Assembly: GCF_000023205.1 (NCBI RefSeq)
Contig: NC_012803.1
Span: 1,290,001 to 1,322,000, forward strand
DNA from: Micrococcus luteus NCTC 2665
GTDB lineage: Bacteria; Actinomycetota; Actinomycetes; Actinomycetales; Micrococcaceae
Reading direction: 5' to 3'
Length of the DNA: 32,000 bases
Shown here: piece after piece, positions 1 through 32,000 of the stretch
Layout of the letters: each line of letters starts with the position of its first letter
Numbering within the stretch: position 1 is the first letter of the stretch
Notes under the pieces: model-generated
What the model saw: the letters and a program-made list of their open reading frames with translations, nothing else
Told to the model about the DNA's origin: nothing
Database searches by the model: none
Translations under genes and position numbers: made by a program

Positions 1-542
1 GGGACGTGGCCGTGGACCCCGCGACGGTGCGCACCCTGTTGGCCGCCGTGGCGGAGCGGTCCGTGGTCCATCTGACCTATCGCTCCGTGCACGCGGATGC
101 CCTCACCGAGCGGGACGTGGAGCCGCTCGCCCTCGTGCAGGACGGGGTTCGCCTCTACCTGCAGGCGTGGTGCCGCCGCGCCGAGGACCACCGGGTGTTC
201 CGGGTGGACCGAATCAGCGCGCCCGCACCCACGGGGGAGACGTTCGCGCCCCGGGCTCGGCCCGCGCGCTGGCGGGTCCATCCCGGAGACGCCGCGGGCG
301 TGCCGGCACTGCTGCGCTGGGCGCACCCCGTCCGCGACGCGGCCGACGGCTACCGCCCGGAGGCCCAGACCGACCTGCCCGACGGCGACCGTCTCACGCG
401 GGTGCGCCTGACCGACGCCGGCGTGGCCGCCGCGCTGGTCGGACGCCACGGCGGCGCCGTCGAGGTGCTGGCCCCCGCCGACCTCCGGACGTCTGTGGCG
501 GACGCGCTGGCCGGTGCCCTCACCGCCCTGCCGGCGCGGTAG
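1..542 (+). CDS. pafC: C-terminal part of WYL-domain transcriptional regulator (PafC-like); 5' end outside window
   Basis: The frame is open from the window edge to TAG at 540-542. The translation LTYRS..VEPLALVQDGVRLYLQAWCRRAEDHRVFRVDRI looks like a WYL domain. It lies directly upstream of tatA-tatC-helY, as in the conserved actinobacterial pafABC-tatAC-helY arrangement. Confidence 0.6.
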   Translation, partial: DVAVDPATVRTLLAAVAERSVVHLTYRSVHADALTERDVEPLALVQDGVRLYLQAWCRRAEDHRVFRVDRISAPAPTGETFAPRARPARWRVHPGDAAGVPALLRWAHPVRDAADGYRPEAQTDLPDGDRLTRVRLTDAGVAAALVGRHGGAVEVLAPADLRTSVADALAGALTALPAR

Positions 543-580
543 CCTGTATGTCAGCACACCCGTCGAAAGGAACCTTCATC

Positions 581-838
581 ATGGCTGGACTCCAGGGCTG
601 GCAGCTCGTCATCATCATCCTGCTCGCGATCCTGCTCTTCGCGGCGCCGAAGCTGCCCGCAATGGCCCGCAATCTCGGCCAGTCGATGCGCATTTTCTCC
701 TCCGAGGTGAAGCAGATGCGCACGGAGGGCAAAGACGCGAAGGATGAGCGCTCGGGCACCGGCTCCACCGCCGCGGACGAGCCGGTCGAGGGCCGCGTCG
801 TCGATCGCGACGAGACCGACCCGCGCGACCAGCGCTGA
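581..838 (+). CDS. tatA: Sec-independent (twin-arginine) translocase subunit TatA
   Basis: An internal ATG at 581 is preceded by AAAGGA. The 85-aa product MAGLQGWQLVIIILLAILLFAAPKLPAMARNLGQSMRIF has the N-terminal TM helix plus amphipathic helix typical of TatA/E. tatC follows. Confidence 0.9.
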   Translation: MAGLQGWQLVIIILLAILLFAAPKLPAMARNLGQSMRIFSSEVKQMRTEGKDAKDERSGTGSTAADEPVEGRVVDRDETDPRDQR

Positions 839-858
839 GCCGGAAGGACCCCCACCCG

Positions 859-1716
859 ATGACCGAGGTCGACGAGGTCGCCCGCCGCACCCGACGCCGC
901 CGGAAGCGCCGAGACAACCCCACCGGCGAGATGCCGCTGCGCGAGCACCTCACCGAGATGCGCAACCGGCTGCTGAAGTCGGGACTCGCCGTCGCGCTCG
1001 GCATGGTGGTCGGCTTCCTCGTCTACCAGCCGGTCATGGCGGAGCTGTTCCGCCCGGTCAAGGAGATCGCCAACCAGGGACACACGGCGGCCGTCGCCTA
1101 TGACACGGTGGCCTCACCGTTCGATCTCATGCTCAAGGTCAGCATGTTCATCGGGCTCATCCTGTCCAGCCCGGTCTGGCTCTACCAGATCTGGGCGTTC
1201 ATCGTGCCGGGTCTGAAGAAGGCAGAGAAGAAGTACGCCCTGGGCTTCATCGCCGCGGCGGTGCCCCTGTTCCTCTTCGGCATCGCGCTGGGTTGGTTCG
1301 TGATGCCGCAGGCCGTCCAGTTCTTCGTGGGCTTCACCCCCGAGGGCGGCGCGAACCTCCCGACGGCGTCCGTGTACATCAGCTTCGTCACGCGTCTCTA
1401 CCTCGCGTTCGGTGTGGCCATGGTCTTGCCCGTGCTGCTGGTGGGTCTGAACATGCTCGGCGTCCTGCCGGGGCGGACGATCGTGAAGCACTGGCGGATC
1501 ACCGTGTTCATCGTCATGCTTGTCGCGGCGATCGCCGCCCCCGGGTCGGACGCCATCTCCATGTTCTACATGGCTGTGCCGCTCGTCATCCTCTTCGGCG
1601 TGGCCATCATCCTGTGTCTGTGGGGCGACCGTCGTCGTGACCGCCGGAAGGGCCAGCGCGAGACAGACATCGAGGCGGAGCTCGCCGCGGGCCCGAAGCC
1701 GCTCGACGAGATCTGA
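859..1716 (+). CDS. tatC: twin-arginine translocase subunit TatC
   Basis: The 285-aa polytopic membrane protein has a TatC-like N-terminus (MPLREHLTEMRNRLLKS..) and six hydrophobic segments. It is adjacent to tatA. Confidence 0.9.
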   Translation: MTEVDEVARRTRRRRKRRDNPTGEMPLREHLTEMRNRLLKSGLAVALGMVVGFLVYQPVMAELFRPVKEIANQGHTAAVAYDTVASPFDLMLKVSMFIGLILSSPVWLYQIWAFIVPGLKKAEKKYALGFIAAAVPLFLFGIALGWFVMPQAVQFFVGFTPEGGANLPTASVYISFVTRLYLAFGVAMVLPVLLVGLNMLGVLPGRTIVKHWRITVFIVMLVAAIAAPGSDAISMFYMAVPLVILFGVAIILCLWGDRRRDRRKGQRETDIEAELAAGPKPLDEI

Positions 1717-1790
1717 ACGGCGTCCGCCGCGACCCTCCCGCCCAGACACACGACCGGGCCGGCGTCCGGACCCGCCAGTAGGGTGGGGCC

Positions 1791-4775
1791 ATGGCCCACG
1801 ATCCCGCGTCCGCGACCCCGCACGACGAGCCCGAGCTGAGCCCGGCGGAGCGCTACGCCCGCGCCCGAGCTGCCCGGCAGCATGCCGGCTCCGAGCTCGG
1901 ACGGTTCGCCGCACGCCAGGGCTTCCCCCTCGACGACTTCCAGCGCCGCGCGTGCGCCGAGGTGGAGGACGGCCACGGCGTCCTCGTCGCGGCACCCACC
2001 GGGGCCGGCAAGACGGTGGTCGGCGAGTTCGCCGTTCACTTGGCCCTGGCGCGCGGGACGAAGGCGTTCTACACCACCCCCATCAAGGCGCTCAGCAATC
2101 AGAAGCACGCGGACCTGGCCCACGTGCACGGTGCGGAGAACGTCGGCCTGCTCACGGGGGACACCTCCGTCAACCCGGACGCGCCCGTCGTCGTGATGAC
2201 CACCGAAGTGCTGCGCAACATGCTGTACGCGCAGTCGGACGCGCTCATCGACCTCGGCTTCGTGGTCATGGACGAGGTCCACTACCTTGCGGACCGGTTC
2301 CGGGGCCCGGTGTGGGAGGAGGTCATCATCCACCTGCCCGAGCACGTGCAGGTGATCTCGCTGTCCGCCACGGTGTCCAACGCCGAGGAGTTCGGCGCCT
2401 GGCTGGACACGGTCCGGGGCGCCACCACCGTGATCGTCTCCGAGCACCGCCCGGTGCCGCTGTGGCAGCACGTCATGGCCGGTGGTCGGCTCTACGACCT
2501 GTTCGCCGAGGACATCGCCTTCGAGGACACCGCGGACAAGGACGGGGCGGCCCTGCTCAATCCCGAGCTCAAGCGCCTGGGCGAGGAGGCGGAGCGCCAG
2601 TTCCAGCGCTCGGACTGGGGGCGCCCCGGACGGCATCGCGACGGGCGCGGAGGCGGCCCGAAGGGGCGGGCCAAGGGCGGCCGGCGTGCAGGTCGCGACG
2701 ACGGCCGGGGCCGGCACAGTTCTCACGCGCTGGACCGGGAGCGGCCGGCCGCGGGACGCTCGGGCGGGCACGACGGCGGCGAGCGGCGCGGACCCCGATT
2801 GTCCACCTCCCGCCCCGAGATGATCCGGGCCCTGGACCGCGACGGGCTGCTGCCGTGCATCACCTTCATCTTCTCGCGCGCCGGGTGCGACGCCGCCGTC
2901 GAGCAGTGCCTGCGGGCCGGGCTCGACCTGACCACGGCGCGGGAGAAGGCGCTCGTGGCCGAGCGAGTCGAGGAGGCCGCCCGCCTGTTGCCCGTCGAAG
3001 ATCTGGAGATCCTCGGGTTCTGGGCGTGGCGGGACGGGCTGTCGCGGGGTTTCGCGGCCCACCACGCCGGCATGCTGCCCCCGTTCAAGGAGGCCGTCGA
3101 GGACCTGTTCGCCGCTGGTGCGCTCAAGGCCGTGTTCGCCACGGAGACCCTCGCCCTCGGCATCAACATGCCGGCCCGCTCCGTGGTGATCGAGAAGCTG
3201 GTCAAGTTCAACGGTGAGAACCACGTGGACATCACGCCGGGGGAGTACACCCAGCTGACGGGCCGGGCAGGACGCCGCGGCATCGACGTCGAGGGCCACG
3301 CCGTCGTGATGTGGCGGCCTGGACTGGACCCGGCCGCCGTCGCCGGCCTGGCCTCGCGTCGCACGTACCCGCTGCGCTCGTCGTTCCGGCCCACCTACAA
3401 CATGTCCGCGAACCTGCTGGCCCAGGTCGGCGCGGAGCGCGCCCGCGGCATTCTCGAGTCCTCCTTCGCCCAGTTCCAAGCGGACCGCTCTGTGGTGGGC
3501 CTGGCCCGCGAGGTCCGGTCGAAGCAGGCCAGCCTCGAGAAGTACGAGGAGGCTATGCAGTGCCACCTCGGTGACTTCGCCGAGTACCTCACCCTGCGCA
3601 AGGAACTCACGGCCGCGGAGAAGTCCGGCTCGCAAGGGCGCCGCCGCGCCCGCCTGGCCGCTGTGAAGGAGTCGCTCGCGGACCTCGCGGTCGGAGACGT
3701 CGTCGAGCTCGACGCCGGCCGCCCGCTCGGGCGGGCCGTCGTCGTGTTCCCCGCCGGGAACCCGCAGAACCCCCGCGTCGGCGTCGTCACGGACAAGGCG
3801 CAGCTGCGCCGCATCACGGTGGACGACGTCGCCGAGCCGATCGAGCCGGTGGCGGGCGCGGCCCTGCCCCAGGTGCTGCAGGTGAAGACGCCCACGCAGC
3901 GCAAGGACGTGGCCGCGCTCATGCGCGAGGCCGTGCGCACGGGCCGCCCGCCCGCCGGGGGGCGGCGCACGGCGGGCTTCCGGCTCCGGGAGGACCCGGC
4001 TGCGCCACGCGTGGAGGAGTTGCGCCAGGCGCTGCGCCGCCACCCGTGCCACGGCTGCCAGGACCGCGAGGAGCATGCCCGCTGGGGCGACCGCTGGTGG
4101 GCCATGCGCCGGGAGGTCGCCATCCTGCGGGAGCGGATCGCGGGCCGCACCAACACCATCGCCCGCACGTTCGACCGCGTGGTCGGACTCCTGCGCGCCT
4201 ACTGCTACGTCCAGGAGGACGCGTCCTCGCCGCGGGCGGCGCTCACGGAGCGCGGCGAGGCCCTGCGCAGGATCTACGGCGAGCGGGACCTGTTCACCTC
4301 GCTGGTGCTGCAGGATCCGGCCACGGACGGCCTGACGCCGGAGGAGTGGGCGGCCGTCGCCGCCCTGCTCGTGTACCAGGGCAAGGGGGAGACTGAGCCC
4401 GGGCTCGTCCCGATGCCGACCCCGCGGCTCGCGCGCGTCGCCGAGGCGGCTGAGCGCATCGAGGAGCGACTGCGCACGGACGAGGCCCAGGCGCGGCTCG
4501 AGCCCACGCCGCCGACGGACCCCGGGCTGGTGGCGCCCATGCATCGGTGGGTGCGCGGGGCGACTCTGCGCCGCACCCTCGAGGGTGCGGACCTCGCCGC
4601 GGGCGACTTCGTCCGCTGGGCGCGCCAGGTCATCGACGTGCTGGACCAGCTGGCCAACGTCCCCGGGGACGCCGGCCGCAGCCGCGCCTGCCGCCAGGCC
4701 GCGGACCTCGTCTCCCGTGGCGTCGTGGCGACCTCGCTGCCGGCGGCCGCGACCCCGCGCGCGGACGAGGACTGA
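1791..4775 (+). CDS. helY: Ski2-like DEAD/DEAH-box RNA helicase HelY
   Basis: The 994-aa product has Walker A AAPTGAGKT, a DEVH box (VVMDEVHY) and SAT. The second RecA domain contains AAHHAGMLP..LKAVFATETLALGINMPARSVV. The position after tatC matches helY synteny. Confidence 0.9.
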   Translation: MAHDPASATPHDEPELSPAERYARARAARQHAGSELGRFAARQGFPLDDFQRRACAEVEDGHGVLVAAPTGAGKTVVGEFAVHLALARGTKAFYTTPIKALSNQKHADLAHVHGAENVGLLTGDTSVNPDAPVVVMTTEVLRNMLYAQSDALIDLGFVVMDEVHYLADRFRGPVWEEVIIHLPEHVQVISLSATVSNAEEFGAWLDTVRGATTVIVSEHRPVPLWQHVMAGGRLYDLFAEDIAFEDTADKDGAALLNPELKRLGEEAERQFQRSDWGRPGRHRDGRGGGPKGRAKGGRRAGRDDGRGRHSSHALDRERPAAGRSGGHDGGERRGPRLSTSRPEMIRALDRDGLLPCITFIFSRAGCDAAVEQCLRAGLDLTTAREKALVAERVEEAARLLPVEDLEILGFWAWRDGLSRGFAAHHAGMLPPFKEAVEDLFAAGALKAVFATETLALGINMPARSVVIEKLVKFNGENHVDITPGEYTQLTGRAGRRGIDVEGHAVVMWRPGLDPAAVAGLASRRTYPLRSSFRPTYNMSANLLAQVGAERARGILESSFAQFQADRSVVGLAREVRSKQASLEKYEEAMQCHLGDFAEYLTLRKELTAAEKSGSQGRRRARLAAVKESLADLAVGDVVELDAGRPLGRAVVVFPAGNPQNPRVGVVTDKAQLRRITVDDVAEPIEPVAGAALPQVLQVKTPTQRKDVAALMREAVRTGRPPAGGRRTAGFRLREDPAAPRVEELRQALRRHPCHGCQDREEHARWGDRWWAMRREVAILRERIAGRTNTIARTFDRVVGLLRAYCYVQEDASSPRAALTERGEALRRIYGERDLFTSLVLQDPATDGLTPEEWAAVAALLVYQGKGETEPGLVPMPTPRLARVAEAAERIEERLRTDEAQARLEPTPPTDPGLVAPMHRWVRGATLRRTLEGADLAAGDFVRWARQVIDVLDQLANVPGDAGRSRACRQAADLVSRGVVATSLPAAATPRADED

Positions 4776-4794
4776 CGAGGGCTAGGGTGGGCGG

Positions 4795-5880
4795 GTGAGC
4801 GCACACCTGTTGACCCACGGCATCATCCATTCGACGACGGACCCGTACGCGCAGGCCCTGCTGGTCCGGGACGGGGTGATCGCCTGGCTCGGTGCAGACG
4901 ACTCCGCGGACCGCGTGGCCGACCCTGCGGACGAGCGGCTGGACCTCGACGGCGCCGTCGTCGTTCCGGTGTTCGTCGAGCCGCTGGCCCGCCCCGCAGC
5001 CGCGCGTGACGCATTGAGCCGGGGCACCGCCGTCGTGACGGTCCTGGCCGGGTCGGACGACACGGGCGCCGCGCCCGCCGACGAGGACGTCCAGACGGTC
5101 GTCTACCGGCACGCCGACCGCGTGGACGCCGAGGCGGCCGGGGTGTGGCTGCCCGTCGGGGCCGACACCGACCCCGCCACGCTCGCCGGTCTCCTGACGG
5201 CCTCGACCCAGGCGGGGGAGCAGGCCTACCTCGTCCCCGACGGCGGTGCGGACGCCGGGCCCGCCGCCCAGGACGCGGCCCTGACCGCCCTGCGCTCGGT
5301 CGCGGAGGAACTCGGCATCGCCGCCCTGGGCCGCGTGCGCCATCGGCTCGTGGTCACCCACTCGGTCACCGCCGTGGACCGCGCCTTCCTGGCCGCCGCC
5401 GGGGTCAGCGCCACCGTCGTCCCCGACGCGGACGGCGTGCTGCACGCCCCGGTGGCGAGCCTGCTGGCCGACGCCGTCTCCGTGTGCCTGGGCGCCGGCC
5501 CGGCCGGGGACCCGTGGGCCGCCGTCCGGTCGGCGCTGTCCCACCCCGACCCGGACGAGCGCATCTCCGCCCGCTCCGCCTTCGCCGCCGCGACCCGCAC
5601 CCCGCTGCGCGCGCTGCCCGACGCTCCGGCGGCACGCCTGTCCGTCGCCCCGCGCCTGAGCGTGTCGGCCCCGGCCGTGTTCGGCGTCTGGGACGCGGAC
5701 GCGGTGGCTGTGCAGTCGCCGGACGGCCGGGTGGCGGCGTGGAGCACGGACACCCGGGCCGGCACGCCGCTGCTGCCGGCCCTCGATGCCGAGACCACCC
5801 TGCCCCGCTGGCGGGCCACCTGGGTGGACGGCCGGATCGCCGCGGAGGACGTGGCGCGCGACGCCGCGACGCCGGTCTGA
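4795..5880 (+). CDS. amidohydrolase-family-like protein, apparently lacking the HxH metal motif
   Basis: GTG start, 361 aa. The N-terminus (GIIHSTTDPYAQALLVRDGVIAWLGADD..LDLDGAVVVPVFVEP) and C-terminus (APAVFGVWDAD...RATWVDGRI) resemble amidohydrolase_3 (YtcJ-like) termini. Where PGFxDxHxH is expected the sequence reads PVFVEPLA. Confidence 0.45.
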   Translation: MSAHLLTHGIIHSTTDPYAQALLVRDGVIAWLGADDSADRVADPADERLDLDGAVVVPVFVEPLARPAAARDALSRGTAVVTVLAGSDDTGAAPADEDVQTVVYRHADRVDAEAAGVWLPVGADTDPATLAGLLTASTQAGEQAYLVPDGGADAGPAAQDAALTALRSVAEELGIAALGRVRHRLVVTHSVTAVDRAFLAAAGVSATVVPDADGVLHAPVASLLADAVSVCLGAGPAGDPWAAVRSALSHPDPDERISARSAFAAATRTPLRALPDAPAARLSVAPRLSVSAPAVFGVWDADAVAVQSPDGRVAAWSTDTRAGTPLLPALDAETTLPRWRATWVDGRIAAEDVARDAATPV

Positions 5881-5970
5881 GACCTCTGCTTCCTATACTC
5901 GAACGGATGCGATGGCCCGTCCGACCGGCGGGCCGCCCCCACGACCCCGGCCGGAAGGCGAGAACCGCAC

Positions 5971-6702
5971 ATGCGCGTGCTGACCATCATCCCCACGTAC
6001 AACGAGATCGAGTCGCTGCCGCTGACCCTCGGCCGACTCCGTGACGCCGTCCCGGAGTCCGACGTTCTCGTGGTGGACGACGCCTCCCCGGACGGCACCG
6101 GCGACTGGGCCGACACCCGCGCCGCCGAGGACCCCTCGGTGCACGTGCTGCATCGCACCACCAAGGACGGCCTGGGCGGCGCCTACATCGCCGGGTTCCG
6201 CTGGGGCCTGGAGCGCGGCTACGACGTCCTGGTCGAGATGGACGCGGACGGCTCGCACCAGCCGGAGCAGCTGCCGCGCCTGCTGGAGGCCGTCCGCACC
6301 GCGGACCTGGTGATCGGCTCGCGCCGTGTGCCGGGCGGCAAGATGGTGAACTGGCCGACCTCCCGCAAGATGATCTCGTGGGCCGGATCCCTGTACCCGC
6401 GGATCATGCTCGGCCTCAACCTGACGGACATCACGGCGGGCTACCGCGCCTACCGGGCCGACACGCTCCGTGCGATCGATCTCGACGCGATCGAGTCCAA
6501 GGGCTACGGGTTCCAGGTGGACATGACCTTCCGCACGGCCCGCCTCGGCAAGCGGATCGTCGAGGTCCCGATCACGTTCGTGGAGCGTGAGCTCGGCGAG
6601 TCCAAGATGAGCGGCGGCATCGTCGGCGAGGCCGTGGTCAACGTGACCCGGTGGGGCCTGGCCGCGCGCTGGGAGGGCCTGCGCGCCCGCCTCGGCCTCT
6701 GA
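5971..6702 (+). CDS. ppm1: polyprenol monophosphomannose synthase (GT2 family)
   Basis: The 243-aa product starts MRVLTIIPTYNEIESLP and has VVDDASPDGT and the DxD region VEMDADGSHQPE. It is convergent with rbpA, as in mycobacteria. Confidence 0.85.
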   Translation: MRVLTIIPTYNEIESLPLTLGRLRDAVPESDVLVVDDASPDGTGDWADTRAAEDPSVHVLHRTTKDGLGGAYIAGFRWGLERGYDVLVEMDADGSHQPEQLPRLLEAVRTADLVIGSRRVPGGKMVNWPTSRKMISWAGSLYPRIMLGLNLTDITAGYRAYRADTLRAIDLDAIESKGYGFQVDMTFRTARLGKRIVEVPITFVERELGESKMSGGIVGEAVVNVTRWGLAARWEGLRARLGL

Positions 6703-6721
6703 GGCGCACAGCCCCCGAACG

Positions 6722-6760
6722 ACGACGGGGCCGGATCCATGGCGGATCCGGCCCCGTCGT
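6722..6760. terminator. bidirectional intrinsic-terminator-like hairpin between convergent ppm1 and rbpA
   Basis: A perfect 17-bp stem ACGACGGGGCCGGATCC / GGATCCGGCCCCGTCGT carries a 5-nt loop. It lies 20 bp after the ppm1 stop and 19 bp after the rbpA stop. Confidence 0.6.
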
Positions 6761-6778
6761 ATGTGGGGGAGCGGCGGG

Positions 6779-7126
6779 TCAGGCGTCGACGTCCTCGCCG
6801 CGGCTGGCGCGCAGCTTGTTGAGCTGGATCTTGTACGTCTCCTCCAGCTCCTCGAGGCTGCGGCGCTCGCGCAGCATGTCCCAGTGGGTGCGCACGGGCT
6901 TGCCCTCGGTCTCAGCCGGCTTCTCGCCGCTGACGAGGAACGCCTCCTTGCCGGTCTTCGAGGTCCAGGTGGCCGGCACGTCCGCCTCCACGGAGAAGGT
7001 CACGAACACCTGCTCGCCGTCCTCCGTTCGGTACTCCACCCGCTGCCGGGCGGCGGGCTCGACGCCGGCCTCGGACTCCAGGGACTGCGCGCCCAGGCGC
7101 ATGCCCCGCAGGCTGCGATCGCTCAC
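6779..7126 (-). CDS. rbpA: RNA polymerase-binding protein RbpA
   Basis: 115 aa. The segments SLRGMRLGAQSLESE..RQRVEYRTEDGEQVFVTFS..VPATW and the C-terminal KPVRTHWDMLRERRSLEELE are characteristic of RbpA. Confidence 0.9.
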   Translation of the reverse strand: MSDRSLRGMRLGAQSLESEAGVEPAARQRVEYRTEDGEQVFVTFSVEADVPATWTSKTGKEAFLVSGEKPAETEGKPVRTHWDMLRERRSLEELEETYKIQLNKLRASRGEDVDA

Positions 7127-7213
7127 GTTTCCTCCTCGTCAGGCCGCGCCGAGGCCCGCGCGGGGGCGCGGGCCGATCGAGGCGCGGCGGGTCGTCCTCA
7201 CTGATGGAACCAT

Positions 7214-8404
7214 TCAGTGTCCCACAGCATTCCCGTCGGCCTCGCCGGCCGGGCGGGTGCCGGGCGTGCGGCCGGCCGACGGGTCGGGATCGATCTCCTG
7301 CGGGGTGGCCAGGGCCTCGTCGAGCGAGGTCTGCGGCATGTCCTCCGCCGTCACCGCGCCGGCGGTCATCGCATCCATGACGCCGCTGGCGCGCAGGGCA
7401 TCGGCGGTGGTGGGACGGGACCCACGCGGCCGACGCGCGCGCTCCGGGGTGACGCCGGCGTGCTCGGCGCCCGGCTCACCCGCGCGGTCCCCGGAGTCCC
7501 GACGCCGGGGTGCGTGCTCCGGGGTGGGGCGGCCGCCGTCGCCGGGGGCGAACGCCTCACCGAGGCCCTGCAGGGCGCGGGTGAGCTCGGCGGGGACCAC
7601 GAACATGGTGGTGGCCTGGCCGTCGGCGATCTTGGGCAGGGACTGCAGGTACTGGTAGGCCAGCACTTCGGAGTCGGCGCCGCCGGAGTGGATGGCGTCG
7701 AAGACCACCTCGATCGCCTCGGCCTCGGCGTTGGCGCGCAGCACGCGGGCCTGCGCCTCGCCCTCGGCGGAGAGGATCTGGGACTGGCGCTCGCCCTCGG
7801 CCGTGAGGATGGCGGCCTGCTTCGTGCCCTCGGCGGTGAGGATGGCGGCGCGGCGGTCGCGCTCGGCGCGCATCTGCTTCTCCATCGAGTCCTGGATGGA
7901 CATGGGCGGGTCGATGGCCTTGAGCTCCACCCGCGAGACCCGCAGGCCCCAGCGCGTGGTGGCGTCGTCCAGCACGCCGCGCAGCTGGGAGTTGATGGAG
8001 TCGCGTGAGGTCAGGGCCTCCTCGAGGTTCATGCCGCCCACGACGTTGCGCAGGGTGGTGGTGGTGAGCTGCTCCACAGCGTGGATGTAGTTGGCGATCT
8101 CATAGGTCGCCGCCTTGGCGTCCGTGACCTGGAAGTAGACGACCGTGTCGATGGACACGACGAGGTTGTCCTCGGTGATCACCGGCTGGGGAGGGAAGGA
8201 GACGACCTGCTCGCGCATGTCCACCATCGGCAGCATGCGGTCCACGAACGGGATGATCAGGGTCAGCCCGGCGCCGGCCGTGCGGTTGTACTTGCCGAGG
8301 CGTTCGATGTTGGCCGTCCGCGCCTGCGGGATGATCTTGACCGAGGAGGCCACGATCACCGCCGCGAGGACGGCGAGGACGACGAGGACGATGAGGGTTT
8401 CCAT
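7214..8404 (-). CDS. SPFH/band-7 (stomatin-like) membrane protein with long disordered C-terminal tail
   Basis: 396 aa with an N-terminal TM helix. The SPFH core reads VKIIPQARTANIERLGKY..VSIDTVVYFQVTD..TLRNVVGGMNLEEALTSRD, followed by the coiled-coil repeat AAILTAEG. The upstream gene in the same orientation is NfeD. Confidence 0.9.
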   Translation of the reverse strand: METLIVLVVLAVLAAVIVASSVKIIPQARTANIERLGKYNRTAGAGLTLIIPFVDRMLPMVDMREQVVSFPPQPVITEDNLVVSIDTVVYFQVTDAKAATYEIANYIHAVEQLTTTTLRNVVGGMNLEEALTSRDSINSQLRGVLDDATTRWGLRVSRVELKAIDPPMSIQDSMEKQMRAERDRRAAILTAEGTKQAAILTAEGERQSQILSAEGEAQARVLRANAEAEAIEVVFDAIHSGGADSEVLAYQYLQSLPKIADGQATTMFVVPAELTRALQGLGEAFAPGDGGRPTPEHAPRRRDSGDRAGEPGAEHAGVTPERARRPRGSRPTTADALRASGVMDAMTAGAVTAEDMPQTSLDEALATPQEIDPDPSAGRTPGTRPAGEADGNAVGH

Positions 8405-8465
8405 CGGGGTCCCTTCTTCTGGGGTCGGTGCGGTCGGTGCGGTTGGAACGAGGACGTGGGGCGGC

Positions 8466-8942
8466 TCAGGCGCCGTCCGCCTCCCAGTCGATGCGGGGGA
8501 GCGGGCGGACCACCAGGGTGGCCCCGTCGATGCGCAGGACGGTCACCTCGTCGCCGGGGGCGACCTCGGGCGCCCCGGGCTCGACGCGGGCGGACCAGGT
8601 GTCGCCGTCGACGGCGAGCGTGCCGGCGTCGCCGGTGATCACGCCCTGGGCCGCGACGCGGCGCCCCGGGAGCGTGTCCAGGTACGAGGCGCCGGCGCCG
8701 GTGTCCTTGCGCAGGTGGCGCAGCGCGACGGGGCGCACGGCGGCGAGCATCAGCAGGGCGACGGCGGCGAACGCCGCGAGCTGGAGCGCCGGCGGGCCGC
8801 CCACGAGCGCGACCACCCCCGCCGCGCCGGCCCCGGCGGCGATCATCAGGAAGACGAGGTCGAGGGTCAGCAGCTCGACGCCGGCCAGGCCGGCGGCCAG
8901 CACCAGCCACAGCCAACCCGCGTTCGCCTCGATCCACTCCAT
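8466..8942 (-). CDS. NfeD-family membrane protein (partner of SPFH protein)
   Basis: The start is taken at the internal ATG (MEWIEANAGWLWLVLAAG..), giving 158 aa. It has hydrophobic N-terminal helices and a C-terminal OB-like segment GVITGDAGTLAVDGDTWSARVE..GDEVTVLRIDGATLVV. This is the classic NfeD-SPFH operon order. Confidence 0.8.
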   Translation of the reverse strand: MEWIEANAGWLWLVLAAGLAGVELLTLDLVFLMIAAGAGAAGVVALVGGPPALQLAAFAAVALLMLAAVRPVALRHLRKDTGAGASYLDTLPGRRVAAQGVITGDAGTLAVDGDTWSARVEPGAPEVAPGDEVTVLRIDGATLVVRPLPRIDWEADGA

Positions 8943-9091
8943 GCGTGCGCTCCCCTCCGTGTCGGGTGCGCGGACGGGTCTGCCGCGCGTCGACGTGTGA
9001 TCCCCATCCTGCCCTACGCAGTGGCGCCGGACACAGCGTGTCCCCAGGCGGTCCTGGAAGGAGGGGGCTACCGCCCAGTAATGTGAGCTGC

Positions 9092-11197
9092 ATGACATCT
9101 TCACCCGTCGCGGTCTCGCCCCTGCTCCAGCCGATCACTCTGGGCCCCCTCACGCTGCCCAACCGGGTGGTCATGGCCTCGATGCACATGGGACTGGAGG
9201 ATCGACACGACGACCTGCCGCAGCTGGCGGCGTTCTACGCGGAGCGGGCACGCGGCGGCGTCGGACTCATCGTCACCGGCGGCCTGGGCGTCGTCCGCGA
9301 GGGCGCGGTGACGCTGGGCGGGGGGATGCTCACCAGCGCGGAGGACGCGCGCGCCCATCGCGTCGTCACGGACGCCGTCCACGCAGCCGGGGGCAGGATC
9401 CTCGCCCAGCTGCTGCACGCCGGACGCTACGCCCCGAGCCCCGACCTGGTCTCGGCCTCCGCGGTGCGAGCCCCGATCTCGCGCCACACGCCCCGGGAGA
9501 TGACGACCGCGGACATCGAGCGGACCGTGAGCGCGTTCGCACGCGCGGCCACGTTGGCCCTGGAGGCCGGATACGACGGCGTGGAGATCATGGCCTCGGA
9601 GGGCTACCTCCTCAACCAGTTCCTCGCCCCGGCGACGAATCGACGCGCGGACGAGTACGGGGGTGACGCCGAGCGCCGGCGCCGGTTCCCGGTCGCGGTG
9701 GTCGCAGCGGTGCGCGAGGCACTGGGGGAGCGCGGTGTGCTCTCGGTGCGCACCTCCGCGGCGGACCTCGTCCCCGACGGGCAGACGCGCGCGGAGATCG
9801 CGGACACCGCCCGAGCCTTCGAGGCCGCCGGAGCGGACGTCCTGATGACCGGCATCGGGTGGCACGAGTCGCGTGTGCCGACCATCGTGACCTCCGTGCC
9901 GCGCGCCGCGTTCCTCGCCGCGTCGGCTGACCTGACCGCCGCCGTCGACATCCCCGTGATCGCCTCCAACCGGCTGACCACCCCCGCCGAGGCGGAGGCG
10001 GCGCTGACGTCCGGGGCCGCCGCTCTCGTCGGGCTGGCCCGGCCCCTGCTGGCGGACCCCGAGTGGATGGCCGCGATCAGCGACCCGCGCGCTCGGACCC
10101 TGACCCCGTGCATCGCCTGCAACCAGGCGTGCCTCGACCACGTGTTCACCGGGGCCAAGGTCTCGTGCCTGATGAACCCCCGCGCAGGGCGGGAGACGGA
10201 GCCGGAGTACGCCGCGCCCGTCCCGGTGGCCCTGGGCCGCCGGCGCCGGATCGCCGTGGTCGGTGCCGGGCCGGCGGGCCTGACGGCGGCGGAGCGTGCG
10301 GCCCGGTTCGGGCACGAGGTCACCCTGTTCGACCGGCACGCCGAGCCCGGCGGCCAGTTCCGGCTTGCCCGGCGCATCCCCGGCAAGGAGGAGTTCGGTC
10401 CCGCGCTGGAGCACCTGGCGGCCCGCGCGGCGGCATCCGGGGTGACGCTCGTGACCGGGGAGGAGGTCTCTGCACAGGCACTCCTGACGGACGATGGGCG
10501 GCCGGGCTACGACGAGGTGCTCCTCACCACCGGCGTGCGGCCGCGGCCCGTCGATCTGCCCGGGGCGGGGGAGCCGGGCGCGCCCGCCGTCCATGCGTAC
10601 GACGACGTGGTCCTGGGACACGTCGACGTCGGCCCGCGCGTCGCGGTGATCGGCGCCGGCGGCGTGGGCGTGGATGTCGCCGAGGCCCTGGCGGCCGGCA
10701 CGGAACGGCCGGACGGGACACCCGAGACACAGGAGCACTGGCGGGCCCGCTGGGGCGTGGCCCTGACCTCGGAGACGCCGGGCCAGCTGGCGAAGCCAGC
10801 CGCGGCCCGCCCCGGGCGAGAGGTCCACCTGCTCCAGCGCAGCCCCGGACCGATCGGCGCCCGACTGCGCCCCACGACCGGCTGGGTGCACCGCGCCGAG
10901 CTGCGGCAGCACGGGGTCCACCTGCACTCCGGTGTGACCTACGAGGGCGTCGGCCCCGACGGCCTGCGCGTGACCGCGCCGTCCCCGGAGGACCCCGAGG
11001 CCCGCGTGGCGCTGACCCTGGACGTGACGGACGTCGTCGTGTGCGCCGGGCAGGTGTCCGAGACGGATCTCGTCGAGGACCTCGTGGCCGCGGGCTACGC
11101 GCCGGAGGCGGTGCGCCTGATCGGCGGCGCGGCCGAAGCCCGCGAGCTCGACGCCTACCGGGCCATGGACCACGCCGTGCGGGCCGTGCAGGGCTGA
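9092..11197 (+). CDS. fadH: NADPH-dependent 2,4-dienoyl-CoA reductase-like flavoprotein (OYE domain + 4Fe-4S + FAD/NAD domain)
   Basis: The start is taken at ATG 9092 (MTSSPVAVSPLLQPITLGPLTLPNRVVMASMH). It has an old-yellow-enzyme-like N-terminal domain, the Cys cluster CIACNQACLDHV..KVSC, and Rossmann motifs VVGAGPAGL and VIGAGGVGVD. Confidence 0.8.
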   Translation: MTSSPVAVSPLLQPITLGPLTLPNRVVMASMHMGLEDRHDDLPQLAAFYAERARGGVGLIVTGGLGVVREGAVTLGGGMLTSAEDARAHRVVTDAVHAAGGRILAQLLHAGRYAPSPDLVSASAVRAPISRHTPREMTTADIERTVSAFARAATLALEAGYDGVEIMASEGYLLNQFLAPATNRRADEYGGDAERRRRFPVAVVAAVREALGERGVLSVRTSAADLVPDGQTRAEIADTARAFEAAGADVLMTGIGWHESRVPTIVTSVPRAAFLAASADLTAAVDIPVIASNRLTTPAEAEAALTSGAAALVGLARPLLADPEWMAAISDPRARTLTPCIACNQACLDHVFTGAKVSCLMNPRAGRETEPEYAAPVPVALGRRRRIAVVGAGPAGLTAAERAARFGHEVTLFDRHAEPGGQFRLARRIPGKEEFGPALEHLAARAAASGVTLVTGEEVSAQALLTDDGRPGYDEVLLTTGVRPRPVDLPGAGEPGAPAVHAYDDVVLGHVDVGPRVAVIGAGGVGVDVAEALAAGTERPDGTPETQEHWRARWGVALTSETPGQLAKPAAARPGREVHLLQRSPGPIGARLRPTTGWVHRAELRQHGVHLHSGVTYEGVGPDGLRVTAPSPEDPEARVALTLDVTDVVVCAGQVSETDLVEDLVAAGYAPEAVRLIGGAAEARELDAYRAMDHAVRAVQG

Positions 11198-11256
11198 GCC
11201 GCGCCGCCGGCCGGCGGGCCCTCGCGGGAGAGCGACGTCAGGGCTACGGTCGGGGC

Positions 11257-11805
11257 ATGGCTCTCATCTACACCGCACGCCTGGACCCGGACAAGCCCGA
11301 ATGGATCCGCCGCCGCCTCGTGGCGCACGGACTGCCCGCGGACGTGACCGCCGAGAAGGTCGGCTCGTACCGGTTCGACGATCCCGCCGGCGAGATCGGC
11401 GTCGAGTCGATGCTCGTGCGCGTGGGGGACCAGCTGTATCAGACCGCGTTCGCCTACCGAGGCGACGCACCCCTCGAGGGGGACGTCGTGGCCGAGGCGG
11501 AGCACTCCGTCCTGGGACACCGCTGGGTCGTGGACGCCGCCACCGACCCGGACGCGCGCCGCATCCTCGCGGCGGCCGTGCGCGGCGAGATCCCGCAGGC
11601 CCGGCTCGAGATGCACGACGAGTCCGGGACCTACCTCGAGACGCGCGCCCCGGACCTCACCCTCCGCGTGATCGGCGCCGATGCGACGGGGGAGCTTGAG
11701 GTGCCGGTCGAGCTGTCGGAGACGGATGAGGCGGACCTCGACGGTCCGCGGTGCCTGATCGCCGAGGGAGACGGTGTGCGGGCTGTCGTCGCGCGCCTTT
11801 CCTGA
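11257..11805 (+). CDS. maltokinase N-terminal cap-like domain protein (uncharacterised)
   Basis: Internal ATG at 11257, 182 aa. The pattern LDPDKPEWIRRRL..GSYRFDDPAGEIGVESMLV..AYRGDAPLEG..HSVLGHRWVVDAATDP resembles this widespread actinobacterial family from memory. No search was run. Confidence 0.5.
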   Translation: MALIYTARLDPDKPEWIRRRLVAHGLPADVTAEKVGSYRFDDPAGEIGVESMLVRVGDQLYQTAFAYRGDAPLEGDVVAEAEHSVLGHRWVVDAATDPDARRILAAAVRGEIPQARLEMHDESGTYLETRAPDLTLRVIGADATGELEVPVELSETDEADLDGPRCLIAEGDGVRAVVARLS

Positions 11806-11810
11806 GGGGC

Positions 11811-11839
11811 GGTCCGCGCGGTCAGAGGCCGCGCGGACC
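11811..11839. terminator. bidirectional terminator-like hairpin between convergent genes
   Basis: A perfect 11-bp stem GGTCCGCGCGG / CCGCGCGGACC carries a 7-nt loop. It starts 6 nt after the plus-strand stop and overlaps the last codons of the minus-strand gene. Confidence 0.55.
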
Positions 11840-12067
11840 CCAGGACCGCAGCCGGCGATGGCTGGTGAGCGACATGTACAGCGCGATGCACCAGCCGAGG
11901 ACGGTCCACCCGGTGAGCAGGTTCACCCAGAACACCGCCCACACGTTGGAACGGCCACGGACGGCGGCGATGGCCCACGGAGCCAGGTAGCCCGCCGTCG
12001 CGATGGCCAGGACGACGGCGATCGTCGCGTGCAGGGGGCGGTCGCGCTGGTCGGTCATGATCGTCAT
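11822..12067 (-). CDS. small membrane protein of the superinfection-immunity (Imm-like) family
   Basis: 81 aa with two TM helices. The motif GYLAPWAIAAVRGRSNVWAVFWVNLLTGWTVLGWCIALYMSL matches the Y.LP..IA..R.H.N....N...GWT..GW..AL pattern of that family. Confidence 0.6.
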   Translation of the reverse strand: MTIMTDQRDRPLHATIAVVLAIATAGYLAPWAIAAVRGRSNVWAVFWVNLLTGWTVLGWCIALYMSLTSHRRLRSWGPRGL

Positions 12068-12131
12068 GGGTCCAGGCTACGCGCGAGACCCGCCGCGCGG
12101 GCGTCCCTGTCCGCCGTTCTGCGTTGCGCCG

Positions 12132-12145
12132 ATAATGTACATTAT
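12132..12145. promoter_or_regulatory. perfect 14-bp AT-rich palindrome ATAATGTACATTAT (candidate operator)
   Basis: This is a conspicuous AT-rich island in a very GC-rich window. It lies in the spacer between the HTH gene stop (12261) and the Imm-like gene start (12067). TTGACA on the minus strand abuts it at 12145-12150. Confidence 0.3.
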
Positions 12146-12260
12146 GTCAACTAGCCCGTCCTTCGCCTCCCCTTCGGACGGTCGCCTGCACGGCACGCGC
12201 CACATCGGGACCTGGCCCAGGAGGTCGCGCCGGTCGACGCCGGCGCCGCGTACCGGCGAT

Positions 12261-12914
12261 TCACTCCCCCGGGTCTGTGGACAGCCGGTCCAGCAACGGC
12301 AGGACGGCCGCCACCGCCGTCCGGCTCTCATGCCAGAGCCCGTGTCTCAACCGGGAATAGACGGCCTGCTGACTGATCCCGAGTTCGGCCGCCGCCTCTC
12401 GTTGACTGGCGCCGGCTTCGACCAGCCGTCCCGCCGCGTGCTGGTCAGCGGACCGGCGCCGTTCCACTGCGGCGACCAGCTGCAGGGTGGCCTCCGCACA
12501 GCGCAGATCAGCCTCTCGGCCGGACTCCGAGGCGCGGCCCGGGCGACCTCCGGCCGGCAGCACGAGTCGGCCCGGTGCCCGCCGGGCGCGCCGCCGCTCG
12601 GCTGGCGTCAGATACGACAACGCTGAGTCCTTGTCGGAGCCACCCTCGGGATCCAGCATCACCGCCCAGGACCCGGTCCGCACGGCCCACAACGCCAGGC
12701 CCACCGCAGCCGCCGCGTCGTCGAGGACGACGGCCAGCTCGCCGTCGTGCGGCGCCGCATCGTCGTCCACCGGGTCGGATTCGTCGCCGAGCCACATCGC
12801 CGCGGTCACAGCCGCGTCCGGGCGGGGATCGTCGCGCAGCGCGGTTGCCAGACGCCGCGCGTCCTCAGCCGTGGCGGTGGTCGGTCGGATGAGCACCAGA
12901 TGTACGGACACCAT
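12261..12914 (-). CDS. hypothetical protein with C-terminal helix-turn-helix (possibly SatD-like)
   Basis: 217 aa. The C-terminal segment GASQREAAAELGISQQAVYSRLRHG looks like a sigma-70 region-4/LuxR-type HTH. The N-terminal half is Ala/Asp-rich and not recognisable. Confidence 0.45.
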   Translation of the reverse strand: MVSVHLVLIRPTTATAEDARRLATALRDDPRPDAAVTAAMWLGDESDPVDDDAAPHDGELAVVLDDAAAAVGLALWAVRTGSWAVMLDPEGGSDKDSALSYLTPAERRRARRAPGRLVLPAGGRPGRASESGREADLRCAEATLQLVAAVERRRSADQHAAGRLVEAGASQREAAAELGISQQAVYSRLRHGLWHESRTAVAAVLPLLDRLSTDPGE

Positions 12915-12950
12915 GCCCAGAGTCTATCTCTGACAAAGGCAATGTCTTGT

Positions 12951-12958
12951 CGTACGGC
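12951..12958. repeat. target-site duplication of IS256 copy A (CGTACGGC), left copy
   Basis: It is identical to 14384-14391 and directly abuts the IS end. The preceding T also matches, so a 9-bp duplication is possible. Confidence 0.75.
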
Positions 12959-14383
12959 GGTCAAGTCCCGAGTAGTGGTGTAACGCTCTGATCCTCCATT
13001 GGTGCTGTTAGGCGCTGAGTTCGAGGGTGGTTTCCGGTTCGGCGTTCACCTCGTTCCCGGTGTCGTCCACGGTGGTGAGGCGGCAGCGGGCCAACACCTC
13101 GAGGCCGAGGTAGCGGCGGCCCTCGGCCCACTCATCGGTCTGCTCAGCCAGCACCGCCCCGACCAGGCGCACGATCGCTGCCCGGTTCGGGAAGATGCCC
13201 ACGGCGTCGGTGCGACGCCGGATCTCGCGGTTGAGCCGTTCGGCCGGGTTGTTCGACCAGATCTGGGTCCACACGTCCTTGGGGAACGTGGTGAACGCCA
13301 GGATGTCCGCCCGGGCACCATCGAGGTGTTCGGCCACCGCGGGCAGCTTTTCGCTGACGTAGTCCAGCAGCCGGTCGAACTGGGCGTCCACGCTGGCGGC
13401 GTCGGGCTGGTCATACACCGAGTGCAGCATGGCCTTCACGGCCGGCCACATGGACTTGGGGGTGATGCCCATCAGGTTCGCCGCGTAGTGGGTCCGGCAC
13501 CGCTGCCAGGTCGCTCCGGGCAGGTTCGCGGCGATGGCGTCCTTGAGCCCGGTGTGGGCGTCGGAAGTGACCAGGCGGACTCCGGTCAGGCCCCGGGCCA
13601 CCAGGTCGGCGAAGAACTCGTTCCACGCCGACCCCGTCTCCGAGGTGGCCACCCGCAGGCCGAGGACCTCGCGGTGGCCGTCACCATTGACCCCGGTGGC
13701 CAGCAGCACCACGGCGTTGACCACCCGGCCGCCCTCGCGGACCTTCATGCTCAGCGCGTCGGCGGCCACGAACGTGAACGGCCCAGCCTCCCCGAGCGGG
13801 CGATGACGGAAGGACTCGACCTGCTCGTCCAGCTCGGTGGCCATCCGCGAGACCTGGGACTTCGACAGCGCGTTGATCCCGAGGGTCTTGACCAGTTTGT
13901 CCATCCGCCGGGTCGAGACCCCGGCCAGGTAGCAGTCGGCGACCACCGTGATCAGCGCGGATTCGGCCCTTTTGCGGCGCTCGAGCAGCCACTCCGGGAA
14001 GTACGTGCCCGACCTGAGTTTGGGGATCGCCACGTCCAGGGTCCCGACCCGGGTGTCCAGGTCCCGGTGCCGGTACCCGTTGCGCTGGGTAGCTCGGCCC
14101 GGGGTGGGTTTACCCCATTCGGCGCCGACCACCGCGTCGGCGTCAGCGGAGAGCAGGGAGTTGATCACGGTCTGCAGCAACGAACGCATCAAATCCGGGG
14201 ATGCTTCGGACAGGGCTTCGCCGAGCAGGCCGGCAGGGTCGACAATATGAGGAGCGGTCATCGTGATGACTCCGTTCGAGGATTCTGTGGAAGGTTGACT
14301 CGAAGGATCACACGGTGGCCGCGTCCACATCCGGAACGACGTGCCCAGTCACCGTGCGCTACACCACTCTATGGGGCACTACT
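12959..14383 (-). mobile_element. IS256-family insertion sequence, copy A (about 1425 bp)
   Basis: It contains a Mutator/IS256 transposase gene. The imperfect terminal inverted repeats are GGTCAAGTCCCGAGTAGTGGTGTAACGC and AGTAGTGCCCCATAGAGTGGTGTAGCGC, read inward from each end. It is flanked by an 8-bp direct repeat. Boundaries are +/-1 bp. Confidence 0.9.
13008..14261 (-). CDS. IS256-family (Mutator-type) transposase
   Basis: 417 aa when started at MTAPHIVDP, the same start as copy B. Motifs include GYRHRDLDTRVGTLDVAIPKLR, DGHREVLG, SDAHTGLKDAI, WQRCRTHY and NPAERLNREIRRR. Confidence 0.95.
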   Translation of the reverse strand: MTAPHIVDPAGLLGEALSEASPDLMRSLLQTVINSLLSADADAVVGAEWGKPTPGRATQRNGYRHRDLDTRVGTLDVAIPKLRSGTYFPEWLLERRKRAESALITVVADCYLAGVSTRRMDKLVKTLGINALSKSQVSRMATELDEQVESFRHRPLGEAGPFTFVAADALSMKVREGGRVVNAVVLLATGVNGDGHREVLGLRVATSETGSAWNEFFADLVARGLTGVRLVTSDAHTGLKDAIAANLPGATWQRCRTHYAANLMGITPKSMWPAVKAMLHSVYDQPDAASVDAQFDRLLDYVSEKLPAVAEHLDGARADILAFTTFPKDVWTQIWSNNPAERLNREIRRRTDAVGIFPNRAAIVRLVGAVLAEQTDEWAEGRRYLGLEVLARCRLTTVDDTGNEVNAEPETTLELSA

Positions 14384-14391
14384 CGTACGGC
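14384..14391. repeat. target-site duplication of IS256 copy A (CGTACGGC), right copy
   Basis: It is identical to 12951-12958 and directly abuts the other IS end. Confidence 0.75.
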
Positions 14392-14456
14392 ACGTTCGCC
14401 GAGCCGCCCCCGGCCGTACGATCCGCCTCGACTTCGCGGTGGGCCAGACTGGATGC

Positions 14457-14873
14457 ATGACGTCCTCCCCCTCCGCCCGTCGTGCCGTGCCCGCCGAGCA
14501 CCGTGACCCGCGCGGCGCCCTGCCGGCGCTTGCCGTCGACCTCCTGCTCACCCTTCTCTTCGTGGCTCTGGGCCAGGGGCAGCACGCGACGGAGCGCGGG
14601 CCGCTGGGTCTGCTGGTCACGGCGGCGCCGTTCCTCGCGGGTCTCCTGCTCATGACCGGGCTGACCGTCGGACACCGTACCTGGGCCCGCGTGTGGCCCC
14701 ACGGCGTGATCGTTTGGCTGGGGACCGTCGCCGTCGGGATGGTCCTGCGCGTGGCCTTCGGCCTCGGTGGCGCACCCGTGTCCTTCGTGCTCGTGGCGCT
14801 GGGGGTGCTGGGCGTCCTGCTCCTGGGTCGCCGGGCCGTGACCGCCTGGCTGGTGCGCCGCACCCGGAGGTGA
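14457..14873 (+). CDS. DUF3054-like integral membrane protein
   Basis: Internal ATG at 14457, 138 aa with four hydrophobic helices (LAVDLLLTLLFVALGQ..). A small membrane protein sits upstream of the lrp-like gene and trpD/ctaE in many actinobacteria. The family assignment is from memory. Confidence 0.55.
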   Translation: MTSSPSARRAVPAEHRDPRGALPALAVDLLLTLLFVALGQGQHATERGPLGLLVTAAPFLAGLLLMTGLTVGHRTWARVWPHGVIVWLGTVAVGMVLRVAFGLGGAPVSFVLVALGVLGVLLLGRRAVTAWLVRRTRR

Positions 14874-14941
14874 GGGGTCGGCGCGGGGCTAGGATCATCG
14901 CGGACACCGGACCCGCAGCATCGAGGAAATGAGGACCGCCC

Positions 14942-15223
14942 GTGGTCACCGCCATCGTCTTGATCAAGACCGACAAATCCAGCATCCCGGAGACCGCCGA
15001 GACCCTCGCCGCGCTCGAGGGGGTCGGGTCGGTCTACTCAGTGACCGGCGCGTGGGACCTGGTGGCGATGGTCAAGGTGCGCCGCTACGAGGACCTCGCC
15101 GACGTGATCGCCGACCACCTCTCCAAGGTCGACGGGATCCAGGACACCGAGACCATGCTGGCCTTCCGGACCTACTCGTCCGAGGACCTCGGCGAGGGAT
15201 GGGCGCTCGGCTTCGACTCCTGA
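14942..15223 (+). CDS. stand-alone Lrp/AsnC ligand-binding (RAM) domain protein
   Basis: GTG start, 93 aa. AIVLIKTDKSSIPETAETLAALEGVGSVYSVTGAWDLVAMVKV..DTETMLAF is a typical AsnC-type effector domain. No HTH is present. Confidence 0.8.
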   Translation: MVTAIVLIKTDKSSIPETAETLAALEGVGSVYSVTGAWDLVAMVKVRRYEDLADVIADHLSKVDGIQDTETMLAFRTYSSEDLGEGWALGFDS

Positions 15224-15233
15224 GCGTCCTCTT

Positions 15234-15271
15234 GACGACGGGCCCCACCTCGCCGGTGAGGGCCCGTCGTC
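15234..15271. terminator. hairpin between convergent lrp-like gene and trpD
   Basis: A 12-bp stem GACGACGGGCCC / GGGCCCGTCGTC encloses a further CACC/GGTG pairing. It lies 11 nt after the plus-strand stop and 7 nt after the trpD stop. Confidence 0.5.
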
Positions 15272-15277
15272 GCACCA

Positions 15278-16378
15278 TCAGGACCGGGAGAAGGCGACCC
15301 AGCGCTCCAGGACGTCCCGCGCGGCGCCGGAGTCGATCGACTCGGCGGCCCGCGTCATGTTGGCCGCCAGTCGCTCGATCAGCGGCGCCTCCGCGTCGCG
15401 GTCCCAGGCCGTCAGGCCCGCGGCCGCGTTGAGGAGGACGGCGTCGCGGATCGGGCCCTTCTCCCCCGCCAGCAGAGCGCGGACGAGGGTCGCATTGTAG
15501 GCGCCGTCCCGCCCGGCCAGAGCCTGGACGGGGGCCAGGGCGACGCCCAGCTCCCGGGGATCGAGCTCGTGGGTGCGCACACCGTCCCGGACCTCCATGA
15601 CGGTCGACGGCCCCGACGTCGTGATCTTGTCCCGGCCGTCCGCCCCGCGGAAGACGAAGCCGCGCACCCCCCGGTCCACGAGCACCTGGGCGAGCAGCGG
15701 GACCATGGCCTCGCTCGAGCAGCCCAGGGCCTGGGCGGTGACCTGGGCCGGATTGCTCAGCGGGCCGAGGAAGTTGAACACGGTGGGCACTCCAAGCTGC
15801 TTGCGCACTGGGGCCACGTACTTCATGGACGGGTGGTAGTTCTGGGCGAAGAGGAACGTGATGCCCACGGCCTCGGCGCACTCCTCGGCCTTCCGGGCCG
15901 GCATGGACAGGTCGACGCCGAGGGCCTCGATCACGTCGGCCGCGCCGGCGGTGGACGAGGCGCCGCGGTTCCCGTGCTTGACGATCCGCGCGCCCGCACC
16001 GGCGGCCACGAGCGAGGACATCGTGGACAGGTTCACGGTGCCCAGGCGGTCGCCGCCCGTGCCCACGACGTCGAGGGTCTCCCCCGGCACGTGCACCGGG
16101 TTCGCCGCCTGCACCATCGCCTCGGTCAGGCCCCGCAGCTCCGGCACCGTCACCCCCTTGGCGGCCAGGGCGAGGAGGAATCCGCCCACCTGCCCCTCGG
16201 TGGCGTCGCCGGCCATCATCTCCCCCATGGCCCACGCGGCGACGTCGTCGCTGAGGTCCTCCCCGAGGGTGAGGGCGCGGAAGACCTCCGGCCAGGAGGT
16301 CCCAAGGACTGCTGCGGTGTTCTCGGGGGTGCTCACGCACTGAGCGTAGCGGCCCGGCCGTACCCGGGAACGCGCCAT
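15278..16378 (-). CDS. trpD: anthranilate phosphoribosyltransferase
   Basis: 366 aa from ATG 16378; an alternative GTG start is at 16336. Motifs are [32 protein letters not shown] and [13 protein letters not shown]. It is divergent from ctaE, as in mycobacteria. Confidence 0.9.
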
Positions 16379-16526
16379 GTCGGGTACCGCTCGCTTCGAA
16401 CCTGGACATCACCTGGACGCCGGCCCCCGACTGTCACTGAAACCCCCCGACGGTGCTGACGACCCGTCCTGCGACACGGTAGGTTCGATTTACCGCCCGG
16501 GCGGTGTTTGGGGCCATAATGGCTGG

Positions 16527-17165
16527 GTGACCACAGCTAACCCCACTCTCCATCAGCCCACCACGGGGCTCCCGAGCCGGCCGAACATGGTGCAGGTCGG
16601 GACCATGGTGTGGCTCGCCAGCGAGCTCATGTTCTTCGGTGGGCTCTTCGCCATGTACTTCACCCTCCGCTCCACGTCTCCGGAGCTCTGGGCCGAGAAC
16701 ACCGCGATCCTCAACGTCCCGCTCGCCGCGGCGAACACGCTGATCCTGGTGCTCTCCTCCGTCACCGCCCAGTTCGGCGTCCTCGCCGCCGAGCGCCTCC
16801 AGCCCCGCCGCACCGGCGGCTTCCTGCAGTTCGGGAAGTGGGGCATGGTCGAGTGGTTCATCCTGACCTTCATCATGGGCTCGATCTTCGTGGCGGTGCA
16901 GTCCTACGAGTACGCGGTGCTCGTCTCCGAGGGCGTGACCATCGCGGCGAACGCGTACGGCTCGGCCTTCTACATCACCACCGGCTTCCACGCCCTCCAC
17001 GTGGCCGGTGGCCTCATCGCGTTCCTCTTCATCATCGGCCGCGCCTACATGGCCCGCCGGTTCGGCCATCACGAGGCCACGTCCGCGATCGTCGTGTCCT
17101 ACTACTGGCACTTCGTGGACGTCGTCTGGATCGCCCTGTTCTTCATCGTCTACTTCCTGAAGTAA
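16527..17165 (+). CDS. ctaE: cytochrome c oxidase (aa3) subunit III
   Basis: A GTG start at 16527 ([10 protein letters not shown]..) gives 212 aa. Motifs are [27 protein letters not shown] and [17 protein letters not shown]. qcrCAB follows. Confidence 0.9.
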
Positions 17166-17251
17166 GACGACCCTCACTCACCGCACCGACGTCAGGTACG
17201 GGCCGGGGGCACGCAGCGGTCCGGCCCGTAAGAGAACGATAGGAAACCCCC

Positions 17252-18058
17252 GTGAAGGCACTTTCGCAGAACCGACGCCATCCCCTGATGGGGCTGGCGC
17301 TCCTCCTGCTGGGACTCCTGGTGACCGGCGGACTGTACTCCGTCGCGAGCACCGTGAACCAGGCACAGGCGGCCACGCAGGTCACCGCGGCCGCCTCGGC
17401 TGATGACATCACCGAGGGCGAGAAGCTCTTCAACGCCAACTGCGCCTCCTGCCACGGCATGGGCGCCGCGGGGGGCCCCTCCGGCCCGTCCCTGATCGGC
17501 GTCGGCGCCGCGTCCGTCGACTTCCAGGTCGGCACCGGCCGCATGCCCATGCAGATGAACGGCCCGCAGGCCCCGGCCAAGCCGAACCAGTTCAACGAGG
17601 AGCAGACCGCTCAGCTCGCCGCCTACGTCGCCTCCCTCGGCGCCGGCCCGGCCATCCCCGAGGACGAGTACCTCGACATCAACCGCGAGGACGTGGACAT
17701 CACCCGTGGCGGCGACCTGTTCCGCATCAACTGCGCCATGTGCCACAACGCAGCTGCGGCCGGCGGTGCGCTCACCCGCGGCAAGTACGCCCCGTCTCTG
17801 CAGGGCGTCGAGGAGAAGCACATCTACGAGGCCATGGAGACCGGCCCGCAGAACATGCCGGTGTTCTCCGACTCGAACATCAAGCCCGAGGACAAGCGCG
17901 ACATCATCGCCTACCTCAAGACCATCGAGAACCAGGGCTCCCCCGGCGGCCTCACCCTCGGCTCGCTCGGCCCCGTCTCCGAGGGCCTGTTCATCTGGAC
18001 CGCGGGCCTGGCGCTGATCATCGGCTTCATGGTCTGGCTCACCAGCCGGTCCTCCTGA
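17252..18058 (+). CDS. qcrC: cytochrome bc1 complex dihaem cytochrome c subunit
   Basis: The GTG start is preceded by AGGAAA. The 268-aa product has two CxxCH haem motifs (CASCH, CAMCH) and a C-terminal TM anchor. Confidence 0.9.
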   Translation: MKALSQNRRHPLMGLALLLLGLLVTGGLYSVASTVNQAQAATQVTAAASADDITEGEKLFNANCASCHGMGAAGGPSGPSLIGVGAASVDFQVGTGRMPMQMNGPQAPAKPNQFNEEQTAQLAAYVASLGAGPAIPEDEYLDINREDVDITRGGDLFRINCAMCHNAAAAGGALTRGKYAPSLQGVEEKHIYEAMETGPQNMPVFSDSNIKPEDKRDIIAYLKTIENQGSPGGLTLGSLGPVSEGLFIWTAGLALIIGFMVWLTSRSS

Positions 18059-18127
18059 TCCCATCGGCGCAGGCGCGCCGACCACCCGTCATCGACATTC
18101 GTCACTCGAGTAAAGGAAACAGGACAT

Positions 18128-19204
18128 ATGGGCGAGAAAGGCTTTGAAGGGACCGAGCACCGCTCGGGTTCCCTCGAGCACGCCGGCGAGGACGCGCCCC
18201 GGTACGCGATCGACAACCCGGGCCTGCCTCCGCACCGTCCGCGTCTGACCGATGTGGATCCGAAGGCCGCGAAGCGCGCCGAGCGTCAGGTCTCGGTCAT
18301 GTTCCTCATCTCCATCGTGGGCACGGTGCTCTTCTTCATCGGCTACTTCGGCGTGGGGCAGATCGGCAACGGTGAGCCGTTCAGCAAGATCTACCTGCAG
18401 AACCTGCTGCTCGGCCTGGGCACCGCCCTCGCCATGTTCGGCATCGGCATCGGCGTGGTGCACTGGGCCAGGACCCTGATGCCGGACCACGAGACCATCG
18501 AAGACCGTCATGAGATCCGCTCGGAGGACGACCGCGTGGCCGCCGAGCGGATGATCTCCGAGATCCTGGACGAGTCGCAGATCAAGCGCCGCCCCCTGCT
18601 GCGCAACACCCTGATCGGTGCCGCCCTGCTTGCGCCCCTGCCGTTCATCGCCGTGTTCCGCGACCTGGACGACTCGGACAACTTCTCGGACGAGGAGACC
18701 CACAACTTCGGACCGGAGCGTCTGCGCCACACCATGTGGGCCGAGGGCGTGCGCCTCGTGCGCGACCCCACCGGCTCCCCCATCAAGGCCTCGGACGTCA
18801 CGCTCGGCTCCGCTGTGCACGTCATCCCCGACGGCCTGAACGACCTGGGCGACGACAAGCTCAACCAGAAGGCCAAGGCCGTCGTCCTGCTCATGCGCCT
18901 CGACCCCGCCAAGGTGGAGATCTCCCCGGGTCGCGAGGACTGGAACGTGGACGGGATCTTCGCCTACTCCAAGGTCTGCACGCACGTGGGCTGCCCGATC
19001 GCCCTGTACGAGCAGAACACCCACCACCTGCTCTGCCCCTGCCACCAGTCGACCTTCGACCTGACGCAGGAGTGCAAGGTCATCTTCGGCCCGGCCAGCC
19101 ACGCGCTGCCGCAGCTGCCGATCACCGTGGACGACGAGGGCTACCTCGTGGCCCAGAGCGATTTCCATGAGCCCGTCGGGCCTGTCTACTGGGAGCGTGG
19201 CTGA
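18128..19204 (+). CDS. qcrA: cytochrome bc1 complex Rieske iron-sulfur subunit
   Basis: 358 aa. The Rieske boxes CTHVGCP and CPCHQSTF are present, along with N-terminal TM helices and an AAAGGA ribosome-binding site. Confidence 0.9.
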   Translation: MGEKGFEGTEHRSGSLEHAGEDAPRYAIDNPGLPPHRPRLTDVDPKAAKRAERQVSVMFLISIVGTVLFFIGYFGVGQIGNGEPFSKIYLQNLLLGLGTALAMFGIGIGVVHWARTLMPDHETIEDRHEIRSEDDRVAAERMISEILDESQIKRRPLLRNTLIGAALLAPLPFIAVFRDLDDSDNFSDEETHNFGPERLRHTMWAEGVRLVRDPTGSPIKASDVTLGSAVHVIPDGLNDLGDDKLNQKAKAVVLLMRLDPAKVEISPGREDWNVDGIFAYSKVCTHVGCPIALYEQNTHHLLCPCHQSTFDLTQECKVIFGPASHALPQLPITVDDEGYLVAQSDFHEPVGPVYWERG

Positions 19205-19209
19205 CACCT

Positions 19210-20904
19210 ATGAGCACCACCGTGAATGAGTTCCAGCCGGCGACCACGACCGGCCGCATCGCGAACTTCGTCGACACCCGCATGGGCATGTCGCCGATCG
19301 TGAAGTTCTTCGGCCGCAAGATCTTCCCGGACCACTGGACGTTCATGTTCGGCGAGGTCGCCCTGTACAGCTTTGTCATCCTGCTGCTGTCCGGCGCATT
19401 CCTCACCCTCTTCTTCGACCCCTCCATGTCCGAGGTCGTCTACGAGGGGGCCTACGCCCCGCTGCGCGGCATCGAGATGTCCGCGGCCTACGCTTCGACC
19501 CTCGACATCTCGTTCGACGTGCGCGGCGGTCTGTTCATGCGCCAGCTGCACCACTGGGCCGCGCTGATGTTCGTGGCGGCCATGTCCGTGCACATGCTGC
19601 GCGTGTTCTTCACCGGCGCGTTCCGTCGCCCGCGTGAGCTGAACTGGCTGGTCGGCTGCTTCCTGCTGATGGCCGGCTGGGCCGCCGGCTTCACCGGCTA
19701 CTCCCTGCCCGATGAGGTGCTCTCCGGCAACGGCCTGCGCATCATCGACGGCATCCTGAAGGCGCTGCCCCTCGTGGGCACCTATCTCTCCGCCTTCTTC
19801 TTCGGCGGCGAGTTCCCCGGCCATTCGGTCATCGGCCGCCTGTACGCCCTGCACATCATGATCGTGCCGGCCGCCATCCTGCTGCTGATCGGCATCCACC
19901 TGTTCATGGTCGTCGTGCACAAGCACACCCAGTACCCGGGCCCGGGCCGCACCGAGGACAACGTGGTCGGCTATCCGGTGGGCCCCGTGTACGCAGCCAA
20001 GGCCGGCGGCTTCTTCTTCATCGTGTTCGGTGTGCTCGCGCTCATCGCCTCCACGGTGACGATCAACGCCAACTGGTACTACGGCCCGTACGATCCGTCC
20101 CCGGTGCAGGCCGGCACCCAGCCTGACTGGTACATCGGCGTGTTCGACGGCGCCCTGCGCCTGATGCCGGGCATGATCGGCGACTTCTCCTTCCTCTGGA
20201 ACATCCCCATGCCGTGGGGCTCCTCGGTCTCGCTGCCCATGGGCGTGCTCGTGCCGCTGATCCCGGTCGGCGTCCTGCTCGTCGGCATGTGCGCCTGGCC
20301 GTGGATCGAGCGCTGGATCACCAAGGACGACACCGAGCACCACCTGCTCGACCGTCCGCGCAACGCCCCGGCCCGCACGGGCATCGGCGTGGCCGCCGTC
20401 GTCTGGTACTGCGTCATGTGGGCGGCCGCCTCCTCGGACCTCATCGCCACCCACTTCCACCTCTCCCTGAACGACGTGCTGTACGTGCTGCGCGCGCTGT
20501 TCTTCCTCGGCCCGGTGATCGCCTTCATCGTGACCCGCCGTATCTGCCTGTCCCTGCAGCGCAAGGACCGTGAGCTGGTGCTCCACGGCCTCGAGACCGG
20601 CGTCATCGAGATGTCCCCCGAGGGCGGCTTCCACGAGCGTCACCGCCAGCTGACCGACTACGAGCTGTACCGCCTGGTGGCCTTCGAGGACCGTCGCCCG
20701 GTGCCGGCCATCCCCGGCCCCAACGGCAAGGTGGGCATGCTGGAGAAGGTCCGTGCCGGCCTGAACCGCATGTTCTACCAGGAGCGCGTCGCCCCGGTCT
20801 CCCGCGAGGAGCTGGTGGAGGCCCGCACCCACGGGCAGCACGGCCACGAGGAGCACCCCGTCGAGCTCGGACACGGCTCGGACGCTCCTCATCTGGAGCG
20901 CTGA
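19210..20904 (+). CDS. qcrB: cytochrome bc1 complex cytochrome b subunit
   Basis: 564 aa and polytopic. The segments RQLHHWAALMFVAAMSVHMLRVFFTGAFR and YALHIMIVPA carry the haem-b His ligands. The start is 6 nt after the qcrA stop. Confidence 0.9.
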   Translation: MSTTVNEFQPATTTGRIANFVDTRMGMSPIVKFFGRKIFPDHWTFMFGEVALYSFVILLLSGAFLTLFFDPSMSEVVYEGAYAPLRGIEMSAAYASTLDISFDVRGGLFMRQLHHWAALMFVAAMSVHMLRVFFTGAFRRPRELNWLVGCFLLMAGWAAGFTGYSLPDEVLSGNGLRIIDGILKALPLVGTYLSAFFFGGEFPGHSVIGRLYALHIMIVPAAILLLIGIHLFMVVVHKHTQYPGPGRTEDNVVGYPVGPVYAAKAGGFFFIVFGVLALIASTVTINANWYYGPYDPSPVQAGTQPDWYIGVFDGALRLMPGMIGDFSFLWNIPMPWGSSVSLPMGVLVPLIPVGVLLVGMCAWPWIERWITKDDTEHHLLDRPRNAPARTGIGVAAVVWYCVMWAAASSDLIATHFHLSLNDVLYVLRALFFLGPVIAFIVTRRICLSLQRKDRELVLHGLETGVIEMSPEGGFHERHRQLTDYELYRLVAFEDRRPVPAIPGPNGKVGMLEKVRAGLNRMFYQERVAPVSREELVEARTHGQHGHEEHPVELGHGSDAPHLER

Positions 20905-20925
20905 CCCCGGTCGGCTGATCCCCTG

Positions 20926-20963
20926 CGAAGGGCCCCGCGCACCATGGTGCGCGGGGCCCTTCG
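20926..20963 (+). terminator. qcrCAB operon terminator hairpin
   Basis: A perfect 38-nt palindrome CGAAGGGCCCCGCGCACCATGGTGCGCGGGGCCCTTCG lies 22 nt after the qcrB stop. There is no U-tract, as is common in actinobacteria. Confidence 0.7.
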
Positions 20964-21030
20964 GCGTCCCGGGGCGGGCCGCCCGAGGTCGTAGCGGGCG
21001 CCATGAGGGGGTCCAGCGCCCTGCCCCCGT

Positions 21031-21036
21031 TACCTT
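21031..21036 (+). promoter_or_regulatory. candidate -10 hexamer TACCTT at the start of the IS110 left end
   Basis: It fits the actinobacterial TANNNT consensus. No -35 is present upstream in the integrated state, but one is supplied by the right end if the ends are abutted. It lies about 9 nt upstream of the first hairpin. Confidence 0.35.
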
Positions 21037-21044
21037 CTTCGTGG

Positions 21045-21228
21045 CTCCTGGATCCGGCAGGATCAGGGAGTGCTGGCCGGCCGGTCCTGGGCATGATCGT
21101 TTGCCCCCAGTCATCCATGATCCGGGGGGTGTTGTCACCCAGGACCGGTCCGGTGGTCACGGATCGCTGATAGAGGCAGGACCCGGCTGACAAGGGCCTT
21201 CGTAACGTGGATGCCGAGCGTGATCACC
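21045..21228 (+). ncRNA. candidate IS110 bridge RNA (5' stem-loop + two internal-loop hairpins)
   Basis: Hairpin 21045-21070 pairs CTCCTGGATCC with GGATCAGGGAG around a GGCA loop. Hairpin 21081-21148 has a perfect 11-bp stem CCGGTCCTGGG/CCCAGGACCGG. Hairpin 21152-21228 has a 10-bp stem GGTGGTCACG/CGTGATCACC with one G.U pair. Interior segments match the element junctions; details are in the findings. Confidence 0.5.
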
Positions 21229-21275
21229 TCCCGGCCGGCCAGCACACGCCACCGGCGCACCAGAAGGGAACGATC

Positions 21276-22502
21276 ATGACAGCACAGCAGCACCCGGCCG
21301 TGTTCATCGGCCTTGACGTCGGCAAGGCCGAGCACCACGCCGTGGCCCTCACCGCGGCCGGGAAAAAGGTCTACGACAAGGCCCTGCCCAACGACGAGAC
21401 CCGCCTACGCGGCATCCTCGACGAGCTCGCCCGCGCCCACGGGCCCGCGCTGCTCGTCGTCGATCAACCGGCCACGATCGGCGCCCTGCCCGTGGCCGTG
21501 GCCCAGGCCTGCGACGGCGTTGAGGTGGCGTACCTGCCCGGGCTGGCGATGCGACGGATCGCTGACCTGCACCCCGGCTCGGCCAAGACCGACGCCAAGG
21601 ACGCGGCGATCATCGCTGAAGCAGCCCGCACGATGCCCCATACGCTGCGCTCCATCCGAGTCGATGAGGAACAGATCGCCGAGCTGGCCATGCTCGCCGG
21701 GTTCGATGACGACCTCGCCGCGCAGATCACCGCGACCTCGAACCGGCTGCGCGGACTCCTCACCCAGATCCACCCCGCGCTCGAGCGCGTGCTCGGGCCC
21801 AGGATCACCCACCCCGCCGTGGCAGACCTTCTCGGCCGCTACCCCACCCCGGCACAGCTCAGAACGGCTGGGCCGGGGCATGTGCGGGCCAGGCTGCGCA
21901 AGCACGCCCCACGCCTGGCCGCTTCTCTCACGGAACAGATCTTCCAAGCCCTGGACGAGCAGTCCGTGGTCGTGGCCGGCACGCAGGCCGCGGCCACCGT
22001 GGTCCCGATCCTGGCAGAACAGCTCGCCGGCCTGACCCGTCAGCGGGCCGGCCTGGCCTCCCAGGTGGAGGCTGCAGTGGAGGCCCACCCTCTTCACCCG
22101 GTCCTGATCTCGATGCCCGGAGTAGGGATCAGGACCGCCGCACGCATCCTCACTGAAGTTGTGGGCAAGGACTTCGTCGATGCCGGGCATCTGGCCTCCT
22201 ACGCCGGGATCGCCCCGGTCACCCGACGCTCCGGGACCTCGATCCGCGGAGAGCACGTAGCCCGGGGCGGGAACAAGCGACTGAAGCGGGCCCTGTTCCT
22301 CTCAGCGTTCGCTTCGCTGTCACACCCGCCTTCCAGGGCGTACTACGACCGCAAACGAGCCCAGGGCAAACGCCACAACCAGGCGCTGATCGCGCTGGCC
22401 CGGCGCCGCACGGACGTGCTCTACGCGATGCTCCGCGATGGCACCCTGTATCAAGATCCGACCGCCCCGCCAGCACCATCATCAGTCGCTCTCGCGGCTT
22501 GA
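21276..22502 (+). CDS. IS110-family transposase/recombinase (DEDD RuvC-like domain + C-terminal Tnp domain)
   Basis: ATG 21276 is preceded by GAAGGGAA, giving 408 aa. Motifs are VFIGLDVGKAEHH, SAKTDAKDAAIIA, SMPGVGIRTAARIL and GIAPVTRRSGTS (conserved Ser region). Confidence 0.9.
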   Translation: MTAQQHPAVFIGLDVGKAEHHAVALTAAGKKVYDKALPNDETRLRGILDELARAHGPALLVVDQPATIGALPVAVAQACDGVEVAYLPGLAMRRIADLHPGSAKTDAKDAAIIAEAARTMPHTLRSIRVDEEQIAELAMLAGFDDDLAAQITATSNRLRGLLTQIHPALERVLGPRITHPAVADLLGRYPTPAQLRTAGPGHVRARLRKHAPRLAASLTEQIFQALDEQSVVVAGTQAAATVVPILAEQLAGLTRQRAGLASQVEAAVEAHPLHPVLISMPGVGIRTAARILTEVVGKDFVDAGHLASYAGIAPVTRRSGTSIRGEHVARGGNKRLKRALFLSAFASLSHPPSRAYYDRKRAQGKRHNQALIALARRRTDVLYAMLRDGTLYQDPTAPPAPSSVALAA

Positions 22503-22504
22503 CG
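22499..22504 (+). promoter_or_regulatory. candidate outward-facing -35 hexamer TTGACG in the IS110 right end
   Basis: It overlaps the transposase stop codon. It lies 15 nt from the inferred right end, so end-joining would place it 16-18 nt upstream of TACCTT at 21031. Confidence 0.35.
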
Positions 22505-23051
22505 AAAACCATAGAGGCACCCCCCCGACTTGCCGGGTCGGCGAACTGCGCTGTGGGGTAGTCGTACGGCGGCCCCCTCGGGTGGGCCTGAGCAATGGTG
22601 CGCCTCGCTGGTCGCGGCCGACCGGTTCTGGCACGGACTGGCGTGCGTCCGGTCCGCGACGGCGGATGCTGGGCGGACGCAGGTGGCCTTCCTCGGGGGA
22701 CGTCCCGAGAGACTGCAGGAGACGGGCACCGTCGATGGTCTGGGTCCTCAAGCGGCTTTTCCTCCCACGCGGGCTCAAGAAGGTGAGCCGGTGCCCTGCC
22801 ATGGGGTGGGTGCTGCGACATCCGTTCATCCTCGGAGAGGAGTCCGCGCATCGGCCTCGCCCTCGCACACCACCGCCGCCTGTACCGTCCGCTGCGCCCG
22901 CCCACCACTTGTGCCCCACGACACCGGTTGCGCCCGGGCACGGTCGGACCTGGCGCCACCGGTCCGGAATCCTCCGCCTGCGAACTCCCGACAGCAGGGG
23001 AAGACCGCCGCCAGACGCCTCAGCGGGTCGCCGCCGCAGGCCGAGGCGCAC

Positions 23052-23059
23052 GGTGCACC
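23052..23059. repeat. target-site duplication of IS256 copy B (GGTGCACC), left copy
   Basis: It is identical to 24485-24492. The preceding C also matches. The 8-mer is itself a perfect palindrome. Confidence 0.75.
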
Positions 23060-24484
23060 AGTTGAGTCCCGCATAGTGGTGTAGCGCCCGGTGGTCGGGC
23101 ACGTCGTTCCAGACGTGGACGCGGCCACCGTGTGATCCTTCGAGTCAACCTCTCACAGAATCCTCGAACGGAGTCATCACGATGACCGCTCCTCATATTG
23201 TCGACCCTGCCGGCCTGCTCGGCGAAGCCCTGTCCGAAGCATCCCCGGATTTGATGCGTTCGTTGCTGCAGACCGTGATCAACTCCCTGCTCTCCGCTGA
23301 CGCCGACGCGGTGGTCGGCGCCGAATGGGGTAAACCCACCCCGGGCCGAGCTACCCAGCGCAACGGGTACCGGCACCGGGACCTGGACACCCGGGTCGGG
23401 ACCCTGGACGTGGCGATCCCCAAACTCAGGTCGGGCACGTACTTCCCGGAGTGGCTGCTCGAGCGCCGCAAAAGGGCCGAATCCGCGCTGATCACGGTGG
23501 TCGCCGACTGCTACCTGGCCGGGGTCTCGACCCGGCGGATGGACAAACTGGTCAAGACCCTCGGGATCAACGCGCTGTCGAAGTCCCAGGTCTCGCGGAT
23601 GGCCACCGAGCTGGACGAGCAGGTCGAGTCCTTCCGTCATCGCCCGCTCGGGGAGGCTGGGCCGTTCACGTTCGTGGCCGCCGACGCGCTGAGCATGAAG
23701 GTCCGCGAGGGCGGCCGGGTGGTCAACGCCGTGGTGCTGCTGGCCACCGGGGTCAATGGTGACGGCCACCGCGAGGTCCTCGGCCTGCGGGTGGCCACCT
23801 CGGAGACGGGGTCGGCGTGGAACGAGTTCTTCGCCGACCTGGTGGCCCGGGGCCTGACCGGAGTCCGCCTGGTCACTTCCGACGCCCACACCGGGCTCAA
23901 GGACGCCATCGCCGCGAACCTGCCCGGAGCGACCTGGCAGCGGTGCCGGACCCACTACGCGGCGAACCTGATGGGCATCACCCCCAAGTCCATGTGGCCG
24001 GCCGTGAAGGCCATGCTGCACTCGGTGTATGACCAGCCCGACGCCGCCAGCGTGGACGCCCAGTTCGACCGGCTGCTGGACTACGTCAGCGAAAAGCTGC
24101 CCGCGGTGGCCGAACACCTCGATGGTGCCCGGGCGGACATCCTGGCGTTCACCACGTTCCCCAAGGACGTGTGGACCCAGATCTGGTCGAACAACCCGGC
24201 CGAACGGCTCAACCGCGAGATCCGGCGTCGCACCGACGCCGTGGGCATCTTCCCGAACCGGGCAGCGATCGTGCGCCTGGTCGGGGCGGTGCTGGCTGAG
24301 CAGACCGATGAGTGGGCCGAGGGCCGCCGCTACCTCGGCCTCGAGGTGTTGGCCCGCTGCCGCCTCACCACCGTGGACGACACCGGGAACGAGGTGAACG
24401 CCGAACCGGAAACCACCCTCGAACTCAGCGCCTAACAGCACCAATGGAGGATCAGAGCGTTACACCACTACTCGGGACTTGACC
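23060..24484 (+). mobile_element. IS256-family insertion sequence, copy B (about 1425 bp), inverted relative to copy A
   Basis: The length and transposase are the same as copy A. The ends are AGTTGAGTCCCGCATAGTGGTGTAGCGC ... GCGTTACACCACTACTCGGGACTTGACC. It is flanked by an 8-bp direct repeat. Confidence 0.9.
23182..24435 (+). CDS. IS256-family (Mutator-type) transposase
   Basis: The 417-aa translation is identical to the copy A transposase. Confidence 0.95.
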   Translation: MTAPHIVDPAGLLGEALSEASPDLMRSLLQTVINSLLSADADAVVGAEWGKPTPGRATQRNGYRHRDLDTRVGTLDVAIPKLRSGTYFPEWLLERRKRAESALITVVADCYLAGVSTRRMDKLVKTLGINALSKSQVSRMATELDEQVESFRHRPLGEAGPFTFVAADALSMKVREGGRVVNAVVLLATGVNGDGHREVLGLRVATSETGSAWNEFFADLVARGLTGVRLVTSDAHTGLKDAIAANLPGATWQRCRTHYAANLMGITPKSMWPAVKAMLHSVYDQPDAASVDAQFDRLLDYVSEKLPAVAEHLDGARADILAFTTFPKDVWTQIWSNNPAERLNREIRRRTDAVGIFPNRAAIVRLVGAVLAEQTDEWAEGRRYLGLEVLARCRLTTVDDTGNEVNAEPETTLELSA

Positions 24485-24492
24485 GGTGCACC
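24485..24492. repeat. target-site duplication of IS256 copy B (GGTGCACC), right copy
   Basis: It is identical to 23052-23059 and abuts the IS right end. Confidence 0.75.
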
Positions 24493-24949
24493 TGCAAGCT
24501 GAAGGACACAGGCGGTGCCCCTGGCGGTGACACGGGGAGCTCTGACGGCCTCACGGCGAAGCCGGACCTGTCGCCGCGTATGGCATCGGTGCCCGGGTGG
24601 GGTGCACCGAGCTGCAACTCAGCGATCGACCGGCACACCCCCCCTGTCCCGGACCGAGGCGTGGGAGGACGAACCGGCCTGTCACTGCGACGGTGGTGGT
24701 CTCGCTCGGGCGTGCACCTGCGAGGCCCAGCGTTGCGAGGTGTCGGCGATGGGGGCGGGACACGACGATCACCGTCGGCCCCCTACCCCGGTGGTGACGC
24801 TCCCCGGGCTTGGCTGGCCCGACGGGTGTCAGCGGCGTCATGCCACCCCTCCCACACGACGCGGCGTTCTCCGATCGCCCAGAGCGGGTGCGAGGCGTGC
24901 GATCGCCGCCACACCACCGTGACGGGCGGTCGTGCCGTCCACTCCCTGG

Positions 24950-24955
24950 CCGTGC
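24950..24955. repeat. target-site duplication of the IS21 element (CCGTGC), left copy
   Basis: It is identical to 27602-27607 and abuts the TGT... terminus. Confidence 0.65.
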
Positions 24956-25071
24956 TGTAAGCGGCCATGAAAAGCTGCCCATAGGTGGCCAGGGAATGAC
25001 CCGCTGACGGCCATGAGGACTGCCCAGTGATGGCCACGGGAACTGCCCGGTGCTGGCCATCTGGTTTGCCC
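24956..25071 (+). repeat. IS21 left terminal region with about five direct repeat units (transposase binding sites)
   Basis: The units are GGCCATGAAAAGCTGCCCA, GGCCAGGGAATGACCCGC, GGCCATGAGGACTGCCCA, GGCCACGGGAACTGCCCG and GGCCATCTGGTTTGCCCG. The region is the inverted counterpart of 27508-27601. Confidence 0.7.
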
Positions 25072-25168
25072 GCGTTGCTCGTTGCCCGCCGCGTCGTGAG
25101 CCGGCGGGGGCCTCCTCCCCGGGTTGGATATCGGTGTCGAATCGAATCCAGCGAGGAAGAGGCCCTGA

Positions 25169-26692
25169 ATGAAGGATGCCGCAGAAACCATGAAAATACT
25201 CAGTGCCTATGACCTGACCAAGTCATTGCGGGGCGCCGCCGAGCTGGCCGGTTGCTCCCATCACACCGTGGCCCGGCTGGTGCGGGCCCGCGACGCCGGC
25301 CAGACCCCTGGATCCGGAGCCAGCCGCCCGAAGGTCACCGATGTCTGGCTGCCCAAGATCGAGGAATGGGTCGAGGCCTCCACGGGCAGGATCCGCGCCG
25401 ATGTCGTGCACGCCAAGCTCACCGCAATGGGCTACACCGGCTCTGAGCGCTCCACCCGGCGGGCGGTGGCCGAGGTGAAGGCCGCCTGGCGGGCCGGGAA
25501 GCGCCGGGTGCACCGGCCCTGGATCACCGAGCCGGGCGCATGGCTGCAGTACGACTTCGGCGATGGGCCGGCGATCGACGGGGCCAAGACGGTGCTGTTC
25601 GTGGCCTGGCTGGCCTGGTCCCGCTACCGGATCGTCATCGCCCTGCGTGATAGGACGGCTCCGAGTGTGTTCGCCGCCCTGGACCGGTGCTTCCGGCTGA
25701 TCGGGGGCGCGCCGACCTATGTGCTGACGGATAACGAGAAGACAGTGACGGTCTCTCATGTGGCCGGGGTGCCGGTGCGTAACCAGGCCACCGTGGCGTT
25801 CGCTCGGCATTACGGCGTGGAGGTGCTGACCTGCCAGCCAGCGGATCCGGCCGCCAAGGGCGGGGTGGAGAACGCGGTGAAGCTGGCCAAGGCCGACCTG
25901 GTCCCGAAGGACACCAACCTGCGGGACCAGTACGCCTCGTTCGCTGAGCTCGAGGCCGCCTGCGCGGGGTTCATGGCCATGGTGAACTCCCGGGAGCACC
26001 GGGTGACCCGGCGCCGCCCGGACCACATGCTCGCCGAGGAGACCAGCGCGTTGCATCGGATCCCCGCCACGGCGCACACCGTGGCCTACGGGGTGGGACG
26101 GAAGGTGCCGGAGAACACGCCGATGGTCTCCTTCGAAAACGCCCAGTACTCGGTGCCCGCGCACCTGCTCGGGGCCGAGGTGTTCGTGCGCCATCACGGC
26201 ACCGGACCGGACTCGATGGTGGTGATCATGCACGCCGGTGCGCAGGGGCCGGTGGAGGTCGCCCGGCACCGGGTGGCCCGGCCCGGGTCCCCGGCCATCG
26301 ACGACGCGCACTTCCCCGGCCACGAGACGGACAAGGTGCCCAGGGACTACACCCCGGTGCCCCGTTCGGCGGCGGAGGCCGAGTTCCTGGCCATCGGGGC
26401 CGGAGCGAGGACCTGGCTGGTGGAGGCCGCCGCGGCCGGCACCAGCCGGATCGGTCAGAAGATGGCCGAGGCCGTCACCCTGGCCAAGCTCGCCGGCACC
26501 GACCAGGTCGACCGCGCCCTCGGGGTGGCCGCGGTGCACCAGCGCTTCGCCCACGGCGACCTGGCCTCCCTGCTCACCGCCGCCGGCCACCGCACCGGGA
26601 TGCACACCGCCACCGAGGAACGGTCCCTGACCCAGGGCACCGCCGGCTGGGCCGGCCTCGGTACCTCCAACACCGAGGGGGCAGCCCGGTGA
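25169..26692 (+). CDS. istA: IS21-family transposase IstA
   Basis: 507 aa with an N-terminal HTH (SLRGAAELAGCSHHTVARLV). The DDE core region reads WLQYDFGDG...VLTDNEKTV...GGVENAVK. istB overlaps it by 4 nt. Confidence 0.9.
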   Translation: MKDAAETMKILSAYDLTKSLRGAAELAGCSHHTVARLVRARDAGQTPGSGASRPKVTDVWLPKIEEWVEASTGRIRADVVHAKLTAMGYTGSERSTRRAVAEVKAAWRAGKRRVHRPWITEPGAWLQYDFGDGPAIDGAKTVLFVAWLAWSRYRIVIALRDRTAPSVFAALDRCFRLIGGAPTYVLTDNEKTVTVSHVAGVPVRNQATVAFARHYGVEVLTCQPADPAAKGGVENAVKLAKADLVPKDTNLRDQYASFAELEAACAGFMAMVNSREHRVTRRRPDHMLAEETSALHRIPATAHTVAYGVGRKVPENTPMVSFENAQYSVPAHLLGAEVFVRHHGTGPDSMVVIMHAGAQGPVEVARHRVARPGSPAIDDAHFPGHETDKVPRDYTPVPRSAAEAEFLAIGAGARTWLVEAAAAGTSRIGQKMAEAVTLAKLAGTDQVDRALGVAAVHQRFAHGDLASLLTAAGHRTGMHTATEERSLTQGTAGWAGLGTSNTEGAAR

Positions 26693-27474
26693 GCATCCAC
26701 ACCCCGAACACCGCCGCACCGGCGCTGCCGGCCGATTTGGAGGCGCTGTTGCGGCAGCTGAAGATGCCCCACGCCCGCGGTATCGCCGCCGAGGTACTGG
26801 CCACCGCCCGGGCCCAACGCTGGGAGCCGGCCGAGGTCCTCAAGGCCCTGCTGGTCGAGGAGACCACCGGTCGGGCCCGATCCATGCTCGCCGCCCGGCG
26901 CAAGGCCGCCGGGTTCCCCACCGGCAAGACCTTCACGACCTGGGATCCGGGCGCCTCCTCGATCCCGGCCCCGACCCAGCAGTCCCTGCGCACCCTGGAA
27001 TGGCTCTCGCGCAGAGAGAACCTCGTGGTCTGCGGGCCCTCCGGCACCGGCAAGACCTTCTTCCTCGAGGCCCTGGGCCAGCAGGCCGTGGAGGAGGGCA
27101 AGCGGGTGGCCTGGTTCACCCTGGAGGACCTCGGGGCGATGATCCGGGCCCACCGGCCCGATGACACCATCACCAAAGCCGTCGCCCGAATCCTGCGCGC
27201 CGACCTGATCGTCATCGACGACATCGGCCTGCTGCCGGTCGCCGACGATGCCGCCGAGGGCCTCTACCGCATCGTGGACGCCGCCTACGAGAAACGCTCC
27301 GTAGCGATCAGCTCGAACCTGCATCCGGCCGGCTTCGACGAGCTGATGCCCAAGACCCTGGCCACCGCCACCGTGGACCGGCTCCTGCACCACGCCCACG
27401 TCTGCCAGACCACCGGAGACTCCGTACGGATGACCCAGGCAATGGCCGGGAAGGGAGTCATGCCACTGAACTGA
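26689..27474 (+). CDS. istB: IS21-family helper ATPase IstB
   Basis: The GTG start overlaps the istA stop (GTGA). The 261-aa product has Walker A GPSGTGKT and Walker B LIVIDDIG. Confidence 0.9.
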   Translation: MSIHTPNTAAPALPADLEALLRQLKMPHARGIAAEVLATARAQRWEPAEVLKALLVEETTGRARSMLAARRKAAGFPTGKTFTTWDPGASSIPAPTQQSLRTLEWLSRRENLVVCGPSGTGKTFFLEALGQQAVEEGKRVAWFTLEDLGAMIRAHRPDDTITKAVARILRADLIVIDDIGLLPVADDAAEGLYRIVDAAYEKRSVAISSNLHPAGFDELMPKTLATATVDRLLHHAHVCQTTGDSVRMTQAMAGKGVMPLN

Positions 27475-27507
27475 TCCCATCACGGTGGCCAGCACCACCA
27501 CCCAAAC

Positions 27508-27601
27508 GGGCAAACCAGCTGGCCACCAGTGGGCAGTTCTGATGGCCACCAGCGGGAAGAAACACTGGCCGCCTATGGGCAGAACTCAATGGCCCTTGAC
27601 A
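27508..27601 (+). repeat. IS21 right terminal region with about four repeat units (inverted relative to left end)
   Basis: Its reverse complement is TGTCAAGGGCCATTGAGTTCTGCCCATAGGCGGCCAG...GGCCATCAGAACTGCCCACTGGTGGCCAGCTGGTTTGCCC. This aligns with 24956-25071 minus one unit. Confidence 0.7.
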
Positions 27602-27607
27602 CCGTGC
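27602..27607. repeat. target-site duplication of the IS21 element (CCGTGC), right copy
   Basis: It is identical to 24950-24955 and abuts the ...ACA terminus. Confidence 0.65.
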
Positions 27608-27826
27608 AGGGGTGAGGGCGTCGCCGCCCGACCCCTTCAGGGTGGCCGCCGACGTCGGGCGGCCTGACCAGCGCCGCTGCGCGGCGCGTAAGCTCATGGT
27701 GCAGGGCTCCCGCTTCCCCCGACGCGGCGAGGCGAGGCAGGTCGTGGGGATCCGCCGCTGCGGTGTACGTCGAGCGGAGGGCCCGCTGCCACAACGGCGG
27801 GCCAGCCGCACTCATCGCACAGGGAA

Positions 27827-27867
27827 ACGCCGCAGGCCGGACCCCGAGGGGATCCGGCCTGCGGCGT
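27827..27867 (-). terminator. ctaCDF operon terminator hairpin
   Basis: A 15-bp stem ACGCCGCAGGCCGGA / TCCGGCCTGCGGCGT has an inner CCCC/GGGG extension. It lies 17 nt downstream of the ctaF stop on the minus strand. Confidence 0.6.
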
Positions 27868-27883
27868 GGGAACGACGGTCGGG

Positions 27884-28285
27884 TCAGTGGGCGTACTTGC
27901 CCCGAGAGAACTCGTAGACCCACCCGAAGGTGAAGTAGGCGCCCGCGATGACGCCGATGATGAAGATCCACCAGCCGACGGCCAGACCGGTCACGATGAT
28001 CGCGCAGGCCAGGCCGAGGCCCAGCGGCCACCAGCTCCAGGGAGCGAAGGTGCCGTAGGTGCCGGCGTAGTCGGCGATCTGGCCGTCCGCATCATCGGCG
28101 GGCCCGACGCCGTACTTCCGCTCGGTGACGTTCAGGTACCACGCGATCATCCAGGACATCCCGGCCAGGGCGTAGAGGGCCGGGATGCCTGCCCACTCGG
28201 TCCACTCGACCCAGAACCCGTAGAGGGTGGCGGCTGCGATGAAGAACAGGCCGATGATCCAGAAGATGTTGGCTGCGACCTTCAC
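27884..28285 (-). CDS. ctaF: cytochrome c oxidase subunit IV (actinobacterial CtaF)
   Basis: 133 aa with four TM helices ([25 protein letters not shown]..). It overlaps the ctaD stop by 4 nt. Confidence 0.85.
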
Positions 28286-29991
28286 TGTGCGACCTTCTCT
28301 CCGAAGGCCTCAGACGTGTTCTGAGGCGAGTGCGGGAAGAGCTCCGGGTGGTGCAGATCCAGCGCCGGACGCTCGGAGCGGATGCGCGGCAGGGAGTGGA
28401 AGTTGTGCCGCGGCGGCGGGCACGAAGTGGTCCACTCGAGCGAGGCGCCGAAGCCCCACGGGTCGTCAACGGTGACCTTCTTGCCATAGCGCGAGGTGAT
28501 GTAGACGTTCCAGAAGAACGGGATCAGCGACGCGCCGAGAACGAAGGAGAACACCGAGGAGAACGCGTTCATCGCCTGGAAGCTGTCCTCCACCATGTAG
28601 TCCGCGTAGCGACGGGGCATGCCGATGACACCGAGCCAGTGCTGGACCAGGAACGTGCCGTGGAAGCCCACGAACAGCATCCAGAACTGGATCTTGCCGA
28701 GACGCTCGTTCAGCATCTTGCCGGTGAACTTCGGCCACCAGAAGAAGAAGCCGGCGAACATCGCGAACACCACGGTGCCGAAGATGACGTAGTGGAAGTG
28801 CGCCACGACGAAGTACGTGTCGGACACCTGGAAGTCCAGGGGCGGCGACGCCAGGATGACGCCGGTCAGGCCACCGAACAGGAAGGTGACCATGAAGCCG
28901 AGCGTCCACAGCATCGGGGTCTCGAAGGTGATCGAACCGCGCCACATGGTGCCGATCCAGTTCACGAACTTCACGCCGGTCGGGACCGCGATGAGCATGG
29001 TCATCACGGAGAAGAACGGCAGGAGCACGGCGCCGGTCACGTACATGTGGTGCGCCCACACCGTCACGGAGAGCGCGGCGATCGCCGTCGTCGCGAACAC
29101 GATGGACTTGTAGCCGAAGATCGGCTTGCGGGAGAACACCGGGATGATCTCCGACACGACGCCGAAGAACGGCAGGGCGATGATGTACACCTCGGGGTGG
29201 CCGAAGAACCAGAAGAGGTGCTGCCACAGGATGGCGCCGCCGTTCTCCGGGTTGAAGATGTGGCCGCCGAAGCGACGGTCCAGGCCCAGCGCGAAGAGCG
29301 CGGAGGCAAACGGCGGGAACGCCACCATGATCAGGATGCCGGTGATGAGCGTGTTCCAGGTGAAGATCGGCATGCGCCACATCGTCATGCCAGGAGCACG
29401 CATCGTCAGGATCGTGGTGATGAAGTTGACGCCGCCCATGATCGTGCCGAAGCCCTGGAGGACCAGACCGAACACCCAGAGGTCACCGCCGACGCCCGGC
29501 GAGTACGTGGTGTTGGAGAGCGGGGCGTAGGCGAACCAGCCGAACGAGGCCGCACCCTGCGGGGTGAGGAAGCCGGCGGTCGCGATGAGCGAGCCGAACA
29601 GGAAGAACCAGAACGCCAAGGCGTTCAGACGCGGGAAGGACACGTCCGGAGCACCGATCTGCAGCGGCACCAGCACGTTGGCGAAGCCCGTGAAGAGCGG
29701 GGTCGCGAACATGAGCAGCATGAGCGTGCCGTGCATGGTGAACAGCTGGTTGTACTGCTCCTTCGTCTGCAGGATCTGCATGCCGGGCTCGAAGAGCTCC
29801 GCGCGGATCATGAGGGCCATGACGCCGCCGATGCAGAAGAAGACGAAGGACGTGATCAGGTACATGTACCCGAGCACCTTGTGGTCGGTCGTCGTCAGCC
29901 AGCTGACGACGATCTTGCCCAGCGAACGGGGCACCACACGAGGCTGCGCCTGTGAGCGCACCTCATCCGTTGCGTACTCGTAAGTGGTCAT
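28282..29991 (-). CDS. ctaD: cytochrome c oxidase (aa3) subunit I
   Basis: 569 aa. Motifs are [27 protein letters not shown] and [10 protein letters not shown] (haem/CuB ligand regions). Confidence 0.95.
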
Positions 29992-30908
29992 CAGTGGCTA
30001 CCTCCACCGCGGGGGGTCTGGAGATCGCGCTCCATCGTCCCGGCGCCGTCAGGGTTGTTGTTGGGATTGCGGCTGTACTCGTCGCCCACCTGACCCGGCT
30101 CCATCTCCTCGAGGCGCTGGACGAACTCCGCCTCGTCGACGACCTCCACGTTGAAGAGCATCTCGGAGTGGGACTCGCCGCACAGCTCGGCGCACTTGCC
30201 GTCGTAGCTGCCCAGCTCCTGGGGGGTCAGGTACAGGTGGTTGGTCTTGCCGGGCACCATGTCACGCTTCTGGAGGAACTGCGGGATCCAGAAGGAGTGG
30301 GCCACGTCACGGGACTTCAGCTCGAAGTGCACCGGCACGTCATTCGGCAGGTACAGGACCGGAAGGGTGTCACGCACGCCCTCGGTGCCGTCCAGCTGGG
30401 CCTGGATTCCGGAGTAGTGGGCCTCGATGACCTCGCCGTTCTCCTGCTCGTAGGAGTAGTTGAAGTCCCAGGACCACTGCTTGCCGTACACGGTGACGGT
30501 CAGCGGCGAGTCGTCCACGGGGCGGTCGACCTCGGTCTGGACGCGGTTGGTGAAGCCCCAGAAGGTGACGACCATCAGGATCGGGATGGCCGTGAACATG
30601 GTCTCGAGCGGCACGTTGTAGGCCGTCTGCTTCGGGAAGCCCTGGTCGTTCTTGCGGCGGCGGTACGCCACCATGCACCAGATCATGGCGCCCCAGGCCA
30701 GCAGGCCGACGACCATGGCCGCGATCCAGGAGTTCACCCACAGGTCGGTGAGCTGGGCGTTGTGGTTGGTGGTGTCCCGGGTGCCGGGGTACCAGCCGCG
30801 CTGGACCTCTGCCGAACACCCGGTCAGCACCAGGAGCGCCGTGGTGCCCACGGCACCGGCGGTCCAGCGGCGGCGAGTCCGACGTCCGGCGTCATTCTGT
30901 GCTCTCAC
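29991..30908 (-). CDS. ctaC: cytochrome c oxidase subunit II (lipoprotein, CuA centre)
   Basis: 305 aa. It has a lipobox LVLTGCS and the CuA motifs HSFWIPQ and [12 protein letters not shown]. Its stop overlaps the ctaD ATG by 1 nt (TGATG). Confidence 0.9.
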
Positions 30909-31186
30909 AGACGGCCTTCCTCTTCATCTCGTGTGCGAGGGGCGTGCCCGCTCCCCCGGCGATTCGGCGACTTCTCGCAGCGTCCTCGCAGGGAGCACGG
31001 GTATGCCCTGATGATTCAGAGCCAGTCTAAGCCGAAACGAGCGGATTCTCCGCACCGTGACACGGGCGGATCGTGTCTGGGAGCCGGGTCCGAGCATCCT
31101 GGGCGCGGTGCCCGAGCACGACGACGGCGGGCCGGCCGAGGCCGACCCGCCGGTTCGCGGTCCGAGGCGCTCCGGGCGCCCGCAGA

Positions 31187-31579
31187 TCAGTGGAAGGAGT
31201 CGCCGCAGGCGCACGAGCCGCCTGCGTTGGGGTTGTCGATCGTGAAGCCCTGCTTCGAGATGGTGTCCTCGAAGTCGATGGTCGCGCCCATGAGGTAGGG
31301 CACGCTCATCTTGTCGACGATCACCTCGACCCCGTCGTAGTCACGGACGGTGTCGCCGTCGAGGACGCGCTCGTCGAAGTAGAGCTGGTAGATCAGGCCC
31401 GAGCAGCCGCCCGGCTGCACGGCGACGCGCAGCCGCAGGTCCGTGCGGCCCTCCTGCTCGAGCAGCGAGCGCACCTTGCCGGCCGCCACGTCGGTCAGCT
31501 CGACCTCGTGCGGGGGCAGGCCTTCGGCGTCCTGGGTCGCGCCGATCTCGACGCCGGTCTCCTCTGCGGACAGAGCCAT
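31187..31579 (-). CDS. erpA: iron-sulfur cluster insertion protein (HesB/IscA/ErpA family)
   Basis: 130 aa. Motifs are LRVAVQPGGCSGLIYQL and the C-terminal NPNAGGSCACGDSFH. Confidence 0.85.
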   Translation of the reverse strand: MALSAEETGVEIGATQDAEGLPPHEVELTDVAAGKVRSLLEQEGRTDLRLRVAVQPGGCSGLIYQLYFDERVLDGDTVRDYDGVEVIVDKMSVPYLMGATIDFEDTISKQGFTIDNPNAGGSCACGDSFH

Positions 31580-31633
31580 CGTGACCTCCTCAGATCATGG
31601 GGCGCGGACGGGGCTGTCACGCGCGTGTGGTCT

Positions 31634-32000
31634 TCAGGACAACACTAGCCGCCCACGGGGCATTCCCGGCCCGCCGCACCGGCGGCGGGCCGGGCACTCA
31701 CGGGAGAGCCGCGCGAGCCAGAGCGCCTCGGCCACGACGGCCCGCTTGAAGTCGTCGATGTGCAGCGACTCGTTCGCCGAGTGCGCCCGCGTGTCCGGGT
31801 CCTCCACGCCCGTGATGAGGAGGGTGGCCTCCGGGAAGACCTCGGCGAGGTCCGCGGTGAACGGGATGGAGCCGCCCATGCCGATCGCCCGGGGCTCGAC
31901 GCCCCAGGCGTCCTCCAGGGCGGCCATCATCGCGGCCGCGGCAGGGGCCGAGGTGTCCGTCGTGAACGGCTGACCGAATTCCCCCGCGGTGACCGTGATC
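31634..32000 (-). CDS. C-terminal part of M20-family dipeptidase/peptidase; 5' end outside window
   Basis: The frame is open to the window edge and the stop is at 31634-31636. GGSIPFTADLAEVFPEATLLITGVEDPDTRAHSANESLHIDDFKRAV is typical of M20 peptidase C-termini. Confidence 0.6.
   Translation of the reverse strand, partial: ITVTAGEFGQPFTTDTSAPAAAAMMAALEDAWGVEPRAIGMGGSIPFTADLAEVFPEATLLITGVEDPDTRAHSANESLHIDDFKRAVVAEALWLARLSRECPARRRCGGPGMPRGRLVLS

What the first reader, a model, noticed from the sequence alone, without database searches (positions are those of the whole stretch)
21029..21275. Candidate bridge (guide) RNA in the left end of the IS110-family element, with loop segments matching both junctions
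The 246 bp upstream of the IS110 recombinase gene are non-coding and fold by eye into three consecutive hairpins. The 5' stem-loop is 21045-21070. SL1 is 21081-21148, with a perfect 11-bp stem CCGGTCCTGGG/CCCAGGACCGG. SL2 is 21152-21228, with a 10-bp stem GGTGGTCACG/CGTGATCACC. Interior segments match the element boundaries. In SL1, TGCCCCC (21102-21108) is identical to 21022-21028 just outside the inferred left end. Also in SL1, GGGGGGTG (21124-21131) is the reverse complement of CACCCCCC (22518-22525) at the right junction. In SL2, ATAGAGGCA (21170-21178) is identical to 22511-22519, the last bases of the right end. Also in SL2, GTAACG (21202-21207) is the reverse complement of CGTTAC (21028-21033), the first bases of the left end. 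So the 5' side of each loop equals the top strand and the 3' side is complementary to it. SL1 reads the flanks (target) and SL2 reads the element ends (donor). As I recall it, this is the layout published for the IS621 bridge RNA: a target-binding loop followed by a donor-binding loop. The matches are short (6-9 nt) and the core dinucleotide cannot be fixed unambiguously (CA, CG or CC) because of the C-runs.
Basis: partly seen in the sequence, partly recalled or inferred. Interest (0 to 1): 0.85.

Follow-up and report, generated by a model that had tools for sequence, protein, structure and literature searches.

The report
Bridge RNA of an actinobacterial IS110
The 250 bases ahead of this insertion sequence's recombinase gene encode a typical IS110-family bridge (guide) RNA whose loops read the element's own ends and a run of C's in the host DNA; it is a real but ordinary member of a system described in 2024.

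Summary

- **Recombinase:** the gene (21276-22502) passes NCBI's model "IS110 family RNA-guided transposase".
- **Conservation:** the upstream non-coding region is conserved in 80 related elements from many actinobacterial genera.
- **Structure:** a 5' hairpin and two stem-loops with internal loops are kept by compensatory changes. 88-91% of cells pair, against 25-49% in slid controls, and 0/500 shuffles reach this.
- **Covariance model:** it finds one copy upstream of nearly every homologue.
- **Guides covary with DNA:** the loop-2 5' side tracks the right-end sequence and the loop-1 3' side tracks the right flank (0/5000 permutations each). The loop-1 5' side tracks the left flank in five variant elements.

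- The mobile unit carries CCC, not a CC core, between the right-end A and the left-end G.
- The RNA extends to about 21245, closed by an enclosing helix.
- No junction promoter is evident.
- No empty site was found.

Verdict: a new member of a known kind, of low-to-moderate interest.

The parts
21018..21028 (+). Left junction. Left target GCCCTGCC (21018-21025), then the CCC (21026-21028) that always precedes GTTAC. In my preferred register C21026 is target position 9 and C21027-21028 travel with the element.
   Evidence: The C-run 5' of GTTAC is never 2 long: counts are 3 in 19 loci, 4 in 23, 5 in 12, 6 in 7, 7 in 4 and 8 in 1. Supporting cases are the nested insertion L065 and the tandem junction L085.
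21029..21036 (+). First bases of the left end, GTTACCTT. This is the right-donor sequence read by the loop-2 3' guide. It contains TACCTT (21031-21036), a possible -10-like hexamer.
   Evidence: Homology with relatives starts here. G1, T2, T3, C5, T7 and T8 are invariant in 39 sequences. The -10 reading is inference only.
21045..21070 (+). 5' stem-loop of the bridge RNA.
   Evidence: In 61 distinct relatives this region forms a hairpin of varying sequence, with mean dG -11.8 against -6.9 kcal/mol for shuffles.
21070..21245 (+). Enclosing helix GTGCTGGCCGG (21070-21080) / CCGGCCAGCAC (21235-21245), which closes both binding loops. It marks the minimal 3' extent of the RNA.
   Evidence: 10 of 11 pairs show changes on both sides. 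69% of cells pair in the MAFFT alignment and 81% in the model-fitted alignment.
21081..21148 (+). Target-binding loop (TBL). Its stems are 21081-21091/21138-21148 and 21094-21097/21134-21137, with an apical hairpin at 21110-21121. The left target guide (LTG) is TTTGCCCCC(A) at 21100-21109. The right target guide (RTG) is UCCGGGGGGUG at 21121-21131.
   Evidence: Stem pairs are 96-97% paired with compensatory changes. RTG covaries with the right flank in L079, L060, L072, L066 and L069. LTG covaries with the left flank in L068, L072, L069, L079 and L060.
21152..21228 (+). Donor-binding loop (DBL). Its stems are 21152-21161/21219-21228 and 21164-21167/21213-21217, with an apical hairpin at 21178-21199. 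The left donor guide (LDG) is AUAGAGGC at 21170-21177; A21178 is variable in relatives and closes the apical stem. The right donor guide (RDG) is GUAACG at 21202-21207, inside the invariant CGTAACGTGGATG at 21201-21213.
   Evidence: The LDG 8-mer equals the right-end 8-mer in relatives: own 7.82/8 against 7.02 for other pairings, 0/5000 permutations. The stem is 92% paired, with 8-10 pairs compensatory. The apical hairpin is conserved as structure.
21276..22502 (+). IS110-family DEDD/Ser recombinase gene, 408 aa.
   Evidence: Pfam PF01548 (4.5e-48) and PF02371 (6e-19). NCBIfam NF033542 'IS110 family RNA-guided transposase', 229.8 bits against a cut-off of 140. The Tnp domain aligns to IS621 chain 8wt6_A at E = 1.1e-13, and the Ser of RRSG aligns with a Ser of the chain's ESGSS motif, which I take to be the catalytic S241.
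22511..22520 (+). Right end. The left donor ATAGAGGC (22511-22518) is followed by A22519 and the first C of the run (22520). Together A and C are the donor 'core' AC in my preferred register. The stop codon is at 22500-22502, so the right non-coding end is only 17 nt.
   Evidence: Homology among three M. luteus-type contexts and all relatives ends at ...GCA followed by C's.
22521..22529 (+). Right target CCCCCCGAC, read by the RTG as CCCCC-n-GA.
   Evidence: Three different contexts of the same element (window, L002-L004, L011) all read CCCCCC[C/A]GAC and then diverge. 50 distinct right flanks of elements with the GGGGGG guide have C-runs with a mode of 6-7, followed by G in 34 of 50.

Best explanation
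Window 21045 to about 21245 (+ strand) encodes the bridge RNA of an intact IS110-group insertion sequence. The non-C body is G21029-A22519. The mobile unit is 1494 bp including three junction C's, whose frame cannot be fixed inside the C-runs.

The RNA has a 5' hairpin and two stem-loops with internal loops, all closed by an outer helix. By analogy with IS621, recombinase dimers bind each loop.

[quoted passage not shown] Together they select a site of the form TG-C(n)-GA.
[quoted passage not shown] The Ser/DEDD recombinase then exchanges the top strands just 3' of an invariant C. Position 9 is this C. Position 8 is A in the donor and free in the target.

**Shown here:** the structure, its conservation, and guide-DNA covariation. 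**Inferred from IS621 (PMC11208160, PMC11208158):** that the RNA is made, bound and used, and the cleavage position.
For: - **Recombinase family:**
- **Position and strand:** a long left end (247 nt) and a short right end (17 nt), as in the IS110 subgroup.
- **Structure:** 44 hand-drawn pairs on 39 sequences give 87.7% of cells paired, against 28-49% when partners are slid. 32 pairs have changes on both sides, and 0/500 shuffles reach any measure. RNAalifold independently recovers both basal stems, with 22 compensatory pairs.
- **Covariance model:** it gives 81 hits in 452 kb, one just upstream of nearly every homologue on its strand. The window has a single hit, 21069-21246, at 174.9 bits. 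That alignment is 91.1% paired, 0/500.
- **Donor guide:** ATAGAGGC, ATAGGGGC, ATAGAAGC, ATAGGGAC, ATAAGGAC and ATAGGAGC in the loop each match the same 8-mer at that element's right end. The permutation test gives 0/5000.
- **Right target guide:** variant guides match their own right flanks. L079 is CACCCTG/CACCCTG, L060 CAAGGTG/CAAGGTG, L072 CAAATCA/CAAATCC, L066 CACCCC and L069 CACA. The permutation test gives 0/5000.
- **Left target guide:** in the five variant elements, 21 of 25 bases just upstream of the CCC match (L068 TTCAT and L072 CTCCT are 5/5).
- **Recent mobility:** a copy 99.8% identical sits in a different context (L011).
Against: - No transcript, binding or recombination data exist for this element.
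- No Rfam family matches, and the published bridge-RNA models could not be run.
- No empty site was found, so junctions are inferred from relatives.
- The four guides do not read one common dinucleotide. The left junction reads ...CC|C and the right reads ...CA|C.
- Across all 68 left flanks, the LTG match excluding the CCC is only marginally better than permuted pairings (225/5000). Nineteen insertions have exactly three C's there; in 14 of them, all carrying a C-run-type LTG, nothing beyond those C's matches the LTG.
- No sigma-70-type promoter is seen in the integrated copy. With CCC in the junction, the right-end TTGACG would lie 20 nt from TACCTT.
- The unconstrained minimum-free-energy fold (-108.9 kcal/mol) differs from the bridge-like fold (-91.8). 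One reason is that the two target guides (C5 and G6) can pair with each other.
Confidence: 0.9

Rival explanations
1. The region is only the structured 5' leader of the recombinase mRNA, controlling translation or stability. On this reading the internal copies of the end sequences are sub-terminal DNA repeats bound by the protein, not RNA guides.
For: The ribosome-binding site and ATG follow within 30 nt of the last helix, and no terminator separates them. Two DNA sites bound by one protein could also stay alike.
Against: The repeats lie in internal loops of a structure kept by compensatory changes. Loop 1 follows the host flanks, which are not part of the element and differ between variants. 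The strand logic (5' side equals the top strand, 3' side is complementary) is exactly that of IS621. The recombinase is a homologue of the RNA-guided enzyme.
Confidence: 0.04
2. It is a genuine bridge-RNA gene, but this copy is a fixed, no longer mobile resident of the qcrB downstream region, so the RNA has no present function here.
For: All ten retrieved contigs that encode the identical QcrB either carry the element at this site or end at or before it. No empty site was found in two metagenome scans. No promoter is seen in the integrated state.
Against: The ORF is intact and lies in a 90%-identity cluster of 213 member sequences whose representative is 100% identical over 99% of it. A copy 99.8% identical lies in another context (L011). 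The right flank differs between strains, which points to IS-mediated rearrangement. All guides still match this copy's own ends and flanks.
Confidence: 0.15
3. The loop/junction matches are chance matches in C/G-rich DNA.
For: The matches are short, and TGCCCCC occurs 7 times and CACCCCCC 4 times in the window.
Against: ATAGAGGC occurs only at the two predicted places. Guides covary with ends and flanks across relatives (0/5000 permutations).
Confidence: 0.01

Closest known systems
IS621 bridge RNA (E. coli, IS110 subgroup; Durrant et al. 2024, PMC11208160; Hiraizumi et al. 2024, PMC11208158)
   Same: Both are encoded in the long left end upstream of a DEDD/Ser recombinase. Both have a 5' hairpin followed by a target-binding loop and then a donor-binding loop. 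The strand rule is the same: the 5' side equals the top strand and the 3' side is complementary. The LDG is 8 nt and the RTG starts at the crossover. The second crossover position is invariant and the first is looser.
   Different: - The recombinases are only distantly related: phmmer aligns only the Tnp domain, at E = 1e-13.
- The crossover bases are (A/N)C within a CCC, not CT.
- The donor and target versions of position 8 differ. The RTG matches the donor's A, and only the LTG follows the target's base.
- The target loop is almost invariant across many genera (C-run targets), whereas in the IS621 set loop 1 is the variable one.
- An outer helix encloses both loops.
- No rebuilt sigma-70 junction promoter is evident.
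IS1111-group bridge/seek RNAs (RNA in the right end; PMC11208160 section 12)
   Same: Same recombinase superfamily and the same guide principle.
   Different: There the RNA lies in a long right end with long sub-terminal inverted repeats. Here the right end is 17 nt and the RNA is in the left end.
ISPpu10 and ISPpu9 (IS110-family elements of Pseudomonas putida that insert in repeated extragenic sequences; abstracts)
   Same: Both show a strongly fixed natural target that recurs many times in a genome.
   Different: Their targets are REP-type palindromes. Here the target is a homopolymeric C tract, sometimes in a hairpin loop (L031, L033).

Membership tests
IS110-family bridge RNA, IS110 subgroup (IS621 type) | Encoded in the same element as an IS110-family DEDD (RuvC-like) + Tnp (Ser) recombinase | tested here: met
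   Pfam PF01548 and PF02371. NCBIfam NF033542 at 229.8 bits, above the cut-off of 140. IS621 chain 8wt6_A at E = 1.1e-13, with an aligned Ser that I take to be the catalytic one.
IS110-family bridge RNA, IS110 subgroup (IS621 type) | Lies in a long non-coding left end, same strand as and upstream of the recombinase gene; short right end | tested here: met
   The left end is 247 nt (21029-21275) and the right end is 17 nt (22503-22519). The model hit is on the + strand at 21069-21246.
IS110-family bridge RNA, IS110 subgroup (IS621 type) | [quoted passage not shown] | tested here: met
   88-91% of cells pair, 30-32 pairs are compensatory, and 0/500 shuffles reach this.
IS110-family bridge RNA, IS110 subgroup (IS621 type) | Second loop, 5' side identical to the last bases of the right end (LDG-LD), covarying | tested here: met
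   Six different 8-mers each equal their own right end. The permutation test gives 0/5000.
IS110-family bridge RNA, IS110 subgroup (IS621 type) | Second loop, 3' side complementary to the first bases of the left end (RDG-RD) | tested here: met
   GTAACG pairs with CGTTAC in the window. Both partners are nearly invariant in the family (GTAAC/GTTAC, or ATAAC/GTTAT in the Glutamicibacter group, which is one covarying change).
IS110-family bridge RNA, IS110 subgroup (IS621 type) | First loop, 3' side complementary to the right flank (RTG-RT), covarying | tested here: met
   L079, L060, L072, L066 and L069 carry variant guides that match their own flanks. The permutation test gives 0/5000. L068, L037 and L055 are imperfect.
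IS110-family bridge RNA, IS110 subgroup (IS621 type) | First loop, 5' side identical to the left flank (LTG-LT), covarying | tested here: met
   In five variant elements, 21 of 25 bases next to the CCC match. Over all loci the signal is weak (91/5000 including the C's, 225/5000 excluding them).
IS110-family bridge RNA, IS110 subgroup (IS621 type) | One core dinucleotide, the same in donor and target, read by all four guides and flanking the element on both sides | tested here: inconclusive
   The left junction reads NC|CC-GTTAC and the right reads GCA|C. Only one C is common to all. An empty site is needed to settle this.
IS110-family bridge RNA, IS110 subgroup (IS621 type) | [quoted passage not shown] | tested here: inconclusive
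   No promoter is seen in the integrated copy. A TTGACG/A conserved in most relatives lies 14-15 nt from the right-end terminus. With the CCC junction it is 19-20 nt from TACCTT, which is too far for a standard spacer.
IS110-family bridge RNA, IS110 subgroup (IS621 type) | Recognised by the published IS110 bridge-RNA covariance models | not testable with these tools
   Those models are not on hand. Rfam 15 gives no relevant hit even at E = 10. I cannot tell whether Rfam holds such a family.
IS110-family bridge RNA, IS110 subgroup (IS621 type) | RNA is expressed, binds the recombinase and is required for recombination | not testable with these tools
   Experimental.
IS1111-group bridge/seek RNA | RNA encoded in a long right end downstream of the recombinase; long sub-terminal inverted repeats | tested here: not met
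   The right end is 17 nt. The only model hit is upstream of the gene.

The most novel reading that the evidence does not exclude
This actinobacterial clade may have frozen its target loop on homopolymeric C tracts. Three things would follow.
1. The two target guides (C5 and G6) are complementary to each other, so the target loop can close on itself in the free RNA. This is a possible built-in brake.
2. The DNA that encodes the right target guide is itself a perfect target half-site. Elements therefore insert into, and destroy, each other's bridge-RNA genes, as seen once in L065.
3. Donor and target need share only one base at the crossover. That fits single (top) strand transfer rather than a symmetric two-strand exchange.
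Probability: 0.25. Interest if true: 0.5.

Novelty: new member of a known kind. Interest (0 to 1): 0.3.

Why it matters
It shows that the scan can recognise a guide RNA from raw sequence. It also adds a well-documented actinobacterial clade to a family known mostly from Proteobacteria: about 70 distinct RNAs, with structure, guides and junctions.

For bridge-recombinase biology the useful details are the following.
- The target is natural and almost invariant (C tracts).
- Position 8 is read differently by the two target guides.
- Many natural insertions match only the right half of the target. This agrees with the 'half-match' and top-strand-transfer preprints (10.64898/2026.08.31.748434; 10.1101/2025.10.25.684509).

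None of this changes the known mechanism.

Tried and rejected
- **Rfam:** a scan of 20800-22800 at E up to 10 returned only noise.
- **Empty site, four routes, all without result:**
  1. Contigs encoding the identical QcrB. All either carry the IS at this site or end at or before it.
  2. QcrB homologues at 94% and 84% identity. They have no IS, but their intergenic DNA cannot be aligned and a different gene follows.
  3. Two exact-pattern metagenome scans for the window site and the L011 site, with 0 hits each.
  4. Neighbours of the L011 copy through the HPP protein. The contigs are too short or rearranged.
- **Core hypotheses considered and dropped:**
Rejected because the C-run left of GTTAC is never 2 long, the tandem junction in L085 has CCC, the nested insertion in L065 adds three C's, and five non-C-run targets start with CA on the right but have CC on the left.
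  - CG on the left with CA on the right, and a plain insertion with no shared base. Both predict the wrong C counts in L065.
- **Right end extended to include the C-run.** Rejected because variant elements have no C-run and their flanks follow their own RTG.
- **Rebuilt junction promoter TTGACG-17-TACCTT.** The spacing works only without the CCC, so I do not claim it.

Full report
**1. What is there**

The window matches record LS483396.1 (assembly GCA_900475555.1) at 100% over the 1.8 kb compared, with the same gene order. I recall this record as Micrococcus luteus NCTC 2665, but that is from memory.
- qcrB (19210-20904; Pfam cytochrome b) is followed by a terminator-like palindrome.
- At 21029 begins a stretch that ends at 22519 and holds one ORF, 21276-22502.
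- That ORF is an IS110-family recombinase. It hits Pfam DEDD_Tnp_IS110 (4.5e-48) and Transposase_20 (6e-19), and NCBIfam NF033542 'IS110 family RNA-guided transposase' at 229.8 bits against a cut-off of 140.
- Its Tnp domain aligns to the solved IS621 recombinase (8wt6_A, E = 1.1e-13). The Ser of RRSG aligns with a Ser of the chain's ESGSS motif, which I take to be the catalytic one.
- An IS256-family element follows at 23057-24485.

**2. The observation**

- The region folds better than every one of 200 shuffles (z = -4.0), and the centroid contains both stem-loops.
- ATAGAGGC occurs in the window only at 21170 and 22511.

**3. Ends of the element**

Three contexts of nearly the same element were compared: the window; L002-L004, which share the left flank but have a different right flank; and L011, where both flanks differ and the element is 99.8% identical.
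- Identity starts at ...CCC|GTTACC and ends at ATAGAGGCA|CCCCCC[C/A]GAC.
- In 80 loci encoding recombinases 61-97% identical, DNA similarity of the left end begins 2-5 bases before G21029. That means only inside the C's.
- Every right end stops at ...GCA or ...ACA, followed in most cases by a C-run.

**4. Conserved structure**

- On 39 non-identical left ends, RNAalifold recovers the basal stems of both loops, with 22 compensatory pairs.
- A hand-drawn structure was tested. It comprises an outer helix, the loop-1 stems and apical hairpin, and the loop-2 stems. It gives 87.7% paired cells against 28-49% when partners are slid by 1-3 columns. 32 of 44 pairs change on both sides, and 0 of 500 shuffles reach any measure.
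- A covariance model built from it finds 81 matches in 452 kb. There is one just upstream of nearly every recombinase homologue on the same strand. The window has a single hit, 21069-21246 (174.9 bits, E = 3.5e-31).
- On that alignment, which is fitted to the model and so leans towards it, 91.1% of cells pair.
- The 5' hairpin and the hairpin capping loop 2 vary too much in length to align. Each distinct sequence nevertheless folds one: mean dG is -11.8 against -6.9 for shuffles, and -10.1 against -6.0.

**5. Guides**

The published rule is as follows (PMC11208160). [quoted passage not shown] The 3' side pairs with the top strand (4-7 nt). Loop 1 reads the target and loop 2 reads the donor.

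*Left donor guide (LDG).* The 8-mer ATAGAGGC (21170-21177) varies among relatives: ATAGGGGC, ATAGAAGC, ATAGGGAC, ATAAGGAC, ATAGGAGC. Each time it equals the 8 bases before the final A of that element's right end.
- Own pairs score 7.82/8 against 7.02 for other pairings, with 0/5000 permutations as high.
- The ninth RNA base (A21178) varies freely while the DNA is always A. In IS621 the LDG is also 8 nt and stops at position 8.

*Right donor guide (RDG).* GUAACG pairs with CGTTAC. Both are nearly invariant, and the Glutamicibacter group changes both together (ATAAC with GTTAT).

*Right target guide (RTG).* Most elements have GGGGGGUG and a right flank of C's, with run length peaking at 6-7 and G following in 34 of 50 cases. 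Elements with other guides have matching flanks:
- L079: CACCCTG against CACCCTG
- L060: CAAGGTG against CAAGGTG
- L072: CAAATCA against CAAATCC
- L066: CACCCC
- L069: CACA
The permutation test gives 0/5000.

*Left target guide (LTG).* In the five variant elements, the five bases just left of an invariant CCC match the guide at 21 of 25 positions. L068 (TTCAT) and L072 (CTCCT) are perfect.
- Over all loci the signal is weak (225/5000).
- Nineteen insertions have exactly three C's on the left. In 14 of them, all with a C-run-type LTG, nothing beyond those C's matches the LTG.
- These look like right-half-only matches. A 2026 preprint describes half-match insertion for IS621.

**6. The junction: a correction**

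Three lines of evidence bear on it.
- The C-run immediately left of GTTAC is 3 long in 19 loci, 4 in 23, 5 in 12, 6 in 7, 7 in 4 and 8 in 1. It is never 2.
- In L085 two copies sit head to tail, joined as ...ATAGGGGCA-CCC-GTTATC....
- In L065 an element has inserted into the G-run that encodes the RTG of another IS110 element. The host run reads G6 + G3, whereas intact relatives (L053, L056, L059) have G6.

So the mobile unit carries three C's between the right-end A and the left-end G. In the window it is 1494 bp. Because both flanks are C-runs it can be written 21026-22519 through 21029-22522.

Non-C-run targets start with CA on the right, so at most one of the three C's can lie on the right side.

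In IS621 the top strands are cut just 3' of the core; position 9 is nearly invariant and position 8 is looser. The register that fits this best has four features:
- Position 9 is the invariant C.
- Position 8 is A in the donor (A22519).
- Position 8 is free in the target, where the LTG follows it (T, G, A, T, T in the five variants).
- The RTG always carries the complement of the donor's A.

This is inference. Two preprints reporting mainly top-strand transfer would make such an asymmetry unproblematic.

**7. What I could not show**

- No empty site was found.
- No Rfam family matches, and the published models were not available.
- No sigma-70-type promoter is present in the integrated copy. 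A TTGAC(G/A) that most relatives keep in the right end would lie 19-20 nt from TACCTT across a CCC junction. I therefore do not claim the rebuilt promoter known from IS621.
- TACCTT (21031-21036) lies 8 nt before the 5' hairpin and may serve as a -10 on its own. This is untested.
- The unconstrained fold of 21045-21246 (-108.9 kcal/mol) is not the bridge-like fold (-91.8). One reason is that C21104-21108 and G21124-21129 can pair.

**8. Comparison and verdict**

This is a bridge RNA of the IS110 subgroup. Seven defining features were tested and met, two were inconclusive (a common core dinucleotide and a junction promoter), and two are not testable here.
- Durrant et al. predicted bridge RNAs in 85.7% of ISfinder IS110s, and NCBI already names the protein 'RNA-guided'. 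The kind is therefore known, and this is a new, well-supported member.
- The clade-specific points are a nearly invariant target loop aimed at C tracts, the CCC junction with one shared base, an outer helix, and self-complementary target guides.
- Interest is 0.3.

Noticed in passing
L065:760-2470 (Glutamicibacter uratoxydans, NZ_CP192736.1): One IS110 element has inserted, in opposite orientation, into the G6 run that encodes the right target guide of another IS110 element, splitting that element's bridge-RNA gene. The DNA that encodes an RTG is by construction a perfect right half-target, so such elements can hit each other's guide genes.
   Followed up: partly
L085:740-3730 (Glutamicibacter sp. 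2E12): Two identical copies lie head to tail, joined by exactly CCC (…ATAGGGGCA-CCC-GTTATC…). This is either an insertion into the first copy's C-run or a junction-type dimer.
   Followed up: partly
window 22530-23056, compared with L002-L004: Strains with the identical qcrB and the same left junction have a completely different sequence to the right of the element; L002-L004 continue into a GH65 gene. This suggests a rearrangement at the IS, for example recombination between copies. The window stretch 22530-23056 has no Pfam hit in any long ORF.
   Followed up: partly
window 12958-14386 (-) and 23057-24485 (+): Two 1429-bp copies of an IS256-family (Transposase_mut) element, 99% identical and in inverted orientation, bracket the qcr region and the IS110 element.
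   Followed up: no
window 21104-21108 and 21124-21129: The two target guides (CCCCC and GGGGGG) are complementary to each other. RNAalifold pairs them in the consensus, and the unconstrained minimum-free-energy fold is 17 kcal/mol more stable than the open, bridge-like fold.
   Followed up: partly
L060:938-2440 and L068:2241-3740 (two Acidimicrobiia MAGs): Two elements with different target loops and different left flanks share the same right flank, CAAGGTGCCGGGATCG. It matches the RTG of L060 but not that of L068. This may be recombination between copies or a shared larger unit.
   Followed up: no
L055:2272-3770 (Kocuria cellulosilytica): The variant RTG (reverse complement CCGCCTTCGA) matches the right flank 9/10, but only after four extra C's (CA-CCCC-CCGCCCTCGA). 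The recombinase ORF of this copy is broken.
   Followed up: no
L062:2241-2426: The donor loop carries a 7-nt tandem duplication (GCTAATAGCTAATAGGGGC) just 5' of the LDG.
   Followed up: no
L045 and L087: These elements are 1784 and 1913 bp long, against about 1455-1496 bp for the rest. The extra DNA lies between the recombinase stop and the right end.
   Followed up: no
L031 and L033 (Microbacterium sp. oral taxon 186), flanks of the element: The flanks form inverted repeats around the insertion point (CTCACCGCGCAT…ATGCGCGGTGAG and CGCTCAACGACC…GGTCGTTGAGCG). The C tract hit therefore lay in the loop of a hairpin or repeat unit, and L033 has further uninterrupted copies of the unit downstream.
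   Followed up: no
window 20925-20962: A perfect 38-nt palindrome (CCCCGCGCACCATGGTGCGCGGGG core) lies right after the qcrB stop. It is probably the qcrB terminator, and the IS sits 66 nt beyond it.
   Followed up: no
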